Below are positions 1 to 64,000 of a stretch of DNA of 64,000 nucleotides, one piece after another (the stretch's first letter is position 1; each line of letters begins with the position of its first letter). The notes beneath the pieces were generated by a model that saw nothing but the letters and a program-made list of their open reading frames with translations, searched no databases and was not told where the DNA came from. The DNA lies in NCBI GenBank assembly GCA_041740795.1, contig JBGSLH010000008.1, positions 15,860-79,859 of the forward strand. The letters are read 5' to 3'. The stretch comes from Minisyncoccia bacterium. Its GTDB lineage: Bacteria > Patescibacteriota > Minisyncoccia > Phycocordibacterales > JAACPR01. A program made the position numbers and the translations under genes.

Positions 1-72
1 TTTGGATTTGAAATATTACCATCACCAATTGCCATGCCCACAACATATGCAAATTCAGGCGAAGGCGTCATG

Positions 73-156
73 TGCCGCTGGTCGGAGTCGAACCGACACG
101 CCCTTACGAGCACAGCATTTTGAGTGCTGCAAGTCTACCAATTCCATCACAGCGGC
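73..156 (-). tRNA. tRNA-Leu (anticodon CAA), class II with long variable arm
   Basis: The reverse complement of 73-156 folds as a cloverleaf. It has a 7-bp acceptor stem GCCGCTG/CAGCGGC. The anticodon stem is CAGCA/TGCTG with loop CTCAAAA (U33, CAA, A37). It has a long variable arm, a T-arm TCGG-TTCGACT-CCGA and discriminator A. CCA is not encoded. Confidence 0.7.
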
Positions 157-242
157 ATGTCCTGCTAGTCTAAACCAAAACGCGCTTTTATTCAATATTT
201 AAAAAGTGCCCTCTTGATAGAGGACACTGGGGTGTAGGGAAA

Positions 243-632
243 TCACTTCGGAGTTCTGTGCACTGATCGAACGAAGTCCGGGATCATTTTCCATGCATGC
301 CTTAAAGAGCGGACTGGCCATTGATAACCAGTGTCTTCTAAAGAATCAAATTGAACACAGGGCTCATTCAGGATACCTTCTGGTTCTTCTGTTGTAAAAT
401 AAGTAAGGAGCAAAATCCCAGGGTCTTTCTTTTCGATGTCTAGAAAATGCTTCGTGAGTAGATAGTCGGCGTCTCCGTCATTTTCGTATTCTCGACTATC
501 ATCCACTCCGATACATACGGGAAACAATGGCTTGTGTAAACGCCAGTGAATCCACTGCTTCCATTTGGGAAGTTTCGAGCGTCTTACGAACTCTTTAAAA
601 GCTTTGTCATAAGGGCATTCATTCGTTTTCAT
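243..632 (-). CDS. hypothetical protein (about 130 aa)
   Basis: ORF track 243..692. The N-terminal ~20 codons lie inside the 53-bp palindrome and mirror the artefactual N-terminus of the parB ORF, so the start was moved to the internal Met (MKTNECPYDK...). No recognisable family. Confidence 0.35.
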   Translation of the reverse strand: MKTNECPYDKAFKEFVRRSKLPKWKQWIHWRLHKPLFPVCIGVDDSREYENDGDADYLLTKHFLDIEKKDPGILLLTYFTTEEPEGILNEPCVQFDSLEDTGYQWPVRSLRHAWKMIPDFVRSVHRTPK

Positions 633-660
633 ATCTGTCGGGATAATACAGTATCTGTAA

Positions 661-713
661 AAATAAGTCACGCCCAGAGCGTTGCGAAGCAACGCTCTGG
701 GCGTGACTTATTT
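661..713. promoter_or_regulatory. 53-bp perfect palindrome (25-bp arms, GAA centre) in the divergent promoter region
   Basis: aaataagtcacgcccagagcgttgc-gaa-gcaacgctctgggcgtgacttattt. Arms are exact reverse complements. It lies between the starts of the minus-strand hypothetical (632) and parB (745). Confidence 0.6.
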
Positions 714-744
714 CCACAGGACAGCCGGTTCTTTTTTTGCTACA

Positions 745-1926
745 ATGTCCCGTATGGACGATGCAAAATCTCTAAACGAATCAGCCTTTTTTAGCAACGC
801 AATCTTCTTCATTGAGATTGAAAAAATAAAACCAAACCCGTTCCAGCCTCGACGGGAATTTGATCAAGCCAAGCTCCAGGATCTCGCGGATTCGATCAAG
901 ATGTACGGTATCTTGCAGCCGATAGTTGTCACTCGAAAGGAAGTGATCAAACCCGACGGTGGACTCACGACCGAATACGAACTCATCGCTGGTGAGCGAC
1001 GACTTCGAGCTTCCAAGCTTGCTGGACTTCGAGAAGTGCCGGCTATAATCCGTGCCAAAGAAGACGACGACCGAGCCAAGCTTGAGCTTGCGATTATAGA
1101 GAACCTTCAGCGTGAAGACATTTCACCTGTCGACAAAGCACGCGCATTCAAGCAACTTGCAGAAAAGTTCAACATGACTCATGGAGAAATTGCAAAGAAG
1201 ATCGGAAAAAGTCGTGAATACGTTTCTAACAGTATTCGCGTCCTCGGTTTGCCAGAAGAAATGCTTGATGCGATGTCTCAGGGCAAAATTACCGAAGGTC
1301 ACTCGCGTCCACTTCTTATGCTCTCTGATCGGCCTGAAGAACAGCATGTGTTGTTCAAGGACATTATGCTTCGAAAACTCACTGTGCGTGATGCCGAAAA
1401 AATATCTCGAAAAATTGCAGTTGATAAAGTTCGAAAAACTAACTTACTCCCTGATGCAGAACTCATGGAAATCGAACACGAGATTGGAACAGTACTTGGT
1501 ACGCGCGTGAATATTGCCAAGAAAGAAGAAGGAGGAAGAATCCAGATCGACTTTTTCAATCAGGAAGATTTACAGAACATTGTTGCACTTCTCTTGAAGA
1601 AAGGTCAGGTGCCTGCGATGTCACAATCTGCACAGGCAACTCCAATTGCAAGCACTATCCCTGTTGTTGCACCAGTAATGCTCGAGTCTGTTTCTACTCC
1701 AGAAGTTTCACCATCTCAAATTATTGAGTCTCCGGTTTTGATTGCTGATGATATTGTCACTCCCCAGGAACTCATCCAAGAATCACTTGCAGAACATACA
1801 GATGCACCCATTATTGAACAAGTCGGAGAGGAAAAGTTTGCAGATCAGCAAGTCTCAATCGACACGCCAAGTTATGGAGACGAGGAAGAAGAGGACTTGT
1901 ATTCGATGAAAGGGTTTAGTTTGTAA
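745..1926 (+). CDS. parB: ParB/Spo0J-family partition protein with long low-complexity acidic C-terminal tail
   Basis: ParB N-terminal box (IEIEKIKPNPFQPRREF) and the YELIAGERRLRASKLAGLREVPAIIR motif plus an HTH region. The start is set at MSRMDD because the upstream codons are palindrome-derived. No parA is adjacent. Confidence 0.85.
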   Translation: MSRMDDAKSLNESAFFSNAIFFIEIEKIKPNPFQPRREFDQAKLQDLADSIKMYGILQPIVVTRKEVIKPDGGLTTEYELIAGERRLRASKLAGLREVPAIIRAKEDDDRAKLELAIIENLQREDISPVDKARAFKQLAEKFNMTHGEIAKKIGKSREYVSNSIRVLGLPEEMLDAMSQGKITEGHSRPLLMLSDRPEEQHVLFKDIMLRKLTVRDAEKISRKIAVDKVRKTNLLPDAELMEIEHEIGTVLGTRVNIAKKEEGGRIQIDFFNQEDLQNIVALLLKKGQVPAMSQSAQATPIASTIPVVAPVMLESVSTPEVSPSQIIESPVLIADDIVTPQELIQESLAEHTDAPIIEQVGEEKFADQQVSIDTPSYGDEEEEDLYSMKGFSL

Positions 1927-1971
1927 TGTCATCCCAAATTTATTCCGGGATCTCGTAATTTTATATAAAAG

Positions 1972-2008
1972 AAAAGGCCTGCTGCGTTTGAGCGCAGTAG
2001 GCCTTTGG
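1972..2008. terminator. bidirectional rho-independent terminator between convergent parB and the HTH gene
   Basis: Stem ggcctgctgcg/cgcagtaggcc (one G-T wobble) with loop tttgag, flanked by an A-run upstream and a T-run downstream. Confidence 0.55.
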
Positions 2009-2018
2009 GTAAGTTTCA

Positions 2019-2384
2019 CTACTTCTGTTTTCTGCATTTCAGAAGTTCGCGAATGACTCGAATACTCATGGGTTTTTGAAGCCCTCGTGCTACCGTAATC
2101 AAGAATTCAAGATCCTCGACGGTAGCGCAGACATCTGAATCGTCGGAACCAACATGCGGAAACTCATCGGCAGAAAAACCACAAAGTTCGGCGAGTTCTT
2201 GGACGTCGATTTCGTACGCGCGCGCAATAGTTGACATTTTTGTGCTAGGGATAGCTGTTATACCACGCTCCCATCTTTCTACTGTCGTGCGATCACATCT
2301 GATTTTTCTGCCCATGTCTGCAGGTGTGAGCCCGAGGGCTTCTCGCTTGGTCTTAAGAAGGCTACCAATTTCCTTTTTGTCCAT
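2019..2384 (-). CDS. XRE-family helix-turn-helix transcriptional regulator
   Basis: HTH_3-like segment (LGLTPADMGRKIRCDRTTVERWERG). Confidence 0.65.
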   Translation of the reverse strand: MDKKEIGSLLKTKREALGLTPADMGRKIRCDRTTVERWERGITAIPSTKMSTIARAYEIDVQELAELCGFSADEFPHVGSDDSDVCATVEDLEFLITVARGLQKPMSIRVIRELLKCRKQK

Positions 2385-2561
2385 TTTTGGTTGAAGAGTT
2401 TGATTTTAAAAGGGGAGAACTGGGTGCTCTCCTGACTGACTTTAAGAGTATAATACAACTTAATATATAAATGTCAATATCTGCGTAATATGCAATTTTG
2501 TATACAAGTAGTGTAAAACGGACTGGATTCCCTTCTTCACGGGAATGATGCACTAATAGCT

Positions 2562-4745
2562 TTATTTCTTCTTAAATCCACCTCTCCTTCCAACTTTCTT
2601 TGGTTCCTTGAATATGTCTAGTGCTTGCTGAAGTGTCACTTCATATACGCTGATGTCTTTGAGAGATCTGAAGTCTGATTCGTGCACAACATATGGACCG
2701 AAGCGTCCATTGTTGGCAGAGATTGGTTCGTTGGTGTCAGGATGGTTTCCGAGTACTCGTGGGAGGCTGAGGAATTTGAGTGCGTCAGCAAGAGTTAGTT
2801 TTTCGAGAGGGAAGTCTCGTGGGACAGATGCGCGTTTTGGTTTTTTATTCTCTTTTGTTTTTTCTCCAATCTGGATATACGGACCGAATCTTCCAGTAAG
2901 CATATAGATAGGTGAGCCTGTCTCAGGATCTGTTCCGATCGGCTCATCCTTTTTGATCTCGACTCCATCGATAGTGAGTGCGCCGTCACATTCAGGATAT
3001 TTCTCGCATGAAAGAAACTTACCTCCACGTCCGAGCTTGATGTCCATTCCGGCTCCGCACTTGGGACACTTGAAATCACTTTTGCCAAGAGTTGTTGCTT
3101 TGTCTAATTTTTCCTTCGAATCGACTTCTTTTTTGAATACGGTATAGAAGTCCTTGAAGAATTTTTTGTATTCAGTCTTACCTTCAGCGATATCATCAAG
3201 CTTGTTCTCCATGTCGGCAGTGAAGGTATCTCCTATATATGTCTCGAAGTTGTCTTCGAGGAATGATGAAACTACATCACCTGTGTCTGTGGGTACGAGC
3301 GCTTTGTTTTCTTTAGTCACGTATTCTCGATCAAGAAGTGTTTTGATGATGGATGCGTACGTAGAAGGACGTCCAATACCACGCTTTTCAAGTTCTTTCA
3401 CAAGGCCTGCTTCGGAATATCGTCCTGGCGGTTGCGTCTGTTTTTCTGTATCAATTATTTCATCGAGTTTTACTGGTTGTTTGAGCTCCACTTCTGGAAG
3501 TGTAACTTCTTCAGACTTTGCTTTGGGATCGATCAGAAGCCATCCTTCCTTGAGAATGATCTGTCCATTGGAAACGAAGTTAGGTACTGAGTTTGTAACT
3601 GTATTGAAAGAAATTTTTGTTCGCATGATTTGCGCATCTACCATGTTGGAAGCAATCGTTCGTCGCCAGATCAGATCGTAGAGACGTTTTTGTTCATCAG
3701 TCACACCTTTTGATTGTGCGGACATGTTAGTTGGTCTGATCGCTTCATGCGCTTCCTGTGCGTTCTTTGATTTTTTTCCAAAAGTTCGTGTCTGTATATA
3801 TGAAGCTCCGAATTCCTTGGTGATGTATTTGTGGATTTCTCCTGTCGCCTGAGCAGAAAGGTTCGTGCTGTCCGTTCGCATGTATGAAATGTGTCCCGCT
3901 TCGTAGAGCTTCTGTGCAAGGATCATTGTTCGCGAAGGTGAATATCCAAGACGTGTACTTGCTGCCTGTTGCAGGGTAGAAGTTGTGAAAGGAGCCTTTG
4001 GAGATCGTTTTGCTTCAGTCTTTTTGATGTCGACGATATGCCATGTATCTTTTTGGGCTCTGTCCAAAATATCGTCGACAGTTTTTTTGTCTTTCAAATC
4101 CGCCTCGCAGCTTGCAGGAATCTTGTTCTTTTTTCCGTCGTCAAAAATCGCGTCGATGATCCAGAATGTTTCAGGTACGAAGGCACGGATCTGCCGCTCT
4201 CGTTCCATGATGATTCGGAGGGCAGGAGACTGTACTCGTCCAGCAGAAAGACCATAGCGAACTTTTTTCCAGATGATTCCAGAGAGATCGTATCCAACCA
4301 GACGGTCGAGAACTCGACGCGCTTCCTGTGCCTGTTTGAGATCATCGTCGATATGTCGCGGATGACTAACTGCTTCTTTGATCGCTTCTTTTGTAATTTC
4401 ATGGAAGACAACCCGTTTTGGATTTTTTAATTTCAAAACTTCCTTGAGGTGCCACGCAATGGCTTCTCCTTCTCGGTCGGGGTCAGTTGCAAGCAGAACT
4501 TCTTCCGCATTCTTTACGAGAGATTTTATTCCTGCGATTACCTTTTCTTTGCCTGGTGAAATTTCGTAATGAGGAACGAAACCCTTCTCGATATCGATGG
4601 CTTTCTTGTTGGATTTTGGCAGATCCCGAACGTGTCCGACTGACGCGACAACCTTGTAGTTCCCGATGTCTGAGAGATATTTCTCAATGGTTTTGGCCTT
4701 TGACGGAGACTCTACGATGAGAAGTTTGTATGACATTGAATACAA
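2562..4745 (-). CDS. topA: DNA topoisomerase I
   Basis: Toprim N-terminus (LLIVESPSKAKTIEKYL, GHVRDLP), catalytic region (YMRTDST) and C-terminal Cys4 zinc ribbons (CPKCGAGM...CEKYPEC). Confidence 0.9.
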   Translation of the reverse strand: MYSMSYKLLIVESPSKAKTIEKYLSDIGNYKVVASVGHVRDLPKSNKKAIDIEKGFVPHYEISPGKEKVIAGIKSLVKNAEEVLLATDPDREGEAIAWHLKEVLKLKNPKRVVFHEITKEAIKEAVSHPRHIDDDLKQAQEARRVLDRLVGYDLSGIIWKKVRYGLSAGRVQSPALRIIMERERQIRAFVPETFWIIDAIFDDGKKNKIPASCEADLKDKKTVDDILDRAQKDTWHIVDIKKTEAKRSPKAPFTTSTLQQAASTRLGYSPSRTMILAQKLYEAGHISYMRTDSTNLSAQATGEIHKYITKEFGASYIQTRTFGKKSKNAQEAHEAIRPTNMSAQSKGVTDEQKRLYDLIWRRTIASNMVDAQIMRTKISFNTVTNSVPNFVSNGQIILKEGWLLIDPKAKSEEVTLPEVELKQPVKLDEIIDTEKQTQPPGRYSEAGLVKELEKRGIGRPSTYASIIKTLLDREYVTKENKALVPTDTGDVVSSFLEDNFETYIGDTFTADMENKLDDIAEGKTEYKKFFKDFYTVFKKEVDSKEKLDKATTLGKSDFKCPKCGAGMDIKLGRGGKFLSCEKYPECDGALTIDGVEIKKDEPIGTDPETGSPIYMLTGRFGPYIQIGEKTKENKKPKRASVPRDFPLEKLTLADALKFLSLPRVLGNHPDTNEPISANNGRFGPYVVHESDFRSLKDISVYEVTLQQALDIFKEPKKVGRRGGFKKK

Positions 4746-4829
4746 TTAATACTATAGATGTATTCTTTTGGCAAATAAGTTTATATTTTCTTCATATTTA
4801 ATTTACCCTCCTCGCGTACAGTTTGAGGT

Positions 4830-5201
4830 ATGGATGAATTTGATTCATGGAATGCAATTAAAAAAGATTTGGAACATAAATCCAGAGAGTTTTTACCGAG
4901 AGCCGGAGAGGTCTGGGTATCCAATCTTGGAAAGAATATCGGTTTTGAATCTAATGGTAAAAATACTGATTTCATAAGGTCAGTTCTTGTATTGAAAAGT
5001 TATGGAAAATCAGGAGCTATTATCGTTCCACTTACAAGTAAGAAACAAAATAACATGTTTCATCTTCAAGTTAATGAAAGAAGTTACGCTAAACTGACCC
5101 AAGTCAAATTTATCGATCTAAAGAGATTCAAGAGAAAATTATTTAAAATAGACAGAATACTTTTGTTGGAGATAAGAAAAAAGTTGTTTGAAGTTATATA
5201 A
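4830..5201 (+). CDS. PemK/MazF-fold toxin-like protein (no adjacent antitoxin)
   Basis: GEVWVSNLG...ESNGK..RSVLVLKS...AIIVPLTSKKQ matches the Kid/PemK/MazF pattern (GxIW..DL..G.E..G.RPvLVv....iV.P.TS). A GAGG lies 5 nt upstream of the ATG. Confidence 0.45.
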   Translation: MDEFDSWNAIKKDLEHKSREFLPRAGEVWVSNLGKNIGFESNGKNTDFIRSVLVLKSYGKSGAIIVPLTSKKQNNMFHLQVNERSYAKLTQVKFIDLKRFKRKLFKIDRILLLEIRKKLFEVI

Positions 5202-5205
5202 AACG

Positions 5206-5230
5206 AAACCCGCCACAAGGGCGGGTTTCT
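5206..5230. terminator. bidirectional terminator (PemK-like gene / dprA)
   Basis: aaacccgcc-acaa-ggcgggttt perfect 9-bp stem followed by a T-run. Confidence 0.6.
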
Positions 5231-5306
5231 CGGCGGGCCGAAGCCAATCATAGTTAAAGTGTAGTGGGTGTTTGAAATAAAGTCAATCATAATCTTTATC
5301 AATTCT

Positions 5307-6173
5307 TTATCCCAAAACAACATACTTTCCATCCACTCTCTTTATCATCAACTCGATCTCGAGATTGAGAAGTGCCTGCACAACTTCCTGTGTAGTGAGA
5401 TTGCTTGAGCAGGCGGTGACGAGTGTCTGTGTAGAAGTGTTGCCGAGCGCGATTGCATCGAGGACGGTTTGTTCGGTGTCGGTCGGGGAATATTTTGGTC
5501 CGTGGTGTTCAGGGAATTCGAGTCCGAGGAGATGGAACAAGTCTTCTGGTTTGGTATAGACATATGCACCTTGTCTAATGAGTTCATTGGAACCTTTTGC
5601 GTGCAATGAGTAGATCGAGCTTGGGACGACAAGCAGGTCACGGTTGTAGTCGGTTGCAAGACGTGCGGTTATGAGTGTGCCGGATTTTTCTCTCGCTTCG
5701 ACTACGATTACAAGATTAGAAATGCCGACCATGATGCGGTTACGTGCAGGGAACATCCAGATCTGCGAACGCAGGTGCTGATCGTATTCGCTGATGAGCG
5801 CTCCGCCTGACTTGAGAATCTTTTGCGCAAGACGAAAATTGGTTTTGGGATAAATGATCTCGTCGGCAAGACCAGAGCCAATGACTGCTATTGTGTGTAG
5901 ACCGTACTTGAGAGCGCATTCGTGTGCGTGTGCATCGACTCCGAAGGCGAGGCCTGAAATTATCGAAACAGGCTGTCCTGCAAGCGCAGCACACATCTCG
6001 TCTACGACCTGTTTGGCATATTGTGAACAGTGGCGAGAACCTACGATGGTGATGCGCTTGAGATGCGGGGCGCCTGCGGCGCCCCGCATATATAGAACAC
6101 CCGGCGGAAATGGAGTCTCCCTCAGCATGTCCAGCATATGTCCGTCCCTGAGAATGTATATATCTTCCTGCAT
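5307..6173 (-). CDS. dprA: DNA processing protein DprA/Smf
   Basis: Rossmann-like DprA core (IVGSRHCS..., GVDAHAHECAL, VIGSGLADEIIYP, VVPSSI). Confidence 0.85.
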   Translation of the reverse strand: MQEDIYILRDGHMLDMLRETPFPPGVLYMRGAAGAPHLKRITIVGSRHCSQYAKQVVDEMCAALAGQPVSIISGLAFGVDAHAHECALKYGLHTIAVIGSGLADEIIYPKTNFRLAQKILKSGGALISEYDQHLRSQIWMFPARNRIMVGISNLVIVVEAREKSGTLITARLATDYNRDLLVVPSSIYSLHAKGSNELIRQGAYVYTKPEDLFHLLGLEFPEHHGPKYSPTDTEQTVLDAIALGNTSTQTLVTACSSNLTTQEVVQALLNLEIELMIKRVDGKYVVLG

Positions 6174-6223
6174 TTACTGACTATACAAAAATTGATATGA
6201 TGCTTTTATAAAGAAATCATCAT

Positions 6224-7492
6224 ATGTTAGACATCAAATTTATCCGCGAGAACAAGGACATCATCAAGATGGGTGCCAAAAAGAAACATCTCAATTTCGA
6301 CGTGGACCAACTTCTTGAAATAGATGACAAGCGACGGGCACTTCTTCTTGTAGTTGAAGAAAAACGTGCAAAGCAAAATGAGGTAGGACAAAAGATCGCA
6401 GTCGCATCCCAGGAGGAGAAGCAGCAACTCCTTTCTGAGATGACACTTCTCAAATCAGATCTACAAAAAGAAGAGGAGCAATTGCGTGATGTTATGAGTG
6501 ATTGGCGCACCCTGATGCTCGAAGTTCCAAACATTCCAGACATGTCAGTTCCCGAAGGTAAGGACGATAGTGAGAATGTCGAAGTGCGGACATGGGGAGA
6601 AATTCCAACTTTTGATTTTGAACCGAAAGGTCATATTGAACTCATGAACAATCTTGACCTTGCTGATTTTGAGCGAGGAACAAAGATTGCAGGATTCCGC
6701 GGATACATTCTCAAGAATGAAGGAATGCTTCTCCAACAGGCAGTACTCCAATTCACTCTCTTTCATCTTGTAAAAAAAGGATTCACTCCGATGTCTGTTC
6801 CATCACTTGTGCGTAAAGAGACGCTCATGGGAACAGGATATCTTCCTCAAGGTGAAGACGATCTGTACAAGACACAAGATGACGAATATCTCGCAGGAAC
6901 CGGAGAGGTTTCTACAATGTCATATTTTAGTGATGAAATTCTAAACAAGGCGGATTTACCTATCAAGTTCATTTCTTTTTCTCCGTGCTTTAGGCGAGAA
7001 GCAGGAAGTCATGGCAAGCAGACCAAAGGACTCTATCGTGTGCACGAATTTTTCAAACTGGAACAGGTTGTGCTTTGTGAAGCAGATCATACACAATCGG
7101 TGCAACTGCACGAAGAACTTACAGTCAATGCAGAAGAAATCCTACAGACACTTAATCTTCCATATCGCGTCGTTGTAAACTGCGGAGGCGATCTTGGACT
7201 CGGACAAGTGAAAAAATATGATATCGAAGCATGGATCCCATCCGAAAAGCGATACGGTGAAACCCACTCATCATCATACTTCCATGACTTCCAGACAAGA
7301 CGACTCAATATCCGCTATAATGATACTGATGGAAAAAAGAAACTTGCACACTCGCTTAACAACACTGCTGTCGCCGTACCTCGAATACTGATTCAGATAC
7401 TAGAGAACAATCAGCAAGCAGATGGAAGCATCCTTATTCCTGAAGCCCTTCGTCCATTCATGGGTGGAATAGAAAAAATCGCAAAGAAATAA
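6224..7492 (+). CDS. serS: seryl-tRNA synthetase
   Basis: N-terminal coiled-coil arm followed by class II aaRS core motifs (FSPCFRREAGSHGK.TKGLYRVHEF, NCGGDLG). 422 aa. Confidence 0.9.
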   Translation: MLDIKFIRENKDIIKMGAKKKHLNFDVDQLLEIDDKRRALLLVVEEKRAKQNEVGQKIAVASQEEKQQLLSEMTLLKSDLQKEEEQLRDVMSDWRTLMLEVPNIPDMSVPEGKDDSENVEVRTWGEIPTFDFEPKGHIELMNNLDLADFERGTKIAGFRGYILKNEGMLLQQAVLQFTLFHLVKKGFTPMSVPSLVRKETLMGTGYLPQGEDDLYKTQDDEYLAGTGEVSTMSYFSDEILNKADLPIKFISFSPCFRREAGSHGKQTKGLYRVHEFFKLEQVVLCEADHTQSVQLHEELTVNAEEILQTLNLPYRVVVNCGGDLGLGQVKKYDIEAWIPSEKRYGETHSSSYFHDFQTRRLNIRYNDTDGKKKLAHSLNNTAVAVPRILIQILENNQQADGSILIPEALRPFMGGIEKIAKK

Positions 7493-7493
7493 C

Positions 7494-8306
7494 ATGTCGA
7501 GTCAAAAATATATTTCCGACACACTGAAACAAAAAAAGAAAAACGTTCGTAAAGTAAAAACATATCTCTGGCTTGTTGCTGCTCTGCTTGTACTTATAGG
7601 ATTGATCTATGTTCTGAGGATGCCGTACATTCAGATAACTGAGGTTGAAGTTACGGGAAATGCTTTTGTTAGTACGCAGGAAATAAAAAATGAGACAGAA
7701 ACGATACTTAATTCGTCGATACTTGGTTTTATTCCGAGGCGTAATATCTTTATATTTTCGCAGCGTGAACTCGAGATGCACATCAAGAAAAATCCTGCGG
7801 TCGTATCCGTAAATATCAAAAAGGATTTTTTCAATAAGCTCACAGTCACGATCGTTGAACAGGAAAAAGAAATAATTTACTGCACGTCTACCGACCACAC
7901 TGAGTGTCTATATATAAACAAGACAGGATTCATCTACGCGAAACTCTCGGACTTCGTGATTCCTGAGCAGGAAGTGATTATCTACAGCGAACTGGGGCAG
8001 AAGCACATTGAGGATCGGATCCTTGATGAAAAACTTTACATAAACGTCGTTAGTTTTATCAAGAGTACGACGAGATATGACATCAAAATTGGAAAAGTGT
8101 ACATCAAGTCTGACCAGACTCTCGAGTTCGTGACGCGCGACGGTGTGCGTATCATCACGTCCATATACGATGACTTCGAAAAGGATTTTTCCAACCTCAT
8201 CGCACTTTTTGAAAAGCAAATCCTTACAAAGGAACAACTTCCGCAAATAGAATACATCGACGTGCGATTTGGGAATAAAGTCTTCTATAAAAACAAGACG
8301 AACTGA
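7494..8306 (+). CDS. FtsQ/DivIB-like cell division protein (single TM + POTRA-like)
   Basis: Basic N-terminus, one TM helix (LWLVAALLVLIGLIYV), then IQITEVEVTGN... typical of FtsQ POTRA. Starts 2 nt after serS. Confidence 0.5.
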   Translation: MSSQKYISDTLKQKKKNVRKVKTYLWLVAALLVLIGLIYVLRMPYIQITEVEVTGNAFVSTQEIKNETETILNSSILGFIPRRNIFIFSQRELEMHIKKNPAVVSVNIKKDFFNKLTVTIVEQEKEIIYCTSTDHTECLYINKTGFIYAKLSDFVIPEQEVIIYSELGQKHIEDRILDEKLYINVVSFIKSTTRYDIKIGKVYIKSDQTLEFVTRDGVRIITSIYDDFEKDFSNLIALFEKQILTKEQLPQIEYIDVRFGNKVFYKNKTN

Positions 8307-8320
8307 TATACTAATACTAT

Positions 8321-8722
8321 ATGAAGTTTTTTATGATAGCACCATACTATTTATATTGGCACTATACTCGGGGTCTTACCGAGTTATCCAAGAATCTTCT
8401 CAACTTCATCGTTTTTGAACTCCATTTTTTTTCAATTAAGGAACTTCTTCTAACACTTTTTTCTCCATTCCAACGTCTCAAGGAAAATTATGGTAACAGT
8501 ATCGTCGATTTTGAAAACATCGCATCCGCACTTGTAGTGAACGTTATAATGCGTGTCGTTGGATTTGTCGTACGGAGTCTGATTTTGCTCGTTGGTTTTT
8601 TTGCTATCATGGGTACAATATTTTTTGCTCCAATTCTTCTCATTCTATGGATCCTACTACCGTTTGTTCTTTTGATATTTCTCGTAGGTGCTGTGTGGGC
8701 ATATCTAACATACCAAATATAA
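8321..8722 (+). CDS. hypothetical membrane protein
   Basis: Two or three predicted hydrophobic helices at the C-terminus. No family recognised. Confidence 0.35.
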   Translation: MKFFMIAPYYLYWHYTRGLTELSKNLLNFIVFELHFFSIKELLLTLFSPFQRLKENYGNSIVDFENIASALVVNVIMRVVGFVVRSLILLVGFFAIMGTIFFAPILLILWILLPFVLLIFLVGAVWAYLTYQI

Positions 8723-8727
8723 TTCCT

Positions 8728-11133
8728 ATGAATTACTACAAGCTTCAAGAATACAAAAAAGACGTATATCCAGGAATCATTCTTGACGAGATTCTTTCGT
8801 ACAGGTTCCGCAAAGTCATGCGCAAGATTCTCCTTCTGCTTACGTGTGTAAGTATTATTGCACTTTTGATTCCGTCCCAATTCTTGGGATCACACCTGTT
8901 CCTACTTCGTGCTGTGTTCATGCTTTTTCTCTGTATGTATGTAGGACTTATTCTGCTTGAGGCAATGTATCGATCATGCTATTTTAAAAAGAATAAAGTC
9001 GACATTCGTGTACTTCGCATCCTCAACACTTCCAAAAAAAACAACGATCTTACGACGCTTTTTCTCAATCACGAACTTGGACAGTACGTAATGTACAGGC
9101 TTGGATATGCACAGTCCGACATAATGGACTTTTTGAATACAAAAAAAGACATTGTAACCAGGCATGAGTTCGAGATTATTGAGAATGATGATAATGAAGT
9201 CTCGTTTGCAGAGTTCGGATATTCGCTTGCACACTTCGATTCCGACCTTTCGCAATTTCTGCGTACACATGGAGTGACTGTTGGTGATTTTAAGCAGACA
9301 CTCGAATGGGTGGCGCGTATGGACCAAGCAATCAAGGAACAGGAAAGGTGGTGGACACTCGACAACCTCCTGCGGATTCCGAGTATTGGCAAGAGTCTCG
9401 CTTTTGGACAGGTATACAATCTTGAACGGTTCGGTCACAACATCGTGCGTGATACAGCATACGTGCAGCTGGGAGAAAAGTGGCGGACATACAAAACGTC
9501 AGTGCGCAAGCTCGAGGCTGTACTTTCCAAATCGGTCGGGGGAAATATTTTGTTGACGGCAGACGCGGCATACCTCACACTCGATGCAATCGCATCACTC
9601 GGAAAGGAAATCATGCAAGGTACTGTACTTTCAAACCTTGAAAATAAGCGCATTTATGTGCTCGACGTGAATATACTCATCTCAAGCTATGGAGAAAAAT
9701 CCGAGTTCGAGACGATGTTCCAGACTGTCTTGCACGAAGCCGCATACGCTGGAAACGTTATTCTAGCAATTCCAAACTTCGGGGACTTTGTACAGAACAC
9801 ACATTCCCTTGGAGTTGATGTGAAGGATATTATTCGCGAAGCACTCCAATCTTCAAGACTGCAAGTGATTGCGACCGCAAGTGAAAGATCTTTTCATGAA
9901 GTACTCGAGACTGATCTTGATCTCATGACACATTTTGAAAAATTACAGCTCAACGAATTCGACTCGTACCAGGCAATCTCGATTCTCCAGCAGGAAGTTC
10001 TGTATGCTGAAAATCGAGAGCATGTATTTTTTACATATCAGGCAGTGAAGCGAATCGTAGAAAGTGCTGATCGGTATTTTGCTGAGACATCGCTTCTCGA
10101 TAAGAGCGTTGATATTCTCAATGAGATAATTCCTGTCGTAAAGCAGCAGGGTGAATTTGTCATCACACAGGAGCACGTCGATGCACTCGTGACATCCAAG
10201 ACAGGAATCTCACTCGGCAAAATCTCAAGGGACGAATCAAAAAAACTTTCTAATATTGCAGCAGAAATGAAGGCACGCGTGATTGGACAAGATTCTGCAG
10301 TCGAAGCAGTATGCGAGGCGATGCTCCGTGCACGAACTGGACTCGCCAATCCCAAACGCCCTCTCGCATCTTTTCTTTTTGTCGGACCGACAGGTGTGGG
10401 TAAGACCGAAACCGCGAAGGCGCTTGCTGCACTGTTCTTCAAGGATGAGGAAAATATGCTTCGAAGCGACATGAGTGAATATTCCGATGCAGAAGCGGTA
10501 CCTCGGATGATTGGCGACGCAGGGCATGTGGGGGTCTTTGCTTCAAAGGTGAGACAACAAGGTCACGGTGTCCTTCTTTTGGATGAATTTGAAAAAGCAT
10601 CTCCAGACGTTCATGACTTATTTCTACAGATTATAGATGAAGGGTTCTTTACGGATGGTCGGGGAGAAAAGGTTATGATGCGTAACTTTATAATTATTGC
10701 GACATCCAATGCTGGAAGCGATCTGTTTGCACTACATGTAGGTACTCCAGTTCACAAGCAGGAGATAGTTGATCATATCATCAGCAAGCATCTCCTGCGT
10801 TCAGAACTTCTCAATAGGTTTGACGATGTGATCGTGTTTGAATCGCTTCTTGCACATGATACGCTTTTGAGTATCGCACACATCTCCGTGTCCAAGTTGG
10901 TTGAGCGTCTCGATAGGCGAGGAATTACACTCAAGGAAACATCCGAGCTTCTACAATATCTTGTGAAGGTCGGAACTAACCCTGTATTCGGAGCTCGGGA
11001 GATAAATCGTGTAATAACCCGTGAACTCGAGTCCAAAATTGCTCAAGCACTCGTCTTGGGAGATCTCTTTGAAGGTGATACAATATCTTTTGTTGTTTCA
11101 AGTGGAGAAATCGAAATCCAAAAATATTCATGA
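8728..11133 (+). CDS. membrane-anchored Clp/Hsp100-type AAA+ ATPase with a single (D2-like) nucleotide-binding domain
   Basis: The C-terminal half has the classic ClpA/B/C D2 module (VIGQDSAVEAV..., GPTGVGKTE Walker A, LLLDEFEKA Walker B, sensor NFIIIATSN). The N-terminal ~100 aa contain two hydrophobic helices. No Walker A is seen in the first half. The start was moved to MNYYKL to avoid overlap with 8321..8722. Confidence 0.7.
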   Translation: MNYYKLQEYKKDVYPGIILDEILSYRFRKVMRKILLLLTCVSIIALLIPSQFLGSHLFLLRAVFMLFLCMYVGLILLEAMYRSCYFKKNKVDIRVLRILNTSKKNNDLTTLFLNHELGQYVMYRLGYAQSDIMDFLNTKKDIVTRHEFEIIENDDNEVSFAEFGYSLAHFDSDLSQFLRTHGVTVGDFKQTLEWVARMDQAIKEQERWWTLDNLLRIPSIGKSLAFGQVYNLERFGHNIVRDTAYVQLGEKWRTYKTSVRKLEAVLSKSVGGNILLTADAAYLTLDAIASLGKEIMQGTVLSNLENKRIYVLDVNILISSYGEKSEFETMFQTVLHEAAYAGNVILAIPNFGDFVQNTHSLGVDVKDIIREALQSSRLQVIATASERSFHEVLETDLDLMTHFEKLQLNEFDSYQAISILQQEVLYAENREHVFFTYQAVKRIVESADRYFAETSLLDKSVDILNEIIPVVKQQGEFVITQEHVDALVTSKTGISLGKISRDESKKLSNIAAEMKARVIGQDSAVEAVCEAMLRARTGLANPKRPLASFLFVGPTGVGKTETAKALAALFFKDEENMLRSDMSEYSDAEAVPRMIGDAGHVGVFASKVRQQGHGVLLLDEFEKASPDVHDLFLQIIDEGFFTDGRGEKVMMRNFIIIATSNAGSDLFALHVGTPVHKQEIVDHIISKHLLRSELLNRFDDVIVFESLLAHDTLLSIAHISVSKLVERLDRRGITLKETSELLQYLVKVGTNPVFGAREINRVITRELESKIAQALVLGDLFEGDTISFVVSSGEIEIQKYS

Positions 11134-12119
11134 TGAAAAAAACTATTTCAACTTTTATATTCCTAATCGCAATTGTATGCGGTATGGGAGTAGGCTATGT
11201 CGCAACTCACGCTGCGGGAGTTACGTATAACACAGTTCTTGCATATGTTTCAGAATTCACCATCGACCTTCGTGCTCAGAGAGTAATTGCCGAGAGTGCA
11301 CAAGGCGGCCCTGAAGCCGAAAGTATAATAGAGAGTGATTTTAACCAGTCTCTTGAGCAATACACCAAGACATTCGAGGTGAACTCCAAGAACAAACCTG
11401 TGAAGATTTCTGCTGCGAGCTATCTTGTTGCCGATCTTGAAACTGGAAAGGTCCTTGCTTCAAAGAATATCAATCAGCAACTTCCTATTGCGTCAGTTAC
11501 CAAGTTGATGACGGCGATCGTTGCCGACGAGACACTCGGACTTGATACAAAGACAACTGTAAGTGCAAGTGCGATCAATACGTACGGTACGCAAGGAGAA
11601 TTAAAAAAGGGTGAGTCGTATTCCGTCCTTGAAATGTTCTACCCACTTTTGCTTGAATCGAGCAACGATGCTGCAGAAGCGCTTGCTCAGACCAAGAACC
11701 GGACGCAGTTCGTTGGGGACATGAATGGCAAAGCCAAGTCGATCGGGCTCCTCAATACGACATACGAGGATGCCAGCGGGCTTTCCTCAGGCAACCAGTC
11801 GACAGTGACGGATCTTTTTAGACTGACACAGTATATTTCAAAATATCGGGAATATATCTTCGAGATTTCAACCGAAAAGGAAAAGAAACTGGGTAAAAAA
11901 ACCTGGTTCAGTAACTCACGATTCAGAAGTGATGATGATTATAAAGGGGGCAAGAACGGATACACTGATGAGGCGCTCAAGACACAGATAGTTCTTTTTG
12001 AAGAACCATTTGATAAAGACGAACGAACGATCGTTTATATCGTACTTCGAAGTACCGACGTTGCATACGATATCAAGATGCTGCGGGATTTTGTATATAA
12101 GAACGTAGAATATAAGTAA
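11130..12119 (+). CDS. D-alanyl-D-alanine carboxypeptidase (S11, PBP5-like)
   Basis: Signal/TM N-terminus, SxxK (ASVTK), SxN (ESSNDAAEAL) and K(T/N)G (GGKNGYT) motifs. Confidence 0.75.
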   Translation: MMKKTISTFIFLIAIVCGMGVGYVATHAAGVTYNTVLAYVSEFTIDLRAQRVIAESAQGGPEAESIIESDFNQSLEQYTKTFEVNSKNKPVKISAASYLVADLETGKVLASKNINQQLPIASVTKLMTAIVADETLGLDTKTTVSASAINTYGTQGELKKGESYSVLEMFYPLLLESSNDAAEALAQTKNRTQFVGDMNGKAKSIGLLNTTYEDASGLSSGNQSTVTDLFRLTQYISKYREYIFEISTEKEKKLGKKTWFSNSRFRSDDDYKGGKNGYTDEALKTQIVLFEEPFDKDERTIVYIVLRSTDVAYDIKMLRDFVYKNVEYK

Positions 12120-12166
12120 AGCGCTCTCGCTTTTCAAAAACAGGATGAATATGATACTGTGCTGAT

Positions 12167-13306
12167 ATGAATCTGTTTTCCTTATTCAAAAAAGAAAAAA
12201 CAGTCATGGGATTTTGGGCGACACTCAAAAAACCACTTATCGTACTCGCACCAATGGCGGACGTTACTGATGTGTCCTTCAGGCAGATGTTTGCAAAGTA
12301 CGGCAAACCTGACGTGACGTGGACCGAGTTCGTGGCGGCAGACGGACTGATTCGTTCTCCTAAGGACAATCCTGATGATACAGGACTTAGCAGTAATGCA
12401 AAACTGTGGAAAGATCTTTTGTATTTTGAAAATGAGCGTCCGATCGTGGCACAGCTTTTTAGTGGGAATCCGGAATACATGGAAAAGGCTTCGTACGAAG
12501 TGACTCTTGCAGGATTCGACGGTATCGATATTAATATGGGATGTCCGGACAAGGCGATCCAGAGACAGAAGGCGGGAGCCTTTCTTATAAAAGATCCGAA
12601 GCGCGCGACAGCGATTGTCGCTGCGGTCAAAAAAGGGATTGCGCGCGCTTCCAAAGAGCTCAATAAGAAACCGATTCCTGTTTCGATAAAGACGCGTCTC
12701 GGGTTCAACTCAGATACGATGGAAGAATGGGTGACGCATCTTCTTAAGTCTAAGCCTGCAGTGTTGACGCTCCATGCACGAACGCGAAAGGAAATGTCAA
12801 AAGTTCCTGCAAGATGGGATCGCGTGAAGGATGCGGTCGCGCTTCGTGATTCTCTCAAATCCGAAACGCTTATTTTTGGAAATGGTGACGTGACTGATCT
12901 TGAAGATGCATTCAAAAAAGTACAAGAGACAGGATGTGATGGTGTGATGGTAGGGCGGGGGATTTTTGGAAATCCGTGGTTCTTTGCCAATTTGGCTCAC
13001 CTGAAAGGTGGTTGCCAAATTGAGCACTCATCAAAACCTCTGTTTGAGGGGAGCAATGACCACAAAGGTTCATCGGCAGAAACCTTCGTCAGTGAAATCT
13101 CCCCCGAACAGAAACTCCGCGGACTCGTCGAACATACCCAACTTTTTGAAAAGCACCTTTCGCACAAGAATTTCAGTATCATGAAAAAACACTACAAGGC
13201 GTACGTGAACGGTTTTGACGGCGCAAAGGAACTGCGGAACGATCTCATGGAGGCACGTAATGCACAGGAAGTGGAACGGGTGGTGAAAGCGTTCCTGAAG
13301 AATTAG
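12167..13306 (+). CDS. dus: tRNA-dihydrouridine synthase
   Basis: LAPMADVTDVSFR, FDGIDINMGCP and KTRLG Dus signatures. Confidence 0.85.
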   Translation: MNLFSLFKKEKTVMGFWATLKKPLIVLAPMADVTDVSFRQMFAKYGKPDVTWTEFVAADGLIRSPKDNPDDTGLSSNAKLWKDLLYFENERPIVAQLFSGNPEYMEKASYEVTLAGFDGIDINMGCPDKAIQRQKAGAFLIKDPKRATAIVAAVKKGIARASKELNKKPIPVSIKTRLGFNSDTMEEWVTHLLKSKPAVLTLHARTRKEMSKVPARWDRVKDAVALRDSLKSETLIFGNGDVTDLEDAFKKVQETGCDGVMVGRGIFGNPWFFANLAHLKGGCQIEHSSKPLFEGSNDHKGSSAETFVSEISPEQKLRGLVEHTQLFEKHLSHKNFSIMKKHYKAYVNGFDGAKELRNDLMEARNAQEVERVVKAFLKN

Positions 13307-13425
13307 AACGGCAGCCCTTCCTTCCCAGAAGGGACAGACTGTGCTATATTCTCTGCAGGAAGCAGTTCCGTAGAAAACAAAAGGAGGTATAAGACATGGA
13401 ATATTAGTCATGATTCCCCGACAGA

Positions 13426-13466
13426 CCCTGAAATCGCACAAGACGCTGCGCTTTCAGGGTCTTTTC
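13426..13466 (+). terminator. rho-independent terminator after dus
   Basis: ccctgaaa...tttcaggg 8-bp stem followed by tcttttc. Confidence 0.45.
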
Positions 13467-13494
13467 AACCTCATTTTTCACCTTTCTCAAAAAG

Positions 13495-13522
13495 CTTGAC
13501 AATATTGCATAGTATGCTATAC
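13495..13522 (+). promoter_or_regulatory. sigma70-like promoter (TTGACA-16-TATACT)
   Basis: A consensus -35 TTGACA at 13495-13500 and TATACT at 13517-13522. It sits directly upstream of a non-coding, structure-rich stretch. Confidence 0.5.
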
Positions 13523-13529
13523 TATGCAA

Positions 13530-13812
13530 GTTCAGTTCTTCCCCCAAATGAAAACGTGAAGAGAGGCAGTGGGATCCGTGTGATCTCCCCCAACAGTAGG
13601 ATTCTTTACTGCCTCTCTTCTCGGATTCCATAGACACTTTCCCCCCAAAGGCGGGCACAAGCAGTGGTCGATTCTTTACAAGAAGGATCCCGAGCTGTTC
13701 ACCCACATCCCCCCGATAACAGCTTATGCTGTGTCCGCCTTAAATTTCCAGCATAGTGTGTCGTTGGTTCTGATAAGCCCGGTTCGATTTTCGAACCGGG
13801 CCTTTTCTTTTG
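13530..13812 (+). ncRNA. candidate structured small RNA (~270 nt), identity undetermined
   Basis: Bounded by the promoter above and a strong terminator (gcccggttcga-ttt-tcgaaccgggc + T-run at 13777-13812). It contains a 13-bp inverted repeat gaagagaggcagt/actgcctctcttc and several C/G-rich helices. No credible ORF (the minus-strand 100-aa ORF is low-complexity). Confidence 0.4.
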
Positions 13813-13866
13813 TCTTGTTAATGAAAAATTGACACAATGAAACACTTTTTATAGTATGTAAAGAGA

Positions 13867-14433
13867 ATGAGTACAAAAATTTTGGTAAACAGATCAAGTG
13901 CATTGAGTTTGGAATCAATGATGATTCAGTTAGAACGTCAAGGTGAAGGAATAGACAGTCATCGAGTCTGCACATTCAATCATCCCGATCGGACAATTCA
14001 ATTGCGCAGGCATACATTTGATCGAAGAGAAAGTGATCAAGCTGTCTCATTGAGTCATCGATTGGTTTCTTGGGCAGAACCTTGGATTTCGGAAATCCGT
14101 TTCATTACGGATCTCAATCTTCCTCGGCCAGCCCAGCGATGCTTCTATTGTCTCAATAAGAGCGAACTCTACACAACTATGTTCTACGCAGAAGGTGCGG
14201 ACCTATTTTTTGGCCCGTTCTTTAGTCGAAGTTCGGAAGTACGTTCGGTACTTCAAGAGTATATAGAGTCATTGTACGGACAGGAGATGAAGTTTTCGGA
14301 AACCGGTTCGGGACTCTGGAGAAAGATTCAGGACACCCACGGACTGACAGGTCTTCTTGCAATCTGGAACGATCTGTATGAAAGCACGATTCTTCCCGAA
14401 ATGCTTCTGATGGATCCTTTCTGTTTCGATTAG
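13867..14433 (+). CDS. hypothetical protein (188 aa)
   Basis: The ORF has its own strong terminator (14445-14482: aaccctcc...ggagggtt + T-run). No family recognised. Confidence 0.4.
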   Translation: MSTKILVNRSSALSLESMMIQLERQGEGIDSHRVCTFNHPDRTIQLRRHTFDRRESDQAVSLSHRLVSWAEPWISEIRFITDLNLPRPAQRCFYCLNKSELYTTMFYAEGADLFFGPFFSRSSEVRSVLQEYIESLYGQEMKFSETGSGLWRKIQDTHGLTGLLAIWNDLYESTILPEMLLMDPFCFD

Positions 14434-14444
14434 GCACCAGCATC

Positions 14445-14482
14445 AACCCTCCCACGCTTCGGCGTCGGAGGGTTTTCTTTTT
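14445..14482 (+). terminator. rho-independent terminator
   Basis: aaccctcc / ggagggtt 8-bp stem followed by ttcttttt. Confidence 0.6.
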
Positions 14483-14485
14483 GTA

Positions 14486-14525
14486 AAAAACAAATAAAAA
14501 GCTGCGTCCAAGTGATGGACGCAGC
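14486..14525 (-). terminator. rho-independent terminator for a minus-strand transcript arriving from the right
   Basis: gctgcgtcc-aagtgat-ggacgcagc 9-bp stem. On the minus strand it is followed by a T-rich run (ttttatttgtttttt). No ORF of 60 aa or more in 14526-15037. Confidence 0.45.
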
Positions 14526-15037
14526 GGTTAAATGGATTCCTTGGATCCTAAGATCCTTGGATGTGAATACGGCTTTACGTACGGGGCCACGGAGTTTGTT
14601 AGAAACCTGCAGGATCGTCAGTAGGATATCGATAGGCGGGCGATGAGGAGGGCATTGCGGTTGCGGCGGATTGGTCGAGGCGGCGGCTGGCGCAGGGTCG
14701 ACCCCTGTTGTGTGCAGTGATTGTATTCATCGTTTCGTATTTTGGCGGTTTTGAGGTCGATTAACCTCGGCTTACCTGTAACTCACAGATTGTGAGAGCA
14801 GGTATCTACAGTCATCGCATGACTACATATACCTACTCTCACAGACTGATTCATCTTTATGAAGAACTATTTTTAATAGTAAAACTTTTGATATCTTTGT
14901 CAAATTTTTTGTAAACTTCGCAAATATGGTCGACTCTACTAAGACTTTTGTCGCTGGGTAGCTCAAAATAGTAAGCGTCGCGACATCATGAATTTATAGT
15001 CGCTTTGCTCCTTAAATTCTTATGTTAAACTGAACGC

Positions 15038-16069
15038 ATGTCCCAACACAAGACTCTCTATACCAAATACCGTCCGCATGTCTTCAAGGATGTTCTCGGG
15101 CAAGAACATGTCACTGATGTACTCAGAGAATCTATCGCGCTTGGTAATGTCGCACACGCATATCTTTTTTTTGGATCACGAGGAACAGGGAAGACTTCTG
15201 TAGCTCGAATAGTTGCACACGAGATTGGAACGCACGAGGATGACCTCTATGAGATCGACGCAGCATCGAACACCAGTGTCGATGATATTCGTTCGCTCAA
15301 TGAAGCTGTACATATTATGCCATTCAAGTCCAAGTACAAAGTGTACATATTGGATGAAGTACACATGCTTTCCAAGTCTGCTTTTAATGCACTCCTTAAG
15401 ACACTTGAAGAACCTCCTAAGCATGTAATCTTCGTGCTTGCTACAACAGAGATGCACAAAGTGCCAGACACTATTATTTCAAGATGTGAAGTGTATACGT
15501 TCAAAAAACCAACACAGAGCCTGCTCAAGGACATGGTTCTCAAGACTGCAAAAGCAGAAAGTGTAACACTTGAACCTTCGGCTGCTGATCTCATCGCACT
15601 CCTTGGAGACGGATCATTTAGGGATACGCACGGTACACTCCAAAAAGTAATTCACGCATCGGGCGACAAGAAGATCACTGTAGAGGAAGTCGAGAAGGTA
15701 ACAGGAGCACCCAAGGCACAACTTGTGAATGCTGTGATCGAATCAATTGCGCATAAGAATATTGAAAAGGGTCTCGACGCCGTAGTTCAGGCAACGAGCC
15801 AGAACATCGACATGAGCATTTTTGTATCCATGATCCTCAACAAAGTGCGAGCAATCTTGCTCGTGCGGTATTCTCCTTCTATAAGTAAAACAATCTCAGA
15901 AACCATGACAGAGAGTGACGTCGAATTTGTATCGACTCTTGCCAAGCAGTCTGATTCTCCAATTACTTCGCAGACACTAGTCACATTACTCGATACCTAC
16001 ACAATGATTGGTAAGGCACATGCTCCACACATCCCACTTGAGATTGCATTATTTGATTTAGCAAAGTAA
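15038..16069 (+). CDS. dnaX: DNA polymerase III subunit gamma/tau (short form, 343 aa)
   Basis: YRPHVFKDVLGQEHV, Walker A GSRGTGKTS, YKVYILDEVHMLS, LKTLEEPP. Confidence 0.85.
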   Translation: MSQHKTLYTKYRPHVFKDVLGQEHVTDVLRESIALGNVAHAYLFFGSRGTGKTSVARIVAHEIGTHEDDLYEIDAASNTSVDDIRSLNEAVHIMPFKSKYKVYILDEVHMLSKSAFNALLKTLEEPPKHVIFVLATTEMHKVPDTIISRCEVYTFKKPTQSLLKDMVLKTAKAESVTLEPSAADLIALLGDGSFRDTHGTLQKVIHASGDKKITVEEVEKVTGAPKAQLVNAVIESIAHKNIEKGLDAVVQATSQNIDMSIFVSMILNKVRAILLVRYSPSISKTISETMTESDVEFVSTLAKQSDSPITSQTLVTLLDTYTMIGKAHAPHIPLEIALFDLAK

Positions 16070-16082
16070 TATCCCCGCTACA

Positions 16083-17402
16083 GTGAAGAAATTTATACTA
16101 TCAGTTGCAGGTGGATGCGTCGTTGGAGGTCTTTTGGCTTGGGCGTTCATTATATTCGTTCCGCAGTTGCCGGACTTTTTGGCACGCACGTTCTTTACTC
16201 CGGTCATCAATGCACCACATAACATCACACAAAACATCCAGAATGCTTTTTCTGCAACAACAGATCAATACATTATTGAATCTGTAGACCAGGCGATCCC
16301 TCAGGATACCAAGGTGGTATACGCGGATCTCGGAGCGATGAAGATCTCACTGTACGAAAACGGAACCGTGATAGAGGAATACCCTATACAGTCTGTCGGG
16401 CGTGAAGGGACTGCGTGGCAGACACCGCTTGGTAAGTTCGATATGAGCTACAAAATGGAAAATCATTTTTCGAGTATCGGACACGTGTATATGCCTTTCT
16501 CTATGCACTTCTTCGGGAATTACTTCATCCACGGCTGGCCGTACTATGCGGACGGCACTCCTGTTCCCAAAGGATATTCTGGAGGATGCATTAGACTTAA
16601 CACGCCAGATTCTGAGCATGTGTTCGACTTTGTGGACAAGAACACAGAACTGATTGTGACCACGTCCGCTGACAAAATACTCAAGCAGGGCGAACTGCAA
16701 TATGTACTGACCGAACGCGCACCAGAACTTGATTCCCGCTTTCTTGTTGTCGATCTTGAGACAGGTGAAGTTGTAGCGACACAGGGAGGAACGGAAAAGG
16801 TTGCAATCGGATCTTTTGCAAAGCTCATGACCGCACTCATCTCGCTCGAGTCCCTCAACCAGTATCAAGAAACTGTCTTGCGTCAGGACATCGTCAACAT
16901 TGCAGATGTTCTCTATGCACTCCTCTTGGGTGATGACGACGATGCGGGCAAGCTCCTCTACGAACACAAGCACAAAGCGCAGTATCTTCTCGATATGAAT
17001 ACGCGTGCCAAGTCCCTCGGTATGAGCGCGACCACATACACCGACGTGAATGGAACTTCCTCGAGTACTGTCTCGACACTCGAGGACTCGTTTCGACTTT
17101 TTCAATATATGAATTCATACAAACCATTTATGCTCAAGGCACTTTCGCTCGATGAGTACGAGATTGCCGGAACAACGTACGAAGCACTTCATCCACTTAG
17201 GGAGACCGATGGATATGTCGCGGGATTTGCTGATGACTCCAATAGTGAACTTGCTACGCTCGTATCTGTAGATATTAAACGTGTGGAGATGGAGGAAAAT
17301 CCAGAGAAGACGTTCGTTATCCTAGTTGAAGGAAGCGAGAATGCGAAGGAAGATACGTTGCGGCTGTATGAGTGGGTGAAGGGGAGTGTGGAGGTGAGAT
17401 AG
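16083..17402 (+). CDS. L,D-transpeptidase (YkuD) fused to a PBP5-like DD-carboxypeptidase-type domain lacking the SxN serine
   Basis: N-terminal TM. YkuD catalytic motif HGWPYY...GYSGGCIRL. The C-terminal half is paralogous to 11130..12119: SxxK is present (GSFAK) but SxN is replaced by GDDDDAG. Confidence 0.7.
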   Translation: MKKFILSVAGGCVVGGLLAWAFIIFVPQLPDFLARTFFTPVINAPHNITQNIQNAFSATTDQYIIESVDQAIPQDTKVVYADLGAMKISLYENGTVIEEYPIQSVGREGTAWQTPLGKFDMSYKMENHFSSIGHVYMPFSMHFFGNYFIHGWPYYADGTPVPKGYSGGCIRLNTPDSEHVFDFVDKNTELIVTTSADKILKQGELQYVLTERAPELDSRFLVVDLETGEVVATQGGTEKVAIGSFAKLMTALISLESLNQYQETVLRQDIVNIADVLYALLLGDDDDAGKLLYEHKHKAQYLLDMNTRAKSLGMSATTYTDVNGTSSSTVSTLEDSFRLFQYMNSYKPFMLKALSLDEYEIAGTTYEALHPLRETDGYVAGFADDSNSELATLVSVDIKRVEMEENPEKTFVILVEGSENAKEDTLRLYEWVKGSVEVR

Positions 17403-17483
17403 GGAAGAAAGGGAAGTCAATTGAAAAATAGATAAAATCTGTTATAAATAGGTGTACCTCGTATTCGTACGAGGTGTGAATAT

Positions 17484-17554
17484 TGCCCGATCGTCTAATG
17501 GTAGGACTGCGGTTTTTGGTACCGTCTATCGAGGTTCGAGTCCTTGTCGGGCAG
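17484..17554 (+). tRNA. tRNA-Gln (anticodon TTG)
   Basis: Acceptor TGCCCGA/TCGGGCA, anticodon stem GCGGT/ACCGT with loop TTTTGGT (UUG), T-arm CGAGG-TTCGAGT-CCTTG, discriminator G. Close resemblance to enterobacterial tRNA-Gln. Confidence 0.7.
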
Positions 17555-17674
17555 CTATTGACAGCTAGCTCAAATATGTTGTGTAATTAGAGCGCTCAAG
17601 TTGCGTTGATTTTCATTATGATTTTCTGCTTCTGTGGAGGAGTTGGACATTTAGTTTAAAGTGTTAAGATTTAA

Positions 17675-18823
17675 TTGATGAATAAAACAGAAATAATTTC
17701 TAAGCATTTTTCTAACATCGAAGGAGTGTTATTTGGAAAAAAAGAAATAGGAAAAAGTTTATGGGATCTATGGTATCACCCAACTATAAGATTTTTATGG
17801 CAGCAAGATTTTGATGAAAATAATGAAGTTTGGTATAGGGAAGTAGATTTATTGCAACTGGCAAAAGATGATTTATTTTTAGATATAAGGAAAAGTATGT
17901 CTTTTGTTGTGCAACAAGAATTAACTAAAATAGACGAGCTCGATCAAGATAATTCAAAGAGCAATTACTACTCCATCTTAGTACGTATATTTGATTTGGA
18001 AGATGAAACAGATGAGAATGTATGTTTATTTCTTGATCAAATTTTTCAGAATGAATTTAAAAAAAATGAGAATGACCCACTTTTACTCTGTATTTACGGA
18101 GGATATCAGCAATGGTTGTTAAGAAGGATGGGGAAGAAAGCAAAAGCTGATCAAACAGACTTCTCAAGTGTTCCTTGGAACAGAATTATTTTACCCAAAA
18201 ATTATAAATTTGCTCTGGAATATTATGAGAAAGCACTTTCTTTCGACCCTGATAATTATGTAATTTTAGGACTTATCGGGTATGATTTAGGATTTCATTT
18301 AAACCACGAGCAACACGAAGACGCTATAAAACTTTATGATAAATCTTTAGGAATTAATCCAGAAAATAAATACATACTTTTTTACAAGGCTAAGTGGCAT
18401 AAAGAACACAATGAGAAAGAAGAAGAAATTAATTGTTACATTCGTATTTTAAAGATTGATCCTGATAATCTTGTAATCTGTAAATTGCTGGCTGAAACTC
18501 TTCTTTCAGTGAACAATAAAATAGATGCCTTCAAATATTATGAAATAATAATTTCTAATCTTGAAATCCAGAAACAATTTTTAGCGTTGCATCCTGAGAT
18601 ACTTTTAGATATTTGGCCATTATTGAAGGAGTTTAATAGGAAAGACCAATCACAAATTTATTTCGATTATTGGCTTTCTTCAAAAGGAATTGATTTGTTG
18701 TTTAATTCGACTAAATTGGCACCCTTGTATTCAAAAAATAAGATAGAGAATATTCAGAATATTATTTTAAAGTTAAATGAGCAAAAAGTAGATTTTTTAG
18801 ATTTCAAAAACAACATGTTATAA
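17675..18823 (+). CDS. TPR-repeat protein
   Basis: Repeated A..Y..AL..DP.N TPR-like units. Very AT-rich codon usage. Confidence 0.5.
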   Translation: MMNKTEIISKHFSNIEGVLFGKKEIGKSLWDLWYHPTIRFLWQQDFDENNEVWYREVDLLQLAKDDLFLDIRKSMSFVVQQELTKIDELDQDNSKSNYYSILVRIFDLEDETDENVCLFLDQIFQNEFKKNENDPLLLCIYGGYQQWLLRRMGKKAKADQTDFSSVPWNRIILPKNYKFALEYYEKALSFDPDNYVILGLIGYDLGFHLNHEQHEDAIKLYDKSLGINPENKYILFYKAKWHKEHNEKEEEINCYIRILKIDPDNLVICKLLAETLLSVNNKIDAFKYYEIIISNLEIQKQFLALHPEILLDIWPLLKEFNRKDQSQIYFDYWLSSKGIDLLFNSTKLAPLYSKNKIENIQNIILKLNEQKVDFLDFKNNML

Positions 18824-18887
18824 TGAACATTATTATGTAATTAGAATGCTCTAATTGTGTTGCTTTGTTTTAATATATAATTTATAT

Positions 18888-19079
18888 ATGAAAAAATATC
18901 ATTCAATTAAAAACATGACCACGTCGGATTGGGGTAAGGCTGCTTTGACTGGTTTATTAGCAGGTCTTGTTCCTCGTTATGACATAGGAGAAATTTGGAT
19001 TGTACTTCTTAACACTGCAACACTATTGGGACTCATGTCTCTTTTTATTTGGATTTACAGGAAAATTAAAAAGATATAA
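18888..19079 (+). CDS. small hypothetical membrane protein
   Basis: Two hydrophobic helices. Start taken at MKKYHS inside track ORF 18855..19079. Confidence 0.3.
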   Translation: MKKYHSIKNMTTSDWGKAALTGLLAGLVPRYDIGEIWIVLLNTATLLGLMSLFIWIYRKIKKI

Positions 19080-19139
19080 AGCTATTTCATCTGCTTTAGT
19101 CATATAGAGTTTCACTACAAAATATTCCATAATTGGAAT

Positions 19140-20450
19140 ATGAATGAAAAAAATAAATATTGTATATATGCACGTAAATCAATGGAAGCTGAAGAACGTC
19201 AGGCAATTTCTATTGACTCACAATTAAATGAAATGAAGAATATTGTTGAACGTGAAAGCTTATCAGTTGTGGAAATAAAATCAGAATCTCACTCTGCAAA
19301 GTATTCTGGAGCCAGACCAATCTTTGCAGAAATGATGAATGATATAGAAGAGGAAAAATACAATTCTATACTTACTTGGAATCCAGATAGATTAAGTCGT
19401 AATGCAGGCGATCTTGGTTTATTAGTCGATCTAATGGATAAGGGTAAATTATTAGAGATAAGGACTTATGGACAAGTCTTTAGTAATTCACCAAATGATA
19501 AGTTCTTATTGATGATTTTGTGCTCTCAGGCAAAGCTAGAAAATGATAATAAAGGTATAAATGTTAAAAGAGGATTAAGGACTAAGGCAGAAATGGGCCA
19601 GTGGCCGTGCTCATGTGCTCCTATAGGGTATTTAAAATCAAATAAGGTAAATGAGGGTGGAATTGTATTTGTTGATGAAAAAAGAGCTAAGATAATTAGA
19701 AAATCTTTTAGAAAAATCGCTTATGAGAATATCTCAATTTATGACTTAGTTAAGTGGCTAAAAGAAATAAACTTTATTCATCACACAGGTAAACATGTTG
19801 GTTACAGTATCACTCAAGCAATGATACATAATCATTTTTATTACGGTAGATTTGAATTCCCTAAGAAATCTGGGATTTGGTATAAAGGAGCTCATAAACC
19901 GATTATTACCAAAAAACTATTTAATGATGCACAAGAAGCAATTGCACAGTGTGAAAGAAAAAAGAAATATAGATTATCCAAGACAGCACCTTTTGCTTTT
20001 TTGAAAATGATTCGTTGTGGTAATTGTGGGTCAATTATATCTGCACAGGAGAAATATAAAATATTAAAAGGTAAAGGAGGAGAAGTTGTGTATAGGTATT
20101 ATACTTGCAGTCGTAGCAGAAATAGAGATTGTAGAGAAAGAATTATTAATGAAGAAACTCTTATGAAGGAGTTGTATAAAATTCTCGATAAGGTCGAAAT
20201 TGATTTAATAGGAATGAAAGACTTTTTAGATTCAGAGATAGAAAGATTTTATAAAATTCAATCTTTCATTGATAAAAAAGAACATAAGAAAAGGAATAAT
20301 CATAAAAAAGAATATGATTTGCGAAAGTACGCAAAAACTATTTTTCAAGAGGGTCGAATAGATGAAAAAAGGGAGATACTGAAAAATCTAAAAGGTAGAT
20401 TAATTTTAAAAGATAAGAGGGTATATTTAGACAAAGTTCCAGATATTTAG
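19140..20450 (+). CDS. large serine recombinase (resolvase/invertase N-terminal domain + recombinase domain + zinc ribbon)
   Basis: Catalytic Ser region YARKS, the ILTWNPDRLSRNAGDLG and KFLLMILCSQAKLENDNKGINVKRGLR motifs, a C-terminal CGNCGS...C..SR zinc ribbon and a coiled coil. Confidence 0.85.
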   Translation: MNEKNKYCIYARKSMEAEERQAISIDSQLNEMKNIVERESLSVVEIKSESHSAKYSGARPIFAEMMNDIEEEKYNSILTWNPDRLSRNAGDLGLLVDLMDKGKLLEIRTYGQVFSNSPNDKFLLMILCSQAKLENDNKGINVKRGLRTKAEMGQWPCSCAPIGYLKSNKVNEGGIVFVDEKRAKIIRKSFRKIAYENISIYDLVKWLKEINFIHHTGKHVGYSITQAMIHNHFYYGRFEFPKKSGIWYKGAHKPIITKKLFNDAQEAIAQCERKKKYRLSKTAPFAFLKMIRCGNCGSIISAQEKYKILKGKGGEVVYRYYTCSRSRNRDCRERIINEETLMKELYKILDKVEIDLIGMKDFLDSEIERFYKIQSFIDKKEHKKRNNHKKEYDLRKYAKTIFQEGRIDEKREILKNLKGRLILKDKRVYLDKVPDI

Positions 20451-20493
20451 ACTGTAGATTGTGTTGTAGTATAAAACAACAAATAGTGTTAGG

Positions 20494-20709
20494 ATGAGTA
20501 TTATGAAAGAAGATACTAGAAAACTTGGTGATAATCTTAAAACAATTAGGATTAAAAAGAATATTACTCAAATTGAGATAGCTAAGAAATTAGGGAAAGA
20601 TCGTTCTTTTGTTAGTAATATCGAAAACGCAAAAACCAACCCAACTCTTTCAACTATTACTAATCTTGCTAAGGTTTTAGGTGTTTCAGCTAATGAATTA
20701 TTAAAATAA
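20494..20709 (+). CDS. XRE/Cro-type HTH regulator
   Basis: A 71-aa HTH_3 protein. Its stop is 1 nt before the start of the 1629-aa gene. Confidence 0.7.
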   Translation: MSIMKEDTRKLGDNLKTIRIKKNITQIEIAKKLGKDRSFVSNIENAKTNPTLSTITNLAKVLGVSANELLK

Positions 20710-20710
20710 T

Positions 20711-23700
20711 ATGCAAAAAGGAATAGACAATGGTATAAAACTATTTGAATATTTAGAAAAACTATCTCTGCTTAATACTAATATAAGAAGTAATGTAAAG
20801 AATTTATCTAAGGAAGAAGAAGAATTTAATTTAGAAGATAAAAACTTTTTGCCTATATTAGATAAAGTGTTTCTGAAAAATAGAGATTTAGAATTAGAAA
20901 AACCAGAAGATTTATTTTTATCAATTGAAAGATATAAAATTGAAAAACCTCCAAAATTGCCGAAAGAACTTGAAAAATGGATTGATTTTGAATCTATCAG
21001 TTTTATTAAACCAGAACCTAGAGAATTTTTGGTTTCGGTAGAGAAATTTAGTGATAATTCAGAAAGAGAAAATGCTTTTGAATCAATTGACTTAAATTCA
21101 AAAAAAGTCGATCCGATAATTAAAGATTGGGTTACAAAAACAGATAATGACACCTATGAAATGATCATAGAGAAGCCCAATAAAGCTTATTTTAAAGATT
21201 ATCCTGAATTACATAAATTATATAAAGATTGGATTGAATTAAAATGGGAGAAATGGAAAGAAAAAAATAATGAATATTTTATATCAAATCAAGCATATGA
21301 TAGATTTTATTCTCTTAGGTCTTTCTTAAAAACCGAATCAGATAGCTATGATCTTCTGTGGGCACATGATATTTTGACTTGGAAAAAAAACAGTAAAGAG
21401 GTTTATCATCCTACTATATTTACCCCTGTTGTTTTGGAGTTTGATCCTGATAGAAATATAATATCAATAAAAACAGAACAAAATTCAAAGACATTTTTTG
21501 ATGTTTCTTTTGTAAGAGAATCTATGGATGAAAATAGTACAAATCTAGCAGATATTGATTCTTTAGCTGAAAGAATCAATAAGAAAATTATTGAGGGAGA
21601 TTTTAATGTTTGGGATTATAAGATGATACATAAATACCTACAACAATTAGTTCATTATATATCCCCAGATGGTGAGTCTAGATATAAGGATAGAGGTTTA
21701 GATATACAGGTAACTGCACACCCGATTTCATTCAATAGTCATCATTTATTTTTACTGAAAAAAAGCGGAAAAAGTTGGGCAGATTATGCAAAAAAAATAC
21801 AAGAAGATATCGCTAAGAATAAAAAATTGACTCCCTTTTTAGAGGATCTAATTTTTGATGATGAGAAAAAAATAGACGAAACAGATAAAGAAGTCGAAAA
21901 AAACGATTCTGGTTCAGATGAAATAACAGATGGAGAACTTTATTTTCCTTTACCATATAATGATGAACAAAAAAGAATTGCAAATCAAATTGAATCAAAT
22001 TATGGTTCAGTTGTACAAGGTCCTCCTGGAACTGGAAAAACTCATACAATTGCAAACTTGATATCAAGATTTCTTGCATTAGGTAAAACTGTATTAGTTA
22101 CATCTCAAACAGGACAAGCTCTCTCTGTTTTGAAAAATAAGATCCCAAGTGAAATAAGAAGCATGGTTGTTTCTCAAGTCGAGTCTGATTCTAGAAATAA
22201 TGACTTGCAATCTTCTGTATCAGAAATAAATACAATGTTGTCAGACAATATTAGATTTACTGATGATAAAAGAGAAAAAGTAGAAAAAGATGTTCAGATC
22301 GTGAGAGAAAAAATTGCTCAAAAAAATAATGAATTTGAAAAAAAATCTTTATTAGATTCGAGAGAAGAAAAAACGATTGAATCTGAAAAGTTTTCTCCTA
22401 TTACTGCTGCAAAATATGTAACCTCATTTATTAATAATGATAAATTTAAAATCTTAGATGAAATAAATCACAATAGGGAATTACCAGTCTCTCAGTTACA
22501 GATTGATAATTACATATCAATATTAAGAAATTCAGATAATGAAATTTGGGATTTTGTAAAATTGGATACAATCCCTACGTTAGAACATCTTCCAAGAATT
22601 GAAACTTTAGAGAGGTTGTTTGAACTGAAGAATGATTTAGATAAGGCAGAAATTAAATTATTTAAAGAATATGTGCCAGATATAGAAGAATTAGAAAAAC
22701 TTAATGACGTTGAGCAGTATATAGAGGAATATAATTTAAATCTAGAAAAAAGTAAATCGTTTAAAGATTTTTTGAAAGAGACAGAGTTCTTTAAAAGAAA
22801 TGAAATTACAGAAGATGAAATTTTTGATAAAAAAAAAGAAGATATTATTTTTGAGATTCATGATTTATTAAAAAAAACAAAAGAGACATTGATGTCATTT
22901 GGCGAGGAATATGAAAAAGAGCTTTTTAATATTATAAAAAGTGATGGACAAAGAAGAAAATGGGAAACTGCCATATCTAAAATAAAAGAAATGCTTAGTA
23001 TGTACGAGGAATTTGATAGTCTTGTGTTAGGTAAAAAGATAGAGGTTTCTAAAGACTATAATGTTAATTTTGTTTTAACTTTAGATATTATTTCAAAACT
23101 ATCTGAACAAGCAGTAAATAATGGAGATAGAGTAAAAAAGGGCATAGGATTATTATTTGATCAGGGTGCAAGAAAAATTATTAAAAATATAAAGATTAAT
23201 AATAAAGAAATAAATACCTATGATGATATGCTGGTATTGAATGCATATTTTTCAAAAATTAAGATAGAAGACGATTTAAGAAATATTTGGGAACAGACTT
23301 TTCAGGTAATGGTTAACAAGAAGACTTTTTCTGATCCATTTAATGTTGTTGATTTTGAAAGTTCTCTGTCTTCTATTGATAGAATTGTTTCTTTTGAAAA
23401 TTTCAATTCCAAACTAAAAAAAGATTTAGAGAATCTCAGCTTATTCGAAGATATTAATATATCTAGCTTACATTTTGTAGAGGAAGCAATTAATATTTTT
23501 AGTAATTTTATATCAGTATTCAGAACTGAAGAATATAGTAATCTTATTGACAGTGTTGCTGAAGATTTAAAAAGAGACAATTCACATCAAAAAACACTGT
23601 TACTTTCAAAGCAAATAAAAGTAATGGATATTGAAAATATAAGGCCTTTAAAAGAGGAATTAAAGGATTTAAACAAGAGAAAAGAATTATCAGTAGAATA

Positions 23701-25600
23701 TTCAAAACTATATGAAGATGTGTTTTCTACTGAAATGAAAAAAATTAAATCTAATAAAAATAATCATAGAGATGTAATATTGTATATTCAAAATATTGAA
23801 GAGGGTAATGCTGAAGATATAAAAAAGTTCTATAAAACAATTCCAGATCTTATTGATAAGCAAAACAAATCTGTAGAAATAAAGTTGATAGAAGATTCTT
23901 TGAAAAATGATATCCCTAAAACCATAGATGAAATTAAAACTTCAATAAAAAAAGATATATTAATTAACTTTGATATAAAAGAAAGTTGGAAGTGTGGAAG
24001 ATTAATCAGTTGGCTTGATGAATTACATTCTGGAAACTCTGTTACTCAAATTAGTAAGGAATTATATATACTAAAAAATCAGGAGAGAGATTTAGTAAAA
24101 AAGTTAGTCGAAGTTTCCTCTTGGATACATCTTAAGAAAAGAGTTACTAAAAAACAGAAGGAGGCTTTGGCATCATTCGCGCTGAGTATGAAAAAATATG
24201 GTAAAGGTATGGGTAAATATGCTTCAAAACACCTTAAGGATGCTAAGGATGCTCTTGAAATAGGAAAAGACGCTGTCCCTGTTTGGATTATGCCAATTAA
24301 CACAATTCATCAGCTATTTCCGAATCCTGAATCTGGAATGTTTGATATTGTTATTTTTGATGAGGCTAGTCAGGTAGATACGAGAGGTTTAAATATCGCA
24401 TACATAGGTGAAAAACTTCTTGTAGTTGGAGATGATGAGCAGGTTAGTCCAACGTCTTTTACAACACAAAGTAAGGTTACAGATTTGATAACACGATACA
24501 TATCTGACGTACCAAATAGCCATCATTTCTCTAATACCTCTAGTCTTTTTGATATTTCTAAAATAAAAATGACTGACATTATAACTCTGACAGAGCACTT
24601 TAGATCTATAGAAGAAATAATTGGTTTTAGTAATGCATTATCCTATAACGGTAAATTGAAAGTCTTAAGAGATCAGCTTCCTGAATATAGATTAGACCCT
24701 GTCTTAGAGCCTATTTTTGTAGATAATGGCTTTGAAGAAACTAATGCTCAGGTCAATAAACCAGAAGCTGAAGCAATAGTAAGTAAATTAAAGGAAATGC
24801 TTCAGGATGAGAAATATAATGAAACAGATGAAGATGGTAAAACAAGACCAATGACTTTCGGTGTTATTTCTTTGCTTGGTAAAGAACAATCCAAACTTAT
24901 AATGAAATTAATTAGTGAGAATATCTCCTCTAAAGAAATTGAAAAGAGAGAAATTAATTGTGGAGACCCTTACGTATTTCAAGGGGATGAAAGAGATATT
25001 ATATTGATATCAATGGTTAAGGCGCCATCATTGAGTGATTCAAGTAAAAATATTTCTCCTTATACTGTATCTAAAAAAGAATATAAGCAAAGAGTTAACG
25101 TGGCCATGTCTAGAGCAAAAAATAAAATGGTTCTTTTTCACTCAATACCAAAAGATAAGTTATCTAACCCAGATGATTTAAGAAAGCAAATTTTAGATTG
25201 GTTTTATAATCATAAAACCGAAGAGAGAAAAGCAGGACTTCAAATGATTAGAGAAGAAGTTGAAAGGGGTAGGGCATCAGAATTTGAATACGATGTTGCA
25301 GAAATAATAATCAATAAAGGATATAAAGTAATCCCTCAGTATGAGGTTGCAGGATATAGAATAGATTTAGTTGTTCAAGGAGAAAAATCAAAACTTGCTG
25401 TAGAATGTGATGGAGATAAATATCATAATCAGTTTGATAAATGGCACGAGGATATGGAAAGGCAACAAATTTTAGAAAGATCGGGCTGGACATTTTGGAG
25501 ATTGTCTGGAAGTTCTTTCTATAAACATAAAGAGTTGGCTCTAGATAGTTTGTGGAAAAAGTTGGATGAAATGAACATTAATCCGTCGTTAGGTAATTAA
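20711..25600 (+). CDS. giant SF1 (Upf1/DNA2-like) helicase with C-terminal DUF559/Vsr-like endonuclease domain (Hhe-like architecture)
   Basis: Walker A VVQGPPGTGKTH. A long coiled-coil insertion. Helicase motifs IVIFDEASQV, LLVVGDDEQVSP and FQGDERDIILISMV. The C-terminus GYRIDLVV...LAVECDGDKYH is a DUF559 (restriction-endonuclease-like) signature. The ~400-aa N-terminal region is unassigned. Confidence 0.75.
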   Translation: MQKGIDNGIKLFEYLEKLSLLNTNIRSNVKNLSKEEEEFNLEDKNFLPILDKVFLKNRDLELEKPEDLFLSIERYKIEKPPKLPKELEKWIDFESISFIKPEPREFLVSVEKFSDNSERENAFESIDLNSKKVDPIIKDWVTKTDNDTYEMIIEKPNKAYFKDYPELHKLYKDWIELKWEKWKEKNNEYFISNQAYDRFYSLRSFLKTESDSYDLLWAHDILTWKKNSKEVYHPTIFTPVVLEFDPDRNIISIKTEQNSKTFFDVSFVRESMDENSTNLADIDSLAERINKKIIEGDFNVWDYKMIHKYLQQLVHYISPDGESRYKDRGLDIQVTAHPISFNSHHLFLLKKSGKSWADYAKKIQEDIAKNKKLTPFLEDLIFDDEKKIDETDKEVEKNDSGSDEITDGELYFPLPYNDEQKRIANQIESNYGSVVQGPPGTGKTHTIANLISRFLALGKTVLVTSQTGQALSVLKNKIPSEIRSMVVSQVESDSRNNDLQSSVSEINTMLSDNIRFTDDKREKVEKDVQIVREKIAQKNNEFEKKSLLDSREEKTIESEKFSPITAAKYVTSFINNDKFKILDEINHNRELPVSQLQIDNYISILRNSDNEIWDFVKLDTIPTLEHLPRIETLERLFELKNDLDKAEIKLFKEYVPDIEELEKLNDVEQYIEEYNLNLEKSKSFKDFLKETEFFKRNEITEDEIFDKKKEDIIFEIHDLLKKTKETLMSFGEEYEKELFNIIKSDGQRRKWETAISKIKEMLSMYEEFDSLVLGKKIEVSKDYNVNFVLTLDIISKLSEQAVNNGDRVKKGIGLLFDQGARKIIKNIKINNKEINTYDDMLVLNAYFSKIKIEDDLRNIWEQTFQVMVNKKTFSDPFNVVDFESSLSSIDRIVSFENFNSKLKKDLENLSLFEDINISSLHFVEEAINIFSNFISVFRTEEYSNLIDSVAEDLKRDNSHQKTLLLSKQIKVMDIENIRPLKEELKDLNKRKELSVEYSKLYEDVFSTEMKKIKSNKNNHRDVILYIQNIEEGNAEDIKKFYKTIPDLIDKQNKSVEIKLIEDSLKNDIPKTIDEIKTSIKKDILINFDIKESWKCGRLISWLDELHSGNSVTQISKELYILKNQERDLVKKLVEVSSWIHLKKRVTKKQKEALASFALSMKKYGKGMGKYASKHLKDAKDALEIGKDAVPVWIMPINTIHQLFPNPESGMFDIVIFDEASQVDTRGLNIAYIGEKLLVVGDDEQVSPTSFTTQSKVTDLITRYISDVPNSHHFSNTSSLFDISKIKMTDIITLTEHFRSIEEIIGFSNALSYNGKLKVLRDQLPEYRLDPVLEPIFVDNGFEETNAQVNKPEAEAIVSKLKEMLQDEKYNETDEDGKTRPMTFGVISLLGKEQSKLIMKLISENISSKEIEKREINCGDPYVFQGDERDIILISMVKAPSLSDSSKNISPYTVSKKEYKQRVNVAMSRAKNKMVLFHSIPKDKLSNPDDLRKQILDWFYNHKTEERKAGLQMIREEVERGRASEFEYDVAEIIINKGYKVIPQYEVAGYRIDLVVQGEKSKLAVECDGDKYHNQFDKWHEDMERQQILERSGWTFWRLSGSSFYKHKELALDSLWKKLDEMNINPSLGN

Positions 25601-25609
25601 TATTAAAAC

Positions 25610-26542
25610 ATGTCTTTTTTAAATAAATTAATAAAAATATTAGAACAAAATAATAAAAAAAGTGTTTTAAAAACGAAAACACCTGAAAACCATTCTGGCG
25701 ATATAGGGGTTTTCACTGCTGATAATGATAAAGATTTTAAATTACTACTATCTTTGTATAAGAAAAATAAAGAAGATGAAATTGATATAAAGTTTGTTGT
25801 TAAAACAGAAAGTCCACAAGCGACGGAACACATCTGTCCATATTGTAAGACCGTCCATGAATTTAAGGCTAGTCGAGCAAGAAAATGTCCAAACTGCTCT
25901 AATAAAATGGTTGTTAGACAAGGACTTTTTGTTACAGAAGATCAAGCTGAAAATATAGAAAAAAAGATTAGTGAATTTTATAATAAACAAGGGATTATTA
26001 GTCAGGTAGGATTTTCATTAGAATCCGCACAAGACCATAAGATTAATAAAGATAAGATTTATTACTACCGTTCCTTAGGTGAATCTTTTAGGTTTATGGC
26101 ACAGATAGAAAATAAAAAAGATGAAAAAGGATTTTCTTTTTGGGATAAAGCTTGGGGTTATTATAATAATGCAAGACTTCAAGAGATGAAAACACTAAGA
26201 AAAGACAGAATGGAATTCAGTTCCTTGCCTGATATTTTTTGGGATATGTCTAAAATGTTATTAGACCAAGGTAATCATGAAGATAGTGAAAAATATAAAA
26301 AACAAGCCCTCACACAAGCATGTATGACTATCGGTGAATCAATAAGATTAGGGGCTGAATTATATTTTATTACAGATATATATGAATTCTCAAAAAAAAT
26401 AATAAATGATTTATCTATTGATGAAGAAGAATTTTTGAATATAGCTGAAAAAGCTTCAGAGAGCATGAGATTAAGTGGTTCTGGTCTTTCAAAATATAAT
26501 AAAAAAATCAAAGAATTAAGCGAATATGAGGTTATTCAATAA
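25610..26542 (+). CDS. hypothetical protein with Cys4 zinc ribbon
   Basis: CPYCKT...CPNCSN. Starts 10 nt after the helicase gene. Its 3' end overlaps the recombinase gene on the opposite strand. Confidence 0.45.
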   Translation: MSFLNKLIKILEQNNKKSVLKTKTPENHSGDIGVFTADNDKDFKLLLSLYKKNKEDEIDIKFVVKTESPQATEHICPYCKTVHEFKASRARKCPNCSNKMVVRQGLFVTEDQAENIEKKISEFYNKQGIISQVGFSLESAQDHKINKDKIYYYRSLGESFRFMAQIENKKDEKGFSFWDKAWGYYNNARLQEMKTLRKDRMEFSSLPDIFWDMSKMLLDQGNHEDSEKYKKQALTQACMTIGESIRLGAELYFITDIYEFSKKIINDLSIDEEEFLNIAEKASESMRLSGSGLSKYNKKIKELSEYEVIQ

Positions 26543-27851
26543 TTATTTCTTTGTATTTTAAAATAATCCTGCCATTTAAATATTCAAGTAACTTTCTTTT
26601 TTCTTCTATTTCGCCCTCTTTCAAAATAAACTTAGCATAATCCCTAATATCAACATCTTGAACTTCAATTTCTTGAGTTAATCCCAATAGAGATTGATTA
26701 AATTTCTTTATTCTTTCAACTTCTGATTCTATCTTGCTTTTCATTCCAATTTCATCAATATTGATTTTATCTAAGAGCTTTTCAAATTGTTTGATTAATT
26801 CAACTTCATTGATGTATCCACATTTGCAATTTTTATCTCTTACTTTGGAACATCCGTAATAAATGTGTTTATTAACTGAACCATTTGCAAGTTTCTTAAA
26901 TTTTTCATCGGCAGATATTCCTGAGCCACACAACCCACATGTCATCATTTTGGTAAAGGCAAACTCTTTTGATTCTTGAGTTCGTATTGAGTGACTTTTT
27001 ATCTGTTCCTGAACTTGATTAAATAACTCTTGGGTGATTAAGGGTTCATGTTTTCCTTTGTAGAAGTTTCCACTTTTCTTGGGATATTCAAATACTCCAT
27101 AATAGAAAGGGTTTTGAAGTAGTAGATAGATATTCCCAAGGGCTAATCCTTTATTTCCTTTTGCTGTTTTAAAGTTGAGGTCAAATTTAAGCCAATGGTA
27201 TATTTTTCTTCCTGACCATTTTTCATATGCTACTTTTTCAAACATTTGTTTTACGATATGTGCTCGTTCAGGATCTAAAATAACTTCACACTTTCTATCC
27301 ATTCGTTTTTCATTTAAGTATCCAACTAGGGCAGGGCCAGGCCGTAATCCCATTTCACATCTTGTTCTTAATCCACGTTTTACATTGATACTTTTATTAT
27401 CGTTCTCAAGTTTTGCTTGAGAACAGAGAATCATTAAAAGGAACTTTTCGTTAGGGGAGTTTTGAAATGATTGTCCATATGTTTTTATTTGAATTAATTT
27501 TTTCTCGTCCATTAGGTCGACAACTGAACCAAGGTCACCAGCATTTCTCGATAATCTATCTGGTGCCCAAGTAAGTATCCCATTATATCTATCTCTCCGT
27601 ATGTCTTCTAAAAGTTCTCTAAATACTGGTCGTCCACCTGATTCCTTTGCTGAATGTGATTCTCTTCGAATATCTACAATTTCAAGACCGTCACGCTCTG
27701 CGATTGATAACATCTCCTTAACCTGTGATTCAATTGATAATGCTTGTTTTTCATCGGATTCGGTTGATTTTCTGGCGTAGAGGACATACCTAACCTTTAT
27801 CTGTGGTATCTCTGTCTTCACTCCTAAATTATTTGTATATTGTATTTCCAT
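26532..27851 (-). CDS. large serine recombinase, paralog of 19140..20450
   Basis: It shares long identical peptide blocks with the first recombinase (LTWAPDRLSRNAGDLG; KFLLMILCSQAKLENDNKSINVKRGLRT). Nucleotide identity in these blocks is only ~75 percent. Confidence 0.85.
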   Translation of the reverse strand: MEIQYTNNLGVKTEIPQIKVRYVLYARKSTESDEKQALSIESQVKEMLSIAERDGLEIVDIRRESHSAKESGGRPVFRELLEDIRRDRYNGILTWAPDRLSRNAGDLGSVVDLMDEKKLIQIKTYGQSFQNSPNEKFLLMILCSQAKLENDNKSINVKRGLRTRCEMGLRPGPALVGYLNEKRMDRKCEVILDPERAHIVKQMFEKVAYEKWSGRKIYHWLKFDLNFKTAKGNKGLALGNIYLLLQNPFYYGVFEYPKKSGNFYKGKHEPLITQELFNQVQEQIKSHSIRTQESKEFAFTKMMTCGLCGSGISADEKFKKLANGSVNKHIYYGCSKVRDKNCKCGYINEVELIKQFEKLLDKINIDEIGMKSKIESEVERIKKFNQSLLGLTQEIEVQDVDIRDYAKFILKEGEIEEKRKLLEYLNGRIILKYKEIIIE

Positions 27852-27965
27852 GTATTAATTAATGACGCAATAAGAGCTATTTGCTAAGCTATGCAAAATA
27901 TGAAATATGTAGTCTACTCGTATTGATATTTATAAAGGTATATAAGTTGGTATATAATCAATACT

Positions 27966-28838
27966 ATGAATAATCTAGTAAAAAGAGTTCAAGATACGTA
28001 TCTAAAATCTCCAATCTCTTTTCAAATTATTGGGATAACAACCTTATTTTTAGTCATCGTTTTTCCAATTTATGGGATCTATAATGAAATAAAACCAAGC
28101 GATACAGAATACTCAGAGGATAGGGGTTCAGATCACGAAGACTGTAATGTTCAAGGGATTGAACTTAGAGGTGAATTATTTACATATGTTCCAAGAGACG
28201 ATGAGGGTGTCAAAGAATATGGACTTGAAGATTCGTCTGAGAGTGAAGATGTTATGTATTATCTCAAAAATGCAGAGAATGAAGATGACATCAAAGGTGT
28301 ACTCATCGAAGTTGATTCATATGGAGGATCACCAGCTGCTGCAGAAGAAATTTCAAACACAATAAAATCAATGAACAAGCCTGTAGTAGTATTTATTCGA
28401 GAAGCAGGGCTATCTGCATCATACTATGCAATTTCTCCAGCTGATTATATTTTTGCCCTCAAAAACTCTAGTATTGGAAGTATTGGTGTAACTCAATCGT
28501 ATTTAGATAATATTTCAAAGAATCAAAAAGAAGGAAATTCCTTTGTTCAATTAAGTGTGGGTAAATTTAAGGATTCAGGAAATCCAGATAAGTCACTTAA
28601 CCAAGAGGAGCGAGCTTTATTTATGAGAGATCTTAATATTATTCATGAAAACTTTATACAGGCTATTTCTGAAAATAGGAATATTCAAATTGATAAGATA
28701 AGAGATATAGCTGACGGATCTTCAGTACTAGGAGAGAAAGCAAAAGAACTCGGACTTATTGATGATATTGGGGGTTATGTTGAATCTCAGAAATACATTG
28801 AGAATTTAATAGATGAAGAAGTGTCTGTTTGCTGGTAG
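27966..28838 (+). CDS. signal peptide peptidase SppA (S49), membrane anchored
   Basis: N-terminal TM. VDSYGGSPAAAEEI and GLSASYYAISPAD match the S49 catalytic regions. Confidence 0.7.
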   Translation: MNNLVKRVQDTYLKSPISFQIIGITTLFLVIVFPIYGIYNEIKPSDTEYSEDRGSDHEDCNVQGIELRGELFTYVPRDDEGVKEYGLEDSSESEDVMYYLKNAENEDDIKGVLIEVDSYGGSPAAAEEISNTIKSMNKPVVVFIREAGLSASYYAISPADYIFALKNSSIGSIGVTQSYLDNISKNQKEGNSFVQLSVGKFKDSGNPDKSLNQEERALFMRDLNIIHENFIQAISENRNIQIDKIRDIADGSSVLGEKAKELGLIDDIGGYVESQKYIENLIDEEVSVCW

Positions 28839-28864
28839 ATTTTACTTAATGTTACAATAAAAAT

Positions 28865-29320
28865 ATGGAAAAAAATAAACAAAAAACAGGATTAAGTGAT
28901 GGAAATAGAAAATTTATTGTCTTCGTTTCTTTTGTTCTTTTGTTTATATATGCACCACTGTTTCCTGATAATATTATTATTAGAAGCTTAATCTTTTTCG
29001 GGACGCCTGTATCGATCTGGTTGTTTTTAAAGTATCAGGGAAAAGATTGGTCAATGAATAAGATGGATAATGATACTTTAACAAGTGTGATGTTCGGTAT
29101 AATTGCTGGAATGTTTTTACTGAGTAGTTACTCATCATTTTCTGCAAAATATCACACGGAATGCGATCAATATGCAAGGTCTGGAAAAGGGGAATATGAG
29201 TGCGTTGGAGATTATAAAACAGCTAAAGGTCCAGATAGAGGTGAAGGTATTATGAAAATATTATTTGCAGCAATTGCAATTAAACTTGCTCTTGCTAAAA
29301 AAGAGGAAGATGAATCCTAA
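28865..29320 (+). CDS. hypothetical membrane protein
   Basis: Three hydrophobic helices. No family recognised. Confidence 0.4.
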   Translation: MEKNKQKTGLSDGNRKFIVFVSFVLLFIYAPLFPDNIIIRSLIFFGTPVSIWLFLKYQGKDWSMNKMDNDTLTSVMFGIIAGMFLLSSYSSFSAKYHTECDQYARSGKGEYECVGDYKTAKGPDRGEGIMKILFAAIAIKLALAKKEEDES

Positions 29321-29575
29321 TCTAAATTTAAATTTGAATAAACTTACAAATAAAAAAGTTAAATTAACATATCTATGTAAAAAGTCTTCAGAAGAAAGTA
29401 CTTTGAGATTAGATAAAGCATTTGATATCTTATTTGAGTATGTTTTCGAGAAGATTGATGATTCAAAAAATACTAAATCACGGTAAACTGATTGCTTAGC
29501 AAATCCCTGATTTGCGATATAATGCAATGAGATAGTATATCTTTCGATATATTATAGAAGAATACAATTCAAAAA

Positions 29576-29676
29576 GGCCTATCAAGCATAAAGAACCCGT
29601 CATGGGGTTTTGCTTGATAGGCCGCATCAGGAAACTGGTGTGAAGGATTTCGATCCTTACCCGTGGCGGGCTTTTT
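29576..29676 (+). other. structured intergenic element (13-bp perfect stem enclosing an inner hairpin, a tRNA T-arm-like hairpin, terminator-like stem + T-run)
   Basis: ggcctatcaagca...tgcttgataggcc (13/13). aaggatttcgatcctt palindrome. cccgtggcggg followed by cttttt. Confidence 0.35.
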
Positions 29677-29712
29677 GTGTATTCAATTAATAATTAAGAC
29701 CTATCAAGTAAA

Positions 29713-30171
29713 ATGGAAAATTTAAATACAAAAGATACTAAAAACTGTTATCAGTGCCTTTCAGAAATGCCAAAACGAGCACGAAAATGTGCAAAATGTG
29801 GAAGTAAGCAACCAAGTCAAATACTCAAGGTTGCAGCAATAATTATCGGACTTATCGTTCTTTGGACAATGATTACATCTTCATTTGAAGACAGTGCTCC
29901 AGTTGTAACAGAAACATATAATCCGCCGGTTCCTGTTCAACAATCAAGTTTTGAACTTGGGAAGTATAAAGTTGAATCAGAAGAGTTTGCATATATTAAT
30001 CCTAAAGAATTAAATCTTTGGAAGTCATATAGTGATAGAACAAAAGTTGGAACAGTATCTGAAGGGAGTGTTATTGAAGTGATTGAACACGATTCTAAAA
30101 ATGACTACTGTAAAATCAAGACAGACAAGAGTACAGGTTGGGTAGCATGTGGATGGCTAGTAAAACAATAA
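29713..30171 (+). CDS. zinc-ribbon / TM / SH3b-like domain protein
   Basis: N-terminal CYQC...CAKCG ribbon, one TM, and a C-terminal GWVACGWL typical of bacterial SH3-like domains. Confidence 0.4.
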   Translation: MENLNTKDTKNCYQCLSEMPKRARKCAKCGSKQPSQILKVAAIIIGLIVLWTMITSSFEDSAPVVTETYNPPVPVQQSSFELGKYKVESEEFAYINPKELNLWKSYSDRTKVGTVSEGSVIEVIEHDSKNDYCKIKTDKSTGWVACGWLVKQ

Positions 30172-30633
30172 TCACTTCTTCTTAGTGTAAAAAGGTTTCC
30201 ATCTATCAAGCATTGCGCGAGCTTTTTGTTTGATTCTCTCTCTATCTTCTTTTGACTGTCCAAATTTGATTTGATTTAAATCGTTCATCATCCTGTAGTG
30301 CTCCTTAATCAATTCTCGTTCAAATACATTCACGCCTGCACCTCGATGCATAAAAGGTTTCCTGTATGCATGATGCCTATTGGATAACCAAAATTTACTC
30401 GTTCCAATGTCTCCTTTTTTAATCCCATTTAGAATATTACTTTCTGCCACGTCACTGACCAAACTACTTCCAATTTCTATTGCATCTGTTGCTTGTGTCT
30501 TAAACTTAGAATCTTCTTTCATCCAGCGATAAAAAGTTTGTCTTGATATTCCAACTTTCGTACACGCAATTTGTACAATCGGAGTTGACTCTAGTTCTCT
30601 AAGAATTTTCTTTTGTAAATTATCTTTTTTCAC
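30172..30633 (-). CDS. HTH protein resembling phage terminase small subunit
   Basis: N-terminal HTH (VGISRQTFYRWMKED) and a basic C-terminal region. Its 5' end overlaps the upstream methyltransferase gene. Confidence 0.4.
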   Translation of the reverse strand: MKKDNLQKKILRELESTPIVQIACTKVGISRQTFYRWMKEDSKFKTQATDAIEIGSSLVSDVAESNILNGIKKGDIGTSKFWLSNRHHAYRKPFMHRGAGVNVFERELIKEHYRMMNDLNQIKFGQSKEDRERIKQKARAMLDRWKPFYTKKK

Positions 30634-31909
30634 AACGATTAATCTTAGCTTTTTGACCAGTCATCTTTTCATATCTTTTAATAATGAGGTCACAGAAAAT
30701 AGGTTCAAGTTCACATCCGTATACTCGTCTTTGGAGTAATTCACCTGCAATTAATGTACTTCCTGATCCCAGAAAACTATCAAGGATTATGTCATTTGGC
30801 TTGGTGCATCTTTTCATTGCTTTTTCATGCAGTTGAGGTGGTTTTGAAGTTGCATGCTGATAGTCTTGTGCAGATAATCTTTTAGCAGTCCAAACATCTA
30901 TAAAGTCATCTACTTCATCAAGTAGATTATTACCAGTAGTCAGTTCTTTATTCATAACCTCGTTTAGATTATTGATTGTATGTGCAAGATATGGTTTTCC
31001 ACGAACACCATACGTCACAGGTTCATATACCTTGTTGAAGGCAACGGAAGGAACTGGGTTCTGATTATTCTTGAGCCACAAACATACGCGCTTGTTTGAT
31101 ATCCCAAGTAGGCGATAGAGTTCTTGCACAATTCCGATATAAATTTGATCAGACCAGTAGAACACATGAATATCTTTCTTACATACTTTTAAAGCACATT
31201 CTATACTGTCTTTAAGAAATTTATAATATTGATCAAATGTTCTCTTATCTTTCACGTCTCCACCATATGATTGTTTTCCTCCAATGCCTCCGTTGTAATC
31301 AACTTCAATATTGTAGACAGGGTCTGAATAAATCATCGATGCTTTTTCATTGCCAAATAGTTTTTTTAGAATTTCTGGGTCAGTTGAATCTCCACAGATA
31401 ATCCTGTGCTTTCCAAGAGTAATAATGTCACCCAATCGAATTTTAGGCTTTTTAATTTTTTGTAACTCTTTTTCAACATCAAAGTTATCATCGGTAACCT
31501 CTTTGTCTTGGTCCCAAAAATCTGCAATTTCAATCTCATCAAAACCAGCAAATTCTAAAGTTTTGATATCAAATGATTTGAGTAAATCAAAATCCCAATC
31601 ACCACCAAGTTTGTTGGATGCAATGAGATATTGCTCTGACTCTTTTTTAGTTAGTTTTCGATTTGGAATTCGAACATCAATTATTTCATCACCTCGACCA
31701 AGTAGGTGAAGGGCTTGTAATCTTTGGTGACCGGCCAGAATTACGCCATTAATATCAATGGCAGGTATTTCCACTAGATTGAATTTAGTGAGACTCTTTT
31801 TAATGTCAGACATTTGCTTATCTGTAATCTGTCTTGGATTTATTTTTTGAGGTGTTAAATCAGACACTTTTCTTTGAACTGTAGTCCATGTTAGTTTTTG
31901 TATATTCAT
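30620..31909 (-). CDS. ParB-like nuclease domain fused to N6-adenine/N4-cytosine DNA methyltransferase (phage/plasmid type, no cognate REase seen)
   Basis: ParBc motif ILAGHQRLQA. MTase motif IV-like SDPVY and motif I ILDSFLGSGST. Confidence 0.8.
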   Translation of the reverse strand: MNIQKLTWTTVQRKVSDLTPQKINPRQITDKQMSDIKKSLTKFNLVEIPAIDINGVILAGHQRLQALHLLGRGDEIIDVRIPNRKLTKKESEQYLIASNKLGGDWDFDLLKSFDIKTLEFAGFDEIEIADFWDQDKEVTDDNFDVEKELQKIKKPKIRLGDIITLGKHRIICGDSTDPEILKKLFGNEKASMIYSDPVYNIEVDYNGGIGGKQSYGGDVKDKRTFDQYYKFLKDSIECALKVCKKDIHVFYWSDQIYIGIVQELYRLLGISNKRVCLWLKNNQNPVPSVAFNKVYEPVTYGVRGKPYLAHTINNLNEVMNKELTTGNNLLDEVDDFIDVWTAKRLSAQDYQHATSKPPQLHEKAMKRCTKPNDIILDSFLGSGSTLIAGELLQRRVYGCELEPIFCDLIIKRYEKMTGQKAKINRCEKR

Positions 31910-32061
31910 AATATTAATTATTATTTATTAATGTTTTGACAAATACATACAAAAAGCCCACCTCTCATATGAAGATTCAATACACTAAAATAATGTATTC
32001 AAGCTTTCTATATGAGTTAGGTGGGTTAATTGCTTAAGCGACACTAACTACTTTATTTGTC

Positions 32062-32436
32062 TTACTCTAAAGAATTCTTAGGAACTAAGCGACCTGTTAG
32101 TAAAAATTCAAGAGAATCCATGTCTTCTATATCTTTACCATCAAGTCTTATGTTTAGATCCGTATCAAGTAATTCTTCGATCTCTTCATCTTTGTCTTGA
32201 TAATCAAAAAAACCATTTATTTGAATTTCATTTTTTATGATTTTTTCCTTTTGATAGGGAAGTATTTTGAACTTCGCAATCAAACCTCCTTTTTGGCCAT
32301 CTAGACAAGCGCTTTGTTTTTCTAAAACAATTCTCTGTGATTTGGAAGAATCCCAATTTTTCTCCTCACGATTACGTAATTTTCTTTTGGGAAAATTTAA
32401 TGTAATGGCTTTGAAATTTTTGATGATTATTTCCAT
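32062..32436 (-). CDS. hypothetical protein
   Basis: 124-aa ORF. No family recognised. Confidence 0.3.
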   Translation of the reverse strand: MEIIIKNFKAITLNFPKRKLRNREEKNWDSSKSQRIVLEKQSACLDGQKGGLIAKFKILPYQKEKIIKNEIQINGFFDYQDKDEEIEELLDTDLNIRLDGKDIEDMDSLEFLLTGRLVPKNSLE

Positions 32437-32442
32437 GATACT

Positions 32443-32583
32443 TTAACTTTTAGAACCTCGTTTATGTTTTTGAGATAGGGCACTTCCTGCTAACCTTTTT
32501 GTGGTTTTAGAAGTGCTTTTACTCCTCAGTGCTTTACTTGCAGTTCTTGCAACTTTGGCACTCGTTGTTTTTCTGTGACCCAT
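32443..32583 (-). CDS. small basic Ser/Thr/Lys-rich protein (46 aa), not in ORF track
   Basis: MGHRKTTSAKVARTASKALRSKSTSKTTKRLAGSALSQKHKRGSKS. It lies 6 nt upstream of 32062..32436 on the same strand. Confidence 0.25.
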   Translation of the reverse strand: MGHRKTTSAKVARTASKALRSKSTSKTTKRLAGSALSQKHKRGSKS

Positions 32584-32612
32584 ATTGTTCTTGGGTTAAC
32601 TAATAATGATGA

Positions 32613-32625
32613 TTGAAATATTCAA
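32613..32625. promoter_or_regulatory. palindromic candidate operator TTGAAATATTCAA in a divergent promoter region
   Basis: A perfect 13-bp palindrome between the minus-strand small gene and the LexA-like gene. Confidence 0.3.
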
Positions 32626-32713
32626 TCTATTCTTATTTTACCAAGGTTGTTTGTCAAAAGTCAAGACAATATATTTCTGAGCATTGCAAAAGTAAAGTGT
32701 AAGTGATATTATT

Positions 32714-33367
32714 ATGTATATGGAAGCAAAAAATCTGCATATAAAACAACAACTAATACTTTCAATGCTTGAATCTGGAAAAGATTTAGGAGCGATGACT
32801 CTTCGTGGTATTGCTGAAGATATTGGAGCTCCTGGGAAACCTCAAATTGCCAAACATCACTTAGATCAACTCGAAAAAAGGGGATTGATACAGATGAACC
32901 TAAAAGAGAATTTTATTAAACTTGTAAAAAAGGGATATAACAAACCTGTTGTGAGTCCTCTGTACTCTCTGCCAGTTATGGGATCTGCCAATTGCGGTTC
33001 TCCTACAATTTTTGCTGAACAGAACATTGAAAAATATTTGAAAGTTTCTTCTAGTAGATTACCAAGAAACAAAAAAAGTCTCTATGTATTAATTGCTAGT
33101 GGATCGAGTATGAACGATGTTTCTATTGATGGTAAAAATATTGAGAACGGTGATTTTGTGTTAGTAGACAGTAATTATAAAGACTACAAAGATGGAGATG
33201 TTGTTGTTGCTGTTGTGGATGGATTAGCAACAATTAAAATATATTTCAAAAGAGGTGATGAAATAATTTTAAAACCAAAATCAACAGAAGATCATCTCCC
33301 TGTTTATCTCCATGAGGATGATGAGTTTGCGTTTAATGGAAAGGTTGTAGGAGTTATTAAAAATTGA
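32714..33367 (+). CDS. LexA-like repressor (LexA-type winged HTH + S24 peptidase)
   Basis: LexA N-terminal domain pattern (LTLRGIAEDIG...HHLDQLEKRGLI). S24 Ser/Lys dyad context (IASGSSMNDVSI...ATIKIY). The stop is 1 nt before the next gene. Confidence 0.75.
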   Translation: MYMEAKNLHIKQQLILSMLESGKDLGAMTLRGIAEDIGAPGKPQIAKHHLDQLEKRGLIQMNLKENFIKLVKKGYNKPVVSPLYSLPVMGSANCGSPTIFAEQNIEKYLKVSSSRLPRNKKSLYVLIASGSSMNDVSIDGKNIENGDFVLVDSNYKDYKDGDVVVAVVDGLATIKIYFKRGDEIILKPKSTEDHLPVYLHEDDEFAFNGKVVGVIKN

Positions 33368-33368
33368 T

Positions 33369-34514
33369 ATGCCGATTACTAATGTAAAAGAAATTAAGGA
33401 TGCTCGAGGTATTGATCCAAATACAAAAGCCTTGTTATTTGCAAAAACTGCAGGTAGGTGTGAGTTGTGTAATAAATTGACCATTAAAGATGTAACAACT
33501 GGAGTGAATTTAATTTGGGGAGAAATGGCCCACATATATGCGTTTAGTGAGGGTGGTCCTCGAGCACAGGTAGATAAACTTAGGAAAAATGATATTGAGA
33601 ATTTACTTCTGGCTTGTCCTAATTGTCATGAAAAAATTGATAAAGGAGTTCAGGAAAAATATTATACAGTTAAATATCTACAAGAATCTAAAAAGAATCA
33701 TGAAGATAGAATAAAATTAGCAACAAGTTTTTCGTCAGAACAAAAAACTAAAGTATTGAAAACGGTTGCAAATATTAATAATGAAATAGTAAAACTTTCT
33801 AACTTCGATATGTTCCAGGCCTTAATGGTAGAAAAATTACTCACTTCTGAAGAAAATTGCGAAGAAATTAATTTTACACAAAATTCAGGTCTTAATAATC
33901 AGACATATTGGAAATCAAAAAAACAAGATATTGATGAAATTATAAAAAATTTTATTTCTGATTTGAAAAGAGAGAAGTTTGAACATATTTCAATTTTCGG
34001 GATTGGACCAATTCCACTTCTGATGTATTTAGGTTCAAAATTAGACAATAAGATTAATACAAAAGTATTTCAAAGACACCGTGATGGTGAGAGTTGGAGC
34101 TGGAAGAAGGGAATACCAAAAGCTGAATATAATTTTAGTGTAAAGAAAAAGGGCTCTGACAAAAATAAAGTTTCACTTCTACTGTCTCTTTCTGGAACTA
34201 TAAATCGTAACCTACTCCCAACTAATGTCAAAGAAAATTATATGTACGAATTGTCTCTTAAGGGTAGTCCTAATTATAATTTTTTGCAAACAGAAAAAGA
34301 CCTATTTCATTTTGAAAAAGATTTCACTACGGCTATAAGTAAAATAAAAAATAATCACCCTAATTTAAAAAGCATCGATGTTTTCCCGGCTGTCCCAGCA
34401 CCTGTTGCAATTATATGTGGTAGGTCCTTAAATAAAAACTCTGACCCCAAATTAAGGATTTTTAATACATCCAACAAGAAGAAGTTCGTTTATTCATTAA
34501 CAATTAATAATTAA
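33369..34514 (+). CDS. HNH endonuclease with ~270-aa C-terminal domain (Cap5-like HNH-SAVED effector architecture)
   Basis: HNH motif CELCNK...AHIYAFSEGG...NLLLACPNCHEKID within the N-terminal 95 aa. The C-terminal domain is unassigned by eye; its size and position fit SAVED. Confidence 0.55.
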   Translation: MPITNVKEIKDARGIDPNTKALLFAKTAGRCELCNKLTIKDVTTGVNLIWGEMAHIYAFSEGGPRAQVDKLRKNDIENLLLACPNCHEKIDKGVQEKYYTVKYLQESKKNHEDRIKLATSFSSEQKTKVLKTVANINNEIVKLSNFDMFQALMVEKLLTSEENCEEINFTQNSGLNNQTYWKSKKQDIDEIIKNFISDLKREKFEHISIFGIGPIPLLMYLGSKLDNKINTKVFQRHRDGESWSWKKGIPKAEYNFSVKKKGSDKNKVSLLLSLSGTINRNLLPTNVKENYMYELSLKGSPNYNFLQTEKDLFHFEKDFTTAISKIKNNHPNLKSIDVFPAVPAPVAIICGRSLNKNSDPKLRIFNTSNKKKFVYSLTINN

Positions 34515-34517
34515 AAT

Positions 34518-35408
34518 ATGGAAACTAATAAATATTTAAAAGAAGTACTAAAACAGGAAGCATTAGAAGACGACGGTCCTGAGCTAAAAGAATTACGTTC
34601 TGAGCGAGAAAAAATAGAGAAAATAATCTTAGAAAAGTTTTCTGAGTCTAGCCCATCTATTCGTTATGGTGGCTCAAAAGCAAAAGGTACAATGATAAAA
34701 AGTAGTTTTGATTTAGATATCACTGTGTACTTTGATCATAATGACACTAAGTGTGGAAGTAGTTTGAAAGAGATCTTTGATAATGTTACAGAGGCATTTT
34801 CCGAGACTTATTTACCTGTACCCAAAAACGCATCGATACGATTAGAGTCAAAGGGGGATAATAATATGTATACACATATAGATATTGTTCCTGGACGTTT
34901 TATTTCAGATAATAAGGAAAATGAAGATGTCTTTATTCATCAAAATACAGGAGAAAAAGGTTTTTTAAAGACAAATCTTAATAAGCACAAGGAATTCATT
35001 AGTAAAAGTGGTTTGCGAGAAGAGATAAAACTTGCAAAGATTTGGAAGATTAAAAACAATCTCGAAGTTAAAACTTTTGTTTTAGAGTTGTTACTAATCA
35101 AAATTCTAAAAGAATATGTTGGGAAACCTTTGGAGGATAACATGATTTTGTTCTGGGAAACCTTAAGGGACAAGATTAATAATATTACTATCATTGATCC
35201 TGCTAATTCTAGTAATGATTTAACTGATATTTTAAATAAAAGTAAATATACACTATGTAGTAGTGCTTCAACAGCATTGTATTATGTAAACTCAGATTCT
35301 TGGAAAAGTATTTTTGGAGAAGTTAATAATTTGGAAAAAGTAAATATTGAGGATAGTACACCAATGGCCATCACTAGTACTCCGAAACCATGGTCTTCGA
35401 TTTCATGA
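34518..35408 (+). CDS. minimal Pol-beta-type nucleotidyltransferase (CD-NTase/SMODS-like)
   Basis: GS...DLD (RYGGSKAKGTMIKSSFDLDITV) and a third acidic motif HIDIV. 3-nt gap from the upstream gene. Confidence 0.55.
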   Translation: METNKYLKEVLKQEALEDDGPELKELRSEREKIEKIILEKFSESSPSIRYGGSKAKGTMIKSSFDLDITVYFDHNDTKCGSSLKEIFDNVTEAFSETYLPVPKNASIRLESKGDNNMYTHIDIVPGRFISDNKENEDVFIHQNTGEKGFLKTNLNKHKEFISKSGLREEIKLAKIWKIKNNLEVKTFVLELLLIKILKEYVGKPLEDNMILFWETLRDKINNITIIDPANSSNDLTDILNKSKYTLCSSASTALYYVNSDSWKSIFGEVNNLEKVNIEDSTPMAITSTPKPWSSIS

Positions 35409-36124
35409 GTATGGCGCTATATAAATTTAGTGAGGAGGAGGTAGAATCTGTTTTTAAGAAATATAAAAAACTAAAATTGAACAAAAACGGTTTTATTGAA
35501 GGTGAAATATTGTTAAATCACACTTATGATGACATTCATATAAAAGATAAATTTCAGATAGTTATAGGTGCTGATGAAGAGTATCCTAAAACCACACCTC
35601 GATTAATGGAAGTCGGAAAGAGAACAGAGAAAATTGCTCAGAAATATAATATAAAAGATTTTAGGGATTTACATAATAATTCAAAAGATGGTGGAACTGT
35701 ATGTTTGGGGAGTCCTCGTGAAATTAGAAATAAATTTCCAGTTGGTTCAGATCTAGTGGTCTTTGTCGATGATTTGGTAATACCTTATCTATTTGGATTT
35801 AGTTTTTATGAAAAACATAAAAAATGGCCTTGGGGAGAATTAAGTCATGGTATTCTGGGAATTTTGGAAGACTATCTGGATATCAAAGATGTATCTAGAA
35901 CTGATATAGATAATGTATTATTGTTGATTAAGAGGAGTCCAGATTGGATTGATTACAATAAACAAATAAAAAAACTCAGTCCACAAAAACATTGTATCTG
36001 TGGCTCGTGCAGACCCTTTTGTAAATGTCATTCTGATGCATGGAAAGGTTTAGAAAAACTTGTTTGTGATATGAAAAAATTTAATCTAAATGTAAAATCT
36101 GCACTAAGTCAGATTAAGATTTAA
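35390..36124 (+). CDS. E2/UBC-like protein with C-terminal Cys-rich zinc ribbon (CBASS type II-short Cap2-like)
   Basis: HNN...GGTVCLGSP resembles the E2 HPN...G.ICL active-site region. C-terminal HCICGSCRPFCKCH. Overlaps the NTase gene end. Confidence 0.45.
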   Translation: MVFDFMSMALYKFSEEEVESVFKKYKKLKLNKNGFIEGEILLNHTYDDIHIKDKFQIVIGADEEYPKTTPRLMEVGKRTEKIAQKYNIKDFRDLHNNSKDGGTVCLGSPREIRNKFPVGSDLVVFVDDLVIPYLFGFSFYEKHKKWPWGELSHGILGILEDYLDIKDVSRTDIDNVLLLIKRSPDWIDYNKQIKKLSPQKHCICGSCRPFCKCHSDAWKGLEKLVCDMKKFNLNVKSALSQIKI

Positions 36125-36728
36125 TTTTCTTATTTAATTTCATATTTTTCATCTCTTCTCTAACCCATTTTCTGTGTTTTTTATCTCTATGTCTATCATA
36201 AGATTTTCTTATTGGATTAAACTTGATTATTAGATTAGGGTTTTCTTTTTTAAGGAAAATATACTCGTGAACTTTACCATCTTCATTTAATATCTCTCTT
36301 GCAACTAGTTTGCCTTCTCGAACATATTTTTTAACCGTTTGTATATGAAGACCTAAATCACTTTTTAATTGCCAAGTTTTTATATAACTATCACTGTTGT
36401 GACAAATAAAACTAGGTACAACACCTGTGTCTAGTGCTTTCTGACAAAGTGAACATTTATTGCCATTCCAATCATACCAACCGTTGACCTCGTCGATACC
36501 ACATCCACATATGATACAACTATATTGGCCATCAACTGGAAATCCTTTAGGCTCTGTCTTCAGACGTTTTTTCTTTCTTTGGTCTCTAATTGCGATATCA
36601 AAAAGGAGATCTGCTAAACCTATTAAATTATTGGTGGCTTCTTGTGCTTCAGAATCACTCATTTCTTTACCTTCCTTTTTCTTATATAACTTTTTTATTT
36701 CTTCTGTTAATTTCTCAGATGATTTCAT
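36114..36728 (-). CDS. hypothetical Cys-rich (zinc-binding) protein
   Basis: CIICGCG...C.LC plus a basic C-terminus. No family recognised. Confidence 0.35.
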   Translation of the reverse strand: MKSSEKLTEEIKKLYKKKEGKEMSDSEAQEATNNLIGLADLLFDIAIRDQRKKKRLKTEPKGFPVDGQYSCIICGCGIDEVNGWYDWNGNKCSLCQKALDTGVVPSFICHNSDSYIKTWQLKSDLGLHIQTVKKYVREGKLVAREILNEDGKVHEYIFLKKENPNLIIKFNPIRKSYDRHRDKKHRKWVREEMKNMKLNKKIKS

Positions 36729-36811
36729 AAAGTATTAAAGGTTACTTTGTAATGAGGTACTACTTTATATTTTATAATGGACTCGATATTTTAATCCAGA
36801 CATGCTAGTGT

Positions 36812-37018
36812 TTGGGGCATATGAGGGAAACAAACACATTATCTATAATTCTAAACATAATACTGATACCTATTGTGATAATTAGTAAGGTTATTGCTTT
36901 GATATATAAGGGTATAAAGAGGGTAGTATTTGATATGCTTAAACATGTATATGGCAAAATAATTGCTCTCCTTGTGGCCTTTGTAGTGATTTGGATAGTT
37001 ACATATCTCTTTCGCTAG
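36812..37018 (+). CDS. small membrane protein
   Basis: Two hydrophobic helices. Confidence 0.3.
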   Translation: MGHMRETNTLSIILNIILIPIVIISKVIALIYKGIKRVVFDMLKHVYGKIIALLVAFVVIWIVTYLFR

Positions 37019-37114
37019 GCAGTGTCACTTTTGTCACTTTTTATAGGTGCTCAAGTCGCGTCATTTCAAAATTTAAAGATTGTACCAACCATCAAGCAGG
37101 GCTTGGTGGTGGTT

Positions 37115-37137
37115 GGTTCGAGCTCTTGTCGGCCAGC
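37115..37137 (+). repeat. degenerate direct copy of the tRNA-Gln 3' end (candidate attR)
   Basis: ggttcgagctcttgtcggccagc vs tRNA 17533-17555 ggttcgagtccttgtcgggcagc: 20/23 identical, same orientation. Confidence 0.4.
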
Positions 37138-37225
37138 AGCACATTTTCTTCTTGTTTTTCAACCTATTTTTATTGAGGTGTCTTGGACGCTAGAACTTTT
37201 TACATAAAGTGCTATTATTTAATCA

Positions 37226-37732
37226 ATGAAGAATTTTATAAAAATACTGTCTATAATTTTTATTATTGGACTGACAAGTTTTATTGCTTATTGGCTTTAT
37301 TTAGATTCAAATTATTATTTAAGCCCTAGTTCTGATGAAATGCAGAAAATATCCCAAATTACATTAGAAAAAAACAGTCCTGACGAATGTTATAAAATTA
37401 AAAATTCTCCTTTGGCCGTAATGGAGCCCAGTTCAAAAGACTTAGTAAATAATTGTCTTTACAACTTTGCACTATCAACTAAAAATATTGAAGTTTGTAA
37501 AAATTATATAGATTACAGAGGTAAGTTTTATAGTGATGAAAGATGCTCCAAATTTGTTACCCTTTTAAACAAAGAAAAAAATAATTGTAGTGACATAACT
37601 TCTCTTGATGAACAAATTTTGGATGGAACAAGTTCTATGTATTGTTCTAGTAGGTCAGACCAGATTTCAAAAAATATTTGTTCAAATATAAAAGAACTTG
37701 TAAATAAGTGTGATTTAGGAATTGAGATATAA
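37226..37732 (+). CDS. secreted/membrane-anchored Cys-rich protein
   Basis: N-terminal signal/TM plus about 9 Cys. Confidence 0.4.
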   Translation: MKNFIKILSIIFIIGLTSFIAYWLYLDSNYYLSPSSDEMQKISQITLEKNSPDECYKIKNSPLAVMEPSSKDLVNNCLYNFALSTKNIEVCKNYIDYRGKFYSDERCSKFVTLLNKEKNNCSDITSLDEQILDGTSSMYCSSRSDQISKNICSNIKELVNKCDLGIEI

Positions 37733-37807
37733 ATAAAATATTAAATAGTGTACTTGAGGGTGTGGTAATAAAACTCACTCTTTCCTTGTAGTAAAACGGT
37801 TCTAACA

Positions 37808-37827
37808 TCATCCAAGAGGCCCAGCAA
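37808..37827 (+). repeat. member of a short dispersed repeat family (CATCCAAGAGGCCCAGC)
   Basis: Related copies at 40630-40658, 41508-41536 and 44577-44604. Confidence 0.4.
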
Positions 37828-37891
37828 GTATGAGGTAGGTTCGGAGTACGAGGTGCATTGTTTATAATAATTATTGTGATAAAAATTTGAT

Positions 37892-39418
37892 ATGGAACCA
37901 GAGGTTTTCAAACTTTATAAACCAGTAAGAAATCATTTGAGAAGAGTCTCTATTGAGAATGCTTTCTATGTTATTTGGGCTTATGTGAGATGTTTCCAGT
38001 TTAGTACTCCTATTCCTAAAGACATACAAGTTGATCAATCTATTCTATCTGCAAAAGATATTCCCAGTAGGGGTTTGTATGAATGGGAACTATCACTTCT
38101 TGCAAGAGAAGTTTTGGCTAATGGTGAAAGTGAATTGATTCTGTCTACGGAATCTTTTAATAAATGGTCATATTTCTCTAATGTTATAAATAAAATAAAA
38201 AATTTTGAGAATAATGTGTGGCCTGTTATAGGTAGCAAAGAATTATTGCGACATGAACTTCGCCGAATTGCTCATCGTCAATTTCCTTGGCATTTTAAAA
38301 TAACATCAGCAGATTTTGTTAGGTATTACAAAATCTACAACAATCCAAGAATAAGAGATAAAGTAAAAGAAATAATTGGTATTAATACACAGGATTGGTA
38401 TGTAATAGGGACTGCTATCCTAGGTGCATTTTTGTCTCATACCAAAATGAACATAGATTCAAATATAGAACTAACAAATGTTACTAAAAAAGAATTTGAT
38501 ATTTTTTTAGACTTCATCTCAAATACCATTGATGGGTTCAGGGAGATAATCAAAAAAGATGTTAAATATGATGATCAGTATGTCTATTCTTTTAACCCGC
38601 TCGAGTACTTTCCGTTAGTAGAAATTGGTAGTTACTATTATTGTCCGATTATTAATTTTTTAGCATGGAGAATTACATCTGGACTGTATTTTGATCTCAT
38701 AAAAAATGATAAGAATACAAGTTTTGGTAATGCTTTTGGGCTATCTTTTCAAGATTATTTATATGAAATATCTGAAAAGGTCCTTGATTCAAAAAAAATC
38801 CTACATTATAGAGAAGATAAGTATAAGGTTGACAAGCTTCAAAAAGATAGTGTCGATCTCATTATTAAACAGGGGGATAGTTTTTTTTTCGTGGAAGCTA
38901 AGGCGAAAAGAATGCAGGTCAAATCAAAAACTCAACTTTCTGATGAATCAGCATTGAAAGAAGATATTGATGTTTTAGCTGAGGATATTGTTCAGGTTTA
39001 TCAAACATTAGATGATTTTAAGAAGGGACACTATTCTCATTTAGAATATAAAGAAGGTGACAACATATACTCAATGGTAGTAACTTTAGAAGACTGGTAC
39101 TTGCTCGGAGAAGATCTTTTGGACGTTCAGGAGAAAGTAAAAGAGAAAATGAGAGTAAAGGGATTATCGGAGGATATGATTGAAAAACACCCATATATTC
39201 TCTGCTCTGTGAAAACTTTTGAAATACTAATACAAGTTTTGAATACAAGAATGATTAGTGAAATTATGTCAGATTGGCTTGTTCCAGAAAAAGTGGGTCA
39301 TGATTTTGGAAATTTTTTAATTACAGAATATGGGAAAGGAGTTAAATATATAGACAACTTCTTCCCTGAAGATTTTGAAAAGATTTATAAAGATCAATTA
39401 GGAAAAAGACAACAATAA
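37892..39418 (+). CDS. hypothetical protein with PD-(D/E)xK-like motif in the C-terminal half
   Basis: SVDLIIKQGDSFFFVEAKAK fits a D...ExK nuclease core. Otherwise unassigned. Confidence 0.4.
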   Translation: MEPEVFKLYKPVRNHLRRVSIENAFYVIWAYVRCFQFSTPIPKDIQVDQSILSAKDIPSRGLYEWELSLLAREVLANGESELILSTESFNKWSYFSNVINKIKNFENNVWPVIGSKELLRHELRRIAHRQFPWHFKITSADFVRYYKIYNNPRIRDKVKEIIGINTQDWYVIGTAILGAFLSHTKMNIDSNIELTNVTKKEFDIFLDFISNTIDGFREIIKKDVKYDDQYVYSFNPLEYFPLVEIGSYYYCPIINFLAWRITSGLYFDLIKNDKNTSFGNAFGLSFQDYLYEISEKVLDSKKILHYREDKYKVDKLQKDSVDLIIKQGDSFFFVEAKAKRMQVKSKTQLSDESALKEDIDVLAEDIVQVYQTLDDFKKGHYSHLEYKEGDNIYSMVVTLEDWYLLGEDLLDVQEKVKEKMRVKGLSEDMIEKHPYILCSVKTFEILIQVLNTRMISEIMSDWLVPEKVGHDFGNFLITEYGKGVKYIDNFFPEDFEKIYKDQLGKRQQ

Positions 39419-39520
39419 CTTTTTTAAAGTGTCGCTTTTCAACCATTCCGAGGTGCATCAAAACCACTTTCAAAATTCTCATTGAAAACCCTTGTGGGGC
39501 TTGTTAGTAAAAATAACGAG

Positions 39521-39581
39521 ACCGAGCTGTCCAGCTCGTTTTTTAACCCTTTGTTTTCAATGTGAATTTTATATACCTGTC
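39521..39581 (+). repeat. ~60-bp dispersed repeat, copy 1
   Basis: ccgagctgtccagctcgtt...ttttatatacctgtc. About 85 percent identical to 43875-43933. Confidence 0.55.
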
Positions 39582-39612
39582 AGTGACTTGAAACTTTTGA
39601 TATGATTGACGT

Positions 39613-40119
39613 ATGAAAAACAACAACTACAAGATAATAATCCTCGGACCTCAATGCTCAGGCAAAACAACTCTCAAGAAATATCTCTTAAAAGAAAATC
39701 CTGATCTCCCGCTTAGAGAAGAAGATGAGATGTTTCCTGATTTAAATGGAGGAACATATCCTACTGACCTTGAATACAAAGAAAATGTTTTACGACCAAA
39801 ACTTGAAACTGAGATAAAGCAATCAGAAAACCTTATATTTCTATCAAGTTACTGCAGCAGGCCTTTACTGCAAGAACTTAAATCTGAAGGTTTTAAGATT
39901 ATTCAGCTTGTACTTGAAAGGGATGAATTTAATAAAAGAAACGAAAGAAGAATGGAAGAAGAAGGATATGACGACGCGAATGTGTGGGCAGATCATATTT
40001 TCAACTTCCATCAAGACGTTAGAGATAAGGGCTGGGTTGATTTGGAAATTAATGTGAATCAACCGATTGAAGATGTTGCAGGTAAGGTGCTTGGTTTTTT
40101 AAAACAAACAGTAAGATAA
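39613..40119 (+). CDS. P-loop NTPase/kinase-like protein
   Basis: Walker A GPQCSGKTT near the N-terminus. Small size, like nucleoside/nucleotide kinases. Confidence 0.5.
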   Translation: MKNNNYKIIILGPQCSGKTTLKKYLLKENPDLPLREEDEMFPDLNGGTYPTDLEYKENVLRPKLETEIKQSENLIFLSSYCSRPLLQELKSEGFKIIQLVLERDEFNKRNERRMEEEGYDDANVWADHIFNFHQDVRDKGWVDLEINVNQPIEDVAGKVLGFLKQTVR

Positions 40120-40137
40120 ATTTGTTATACTTTTATT

Positions 40138-40632
40138 ATGCAAATAAAAGAAATAACTATCAATGAATGGAGGGAATTCTCAGATCTTTATCTACAACTC
40201 TTAAAAAACGATCCAGATGCCTTTGTTGATGATTATGAAGATATTAAATTGCGTACACAAGAAGACTGGGTAAAGAGTCTTGAAGAAAGAGGAAAAACGT
40301 TTGTTGCAATAGAAGATGGAAAATATGTTGGTATGGGTCGAGTAAACTTTTATGAAGAAATTCCTGGTGTTCCTGTACTTCACAAACTAGGTGTTCTTCC
40401 TGAGTATAGAGGAAGGGGAATTGCACATGCTCTTATTGATGCCAGAGAAAAATGGGCACTTTCTGAAGGTGCTCAGAAAATCAGACTATGTGTGATGGCA
40501 AACAAAGATCAGACAATAGAATTTTCAAATAAGAATGGCTATTTAATAACTGAAACTCTAAAGGGAGATATTGAGAGAAAGGATGGAACTTGGGCAGATG
40601 TAGTTGTTATGGAGAAGGATTTGGTAGACTAG
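40138..40632 (+). CDS. GNAT family N-acetyltransferase
   Basis: Acetyl-CoA motif A VLPEYRGRGIAHALI. Confidence 0.75.
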   Translation: MQIKEITINEWREFSDLYLQLLKNDPDAFVDDYEDIKLRTQEDWVKSLEERGKTFVAIEDGKYVGMGRVNFYEEIPGVPVLHKLGVLPEYRGRGIAHALIDAREKWALSEGAQKIRLCVMANKDQTIEFSNKNGYLITETLKGDIERKDGTWADVVVMEKDLVD

Positions 40633-40658
40633 TTCCAACTTCGTTCCAGACGGCCAGC
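40630..40658 (+). repeat. TAG-TTCCAACTTCGTTCCAGACGGCCAGC element directly overlapping the stop codon
   Basis: 27/29 identical to 41508-41536, which likewise begins with the stop codon of the next gene. Confidence 0.55.
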
Positions 40659-40712
40659 AAAAAAGTTAACAAAGTAAGTTATTTAATTTAAAAAATTGAT
40701 ATACTTAAAAAC

Positions 40713-41510
40713 ATGATTAAATTTAATGAAGTTACATGGTACTCAAAATTAGCAGCTGTACTATTTTTTATCGGAGTGCTACCTATTCTAACTTTTTATA
40801 TTGGTGTTCAGTATCAAAAAACAAATTCAATACTTACTACTGATATACAAAAAAATCCCGAACAAAAAAATAATATAGATTTGGATACTGAGAATAAAAT
40901 TAGTTATGAAACTGTAGAAATTAATAATTTTAAGATTCCTCAAATTAAAAATTTTCATAATAATGCCATTGAACAGAAAGTTAATAATTATCTAACTGAT
41001 GTGGCTAAAAATTCAACTTGTAGTGATGTACCTTCTTCTGGAAATAATTATTACAATCTGGATATGAAAGTTTCATATGCAAAGAATGATATATTCAGTA
41101 TAAGTATCCATTCATCTTGGTATTGTTCAGGTCCATATCCTACAAATGATTCAAACAACTCACTCACCTTTGATATGAAAACCGGAGAAGTTGTACCATT
41201 TGCTAAATTATTTTCTAACTATGAAAAGGATAGAAAGACTATCATGTCTTTAATTTTTTCAGAGCAGATACAAAAGACCAGTGGTGCACCGAGCGATCAA
41301 TCATGCAATGGGATTTATTCTATGAAAAACGAAGGGCGTGATACTGGTGATTACTTTAAGTCCATTGATTATAACATTGAGAGTTCAGGACTCTCAGGAC
41401 AGCCATCATTTCCCCATGTTATAGAAGCATGTTCTGAGATTGGATACGTTTCGATTGAACAACTTAGACCATATTTTGACTCTTCGAGTTTGTTGGGTCG
41501 AGTAAATTAG
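40713..41510 (+). CDS. secreted hypothetical protein
   Basis: N-terminal TM/signal. Bracketed by the two 29-nt repeats. Confidence 0.45.
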   Translation: MIKFNEVTWYSKLAAVLFFIGVLPILTFYIGVQYQKTNSILTTDIQKNPEQKNNIDLDTENKISYETVEINNFKIPQIKNFHNNAIEQKVNNYLTDVAKNSTCSDVPSSGNNYYNLDMKVSYAKNDIFSISIHSSWYCSGPYPTNDSNNSLTFDMKTGEVVPFAKLFSNYEKDRKTIMSLIFSEQIQKTSGAPSDQSCNGIYSMKNEGRDTGDYFKSIDYNIESSGLSGQPSFPHVIEACSEIGYVSIEQLRPYFDSSSLLGRVN

Positions 41511-41536
41511 TTCCAACTTCGCACCAGACGGCCAGC
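41508..41536 (+). repeat. TAG-TTCCAACTTCGCACCAGACGGCCAGC element
   Basis: See 40630-40658. Confidence 0.55.
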
Positions 41537-41575
41537 TAGTTTGAGATAGGTTATTGTGCTCGAAAAAACTATATT

Positions 41576-42214
41576 ATGCTAGAAGAACATAGAAAAATTA
41601 TTGAAAATTCAATTAATGACGCTTTTAACTTTCGTAAGGAATTTTCAGATTTTGAAATCAGTAGTAATTTTCAGCTACTAACAACACAACTGGACCTATT
41701 TAAAGTAATTGCAGGCTTAGTTATTGGAGTAGCTAGCATCGGATATATCTATAATGAAAATCTTAATAGTAGTTTTTTAGGAGTCTCGGTGTTCTTCGCT
41801 TTGATAACATTAATTCTTTCCGTTTCCTATACCAGAGAAGTGATTGACTTACAAGCCAAACAAAATAAAGAAACAGGGGTAAATATCTTTAATAAAACAG
41901 AAGAACATATAAATGTTGCCCTAAAATCACTAAAAGAAAATGATTCAAATATATTTTTTGATTATGCAAAGGAGCGCCTGAACGATAAGTACCCAGAACC
42001 TCAACTTAATTACATTGGTGAAATTGTCATTTTCATTTTCTACCTTTCATTAGGGAGCCTAGTAATGGCTCTTATTTCATCTAAATACAAATTTGGAATA
42101 GTTTCTTGCCAATCAATAATAGCAATCACAATAGTATACCTAGCAAGTTTTAAAAATTGGACCACACCATTATCAAACTTACTAAGTATCAATTTAACTA
42201 AAAAACCTAAATAA
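41576..42214 (+). CDS. hypothetical membrane protein
   Basis: Four hydrophobic segments. Confidence 0.4.
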   Translation: MLEEHRKIIENSINDAFNFRKEFSDFEISSNFQLLTTQLDLFKVIAGLVIGVASIGYIYNENLNSSFLGVSVFFALITLILSVSYTREVIDLQAKQNKETGVNIFNKTEEHINVALKSLKENDSNIFFDYAKERLNDKYPEPQLNYIGEIVIFIFYLSLGSLVMALISSKYKFGIVSCQSIIAITIVYLASFKNWTTPLSNLLSINLTKKPK

Positions 42215-42465
42215 AATAATCGAAAACAGTTATTTACTACAATGAATCTAAAAACAAGTTCTTGGATTCAAAAGGCCTAGATTTTAGTAAAAATTACAAC
42301 GCTCAAGACACGTAGAAATAATATGCTGAAATGGTTAAAAATAACCTTGTAGGGTAACAAAAAGGTTCTAGCTCAAAGACGCCAGCAATATTGACTTTTT
42401 TATTACTAATGTCATAATGCATTTCAAAGTTCCTGTAGTTTCGCGTGCAGCAGTGAGAATGTTTT

Positions 42466-43179
42466 GTGAATTTTCTCTCTGCTTCATGTGAAGCTCAACA
42501 ACAATACAAGACCATGGAACGTACAATTAGCACCGGAGTATTCGACCGACAAGGAAGAGACAGTATCAGTGGCCCGTTTTTCTACGCGGCTCTCACGGCA
42601 TCCCTTCTTTGGGGACTGGTAGTCACAGCAATCGTGGCCCATAAAGTTATCGCCTCCCAATATCAACCGGGTCTCTGGGAGATTCTGTTGCTCGGTTTGG
42701 CGCTTCCTATCGTCGGAATTATCGTTGCATTAAAGAGCGATAACCCGATTGTCTCATTTATTGGTTACAACATGATCGTGATTCCATTCGGAATTATCCT
42801 AGGACCTGCGGTTAACCACTACAGCCAAGACGTCATCAGGAACGCTTTCATGCTTACTGCAATAATCACATTCGTCATGGGCTTTGCTGGAACCTGTTTC
42901 CCGAGGCTCTTTGAGAATATGGGAGCGCCGCTTCTGCTGAGTCTTGGGGCACTGGTGCTCGTGAGAGTTGCCCAGATCTTTATCCCTGAAATGCAGTCAC
43001 TCGGCTTCATTGATTACATCGCGGCGGGAATCTTTTCGCTGTACATTGGCTACGACATGTATCGTGCCAGTGTTGTGCAAAAGAGTCTCGACAGTGCGGT
43101 TGATATCTCGGTGGACCTCTATCTTGATATCATCAACCTGTTTCTGAACCTGTTGCGAATCATGGGCAATAAAAAGTAA
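42466..43179 (+). CDS. Bax-inhibitor-1/YccA family membrane protein
   Basis: Seven hydrophobic helices and the family's C-terminal DLYLDIINLFLNLLRI motif. The real start is probably MERTIS at 42514. Confidence 0.6.
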   Translation: MNFLSASCEAQQQYKTMERTISTGVFDRQGRDSISGPFFYAALTASLLWGLVVTAIVAHKVIASQYQPGLWEILLLGLALPIVGIIVALKSDNPIVSFIGYNMIVIPFGIILGPAVNHYSQDVIRNAFMLTAIITFVMGFAGTCFPRLFENMGAPLLLSLGALVLVRVAQIFIPEMQSLGFIDYIAAGIFSLYIGYDMYRASVVQKSLDSAVDISVDLYLDIINLFLNLLRIMGNKK

Positions 43180-43217
43180 AGACACTGAAAGGCTCAACTG
43201 ACACATCCCAAATCATA

Positions 43218-43252
43218 AACCCACCTAGCTTGTAATGGTGGGTTTTCTTTTA
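43218..43252 (+). terminator. rho-independent terminator
   Basis: aaacccacc...ggtgggttt followed by tctttt. Confidence 0.55.
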
Positions 43253-43349
43253 CTCATTGATTATAGTTCAAACTTCGTACTAACACTTCAGCAATTTAAA
43301 AAAGTTTGAATAAAATACTGAAGGGTGGTTTTGTAGTATAATTATATGT

Positions 43350-43796
43350 ATGATTGATTTAGATTTTATCGGACTATTTATATTTATTGCAGGATTTATT
43401 ATTGGACTTGGAGCAGTAACTGTTATTGATATCCATGGCTTCTTGGGCAGGAAGTCAGGGTATTGGACAGGAGCAACAATACAAACCCATAAAGTTACTA
43501 AACCACTTATTTGGCTAGGTATCGTTTTTGCTGGCATAGGGGGTTCTATTTTTTATAGAAACGTACCTTTTTCTGGTATTCCTTTGTACCATGCACTTAT
43601 TGCAGGAACACTGATACTTAATGGATTATTCTTATCATGGTATGTAAGTCCATTCTTGCTTCTTCAAGAGAAAGAAGGTCGACAGACAGAACTATTGCCA
43701 CAATCGCTTCAAAATAAAATCATGGTAAGTTTGATAATTTCTGACATTGGATGGTGGGGAGGATTGCTACTTTTGGTTCGGTATATTGTTGTTTAA
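43350..43796 (+). CDS. hypothetical membrane protein
   Basis: Four hydrophobic helices. Confidence 0.4.
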   Translation: MIDLDFIGLFIFIAGFIIGLGAVTVIDIHGFLGRKSGYWTGATIQTHKVTKPLIWLGIVFAGIGGSIFYRNVPFSGIPLYHALIAGTLILNGLFLSWYVSPFLLLQEKEGRQTELLPQSLQNKIMVSLIISDIGWWGGLLLLVRYIVV

Positions 43797-43874
43797 AAGA
43801 TTATTTGAATTCGCACAACTGTCAGTTTCTTTGATTAAAGTTTTTTGTTGGGTCTCACTAAGGTTGCCGCTGAT

Positions 43875-43933
43875 CCGAGTTGTCCAGCTCGTTCTTAACA
43901 CTTTAATTTCAATTTTATTTTTATATACCTGTC
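43875..43933 (+). repeat. ~60-bp dispersed repeat, copy 2
   Basis: See 39521-39581. Confidence 0.55.
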
Positions 43934-43999
43934 GAGAATGTGGAATTTTTAGAATTTAAAAAACCACCCTCTCTTTTGAAGGGGTGGTAGGATCGGTTT

Positions 44000-44563
44000 T
44001 TAAATGATACCAGAAATAATTTGAGCCATATCTTCTTTTCGGGTGTATTTTTTTAACGAACGAAGACATGAACGAGCATTTCTCCAGCACTCTGAAACAT
44101 TGAAGTGATTTCGGACTTCGGTTCTTTCGTGATAGAGATTTCCTCCGTGTGCACAGTACACTGTTCCGCTTGTAGGTAAGAGTAACGCGGACGTAGTTGA
44201 AATCATTCCCATGGGATATGGATCAATAATTGCACCATCAGGAGTACGAAGCCAAGAGTGGTTGCTTTGAACAATTGTAACTTGAGTTTCTCCAGGAACA
44301 AGTTCGAGACCAATAAGGTATCCATCAACAAGAGTGAGATCTTTGGAAATCAGAGAAATCATTTTTGAAATAGAATGACACTCCATTTGTCTTAATCTCC
44401 ATTCTGAATCCGTAGCTTTTTGTCTTCCACCAATAAAACAAAGAGTTCTGAGGATAATGCAAACTTGCATAAGAAGATCTTCGTCTTGTTTGGTAACGGC
44501 GTGTGTGTTCGCATTGTCGAAGTACATATAAAAGCACATTACAATATACTTAGAATATGTCAA
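44000..44563 (-). CDS. hypothetical protein
   Basis: TTG start in the track. A minus-strand terminator lies just downstream (ccaccc...ggggtgg + T-run, ~43960-43999). Confidence 0.35.
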   Translation of the reverse strand: MTYSKYIVMCFYMYFDNANTHAVTKQDEDLLMQVCIILRTLCFIGGRQKATDSEWRLRQMECHSISKMISLISKDLTLVDGYLIGLELVPGETQVTIVQSNHSWLRTPDGAIIDPYPMGMISTTSALLLPTSGTVYCAHGGNLYHERTEVRNHFNVSECWRNARSCLRSLKKYTRKEDMAQIISGII

Positions 44564-44576
44564 TTTTTAGTTAAGT

Positions 44577-44604
44577 TAGTTCCAATTTCATCCAAGAGCC
44601 CAGT
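44577..44604 (+). repeat. member of the TTCCAAyTTC...CCAG...CCCAG repeat family
   Basis: tagttccaatttcatccaagagcccagt. Confidence 0.4.
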
Positions 44605-44667
44605 AAATAAATCAAACAATGTCTATTTTATGCTCGGACTATAATTCAACTGTAGTATCATATAGAT

Positions 44668-45291
44668 ATGAATAATATTTTAATAATCATTTTTGGAATT
44701 CTCATTCTCTGGAGTGTCTGGGGATATTTTTCATCAAGAGTTGAACAGACTGAATATTCCGTACTGAAGAATATGAAAGGATATGAAATTCGTGAATATC
44801 CTTCTCATGTTGTTGCTCAAACAAGAGTTGAAGGATCATATGATGAAGCACTCAACAATGGATTTGGTATTGTAGCGGGATACATTTTTGGTGGCAATAT
44901 AAAGCGTGAGAAGATTGCTATGACCGCACCAGTTATGGCAGAAAAGCAGTCGTCAGAAAAAATAGCGATGACAGCTCCTGTTCTTGCAACTGTGGATGGT
45001 GATGTGCGTATAGTTTCCTTTGGTATGCCAAAAAAATATACGCTTGAATCTCTCCCTGTTCCGAGTGATCCTCGGGTGGAGCTAGTGCAAGTTCCCACAA
45101 AGAAAATGGCGGCATTGCGTTTTTTGTGGTTTAGAACTACTGACCGTGTGCATAGTCTTGAAAATAAGCTGATGACACTATTGGTAAACGACAAGATAGA
45201 AATGATCGGAGCTCCCGTGTATGCGGGATACAACGCTCCTTGGACACCACCGTGGATGACACGAAATGAAATACTCATTGAAATAAAATAA
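44668..45291 (+). CDS. SOUL/HBP heme-binding family protein (membrane anchored)
   Basis: An N-terminal TM, then a SOUL-like core with the C-terminal YNAPWTPPWMTRNEI motif. Confidence 0.5.
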   Translation: MNNILIIIFGILILWSVWGYFSSRVEQTEYSVLKNMKGYEIREYPSHVVAQTRVEGSYDEALNNGFGIVAGYIFGGNIKREKIAMTAPVMAEKQSSEKIAMTAPVLATVDGDVRIVSFGMPKKYTLESLPVPSDPRVELVQVPTKKMAALRFLWFRTTDRVHSLENKLMTLLVNDKIEMIGAPVYAGYNAPWTPPWMTRNEILIEIK

Positions 45292-45412
45292 TCATGAACA
45301 TATCGCACCTTCCAATCCTCGACTTCTATAGAGTGAATTAAGGGACGAATATGATACAATTTAATCATTGTTTTTGTTAAAAACAATGATTAAAAATTAA
45401 ATTAAAATAACT

Positions 45413-45823
45413 ATGAAAAAAGCAATCCTATCATTTTTATTGTTAGCATTGATTGCACCTAGTATATCTTTTGCTGCAAAAGACGTACGAGATACAACTT
45501 GTGTTAAGAATGCAGTTGATACACGAGAAAGTTCAATCATCTCTGCTTTCAGCAAATTCAATACATCAATTGTATCTGCCTTAGAAAAAAGAAAAAGTAG
45601 TTTGAGTGATTCTTGGTCAAAAACAGAAAGTGCTGAAAGAAAATCAACACGAAAATCTGCTTGGGCTAACTTTAAATCAGAGAAAAAAGCAGCAGCGAGC
45701 ACCTATAATTCAGCACGAAAATCTGCTTGGTCTACATACAAAAATACAGTAGTCAGCACATGTAAAGTTCCAGAAGCAGCTGTTGAAGAAACAGAAAAAA
45801 CATCAGTAGAACCAACTTTATAA
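45413..45823 (+). CDS. secreted protein with internal (S/A)RKSAW(S/A).(Y/F)K repeats
   Basis: Signal peptide. Repeats ERKSTRKSAWANFK / SARKSAWSTYK. Terminator at 45857-45885. Confidence 0.45.
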   Translation: MKKAILSFLLLALIAPSISFAAKDVRDTTCVKNAVDTRESSIISAFSKFNTSIVSALEKRKSSLSDSWSKTESAERKSTRKSAWANFKSEKKAAASTYNSARKSAWSTYKNTVVSTCKVPEAAVEETEKTSVEPTL

Positions 45824-45954
45824 TAAAATAATTTTAAAATAGAGTTTTGATCTAACAAAAACTCCCTTTAGGGAGTTTTTGTTTTATACGAAAGTAAGTA
45901 AAGACAACTTTACATTCATATTTCAGTAAGTTATAATCTTGATATTCAAAATGT

Positions 45955-46167
45955 ATGCAAGAGAAGATAAAAAACGAAGTAATCAAATACAGAACAGAGA
46001 TGGGTGTGACTCAGGAGGATCTCGCAACCGGAGTGAATGTCAGTCGACAGACTATCATCGCACTGGAGAAAGGAAACTACACACCATCAATTTTACTAGC
46101 TCTAAAAATCGCTGGTTTCTTTAAGATGCCTGTCGAGCGAATATTCAAGATATCATATGAAAAATAA
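45955..46167 (+). CDS. XRE-family HTH regulator (70 aa)
   Basis: MGVTQEDLATGVNVSRQTIIALEKG. Confidence 0.7.
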   Translation: MQEKIKNEVIKYRTEMGVTQEDLATGVNVSRQTIIALEKGNYTPSILLALKIAGFFKMPVERIFKISYEK

Positions 46168-46531
46168 TCCAAATGGAATAATCAGGGAAACCATTGTCAC
46201 GGCGGCTCTCGTCATACTTGCGATTTTGCTACTCAACCCTTTTCATTTTTGGATGCCAGACATGATGGTAGTGTGTATGCTCGCTATAATACTTGGACTT
46301 TTTGGAATATTTGCGAGTTTCATTCTCCGTGAAAGTATGATTGATGAGCGTGACGGTCAGCATCGGACGCTTGCAGGACGAAACGCATTTCTCGCAGGAG
46401 CAGGAGTGCTTACTCTTGGAATCGTCATACAAGGATATATGTATACAGTTGATCCGTGGCTTGTTGCAGCTCTTGTTGTGATGGTCATTGTTAAAATTGG
46501 TACTCGAATCTGGAGTGACAAGAACCTGTAG
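46157..46531 (+). CDS. small membrane protein, translationally coupled to the HTH gene
   Basis: Three hydrophobic helices. Overlaps the HTH gene stop. Confidence 0.45.
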   Translation: MKNNPNGIIRETIVTAALVILAILLLNPFHFWMPDMMVVCMLAIILGLFGIFASFILRESMIDERDGQHRTLAGRNAFLAGAGVLTLGIVIQGYMYTVDPWLVAALVVMVIVKIGTRIWSDKNL

Positions 46532-46551
46532 CATAAAGTTGTCCACACAGT

Positions 46552-46597
46552 AATGTAAAGTATACTTTACATTTGTTTCTACCTCCTGCATACTTAA
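46552..46597 (+). promoter_or_regulatory. 22-bp perfect palindrome AATGTAAAGTATACTTTACATT overlapping a -35 (TTTACA), 17-nt spacer, -10-like CATACT
   Basis: The palindrome is at 46552-46573. The whole ~65-bp block (from a TTGTCCACA box) is repeated at 46826-46892. Confidence 0.5.
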
Positions 46598-46630
46598 TCT
46601 ATTATTAGTAGTATTAATTTATAAAAATAT

Positions 46631-46810
46631 ATGATGGATAAAAAAATGATGGCTAAAGAAATGATGGAAATGTCAAAAAGTATGATGGAAATGGGTATGG
46701 CTATGGATAAGGATATGATGGAAATGCCTATGGATAATGGCATGATGGAGATGGGTGAAAAGATGATGAAGATGTCTAAGGATATGATGGAGATGGGTAA
46801 GGATATGTAG
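46631..46810 (+). CDS. methionine-rich small protein (59 aa, 26 Met)
   Basis: MMDKKMMAKEMMEMSKSMMEMGMAMDKDMMEMPMDNGMMEMGEKMMKMSKDMMEMGKDM. An uninterrupted frame between the two palindromic promoters. Below the 60-aa cut-off of the ORF track. Confidence 0.5.
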   Translation: MMDKKMMAKEMMEMSKSMMEMGMAMDKDMMEMPMDNGMMEMGEKMMKMSKDMMEMGKDM

Positions 46811-46846
46811 GAAATTTAGATTAAAATAAAGTTATCCACTAAAACA

Positions 46847-46892
46847 AATGTAAAGTATACTTTACATTTGTTTTTCTTTCCTCTATACTAAT
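46847..46892 (+). promoter_or_regulatory. second copy of the palindromic operator/promoter (TTTACA-17-TATACT)
   Basis: Identical 22-bp palindrome at 46847-46868. The -10 TATACT is at 46884-46889, 35 nt upstream of the thioredoxin gene. Confidence 0.55.
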
Positions 46893-46926
46893 AGGTATAT
46901 AAGTAATTAATAGATAATAAAATTTT

Positions 46927-47472
46927 ATGAATAAAAACACAGGAATTATTATTGGGATCATTGCATTCGTGATTATTGCAGGCGGTGTCTATGCATCTAT
47001 GAACAATAACGATGATGCGATGATGGAAAAAGAAAACATGGAACAGAAGGCTATGGAAGAAAAAAAGATGGCTGACGAGAAGGTTTTGATGGAAAAAAAA
47101 GAAGACGAGATGGTGAATAAGGATGATACAAGCGTGATAGATAAAGGTGATGCCACAATGAAAGTTGGATCATACGAGGCATATAGTGCAGACAAGATTG
47201 CTCGTGCAGAGACTGGAGATGTCGTATTGTTTTTTCACGCTTCATGGTGTCCGTCATGTAGGAGTCTCAATTCAAATATCGAAGCTAATATGAGCTCAAT
47301 TCCAGAAGGAGTGACTATTTTGAAAGTGGATTACGATAAGGAGACAGAACTTAAGAAGAAATATGGTGTTACATATCAACACACACTTGTGCAAGTTGAT
47401 AAAGATGGAAACATGATAAAGAAATGGAGCGGTAGCTCAAGTCTCGACAATCTTGTGTCACAAATACAATAA
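46927..47472 (+). CDS. membrane-anchored thioredoxin-like protein with Met/Glu/Lys-rich linker
   Basis: N-terminal TM, the linker DDAMMEKENMEQKAMEEKKMADEKVLMEKKEDEM, and a Trx fold with WCPSC. Confidence 0.7.
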   Translation: MNKNTGIIIGIIAFVIIAGGVYASMNNNDDAMMEKENMEQKAMEEKKMADEKVLMEKKEDEMVNKDDTSVIDKGDATMKVGSYEAYSADKIARAETGDVVLFFHASWCPSCRSLNSNIEANMSSIPEGVTILKVDYDKETELKKKYGVTYQHTLVQVDKDGNMIKKWSGSSSLDNLVSQIQ

Positions 47473-47477
47473 TAATT

Positions 47478-49280
47478 ATGATCTTTTTTCTCATTTCAAT
47501 TTTGGCAGGACTCTTTACAGTAGTAGCACCTTGCATACTACCGTTACTTCCTATTGTGATTGGAGCGTCCGAAGAAGGTGAACGACGAGTGTCCAAGCGT
47601 GCGCTTATAATAATAGGATCGCTTTCGGTGTCCGTTATCCTGTTTACACTTCTCCTGAAGGCAACTACGTTCTTTATATCCATTCCTCAGGTATTTTGGA
47701 GTAGCTTCTCTGGGACAGTCATTATTCTTGTTGGGCTAGCTATCGTATTTCCATCGCTTTGGACCAAGGTACCGTTTGTACAAAAATTAAGCATAGTAAG
47801 TAACAAAGCAGTAGGTGTCGGATATCAAAAGAAAAACTATAAGGGAGATATGTTGATCGGACTGGCACTTGGTCCTGTGTTTACGACTTGTTCTCCAACA
47901 TACTTATTTATTATCGCCACAACATTACCAGCCAGCTTTATCGTCGGACTCATCTATCTTCTAGGATTCACTTTTGGTTTAGCTGTTGCACTTCTACTTA
48001 TTGCGTACTTTGGTCAGCAAATTATAAATAAGATCACCACACATATGCAAACAACGGGGACGGTCAAGAAAGTTTTTGGGGCACTTATCATCCTTGTTGG
48101 TATAGCGGTTCTGACTGGCTACGACAAAAAAATTGAGACTCTTATTTTGGATTCTGGATACGGAGCAACTATTCAACTAGAAGATTCCTTGATTGAGCGA
48201 TTTGCTCCTAAAAATGATTCTATGCAAGAAAAAAACACAATGAATAAAACATACGAAACTATCACGCTTGCAGGAGGATGCTTCTGGTGTACCGAAGCAT
48301 ACTTTCAAGAAGAAAAGGGGATCATTGATGCAGTTTCTGGATATGCTGGTGGAGATGAGTCGGATGCATCGTATCTCTCGGTTGCAAAAGGAACTACAAA
48401 GCATCGTGAAGCTGTGCAAGTAACCTATGATCCAAACATCATTTCTACAGAGAAAGTACTGGATATATATTGGTCACATATTGACCCGACGAATACACAA
48501 GGGCAATTTGCTGATAAGGGATTTCATTATACAAGTGCAATCTTCTATCAGAATGTAGAACAAGAAACAGTTGCTCGTGATGCCAAGATGCGTCTAGAAA
48601 AAAGTGGCGTTTTCACCAAACCAATTGCAACAGAAATACTTCCATTCACTACATTCTTCAAAGCCGAAGAATATCATCAAGACTATTACAAAAAAGCATC
48701 TGATCACTATGAACGATATAAGAAAGGTTCAGGTAGAGCAGGATTTGTAGAAGAAACATGGGCAAAGGATGCGGCGATACAGTTTTTGCAATCTGAGCAA
48801 ACAGAAACTATGGATAACAAAGAAGTGTCAAAAAAGAGTGACTACGATTATACTGAGGAAGAAATTGAGGAGATGTTAAAAAACCTAGATCCGTTGGCAT
48901 ATCATGTGGTTGCAGAGGGTGGTACTGAATCACCGTTCAATAATGCGTATTGGAACAACAAGGCTGATGGAATCTATGTCGACGTTGCAACAGGAAAACC
49001 TCTTTTTTCGAGTACTCACAAATATGATTCAGGTACCGGCTGGCCAAGCTTTTGGAGAACGATTGATGATGATTCAGTAACAATGCATGAAGATAAATCA
49101 CTCTCATCCACTCGCACAGAAATACGAAGTGATGCTGGACATGTCGGTCACGTTTTTGAAGACGGTCCAAAAGAAGAAGGTGGTCGACGTTTCTGTACCA
49201 ACTCTGCGTCACTGCGGTTTGTTCCAAAAGAAGAAATGACAAAGGAGGGTTATGAAGCATATCTCTACCTGTTCACTTAA
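47478..49280 (+). CDS. CcdA/DsbD-type membrane electron transporter fused to MsrA and MsrB
   Basis: TM Cys motifs APCILP and TTCSP. MsrA GCFWCTEAYF. MsrB-type domain (GTGWPSF, CTNSASL). Confidence 0.8.
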   Translation: MIFFLISILAGLFTVVAPCILPLLPIVIGASEEGERRVSKRALIIIGSLSVSVILFTLLLKATTFFISIPQVFWSSFSGTVIILVGLAIVFPSLWTKVPFVQKLSIVSNKAVGVGYQKKNYKGDMLIGLALGPVFTTCSPTYLFIIATTLPASFIVGLIYLLGFTFGLAVALLLIAYFGQQIINKITTHMQTTGTVKKVFGALIILVGIAVLTGYDKKIETLILDSGYGATIQLEDSLIERFAPKNDSMQEKNTMNKTYETITLAGGCFWCTEAYFQEEKGIIDAVSGYAGGDESDASYLSVAKGTTKHREAVQVTYDPNIISTEKVLDIYWSHIDPTNTQGQFADKGFHYTSAIFYQNVEQETVARDAKMRLEKSGVFTKPIATEILPFTTFFKAEEYHQDYYKKASDHYERYKKGSGRAGFVEETWAKDAAIQFLQSEQTETMDNKEVSKKSDYDYTEEEIEEMLKNLDPLAYHVVAEGGTESPFNNAYWNNKADGIYVDVATGKPLFSSTHKYDSGTGWPSFWRTIDDDSVTMHEDKSLSSTRTEIRSDAGHVGHVFEDGPKEEGGRRFCTNSASLRFVPKEEMTKEGYEAYLYLFT

Positions 49281-49307
49281 TTGATATAATCTAATACATA
49301 AAAATAT

Positions 49308-49703
49308 ATGAATAATGACATGCCAAAAAATGAAGACGAGTTCAAGAAGAAGCTAACACCGAAGCAATACGAAGTTCTGCGGGAAAAGGGTACCGAAGCT
49401 CCTTTTTCTGGGAAACTTATTCATCCAGATAAAGACGGTTTTTATAAATGTGCTGCTTGCAGTAACCCGCTTTTTAAGGCAGAAGCAAAGTTCGATTCAG
49501 GTACTGGCTGGCCAAGCTTCGATGAAGCACTTCCAGGGGCTGTGAAGAATGTTTATGATTTTTCTCATGGAATGAGAAGAATTGAAACAGTTTGTGCTGT
49601 ATGTAATTCACATCTCGGACATCTCTTTGATGATGGTCCAACAGAAACAGGTAAAAGATATTGCATGAACTCAGTTTGTTTTGAAGATTTTGACGAAAAA
49701 TAA
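49308..49703 (+). CDS. msrB: peptide-methionine (R)-S-oxide reductase
   Basis: A stand-alone 131-aa SelR domain: CxxC pairs (CAACSN, CAVCNS), GTGWPSF and HLGHLFDDGP. Confidence 0.85.
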   Translation: MNNDMPKNEDEFKKKLTPKQYEVLREKGTEAPFSGKLIHPDKDGFYKCAACSNPLFKAEAKFDSGTGWPSFDEALPGAVKNVYDFSHGMRRIETVCAVCNSHLGHLFDDGPTETGKRYCMNSVCFEDFDEK

Positions 49704-49750
49704 TATAAACAAAAAAGTGTCTCAGTTTGCAGTCTTAGTCGTTTTTAATT

Positions 49751-50317
49751 CTATTTCTTCATCCCCCAAGGACTTGCTTCAGGCAGGCGTTCTTTTTTTG
49801 AAAGCCTGAATTGGTAGAGTGAAAAGAGTATCGTTACGAGAGTGGCGATACCCTTGTAGACAATCCATTCTTCAGGAGGCAGGAACATTCGCACGACCTC
49901 ATTTGAAACTGCAAGGATTATAAACATGACTGCCCATCGAAGGGTGAGTATGGACCAGCCTTTTTCGGTCATGACAAAAAGATTTCCAAACAGGGGCTTG
50001 AGGAGTGGTTTTTTGAACAATAGGCCTGTCAAAAGTACTAATGCGAATATCCCATTGTAGAGAGTATCCTTTATTATGAGGAAAAACGGATTGTTCAGAA
50101 AAAAGGTGAGTAATCCTGAAACAATGATCGTCATTCCGACAATGAATGGGAACCACGCAAGTTTCTTTCGCTCCAAAAAACCTGCAACAAGCGCAACAAA
50201 AGTCGCCATGACAAAAATAAGGGTTGCCGGTATGAAGGAAGTCAGGCTGGACGCTACAAGGAAGACGATGATAGGTCCGAATTCGATACTTAAATTTAAA
50301 AAAAGTCTTAGTGGCAT
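49751..50317 (-). CDS. hypothetical polytopic membrane protein
   Basis: Five or six hydrophobic helices. Weak resemblance to YciB/IspZ-type proteins only. Confidence 0.35.
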   Translation of the reverse strand: MPLRLFLNLSIEFGPIIVFLVASSLTSFIPATLIFVMATFVALVAGFLERKKLAWFPFIVGMTIIVSGLLTFFLNNPFFLIIKDTLYNGIFALVLLTGLLFKKPLLKPLFGNLFVMTEKGWSILTLRWAVMFIILAVSNEVVRMFLPPEEWIVYKGIATLVTILFSLYQFRLSKKERLPEASPWGMKK

Positions 50318-50343
50318 TTGAAGCTTTATGATACCATTAATGC

Positions 50344-50739
50344 ATGAATATCATTACATATATATGTACGTTGATCGTACTTGCGATTTTTGACAGTGCG
50401 TGGCTTCTAAGTATGGGTGCCAAATATAAGTTGTGGCTTGGACACCTTTTTGCTCCGACAGTTAACTTTATTCCTGCTATAATTTTTTATCTGATATATA
50501 CAGCAGGAGTTGTATTTTTTGTTGTACTTCCTGCAATAAAAGGAGAACATTCTCTTTTGTGGACACTTGGTGTAGGATGTCTGTTCGGACTTGTTGCATA
50601 TGCGACGTATGATCTTACCAATAATGCAACTTTAAAAGATTGGCCTGTCTTTGTGACATTGATTGATATGATATGGGGCACAATTCTGACAGGACTTACT
50701 GCCGTAATTGTCGTTTTTTTAAGCAGATATTTCAAATAG
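50344..50739 (+). CDS. hypothetical membrane protein
   Basis: Four hydrophobic helices. Confidence 0.4.
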   Translation: MNIITYICTLIVLAIFDSAWLLSMGAKYKLWLGHLFAPTVNFIPAIIFYLIYTAGVVFFVVLPAIKGEHSLLWTLGVGCLFGLVAYATYDLTNNATLKDWPVFVTLIDMIWGTILTGLTAVIVVFLSRYFK

Positions 50740-50740
50740 C

Positions 50741-51523
50741 ATGCTCGAAATCCTCCTTTCTTCAATCAATCTATCTTCGCTGATTATATTTGTGTACATG
50801 ACTCTTTGGTTTTTTGTCGCACAGATTCTCAAAAGAAACGATGTTGCTGATATTGCATGGGGTCTCGGATTTATCCTGATAGCATTTTGTCTATATATTC
50901 GTAATGGCATCTCAATTGACAGAGGACTTCTATCTTTGATTCTTGTGGTTGTCTGGGGAACAAGACTTTCTTACTATATTCTCAAGCGCAATATCCGTAA
51001 GCCGGAAGACAAGAGGTATGCCACATGGAGAATCGAGTGGGGCCGATGGTTTGTCTTACGATCGTATCTTCAGGTATTTCTTTTGCAGGGAATACTTCTT
51101 CTCTTGATTGTAACTCCTGTTAGCATTACGACTGTTTTGCGAGGAGGTCCGATAAATTTGTTAGACGTGCTGGGCATCTGCGTGTGGTTGTTTGGATTTT
51201 ATTTTGAATCTGTCGGTGATAAGCAACTCAAAAAATTTCTTGCGAATCCTGACAATAAAGGAAAGGTACTCGACACTGGACTTTGGAAGTATACGAGACA
51301 TCCGAATTATTTTGGAGAGGTGACACAGTGGTGGGGATTGTGGATTATTGCGCTCTCAGTTCCATATGGATTTTTTGGAATTATTGGTCCTCTCACTATT
51401 ACATTTCTCATTCTCAAGGTTTCTGGCGTACCAATGCTTGAAAAAGGGATGGCAATGAATCCGCTTTTTGATGAGTATCGAAAAAAAACCAGTGTGTTTA
51501 TTCCTTTGCCACCAAAATCATAA
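50741..51523 (+). CDS. membrane protein of the ICMT/DUF1295 (steroid-5alpha-reductase-like) superfamily
   Basis: C-terminal YTRHPNYFGE motif, polytopic. Starts 1 nt after the previous gene. Confidence 0.5.
   Translation: MLEILLSSINLSSLIIFVYMTLWFFVAQILKRNDVADIAWGLGFILIAFCLYIRNGISIDRGLLSLILVVVWGTRLSYYILKRNIRKPEDKRYATWRIEWGRWFVLRSYLQVFLLQGILLLLIVTPVSITTVLRGGPINLLDVLGICVWLFGFYFESVGDKQLKKFLANPDNKGKVLDTGLWKYTRHPNYFGEVTQWWGLWIIALSVPYGFFGIIGPLTITFLILKVSGVPMLEKGMAMNPLFDEYRKKTSVFIPLPPKS
51467..51510 (+). repeat. 44-bp exact direct repeat, copy 1 (coding 3' end of the DUF1295-like gene)
   Basis: tttgatgagtatcgaaaaaaaaccagtgtgtttattcctttgcc. Identical to 53492-53535. Confidence 0.85.
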
Positions 51524-51610
51524 TTACGAAGTTGATGATTTGAAAGTTTTAAAAGTTGCTTCAACTTTAGATTACTTAATCAAATATTTTTTTCGTGATA
51601 ATATATTTTT

Positions 51611-51979
51611 ATGATAAAAGAAATTGCATTCGTTGGTTATCCAACAAAAAATATGAAGAACGCACGTGAGTTTTATGAAAGAATCCTTGGTCTTATCCCG
51701 AGTAATGAGTTTGGTCCTGTTACAGATGAATCCGAATTTGTAGAATATGCTATAGGTTCAGGAACTTTTTCTCTTGGCTGTATGCCAGAATGGAAACCCT
51801 CAAAAGATGGACCTTCTGTTGCATTCGAAATGGAAAATTTTGAAGATGCAATCATTAAGCTTAAAGAGAAGAGTGTTACTTTTACTACGGAACAAATTGA
51901 TACTCCTGTCTGCAACATGGCTATTGTGCTTGATCCAGATGGAAATTCAGTTCTGATACACAAACGAAAGAATACATAG
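51611..51979 (+). CDS. VOC/glyoxalase family protein
   Basis: A 122-aa glyoxalase-like fold N-terminus (IAFVGYPTKNMKNAREFYERILGL). Confidence 0.6.
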   Translation: MIKEIAFVGYPTKNMKNAREFYERILGLIPSNEFGPVTDESEFVEYAIGSGTFSLGCMPEWKPSKDGPSVAFEMENFEDAIIKLKEKSVTFTTEQIDTPVCNMAIVLDPDGNSVLIHKRKNT

Positions 51980-52205
51980 TATTTCATAAATTATCTTTCT
52001 TGCTCATATTTGCCACCAGACTCTCTGTGTGTTATTTTTATGAAATCTAATCTACAGCCATGTTAATAAATATGTACACACAAACTTGGTCTAGTTTTAC
52101 ACAAGATTTTCTTAAATAGGGAAGGGTTTTAGTCTTTATACACTACATACTAAACCGCTTCTCTTTTAGCGGTTTTTACGTTTATAAAATAAAAAAACTA
52201 ATAAC

Positions 52206-53480
52206 ATGAATAATTTTGAACAATACTATAATGCCATCAATTTTCTTGAAGGATTATCCAACTTACCTTTGAAGGGTGACTACATAATCAATCGACAACA
52301 TACAGACGTATACCTTAAGCGTATGAGATATTTTTTGAATCTCATCGGGAATCCTGATAGAGGAATAAAGTATATTCACATTACTGGAACAGCTGGAAAA
52401 GGTACGGTTACTAACATGCTCCATGAAATATTTCACGTTTCAGGTAAGAATGTTGGGTCATTTACTTCACCGTTCGTTACGACATCAATCGAAAAGATAA
52501 AAGTAAAGGATGTATATATTGCCCCCGATGAATTGGCAGATATTGTCGAGTACCTCAAACCCTTTATAGATAAAGCTTATTTAGAGGGTCCATATGGTAG
52601 GCCGTCATATTTTGAAATATTTTTGGCGATTGCGTTCATATATTTTAAACAGAAAAAATGTGAATGGGTTGTACTTGAAGTCGGTTTGGGTGGCAGGTAC
52701 GATGCAACAAATGTTATTGAAAATCCAGTTGTCACTGCAATTACTACTATTGATTATGATCACACGCAGGTTCTTGGAAAAACTTTGAAAAAAATTGCGT
52801 ACGACAAGGCGGGAATAATTAAAAAGAACTCTTTGTTTTTTACGGCAGAACAACGACCGTCACTTCTTAAAATATTTTCTGAGAAATGTGGAGTACGGAA
52901 AGTACAAATGATTCAGATTCCAAAACAAGAAAATTATCAGGAATATAACAAAGCGTTAGTTTCTGCGATTGCAGAGAGTCTAGGAATATCAACTTCATTT
53001 ATTAAAAAAGGAATCAACAATGCTCGTTTGCAATGTCGATTCGAAATCATTCAACAGAAACCACTTGTTGTTTTGGATGGTGCACACAATAGATCAAAGA
53101 TTCGAAGCACAATAGCCAATTTGAAAAAATTAACATTCAATAAACTCCATCTCATTATTGGTATAGCTGAAAACAAAGACGAGACTCTTATTCTTAATCA
53201 GATTGTTCCATGTGCCGATAAAATATACTTAACAAGATTCCAAATTAAAGAGAGAAAATGTGCTCATCCAAAAGAATTGATGAAAAGATCTAAGAAATAT
53301 TCCAAAAAGTCTGCTCAGATAGAGATTTTCCTTGATGCTACTCAGGCTCTCGATAAAGCTCTATCTGAAGCAAAAGATGACGATCTTGTGCTTGTGGTAG
53401 GTTCGTTCTTTTTGGCTGGAGAATTGAGAAAGAAATGGGTTTCTGAAAAAAGAATACTTGAAAAAAGAAAGAGTTTTTGA
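52206..53480 (+). CDS. folC: folylpolyglutamate synthase / dihydrofolate synthase
   Basis: Mur-ligase P-loop IHITGTAGKGTV, VLEVGLGGRYD, DGAHN. Confidence 0.8.
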   Translation: MNNFEQYYNAINFLEGLSNLPLKGDYIINRQHTDVYLKRMRYFLNLIGNPDRGIKYIHITGTAGKGTVTNMLHEIFHVSGKNVGSFTSPFVTTSIEKIKVKDVYIAPDELADIVEYLKPFIDKAYLEGPYGRPSYFEIFLAIAFIYFKQKKCEWVVLEVGLGGRYDATNVIENPVVTAITTIDYDHTQVLGKTLKKIAYDKAGIIKKNSLFFTAEQRPSLLKIFSEKCGVRKVQMIQIPKQENYQEYNKALVSAIAESLGISTSFIKKGINNARLQCRFEIIQQKPLVVLDGAHNRSKIRSTIANLKKLTFNKLHLIIGIAENKDETLILNQIVPCADKIYLTRFQIKERKCAHPKELMKRSKKYSKKSAQIEIFLDATQALDKALSEAKDDDLVLVVGSFFLAGELRKKWVSEKRILEKRKSF

Positions 53481-53491
53481 CGTATGATTCA

Positions 53492-53535
53492 TTTGATGAG
53501 TATCGAAAAAAAACCAGTGTGTTTATTCCTTTGCC
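53492..53535 (+). repeat. 44-bp exact direct repeat, copy 2 (non-coding, after folC)
   Basis: Identical to 51467-51510. Confidence 0.85.
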
Positions 53536-53598
53536 TAGAAAGTAGTTCATCAGAGTTTCTTGGTTCTCGAACATCTCTATTTTTGCTATACTTTACCC

Positions 53599-53805
53599 AT
53601 GGAAATCACTAATCACAAAAAATTATACAGAAGTACTACAGACAAGAAGCTTGCAGGTATCTGTGGAGGAATCGCAGAGTATTTTGACATAGACAGTACA
53701 CTGCTTCGGCTTATCTGGGTGCTTGTCGTGATATTCTCTGGAATATTTCCAGGCGTTTTGGTATATATTCTTGCAATATTTATTGTGCCCGTAAAATCTA
53801 AGTAG
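53599..53805 (+). CDS. PspC-domain membrane protein
   Basis: [26 protein letters not shown] + TM. Start taken at MEITNH within track ORF 53560..53805. Confidence 0.6.
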
Positions 53806-53833
53806 TTCTGAGTTGGCTTGAACTTTCTAACAT

Positions 53834-54289
53834 ATGACTCACGAAGAATTTTTCAATGAGGCGGAAAAAGAAGCAAGGAGAGCAATGTGCCTGCGAGACA
53901 AGTGCGGAGCAATTGTCGTTCGTGATGGTGTAATAATCGGGCGGGGAAGCAATGGTCCTGCTGGGAATGTTGCTCAAAATCGAAAATGCGAACTTGATCT
54001 CCGTGATTCTCCAAAACCTAAGTCGGACAGGACATGCTGTGTTCATGCAGAATGGAGAGCAATCATCAGTGCTGTTGCGTATGCAAAAGATATTACGGGA
54101 AGTACTCTGTACTTCACTCGTGTGGATCTTGAGGGGAACATGCTCAAGTCGGGACAACCGTATTGTACCGTCTGCAGTCGTCTCGCATCAGATAACGGAG
54201 TTGCATACTTCGCCCTGTGGCATGATGACGGAATAAAAATATACGAGACAGGAGAATACAACGAGTTGTCGTATAATTTTCATATTTGA
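53834..54289 (+). CDS. dCMP/cytidine deaminase family zinc enzyme
   Basis: CVHAEWRAI (H-A-E) and PCTVCSRL (PCxxC). Confidence 0.8.
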   Translation: MTHEEFFNEAEKEARRAMCLRDKCGAIVVRDGVIIGRGSNGPAGNVAQNRKCELDLRDSPKPKSDRTCCVHAEWRAIISAVAYAKDITGSTLYFTRVDLEGNMLKSGQPYCTVCSRLASDNGVAYFALWHDDGIKIYETGEYNELSYNFHI

Positions 54290-54370
54290 TATTTCTCTTA
54301 TTTTGTGACATATTGAGCTCGGACAAACCGGTCCTTTTCAACATCAAACTAGAAAGGTCAATAATCTATT

Positions 54371-55525
54371 ATGAGTGATCCATACGCTGAATCTGGTGTT
54401 AATGTGTCAGTTGGTGATGCATTCAGTGCGTATTGTGGAGGGGTGTGTCGTCAAAGCCACAGCAACTCTCAATTCGTGAAAGTCCACGATATGTCCAAGG
54501 GACATTTTCGTGGTCCTCGTGGGTTCTCTCTTCAGAACCTTCCTCCGGACTGTATTTTGACCGCCGGGAGCGACGGTATCGGTACAAAAACAATCATCAG
54601 TAGCAGTGCTAATGATTATTCACATTCCGCATACGATTTGCTTGCGATGGTCGGTGGAGACTTTACTCGCTATGGAGGATTGCCTCTCGTGTTCGTAAAT
54701 CATCTGGACCTAAAAACTCTAGGTAACAGTATCAATCATCCTGCATACCTGTCTGCGCTTTGCCTTATGGATGGACTGTCTCTTGGTGCAAAAAGCCAAG
54801 GATATGTACTTCTTGGAGGCGAGACAGCCGAACTCAATGATTGTGTCACGTCCGAAAATCTTGACGCAATTCTCCAGTACAACTGGGGAGGTGTCATGAT
54901 GGGTGTGTACCATCCTGAGAAGATGATTACGGGCGAACAAGTGAAGTCAGGCGATCGAGTGATCGCACTGCGTGAAAACGGCCCTCGTTCAAACGGAATT
55001 AGTTTGCTTCGCAAAGGCCTTCGTACAAAATACGGTCCGAAGTGGTACAAAGGAGAAACCGCAGATGCTGTGCTCGCTATTGAGGCAGCTGCCGCTCCTT
55101 CCGTTCTTTACGACAAGTTTCTTGCCAAGATGAATGGTTGGGGAAGTGCAGATTTTGAACCGATAGTTCGGGTCAAGCTTATTGCCCATCTCAGCGGTGG
55201 TGGAATCCCAGACAAATTCGGAGAAGATCTCCTCTTTCCTCTCGGTTATTCTGCAACCCTGAACAATTTGTGGGAACCCCCAGCAGTCATCCGTGAATGC
55301 GCACAGACTCTCGGACTTTCCGACGCAACATGCTACAAAACATGGAGTGCCGGACAAGGCGTTCTCGCTGTGGTGAGTGAGGGTGATGTCGAGAAATTCA
55401 TTGCCTGTGCCAATGAGCACGCTATTGCTGCTCGTGATGCGGGGTATATTTGTGAGACTTCCTCTGGAGCGGTTCCATCTATCGAAATTCTGTCTGGCTT
55501 CACGGGGAAATTCGTTTCCTTCTAA
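54371..55525 (+). CDS. PurM-like (AIR synthase-related) protein
   Basis: ESGVNVSVGDAF and AGSDGIGTKT match the PurM/HypE/SelD/ThiL superfamily N-domain. Confidence 0.55.
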   Translation: MSDPYAESGVNVSVGDAFSAYCGGVCRQSHSNSQFVKVHDMSKGHFRGPRGFSLQNLPPDCILTAGSDGIGTKTIISSSANDYSHSAYDLLAMVGGDFTRYGGLPLVFVNHLDLKTLGNSINHPAYLSALCLMDGLSLGAKSQGYVLLGGETAELNDCVTSENLDAILQYNWGGVMMGVYHPEKMITGEQVKSGDRVIALRENGPRSNGISLLRKGLRTKYGPKWYKGETADAVLAIEAAAAPSVLYDKFLAKMNGWGSADFEPIVRVKLIAHLSGGGIPDKFGEDLLFPLGYSATLNNLWEPPAVIRECAQTLGLSDATCYKTWSAGQGVLAVVSEGDVEKFIACANEHAIAARDAGYICETSSGAVPSIEILSGFTGKFVSF

Positions 55526-55549
55526 GTTGGTTTTGATTCTCAAACACAA

Positions 55550-55585
55550 CCAGCAGGCGCGTACGCGCCTGCTGGTTTTCTTTTT
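55550..55585 (+). terminator. rho-independent terminator
   Basis: ccagcaggcgc-gtac-gcgcctgctgg 11-bp stem followed by ttttctttttat. Confidence 0.65.
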
Positions 55586-55655
55586 ATAAACATATTTGTG
55601 CCGTATTATTTAGATGCTATACTTAATTCACTTATCAATTAATTTCATAACACGT

Positions 55656-55871
55656 ATGAAAAAAATGACATGTGCACAGATGGGTGGAATGTGTGAAGCG
55701 GAAGTCATGGGAGCGACACCTGACGAGATGATGGCAAACGGAATGAATCATCTTGAAGAATCACATCCTGAAATGGCCGCAAGCATACATTCGATGGCGG
55801 AAGATGATCCGATGATGGTTGCATGGAACGAGAAGTTCACGAAGGACTTCGAAGCTGCTCCTGAGATGTAA
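55656..55871 (+). CDS. DUF1059-like small metal-binding protein
   Basis: MKKMTCAQMGGMCEAEV... Start moved to the internal Met. Terminator at 55879-55902. Confidence 0.45.
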   Translation: MKKMTCAQMGGMCEAEVMGATPDEMMANGMNHLEESHPEMAASIHSMAEDDPMMVAWNEKFTKDFEAAPEM

Positions 55872-55948
55872 ATTCAAAAAACACCCGAAAGGGTGTTTTT
55901 TCATTGCTTGCTTTATGGGTGCTATTTTTATGAGGTATACTGTCCTAT

Positions 55949-57733
55949 ATGGAACCAAGTGAAAAGCTAAGTAAAGAAAATATTTCAACAGGTATAAAAG
56001 TACTGTGGAAATATATTAGTCAGTATAGAAAAGAGATTGCGCTCCTTAGTGTTATGGGTATTTTTTCTGCAATCGGTAATGGAATCGTACCGTATATCGT
56101 CGGTAAGTTTTTTGATAGTATCGCAAGCACTGAAAATATATCTATCTTTTGGTACGTAGTTCCTCTGTATATTTTTCTTATAATTATCTGGTCAATCATA
56201 CAGTTGATCACCTATATTCTCGATTGGAGAATAAACATTCTGAGTGAAAAGTTTTCTAATGTCATTTGGCTTGATTATTTGAGTAAAGGATTTGGGTATC
56301 TTTTGCTTTTGCCTGTATCATTTCACAAGACAAATAAAATTGGAGAAATCAGTAATAAAATTAATATCGCAGCTAATGCATTAGAAACTATCGCAGGTCG
56401 AATAATCATTGATCTCAGTCCACAGATATTAAGTATTGTCATTGCATTTGTGGTGACATTCTACCTACAACCTGTATTAGCATTAGTACTGCTTTTGGGA
56501 GTTATTATCTATATCTTTATTTTTTCAAACAAAATTCAACACACTGCGACATATCAGAAAGAGTATTGGGATGTTCTTAATTTTGTCTTTGGTGAATCAT
56601 ACGATGTGGTTGGTAATGCTCTTGCGATCAAACAAGCAGCTGCAGAGGAATATGAAATAGAAAGACTTTCCACTAAGATGAAAAGCGCCGTACCACTATG
56701 GATGCGTCTGACTAATCTGTGGGGAAGTTTGAATCTCTATCAACGGATGACAATTCTCGCTACGCAAATAATCATTTTTAGTATGTCCGTGTATTTCATT
56801 AGACAAGGAACAATGTCTATTGGAGAATTGATTGCTTTCAATACTTATGCGTCAATGGTTTTTGGTCCGTTTACAATCATTGCTCGTAATTGGCAGACTA
56901 TTCAAAATGGTATTGTAAATATTCAAGAAACAGAAAAGATATTACAGCTTGAAACTGAGTTGTATGAAGGTAAGGATGCAAAACAAATCGAGTTGCAGGG
57001 CAATATTGATTTCAAGAATGTATTTTTTCAATATGAAGAAGGAAAGAAAATTTTGGAAGACATATCATTTTCAGTTAAGGCAGGTCAACTTGTTGCATTG
57101 GTAGGAGAGTCAGGAGTAGGTAAGAGTACACTGATTGATCTTATTTCTGCATATCACTTTGCGAACAAAGGAGAAGTGAAGATTGATGGATATGATATAC
57201 AAGATATTCAATTGAAAAAACTCCGTCAGCAAATTGCTGTTGTCCCACAGGAAGTAGTGTTGTTCAACGATACAATTATGATGAACATCAAATATGGAAA
57301 TTTTAATGCGACTGACGAGGAAGTCCGTGCCGCTGCCAAAAAAGCACACGCACTTGATTTTATTGAAAAATTTCCGGATAAATGGAATCAGATTGTGGGT
57401 GAACGAGGTGTAAAACTTTCTGTAGGTCAAAAACAACGAGTTGCTATTGCTCGTGCTATTTTACGTAATCCACGAATTCTTATTCTCGATGAACCTACCT
57501 CAGCTCTTGATGCTGGTTCAGAAAAGATTATTACCGAATCTCTCGATGAATTGATGACAGGTAAGACGACATTTATTATCGCTCATCGATTAAGTACTGT
57601 ACGAAAAGCGAACATCATTCTGGTATTCAAGGATGGTCGGATTATCGAATCTGGAACTCATGACGAATTACTGACACTTGCAAGTGGAGAATATCGAAGA
57701 TTGTACGAATTACAAATCGGATTACATAGCTAA
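55949..57733 (+). CDS. ABC exporter, fused permease/ATPase (MsbA-like)
   Basis: Six TM segments. Walker A GESGVGKST, signature LSVGQKQR, Walker B ILILDEPTSALD. Confidence 0.85.
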   Translation: MEPSEKLSKENISTGIKVLWKYISQYRKEIALLSVMGIFSAIGNGIVPYIVGKFFDSIASTENISIFWYVVPLYIFLIIIWSIIQLITYILDWRINILSEKFSNVIWLDYLSKGFGYLLLLPVSFHKTNKIGEISNKINIAANALETIAGRIIIDLSPQILSIVIAFVVTFYLQPVLALVLLLGVIIYIFIFSNKIQHTATYQKEYWDVLNFVFGESYDVVGNALAIKQAAAEEYEIERLSTKMKSAVPLWMRLTNLWGSLNLYQRMTILATQIIIFSMSVYFIRQGTMSIGELIAFNTYASMVFGPFTIIARNWQTIQNGIVNIQETEKILQLETELYEGKDAKQIELQGNIDFKNVFFQYEEGKKILEDISFSVKAGQLVALVGESGVGKSTLIDLISAYHFANKGEVKIDGYDIQDIQLKKLRQQIAVVPQEVVLFNDTIMMNIKYGNFNATDEEVRAAAKKAHALDFIEKFPDKWNQIVGERGVKLSVGQKQRVAIARAILRNPRILILDEPTSALDAGSEKIITESLDELMTGKTTFIIAHRLSTVRKANIILVFKDGRIIESGTHDELLTLASGEYRRLYELQIGLHS

Positions 57734-57907
57734 TTCAATTTCTGTATCATATGGAGCATTGTGTAATATTTAACTGGTATTTTTTGTTCGTTTGATTTAA
57801 TCCCTTATTTTGGTAAGGTGACTCCTAAGAGTCGTTCTTCGACAAACATGAATGTCATTTGACTTCATAATCAAACTCAAATCAAACACAGAAAGGAACA
57901 ACACAAC

Positions 57908-58474
57908 ATGATCAAATTATCGAACGGACACGAGTTCCGGTATATGGTCGCAAGCGGAGCTCTTGCATTTGACGGTCTCGGCTGGTGGTGGGAAAGACCA
58001 CTCGTCCGATTTGGCTTAGTCAAACCTGAACTATTCACAGTAGTCCTCAAGACACTGACCCGCCAACCTCGCAAGGGCAATTTGAGATGGTGGAAACCTT
58101 GGGATTGTGTCGCCTTGATAAAAGATGGAGCAGTCAACAAGGTTGCATTTCCCGACAAGCGTTCACCTCTTCATCGACTTGAAAAAAGAGTCGGTGGCGG
58201 AGGTGGTGGAGTGTCTGGCAAACCAGCACAACGCTTCAATTGGGAAGCGGTTGACAAGCTTGCCGAACAGGGCGTATTGCCCGTAATCGGACCAAGTATC
58301 ATGCAATATGAAGACATCGGGAAGATGAGAAGGCTCGGTGCCAAAGCTTACAGCTTTGGCGCAATTCATCTTCCAAGTTATCCCATCTGGCTCAAACCGT
58401 GGACAATTTTCACAAATCCGTGCAAACCCACACAATTCGTAGAAAGGAAAGGAACTACAACATATGAAAACTGA
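57908..58474 (+). pseudogene. pyrD: dihydroorotate dehydrogenase remnant (in-frame internal deletion)
   Basis: The N-terminus FRYMVASGA...KTLTRQPRKGN and the C-terminus GGVSGKP...LPVIGPSI...LGAKAYSFGA align to both ends of DHODH. The ~150-aa catalytic core is replaced by a GGGGGG linker. Confidence 0.5.
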
Positions 58475-59558
58475 TTCGATAACAATCCCTCGATGGTTTG
58501 ATGCCCACCTTCATCTTCGCGATGGTGGGATGATGGAGAATGTTCTTCCTTGTACACTCGCACAACGACCGACAGGAGCAATAATTATGCCAAACCTGAT
58601 GAAACCAGGAGGTATTGCCGATCCTGTGGATACGGTCGAGAAGGCAGTTGCATATCATTCGCGCATACTCGGAGCGTGTACAAGGTATTTGCGAACTGCC
58701 GAAATTCCTCAAGAATCCTTCACGCCGTGTATGACATGTTATCTGACGGATCATACTGATCCCGAAGAAGTGGTGCGTGGATACCAAGAGGGAATCTGGA
58801 AAGCGGTCAAACTATACATGGCTGACCAGCAAGGTCGAGGAGGAACAACCGGCTCCGGACATGGGGTCCGGAATCTCCTTGGTCGTTACAAGGTATTCGA
58901 GGCGATGGAAAAGTACGGCATTCCTCTGCTCGGACATTTCGAAGCAGTTGAAGATGACGTGGATGAATTCGATCGTGAGATCATCTCAGCCGAACGTGAC
59001 TACGTTCCGATTCTGGATACATTTTCAGGATTGCTAGTCGTGTTTGAGCATCTGACTGATGGCCGAGTTGCGGACATGATCGCACAAACACCTCGTGAAA
59101 ATACATTTGCATCGGTAAGTGCCCATCATCCGATGGTCAACCGGAACGCTATGTTTAATGGTGGAATGAACCCTCTGTATTTTTGCAAGCCCGTGCCCAA
59201 GCGTGAAGAACACAGGTTGAGGGTTCGTAGGCATATTACTTCGGGTAACCGTCGTTTCCGTGCAGGGACTGATTCGGCTCCTCATGACGAGGCTAACAAG
59301 GCACGCTGCTGCGGTTGTGCAGCAGGTATGTTTACTGCACCGGTTGCCGTTGAACTGTATGCCACGATCTTTGACGAAGACGATGCACTTGAGCATCTAG
59401 GTCCTTTCCTCTCTGAAAACTTCCTCCATATTTATGATATGGAGGTGAGCAAGGAGATGATGACCATCGTCCGAGAAGAAACCCACGTTCCTGAGAAAGT
59501 CGGTTCGGTTCTAGTTTTTAAGGGTGGCGAGACGCTTCCTTGGAAACTCGTCCGGTAA
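58464..59558 (+). CDS. pyrC: dihydroorotase, homodimeric (E. coli) type
   Basis: DAHLHLRDG and GTDSAPH signatures, 364 aa. Terminator at 59581-59612. Confidence 0.8.
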   Translation: MKTDSITIPRWFDAHLHLRDGGMMENVLPCTLAQRPTGAIIMPNLMKPGGIADPVDTVEKAVAYHSRILGACTRYLRTAEIPQESFTPCMTCYLTDHTDPEEVVRGYQEGIWKAVKLYMADQQGRGGTTGSGHGVRNLLGRYKVFEAMEKYGIPLLGHFEAVEDDVDEFDREIISAERDYVPILDTFSGLLVVFEHLTDGRVADMIAQTPRENTFASVSAHHPMVNRNAMFNGGMNPLYFCKPVPKREEHRLRVRRHITSGNRRFRAGTDSAPHDEANKARCCGCAAGMFTAPVAVELYATIFDEDDALEHLGPFLSENFLHIYDMEVSKEMMTIVREETHVPEKVGSVLVFKGGETLPWKLVR

Positions 59559-59654
59559 CTCCTGAGTTTGAATGTCACAAGGCCCGTTGCATTGCTGCAA
59601 CGGGCCTTTTCTATATAAGTTGAATATCTGTCACCGATTGCATAGAATCAGTAC

Positions 59655-60194
59655 ATGAAAATAGTAATCAAGCCAATAAGAAATGAAGATACGGATACCT
59701 TACACTACTCTTTTTTCAAAAGTCAGTTTGGAATCTGTCTTGTTGCCTCTGTCGAGAGTGGAATTTGCAATATACTTTTTGCAGATTCATCAAGAAAAGC
59801 AATTGAAGATCTTAAGTTGAGATGGCCAAAAGCAAAACTTGTTTTGAAATCTCTACCTTCGCATGTTCAATTAAAAAAATATCTTGCAGGAGACGTGTCT
59901 CCTTCTGTTATCGAACTATGTCTGCAAGGAACAGACTTTCAAATTAAAGTATGGAAAGCACTTACTATGATTCCTTTTGGCAAGACTGCAACATATAAAG
60001 ACATCGCAACTCGCATAGGCAAACCTCTCGCATACCGCGCAGTCGGCACAGCGATAGGGAACAATCCTATCGGATACTTCGTTCCATGTCATAGGATTTT
60101 AAAATCAGACGGCGGTATTGGTGGATTCAGATGGGGAACAGCATGTAAGCAGGCGATGCTCGCCTACGAAGCTGCACAGAAAACAAAAGCGTAA
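59655..60194 (+). CDS. ogt: methylated-DNA-protein-cysteine methyltransferase
   Basis: Active site VPCHRIL plus an HTH region (ATYKDIATRIGKPLAYRAVGTAIGNNP). Confidence 0.8.
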   Translation: MKIVIKPIRNEDTDTLHYSFFKSQFGICLVASVESGICNILFADSSRKAIEDLKLRWPKAKLVLKSLPSHVQLKKYLAGDVSPSVIELCLQGTDFQIKVWKALTMIPFGKTATYKDIATRIGKPLAYRAVGTAIGNNPIGYFVPCHRILKSDGGIGGFRWGTACKQAMLAYEAAQKTKA

Positions 60195-60206
60195 TATACT
60201 GAAAGT

Positions 60207-60935
60207 ATGAAAATACTTATTTTGATAATAGTGTGTCTTGGGGCAGTGCTTGCGTACGACATTGTACACGTTTTTATTCTCAGCAAAAAAAGCGCGACGC
60301 TCATCAGGAATACAACCCCGTTTACGCGTGTTGTTACTGAGCCAAAGATGAAAATCTTGGTTCTCGGAGACAGTACTGCATACGGAACTGGCGTGACCGA
60401 TTCTGCCCTGTCTACTGCAGGACGACTTGGCACATTGTATCCCGATGCGGAAGTAAAAAATCTTGCAGTGAACGGACTCAAGATCGAAGGACTACTTGAA
60501 ATTTTAAATACCCTTTCGACTGACGAGCGATTCGAAATCATCCTTGTTCAAATTGGTGCTAATGACATCATTAGGCTTACTCCGATCGATTCGATCAGAA
60601 CAGGTATCCAAGATGTTCTTGCCAAAACTCAAAAAATCGGAACGCAGGTCATTGTTCTGCATTCTGGAAATATTGGAGAAACATATTTTTTTCCGTGGTA
60701 TGTCAGACCTGTGCTTAGTCGTCGCAGTTTGGAAGTGCGAGAAATATACAAGAAAGAATCTGACCGATACGAAGCATCTTACGTAGACCTGATCGATTCA
60801 CCTGTCGACAAACTGGTAAAAGAAAATCCCGACATCTATTATGCAGAGGATTTATTGCATTTGAGCAACGATGGATATGGGATGTGGTTTGAAGAAATCA
60901 AGAAACACCTGCAGCCTGTGAGCAAAAACATTTGA
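60207..60935 (+). CDS. SGNH/GDSL hydrolase
   Basis: Block I VLGDSTAYG (GDS), block V DLLHLSNDGY (DxxH). Confidence 0.7.
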   Translation: MKILILIIVCLGAVLAYDIVHVFILSKKSATLIRNTTPFTRVVTEPKMKILVLGDSTAYGTGVTDSALSTAGRLGTLYPDAEVKNLAVNGLKIEGLLEILNTLSTDERFEIILVQIGANDIIRLTPIDSIRTGIQDVLAKTQKIGTQVIVLHSGNIGETYFFPWYVRPVLSRRSLEVREIYKKESDRYEASYVDLIDSPVDKLVKENPDIYYAEDLLHLSNDGYGMWFEEIKKHLQPVSKNI

Positions 60936-61015
60936 GAAAACTTCCGAATGTTTTATAATTGAGCAAGCACGATAAATAAATCGTCTTTAACAGTCTTACT
61001 TACTTATTAAATTCT

Positions 61016-62248
61016 ATGAAAATTTTAAAAACAGTTTCGTTCTTAACAGTATTCCTGCTGATCCTTGCTACAGTTATTTCTATCAAGCCTGCAGAGGCAG
61101 CAGCAGCCTGCAGTTTTAGTCGTACTCTGGATCTTGGAGTAGATGGTGAGGATGTTCGATGTCTTCAAAAATATCTCAACGGAGCAGGGTTTGTAATCGC
61201 AACGACAGGTGTTGGTTCTGTTGGTGGTGAGACAACGCTCTTTCGGGATAAGACAAAGGCGGCTGTTGTAAAATGGCAGACTGCAAACGGAATTTCTCCT
61301 GCTTCAGGAATATTCGGACCACTTTCCAAAATGAAATATCTCTCGCTTAACGGTGGAACTACTGTTTCGGGAGTAACTACTCCAACCCCTGCAACACCGA
61401 CAATCCCTGCGACTTCAAACGAAATTGCAACCCTCAAGAATCAGATCTCCTCATTGACTTCACAGCTTGCTGCTGCCAAGACTGGTTCAAACTCACTTTC
61501 TTCTGAGGCAAAAAAAGCAAAAGATCAGATTAAGGAGGCTATCAATATGATCGAAGATGCCGAAGACGAAATAGATAATTCAAACGAAGGAGCAGATATT
61601 GCCGCTGCAGAAAGCAATATTGATGATGCAAAGGAAGATTTGTTCGATGCATACGATGCTTTTTTTGATGACGATTTTGCGGATGCATATAAGTTTGCAG
61701 AAAAATCATTCAACAATGCCGAAGACGCACTTGACGATGCTGGTGGAGAAACTGACGAAGACGAGATCGAGGACTTTATCGACGAGGTAGAGGACTATAT
61801 TGATGACGTGGATCAAGAAATCAAGGATTCTGAAGATGATACTGATGAGGCCGAAGAACTTCTTGAAGAAGCGGAGGACGTATTGGAACAGGCAAAAGAT
61901 GCATTCGATGACGATGATGCTGACGAGGCAGAAGAACTTGCAGAAGAGGCAAAGGATCTTGCCAAGGATGCACGAGACGCGATTGGTGAAGAGAATGACG
62001 ATAATGAGAAGGACGATGCCAAGGATGCAATAGAAGATGCCGAAGACGCTATTGACGAAGCAGAGGATGCTATCAGTGAAGCTCAGGATGATGGTGACGA
62101 TACTGACGAAGCGGAAGATCTTCTTGACGAGGCGAACGATGCACTTGATGACGCTCAAGAAGCATACGATGACAAAGATTATGAAGATGCTGAAGATTAT
62201 GCCAAAGATGCTGAAGATCTTGCGAATGACGCAATCGACGAACTGTAA
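61016..62248 (+). CDS. secreted peptidoglycan-binding-domain protein with coiled coil and long acidic D/E/A repeat tail
   Basis: Signal peptide, a PG_binding_1-like region (LDLGVDGEDVRCLQKYLNGAGFV...VKWQTANGI), a Thr/Pro linker, then ~230 aa of DDAEDAIDEAEDA-type repeats. Terminator at 62293-62325. Confidence 0.6.
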   Translation: MKILKTVSFLTVFLLILATVISIKPAEAAAACSFSRTLDLGVDGEDVRCLQKYLNGAGFVIATTGVGSVGGETTLFRDKTKAAVVKWQTANGISPASGIFGPLSKMKYLSLNGGTTVSGVTTPTPATPTIPATSNEIATLKNQISSLTSQLAAAKTGSNSLSSEAKKAKDQIKEAINMIEDAEDEIDNSNEGADIAAAESNIDDAKEDLFDAYDAFFDDDFADAYKFAEKSFNNAEDALDDAGGETDEDEIEDFIDEVEDYIDDVDQEIKDSEDDTDEAEELLEEAEDVLEQAKDAFDDDDADEAEELAEEAKDLAKDARDAIGEENDDNEKDDAKDAIEDAEDAIDEAEDAISEAQDDGDDTDEAEDLLDEANDALDDAQEAYDDKDYEDAEDYAKDAEDLANDAIDEL

Positions 62249-62362
62249 AGATTTCGGCAAAACTTGTTGATTTGAGCTTAAGAATTATTAAGAAAAGGGG
62301 CGGTCCTGCGGACCGCCCCTTTTCTTTATAATTGCTTTATCTCCGTATGCTATAATCTTGCC

Positions 62363-64000
62363 ATGACGCAAAACGAAGCACTCACTCTCCTCAAGATGGG
62401 CAAGAACGTTTTCCTGACAGGTCCTGCAGGATCAGGTAAGACGTACGTTCTCAATTCCTACATCACCTATCTCGAAGAACGCGGTGTCGAAGTTGCTATT
62501 ACTGCATCGACAGGTATCGCAGCGACGCACCTTGGAGGAATGACTATCCATGCCTGGTCAGGAATCGGTATCAAAGACTCTCTTTCTGCACGCGACATCG
62601 ACTATATGGAACAGCAGCAATATTTGTGGAAGCGTTTTGAAAATGTAAAAGTCCTTATCATCGACGAGATCTCAATGCTCAAGGGAACGACAGTCGATAT
62701 GGTTGATCATGTGTGCCGTGCATTCAAGCGGAATCAAAAATCTTTCGGTGGCCTTCAAGTTATTTTTTCAGGAGACTTCTTTCAACTTCCTCCAATCGAA
62801 AAATACAGACCACAGGCACAGATGGAACAGATCTCTCTCTATTCGGATTCGAGCGATGACATCCAGTACGAAGTAGAAGACGAAATTCGAACACCATTCG
62901 CATTTCTTTCACAAAGTTGGAAGCAGGCAGATCTGCATGTGTGCTATCTCACTGAACAACACCGACAAGACGACAGTACACTTCTCAACATTCTTAATGA
63001 AATCAGGTCGGGCGAAGTGTCTGATGATACGCGAGAACTTCTACTAGAAAAAGTCACGACAAAAGACATTCCCGATGTTCCAAAATTGTATACGCACAAT
63101 ATTGAAGTGGACAAATTCAATCTCGAGCAGCTCGATAAGATAGATGGTGAAGGTCAGATTTACGAAATGACATCCAAAGGGAAACTGAGCGGTGTCGAAG
63201 CACTCAAGCGAGGATGTCTCTCTCCTGAAGAGTTGTGGCTCAAGATCGGCGCGCTTGTGATGTTTGTAAAAAACAATCCCGTTGCAGGATACGTAAACGG
63301 CACGATTGGAGAGATAACTGGTTTTAACGAGGATGGGTTCCCTGTTGTTTTGACCAAGGAGGGCAGAGAATATGTCGCACTTCCACAGTCGTGGGCAATC
63401 GAGGATCAGGGCAATATCGTTGCCGAAATCTTTCAAGTTCCGCTTCGTCTTGCGTGGGCTGTGACCATCCACAAAAGCCAGGGAATGACACTCGATTCGG
63501 CTCTGATCGACCTCTCTCAAGCCTTTGTGGCAGGACAGGGATATGTGGCACTTTCGCGTGTAAAAACACTTGATGGTTTGTATCTCAAAGGTATAAATAG
63601 ACAAGCACTTGAAGTTCATCCTGGTGTGCTGACATTCAACGAGCGCTTGATGGAGCTTTCCGATATATCATGTTCACGACTCGCTAAGACTGAAGAAACC
63701 CGGATTAACGAATGCATCGATGAGTTTCTCAAATCAGTAGGTGGCGACGTCAATTTTGTTCCAAAAAAGAAAAAAACTAAAGAGACAAAACTGTCCACCA
63801 AGACGACATACGAGATTACGAAGGAAATGATTTTGGAAAAAAAACCGATTCCTGTAATCTCGCTTGAACGTGACATCAGCGAAAGTACGATCATTGATCA
63901 TGTCGAAAAATTGCTTGTCGAAAAAATGGTAACCTCGACTGAGCTTGAATATCTCATTCCTTCAAAATCAAAAGAGAAGAAAATCATTTCCCAAATCGCA
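62363..64000 (+). CDS. PIF1/RecD-like SF1 helicase (partial; runs off the window end)
   Basis: Walker A GPAGSGKTY, Walker B LIIDEISM, TIHKSQGMTLD and YVALSRVKTLDGL. TATAAT at 62351-62356 just upstream. In frame to position 64000. Absent from the ORF track, presumably because no stop lies inside the window. Confidence 0.75.
   Translation, partial: MTQNEALTLLKMGKNVFLTGPAGSGKTYVLNSYITYLEERGVEVAITASTGIAATHLGGMTIHAWSGIGIKDSLSARDIDYMEQQQYLWKRFENVKVLIIDEISMLKGTTVDMVDHVCRAFKRNQKSFGGLQVIFSGDFFQLPPIEKYRPQAQMEQISLYSDSSDDIQYEVEDEIRTPFAFLSQSWKQADLHVCYLTEQHRQDDSTLLNILNEIRSGEVSDDTRELLLEKVTTKDIPDVPKLYTHNIEVDKFNLEQLDKIDGEGQIYEMTSKGKLSGVEALKRGCLSPEELWLKIGALVMFVKNNPVAGYVNGTIGEITGFNEDGFPVVLTKEGREYVALPQSWAIEDQGNIVAEIFQVPLRLAWAVTIHKSQGMTLDSALIDLSQAFVAGQGYVALSRVKTLDGLYLKGINRQALEVHPGVLTFNERLMELSDISCSRLAKTEETRINECIDEFLKSVGGDVNFVPKKKKTKETKLSTKTTYEITKEMILEKKPIPVISLERDISESTIIDHVEKLLVEKMVTSTELEYLIPSKSKEKKIISQIA

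Follow-up and report, generated by a model that had tools for sequence, protein, structure and literature searches.

What does the methionine-sulfoxide repair system encoded at this locus conserve, and how is it controlled? The region around 46 to 49 kb of the 64-kb window (the whole stretch of DNA analysed, 64,000 nucleotides) carries, as judged from sequence, Pfam and NCBIfam, an operon of envelope methionine-sulfoxide repair genes behind a regulator pair, with a small, strikingly Met-rich reading frame lying between the two. The initial annotation placed this peptide at the head of the system, as a possible oxidant scavenger (or Cu binder) recycled by the reductases encoded downstream.

The gene identities first proposed, namely an HTH_3 regulator, a membrane ORF, a thioredoxin (Trx), a DsbD_TM, PMSR and SelR fusion and a further SelR protein, are all borne out (Pfam/NCBIfam; Table 1). 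The XRE and membrane-protein genes share an overlap of 11 nt, and a GCFWC motif is present in the CcdA-MsrA-MsrB fusion along with two membrane Cys residues. By the positive-inside rule, the MsrAB portion at the C-terminus of the six-helix CcdA is predicted to face outward and, by comparison with known homologues, electrons would pass from the cytoplasm through CcdA to the anchored thioredoxin and on to MsrA and MsrB outside the membrane. The stand-alone MsrB has no signal and is therefore cytoplasmic. No cytoplasmic MsrA is encoded within the 64-kb window, and no Shine-Dalgarno sequence stands in front of any gene of the region.

Table 1. Features of the methionine-sulfoxide repair locus, in window coordinates.
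Feature	Coordinates	Strand	Basis
O(xre), operator-like site GTAAAGACAACTTTAC	45898..45913	+	XRE promoter -35 box within right arm
Promoter of the XRE-membrane protein operon, TTTACA-17-TATAAT	45909..45937	+	promoter scan, 11/12 consensus matches
XRE/HTH_3 regulator, 70 aa, CylR2-like	45955..46167	+	Pfam HTH_3, E 4.4e-12
Multi-pass membrane protein, 124 aa, four helices	46157..46531	+	sequence
Palindrome copy 1, candidate operator, only weak hairpin	46552..46573	+	RNA fold -7.6 kcal/mol, z -1.1
Promoter P1, TTTACA-17-CATACT, before Met-rich ORF	46566..46594	+	promoter scan
Met-rich ORF, 59 aa, 26 Met (44%), heptad-like xxMMxMx repeats	46631..46810	+	ORF translation
Palindrome copy 2, perfect over 34 bp, candidate P2 operator and terminator-like hairpin	46841..46874	+	palindrome search, terminator scan, fold
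Promoter P2, TTTACA-17-TATACT, trx operon	46861..46889	+	promoter scan
Thioredoxin, membrane-anchored, active site WCPSC, Met-rich linker at about 46990-47154	46927..47472	+	Pfam Thioredoxin
CcdA (6 TM)-MsrA-MsrB fusion, 600 aa	47478..49280	+	Pfam DsbD_TM, PMSR, SelR; NCBIfam MsrA/MsrB
Stand-alone MsrB (msrB2), 131 aa, two CxxC pairs	49308..49703	+	Pfam SelR, E 4.4e-46
Terminator-like hairpin and T-run, 3' of msrB2	49773..49797	+	terminator scan

Translation confirms the 59-aa frame and its methionine count, the remaining residues being K9, E7, D6, G4, S3, A2, P1 and N1, with His and Cys absent. A TAA in the same frame at 46622-46624 leaves no room for a longer N-terminus, the start context (aaaaatatATG) is that of msrB2, and the stop codon lies 31 nt 5' of a strong terminator. 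Neither a signal peptide nor a membrane anchor is present, and the peptide does not match the MXKDX-repeat model TIGR02953. Its frame, missing from the protein collection and hence uncalled by public annotation, was seen only within the same sample (SRR28170465). The initial annotation took a lack of a conserved Met-rich frame in homologous loci as evidence against its proposal; none of the approximately 165 related loci examined contains a counterpart. The nearest sampled genome is just 82% identical at the protein level, so this absence says little on function.

The frame sits in an insert of approximately 295 bp, found in this genome alone, that arose when the trx operator, promoter, 5'UTR and start codon were copied. 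Two direct repeats of about 65 bp had been described here; the repeat itself stands, but the alignment of P1 with P2 runs for approximately 113 nt, through the 5'UTR and start codon, and matches the plus-strand start of the frame to that of trx. Within this alignment the palindrome block is identical at 27 of 27 positions, compared with 67% of the other 95 aligned columns, which indicates that the P1 operator was kept intact. Sequence comparison does not show that the coding part descends from the Trx linker, as the similarity does not rise above that of codon-shuffled controls (100 of 1000 reach the observed score).

The frame might also be a by-product without function: the trx 5' region would have been duplicated in part, and ATG-rich repeats in the copy would have grown through slippage, always by multiples of 3 nt, so that the frame would be open only through its youth and P1 would be at most a spare operator. 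Its status as a singleton that public annotation leaves uncalled fits this explanation, as do the weaker -10 box of P1 (CATACT), the lack of an export signal, unlike the linker that the ORF resembles, and repeat spacings of 21, 27, 33 and 81 nt, which preserve the frame automatically. However, the drift around an unchanged operator block implies that the unit is not very young and that its operator is maintained, and Met has risen far over the content of any orthologous linker (at most 29%). The gene-typical start context, the position of the ORF end just before a strong terminator and the distance to the nearest sampled genome likewise weigh against a by-product, which we consider rather unlikely, albeit the most serious of the alternatives.

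Of the two Met-rich elements, it is the extracytoplasmic Trx linker that is conserved, not the 59-aa ORF. The Met-richness of this linker (8 Met in 55 aa), already pointed out in the initial annotation, is conserved in 45 orthologues, where Met makes up on average 16.5% of the linker versus 2.6% of the Trx fold, against a background of 2.2% over the whole window. One related linker (L109) weakly matches TIGR02953, with an E-value of 0.0017 that does not reach the cutoff of the model. By analogy with the peptide MrpX, discussed below, the linker may act as a tethered oxidant sink beside its reductase. Recycling of the 59-aa peptide by membrane-fed MsrAB, as first suggested, is by comparison topologically unlikely, since a peptide with neither signal nor anchor cannot reach an MsrAB predicted to lie outside. 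Only the cytoplasmic MsrB could reach it; lacking an export signal, the peptide would act in the cytoplasm and be reduced by the stand-alone MsrB only, and then as the R-sulfoxide only. With this restriction, a role as an oxidant sponge, of a type already on record, is plausible by analogy; the sacrificial-peptide concept is not new, having precedents in MrpX and BcrX with MsrPQ.

The signal to which the system answers would be received by the membrane protein. This protein reached no Pfam or NCBIfam family, but 1042 relatives were found; its AF2 model contains four long helices at low confidence (mean pLDDT 64), and a predicted outside loop, NPFHFWMPD, is invariant. Through the His, Trp and Met residues of this loop, the protein could detect an oxidant or Cu(I) outside the cytoplasm and so relieve repression. 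Were Cu(I)/Ag(I) the agent answered and buffered, instead of oxidants, the peptide and linker would bind soft metals and the loop would sense metal. The MxxM and MMxM runs look like Cu(I) motifs of the Met-only type, and the loop, with its H..WM..MM pattern, is similar to the His/Trp/Met site of CusF. Additionally, copper stress is reportedly tied to Met oxidation in the MsrPQ/CusF system of E. coli (PMC9302797). However, the genes under control encode Met-sulfoxide reductases and the proteins that supply them with electrons, and none encodes a metal exporter or chaperone; a P-type ATPase is absent from the 64 kb, MxCxxC occurs in one unrelated ORF only, and the peptide has no His or Cys. A system dedicated to soft metals is accordingly improbable.

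Beyond the linker, conservation extends to the whole module. The arrangement of XRE gene, 4-TM protein gene, palindrome, trx and ccdA(-msrAB) is kept in 85 Paceibacterota loci, and the operon type is widely conserved within a clade of this group of the candidate phyla radiation. Where enough downstream sequence is available, the membrane gene is followed by Trx in 57/57 loci and by CcdA in 56/57, and, of the 37 loci that have 3.8 kb or more of downstream sequence, 29 continue with Msr genes. The XRE/membrane pair keeps strict synteny with trx-ccdA across 60-85% identity. Among solved structures, the XRE protein is nearest to a PbsX-family regulator (9k3w; E 1.5e-11) and CylR2 (E 6.6e-10); its recognition-helix region is invariant in five orthologues, and the HTH is unchanged between species while the outer flanks of the palindrome vary.

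The perfect 22-bp palindrome AATGTAAAGTATACTTTACATT does occur twice (46552-46573 and 46847-46868), overlapping the -35 element of TTTACA-17-[C/T]ATACT promoters as initially described. With at most one mismatch, the 64-kb window contains three copies of GTAAAGN4CTTTAC where 0.22 would be expected; 0 of 100 shuffles gave as many. O(xre) is thus a third operator-like site, beyond the two palindromes of the initial annotation; at a matching distance from the XRE start, GTAAAG-N4-CTTTAC is exact in 40/65 related loci and has at most two mismatches in 57/65. All 78 spacers between the membrane-protein and trx genes contain the motif (72 exactly), and a check for its presence at unrelated positions gave 0 exact copies outside the XRE and trx promoters in 448,803 bases of related loci. 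In 60 distinct related sequences, the -35, -10 and 17-nt spacing of P2 are kept and the inner 8 pairs of the palindrome are invariant or nearly so. The outer stem covaries in the same set (85 double-change cells versus 27.0 +/- 4.1 when shuffled, 0/500), with 89% of outer-pair cells paired versus at most 54% in slid controls, and the palindrome therefore also serves the regulator operon as its terminator hairpin. Copy 2 has 15 pairs, a loop of 4 and a U-tract, folds at -14.9 kcal/mol (z -8.5) and persists when the whole predicted P1 transcript is folded, so that this terminator-like hairpin would end that transcript; the hairpin of copy 1 is weak because its outer stem is non-complementary. 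The claim that the palindrome is the operator of the adjacent XRE pair consequently has strong comparative data behind it, but the element is not an operator alone.

It could even be asked whether the palindromes are mere terminators that include a -35 box, with the XRE protein regulating something else. The covariation and U-tract indicate selection for a hairpin and, with TTTACA inside the invariant right arm, a pairing requirement alone would fix the left arm; conservation of the core could thus stem in part from the -35 box and its hairpin complement instead of a repressor site. Nevertheless, the motif is also present at the XRE promoter, where its flanks cannot pair with each other, as would suit a protein-binding site better than a hairpin, and where a separate GC-rich terminator lies upstream (45854-45883). 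The invariant block of 8+8 bp is larger than a hexamer, copy 1 retains the core despite having lost the outer stem, and the motif is strictly linked to the XRE/membrane pair. A terminator-only role is therefore quite improbable, and the regulatory part of the system is well supported.

The Met-rich ORF might also encode a leader peptide through which the supply of Met-tRNA, or the oxidation of Met, controls attenuation of trx, given that a short single-residue-rich ORF upstream of an operon is followed by a terminator hairpin. This is extremely improbable, as a ribosome terminating at its stop codon would be too far from the hairpin to disturb it, the full-transcript fold shows no anti-terminator that would compete, trx has its own conserved promoter inside/after the hairpin, the 85 related loci function without a leader, and there is no Rfam match. 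Scarcely credible, too, is a minus-strand product (a hydrophobic, Ile/Ser/Leu-rich 49-aa ORF at 46594-46743, a putative small membrane toxin) or an XRE antitoxin/membrane toxin module, suggested by overlapping genes, an autoregulatory site at the XRE promoter and a weak XRE match to Y4mF/HipB-type antitoxins (36.7 bits, cutoff 71.65), in view of the absence of an acceptable minus-strand promoter in the promoter scan, the duplicated plus-strand start codon, and the strict synteny and operator shared with trx, where toxin-antitoxin modules are sporadic and mobile.

The locus is thus probably a CcdA/extracytoplasmic-thioredoxin/MsrAB envelope repair operon under XRE control, to which an inducible MrpX-like Met sink peptide has been added. 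A CylR2-like XRE repressor dimer would bind GTAAAG-N4-CTTTAC at its own and the trx promoters and, because the right arm of the site is the -35 box (TTTACA) at both, binding would block RNA polymerase. The trx-promoter palindrome, extended by its covarying outer pairs and U-tract, would terminate the regulator transcript, such that a single 30-34-bp element would double as terminator, operator and -35 box. In this genome only, duplication has given a second operator-controlled transcription unit, whose Met-plus-charged product is most likely an inducible methionine sink of the MrpX kind.

The closest precedents are MrpX-YedY1Z1 (MsrPQ)/SigF/NrsF of Azospira suillum and BcrX-BcrQP/BcrS/AbcS of Brucella melitensis (PMC4436054, PMC8315932). 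MrpX, with 20% Met (versus 44% here) and 44% charged residues, is induced with an Msr and oxidised by HOCl (PMC4436054), and BcrX of B. melitensis is the second example of a sacrificial Met-rich peptide (PMC8315932). Like these, the 59-aa ORF is small and nearly all Met and charged residues, and its gene adjoins, and appears co-regulated with, an Msr system; a cytoplasmic transcription factor is likewise accompanied by a small multi-pass membrane protein, and the proposed logic is again sacrificial Met oxidation followed by enzymatic re-reduction. MrpX and BcrX are free periplasmic proteins with signal peptides, which the 59-aa ORF lacks, whereas the conserved Met-rich module of this clade is fused to Trx as a linker. 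The reductase here is a thiol-based MsrA/MsrB fed by CcdA and Trx in place of the molybdoenzyme MsrP with MsrQ, and the regulator is an XRE repressor in place of an ECF sigma factor with its anti-sigma.

The components, inferred electron path and single-operon organisation are those of CcdA-Etrx-MsrAB in Streptococcus pneumoniae, S. gordonii and Fusobacterium nucleatum, where CcdA feeds a surface thioredoxin-fold protein and then a fused MsrAB outside the cytoplasmic membrane (PMC3914529, PMC7034828). In contrast to those systems, CcdA and MsrAB form a single polypeptide here, Trx is anchored through an N-terminal TM helix and Met-rich linker rather than by a lipobox, and the host belongs to the candidate phyla radiation. 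The F. nucleatum system is reportedly controlled by a two-component system, and the present one by XRE and a 4-TM protein.

The regulator pair recalls CylR1/CylR2 of the Enterococcus faecalis cytolysin, in which CylR2 acts with the small membrane protein CylR1, needed for signal transmission (PMC3709268; PDB 1utx). Both XRE proteins are HTH-only, of approximately 66-70 aa, and homologous, with about half of 56 aligned residues identical by eye; both genes adjoin one for a small multi-pass membrane protein, and the cyl promoter region also has a perfect inverted repeat (12+12) with a TTGACA hexamer inside it. The membrane partners, however, show no detectable homology (hhalign probability 0.7%) and have four helices here versus three, the two genes stand in the opposite order, the target genes are of unrelated kinds, and the CylR signal is a lantibiotic subunit where an oxidant or metal would act here. 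Finally, HprSR (YedVW)-MsrPQ of E. coli likewise couples a membrane sensor, in that case of reactive chlorine species, to induction of envelope Met repair (bioRxiv 10.1101/2021.09.09.459708; PMC9805139). HprSR is a histidine kinase with its response regulator, whereas this locus has no kinase, only the XRE protein and the 124-aa membrane protein. HprSR is said to sense through Met residues and to be reset by the reductase, and the NPFHFWMPDMM loop may operate in the same manner.

Searches against Pfam and NCBIfam agreed with the gene identities given in the initial annotation, and the features of the locus are collected in the table below. The CcdA part of the 600-aa fusion matches Pfam DsbD_TM and DsbD_2, and in its sequence two TM helices bear a single Cys each, the first within VAPC and the fourth within TTCSP. 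The trx product combines an N-terminal TM helix with a Pfam Thioredoxin domain that bears a WCPSC site, and the PMSR and SelR domains of the MsrA-MsrB part carry GCFWC and RFCTN motifs. Six TM helices are predicted in CcdA, with the Lys/Arg-rich loops assigned to the cytoplasmic side by the positive-inside rule, and on this topology the fused MsrAB is predicted to lie outside the cytoplasmic membrane; the CxxC site of the thioredoxin is also predicted to face outward. The two-Cys transporter of the CcdA/DsbD type and the membrane-tethered thioredoxin with its CxxC site match the CcdA-Etrx-MsrAB pathway, and by analogy with these homologues electrons would pass from CcdA to the anchored thioredoxin, and from there to MsrA and MsrB outside the membrane (PMC3914529, PMC7034828, PMC9239216). 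An extended -10 box with no operator near it lies 17 nt 5' of the start of the stand-alone msrB gene, so the cytoplasmic MsrB may have a constitutive promoter of its own besides read-through from the operon.

Features of the methionine sulfoxide reductase locus, and an unrelated ORF for a small protein with Met and Cys, in window coordinates
Feature	Position	Family, sequence or remark
GC-rich terminator	45854-45883	5' of the XRE promoter site
Third operator-like site	45898-45913	GTAAAGACAACTTTAC
XRE regulator gene	45955-46167	HTH_3 (Pfam/NCBIfam)
Membrane protein gene, 124 aa	46157-46531	11-nt overlap with XRE gene; below every family threshold
Loop of membrane protein, residues 27-37	46235-46267	NPFHFWMPDMM
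DnaA-box-like 9-mer, first	46538-46546	TTGTCCACA
Palindrome, copy 1	46552-46573	AATGTAAAGTATACTTTACATT, perfect
Promoter of Met-rich ORF (P1)	46566-46594	TTTACA-17-CATACT
Minus-strand ORF, 49 aa	46594-46743	Ile/Ser/Leu-rich
Met-rich ORF (+), 59 aa	46631-46810	MMDKKMMAKEMMEMSKSMMEMGMAMDKDMMEMPMDNGMMEMGEKMMKMSKDMMEMGKDM
DnaA-box-like 9-mer, second	46832-46840	TTATCCACT
Palindrome, copy 2	46847-46868	AATGTAAAGTATACTTTACATT, perfect
Copy 2, extended	46841-46874	perfect 34-bp palindrome
Promoter of trx (P2)	46861-46889	TTTACA-17-TATACT
Thioredoxin gene, membrane-tethered	46927-47472	Thioredoxin (Pfam/NCBIfam)
CcdA-MsrA-MsrB fusion, single 600-aa ORF	47478-49280	DsbD_TM + PMSR + SelR (Pfam/NCBIfam)
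Extended -10 box	49282-49290	TGATATAAT
Stand-alone msrB gene, 131 aa	49308-49703	SelR (Pfam/NCBIfam)
Unrelated ORF, 85 aa	55614-55871	8 Met in 30 residues, CxxxxxxC pair (MTCAQMGGMCEAEV...)

The arrangement is conserved well beyond this genome. The closest relatives of the CcdA-MsrAB protein (77-82% identical) come from Candidatus Paceibacterota/Parcubacteria MAGs, some of them labelled Saccharibacteria, and five of these genome loci have homologues of the XRE regulator or the membrane protein 5' of Trx-CcdA-MsrA-MsrB. With the membrane protein as query, 80 metagenome loci were recovered, giving a total of 85 loci and 448,803 bases. Where at least 1.5 kb is available 3' of the membrane protein gene, Trx is next in all 57 loci and CcdA is found in 56 of them, and where at least 3.8 kb is available Msr genes follow in 29 of 37. 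The module 3' of the conserved XRE, membrane protein and Trx core varies somewhat: one locus has CcdA alone (L083, 4960-5706), and in another (L142, 5061-8244) CcdA continues as a fusion into a second Trx-like domain with a CINC motif, and a separate MsrB, a separate MsrA and a TM-anchored MsrB come next.

The two perfect palindromes and the two promoters first described at this locus were recovered, the latter by a promoter scan, and a third site shares the half-sites and spacing of the palindromes and provides, in its right arm, the -35 box of the near-consensus XRE promoter TTTACA-17-TATAAT. The motif GTAAAGN4CTTTAC, allowing at most one mismatch, occurs at these three sites only in 64 kb (0.22 expected), a count of three being reached in none of 100 shuffles. 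Among relatives, the spacer between the membrane protein and trx genes contains the motif in 78 of 78 loci (72 exact, 4 with one mismatch, 2 with two), and it is present 5' of the XRE gene, always over the -35 box, in 57 of 65 loci with up to two mismatches (exact in 40). No exact copy was found outside these two expected promoter positions in the 85 loci. The initial annotation had asked whether the palindrome also occurs at unrelated loci; in the available sequence it is tied to this one. As palindromes of the right size overlapping -35 boxes, these are candidate repressor sites, the known target of a CylR2-type protein being an inverted repeat of ~22 bp. Immediately 5' of the palindrome stem lies a DnaA-box-like 9-mer, GTT[A/G]TCCAC(A), which relative to the trx promoter falls at about -55 to -64. 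It recurs in most of 60 distinct related spacers (most of L005-L162), is missing where the stop codon of the membrane protein gene abuts the hairpin (e.g. L099, L118, L124) and is not enriched across the window (18 matches vs 19.8 expected); it could be the site of a second regulator or a DnaA box.

The likely reader of the operator is the XRE protein, whose closest solved relatives are the PbsX-family regulator 9k3w (E 1.5e-11) and CylR2 (E 6.6e-10), the phmmer match to the latter spanning residues 10-65. CylR2 is the HTH-only cytolysin repressor of Enterococcus faecalis, and induction there requires its partner CylR1, a small protein predicted to span the membrane three times (PMC3709268). 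The XRE protein is homologous to CylR2 and likewise HTH-only (CylR2-type proteins are ~66 aa), and the cyl promoter region, whose perfect 12+12 inverted repeat contains TTGACA, is similar in design to the palindrome here. In contrast, the membrane protein has no detectable homology with CylR1, taken for comparison from an E. faecalis plasmid (hhalign probability 0.7%), and resembles it in architecture alone.

At E <=0.001 the membrane protein has 1042 relatives; four helices are predicted in it, the AF2 model being of low confidence (pLDDT 64). Its loop NPFHFWMPDMM hardly varies, if at all, among 32 homologues, NPFHFWMPD, including M33, and also M36 being invariant throughout; by the positive-inside rule the NPFHFWMPD part is predicted to face outward. 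The cluster of His, Trp and Met in this loop is reminiscent of Cu(I) sites, for example the one in CusF, and likewise of oxidant sensors based on Met. Precomputed tables assign PF09946 to many of its relatives; the protein of the window has no Pfam DUF2178 match, one relative (P0001) scores E 0.36 and 11.4 bits against a cutoff of 22.8, and a literature search on DUF2178 found no paper. Any relationship to DUF2178 would thus possibly be faint at most.

At the trx promoter the palindrome appears to serve a second role. In 60 distinct trx-promoter sequences aligned in register, a T-run comes after the stem, and there is little or no variation in the inner eight pairs (ATGTAAAG/CTTTACAT). The four bases at the centre vary freely, and the next four pairs outward show compensatory double substitutions, one outer pair being AU in 24 sequences, CG in 10, GC in 8 and UA in 6. 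Double-change cells number 85, vs 27.0 +/- 4.1 in shuffles (0 of 500 reach 85), the covariation score is 0.260 vs 0.088, and 89% of cells are paired vs at most 54% with the partner column slid. Since the XRE HTH is invariant in the species whose palindrome flanks differ, this covariation reflects selection for base pairing rather than co-evolving protein recognition. As RNA, copy 2 has a folding energy of -14.9 kcal/mol (z -8.5) and carries a U-rich tail, and it was called terminator-like, so that stable hairpin, U-tract and compensatory pairing, the marks of an intrinsic terminator, occur together. Copy 1 folds weakly (-7.6 kcal/mol, z -1.1), its core intact and its outer complementarity gone, and the XRE promoter site also keeps the core motif with non-complementary flanks; a separate GC-rich terminator lies 5' of it. 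We read the 8+8 core as a putative protein-binding operator that includes the -35 box, and at the trx promoter as having been extended into the intrinsic terminator of the operon of the XRE and membrane protein genes. Because copy 1 is without outer complementarity, transcription of the regulator operon likely runs on to some extent into the Met-rich ORF. The Logan assembly of the same sample (SRR28170465), made independently, breaks exactly inside the second palindrome (start of L001, end of L082), and palindromic operator-terminators of this kind may be a systematic cause of breaks in short-read assemblies of the locus.

Methionine enrichment is itself a conserved feature of the thioredoxin. 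The segment between TM anchor and Trx fold is Met-rich in all 45 parsable related proteins, averaging 16.5% Met (maximum 29%) vs 2.6% in the fold, and long ORFs of the window have a background of 2.2%. MMxK[DE]-like units make up these linkers, and a single linker weakly matches TIGR02953, the MXKDX-repeat model of the MrpX/BcrX family (E 0.0017, 18.2 bits, cutoff 41). In one related anchored thioredoxin (L150, 1067-1818) the Met-rich linker is split in two by an additional domain of ~120 aa (..GVPQPSHIHTGTS..) that is possibly CHRD-like. A further membrane-anchored protein, from a relative (L004, 6841-7266) and possibly DUF305-like, has a Met/His/Glu-rich linker (…EPMHEEMEERMYGD…), and surface proteins of the clade may more generally bear Met-rich tethers.

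The Met-rich ORF is the least secure part of these findings. The frame reported in the initial annotation is real, with 26 Met (44%) and 22 Lys, Glu or Asp (37%) among 59 residues, the remainder after Met being chiefly K, E, D and G, in segments such as EMMEMSK, DMMEMPMDNGMMEMGEK and DMMEMGK. Its DNA repeats are spaced 21, 27, 33 and 81 nt apart, each a multiple of three, and an in-frame TAA three codons 5' of the ATG excludes a longer N-terminus. No Shine-Dalgarno sequence precedes any gene in this region, and the start context aaaaatatATG is the same as that of the stand-alone msrB gene. Lying directly 5' of trx-ccdA-msrAB-msrB with a promoter that bears the same operator, the ORF is probably co-regulated with the methionine sulfoxide reductase genes. 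The proposal that its product is recycled by the membrane-fed MsrAB seems unlikely on topological grounds: there is no hydrophobic segment in all 59 aa and no N-terminal signal peptide, so the predicted peptide would remain cytoplasmic, and MsrAB is predicted on the other side of the membrane. The only reductase of the window on the side of the peptide is the 131-aa MsrB; MsrB is specific for the R-sulfoxide, and no second MsrA was found within the 64 kb.

No relative of the peptide was identified. A word-indexed homology search gave no match, a full phmmer search of 1.84 billion representatives found nothing beyond a spurious repeat match, in an integrin-like protein of 1245 aa, and the exact sequence is absent from the protein collection. 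Comparison with NCBIfam, including TIGR02953, gave no match even at E <=10, HMMER being insensitive to such composition. A back-translated scan of metagenome contigs matched 13 stretches, a number compatible with chance, of which tblastn confirmed none, and low-complexity filtering could mask a relative. These negatives are weak because the composition correction of HMMER penalises such sequence and because too few small ORFs are called. The only other finds of the ORF were in Logan contigs, which come from the same run, SRR28170465. The conserved Met-rich frame sought in homologous loci is lacking: no related locus has one (at least 25 aa with at least 20% Met, or at least 7 Met per 30 residues, leaving out Trx linkers and a few unrelated ORFs), nor two palindromes between the membrane protein and trx genes. 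From tblastn hit coordinates, the distance from membrane protein to Trx is 396 nt in the window vs mostly 80-250 nt in relatives. Because the nearest sampled genome is only ~82% identical, this singleton status is partly an effect of sampling.

The origin of the insertion can be read in its promoter. The P1 and P2 regions align over ~113 nt, from ATAAAGTT[G/A]TCCAC through palindrome, -10 box, 5'UTR and start codon (ATGGATAAAAA vs ATGAATAAAAA), and P2 with its UTR is nearly identical to that of a relative (L005), which marks P2-trx as ancestral and P1 with its ORF as the inserted duplicate. Identity is uneven, 27 of 27 in the palindrome block vs 67% over the remaining 95 columns, a pattern that speaks for upkeep of the P1 operator and against a very recent duplication. 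Derivation of the coding part from the Trx linker, though attractive, is not claimed: the ORF has MMAKEMMEM where linkers have AMMAKEKMEQ, and none of 300 mononucleotide shuffles reaches the observed similarity, but 100 of 1000 codon shuffles do.

A leader peptide, a minus-strand product and a toxin-antitoxin module were considered as other readings of the locus and rejected. As a leader-peptide attenuator the Met-rich ORF would have to act across a gap of 31 nt from stop codon to hairpin; the full transcript has no competing fold, and trx has its own promoter. The minus-strand ORF, an antisense mirror of the ATG repeats that resembles a small membrane peptide, is without a credible promoter. 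The toxin-antitoxin reading is opposed by the strict synteny of the XRE and membrane protein pair with trx-ccdA. Copper-system context, sought throughout the 64-kb window, was not found, and an Rfam scan gave only two sub-threshold sRNA matches, over the upstream terminator.

Taken together, these features suggest how the locus might work. A dimer of the XRE protein would repress by blocking the -35 box, and the membrane protein, its His/Trp/Met loop sensing oxidant or Cu(I), would lift repression. The Trx linker would act as a tethered sacrificial Met sink, and the 59-aa peptide as an inducible, MrpX-like sink in the cytoplasm. It is conceivable, if on balance doubtful, that the whole is a kinase-free, self-resetting and CPR-specific redox switch accompanied by the birth of a gene for a 44%-Met scavenger. 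In such a switch, the NPFHFWMPDMM loop would be oxidised by HOCl or peroxide, or bind Cu(I), the CylR2-like repressor would thereby be released or sequestered, and the induced MsrAB would reduce both the sensor and the Met-rich Trx tether, turning the system off. Duplication of the terminator-operator-promoter cassette would have given an independently regulated cytoplasmic scavenger peptide.

Patescibacteria live attached to surfaces, and their tiny genomes encode few regulators or antioxidant enzymes. That the clade nevertheless retains a dedicated, tightly regulated envelope module for methionine repair suggests that oxidation of cell-surface methionine is a major stress for these organisms. 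The CylR2-like repressor and the 124-aa membrane protein are a candidate for a new type of sensor that needs no kinase, and the pair could illuminate CylR1/CylR2 signalling, which is still not understood. The locus also offers a very compact DNA element that brings terminator, operator and -35 box together, a possible snapshot of the origin of a small gene by promoter duplication and, in the peptide with its 44% Met, a natural substrate that would suit Msr assays well.

Sacrificial Met-rich peptides tied to Msr and a membrane-linked regulator are already established, in the form of MrpX of Azospira suillum, with YedY/MsrP and SigF/NrsF, and BcrX of Brucella melitensis, with BcrQP and BcrS/AbcS (PMC4436054, PMC8315932). 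The well-supported elements that are undescribed in the literature searched are the conserved regulon of the candidate phyla radiation (CPR) and the combined terminator-operator element. Like MrpX and BcrX, the ORF product is small, consists mainly of Met and charged residues and is encoded beside an Msr system. Those peptides have an N-terminal signal peptide and are periplasmic, whereas the free peptide here is without an export signal, and both the reductase chemistry and the regulator family differ. The Met content here is also extreme: MrpX has 20% Met and 44% charged residues, and a 2012 survey counted ~170 proteins above 20% Met, those chosen for study having 21-33%. Finally, the conserved Met-rich module is here fused into the thioredoxin, and would represent a second, independent evolutionary route to the idea embodied in MrpX, with the Met-rich sink as a tether on the thioredoxin that feeds the reductase.
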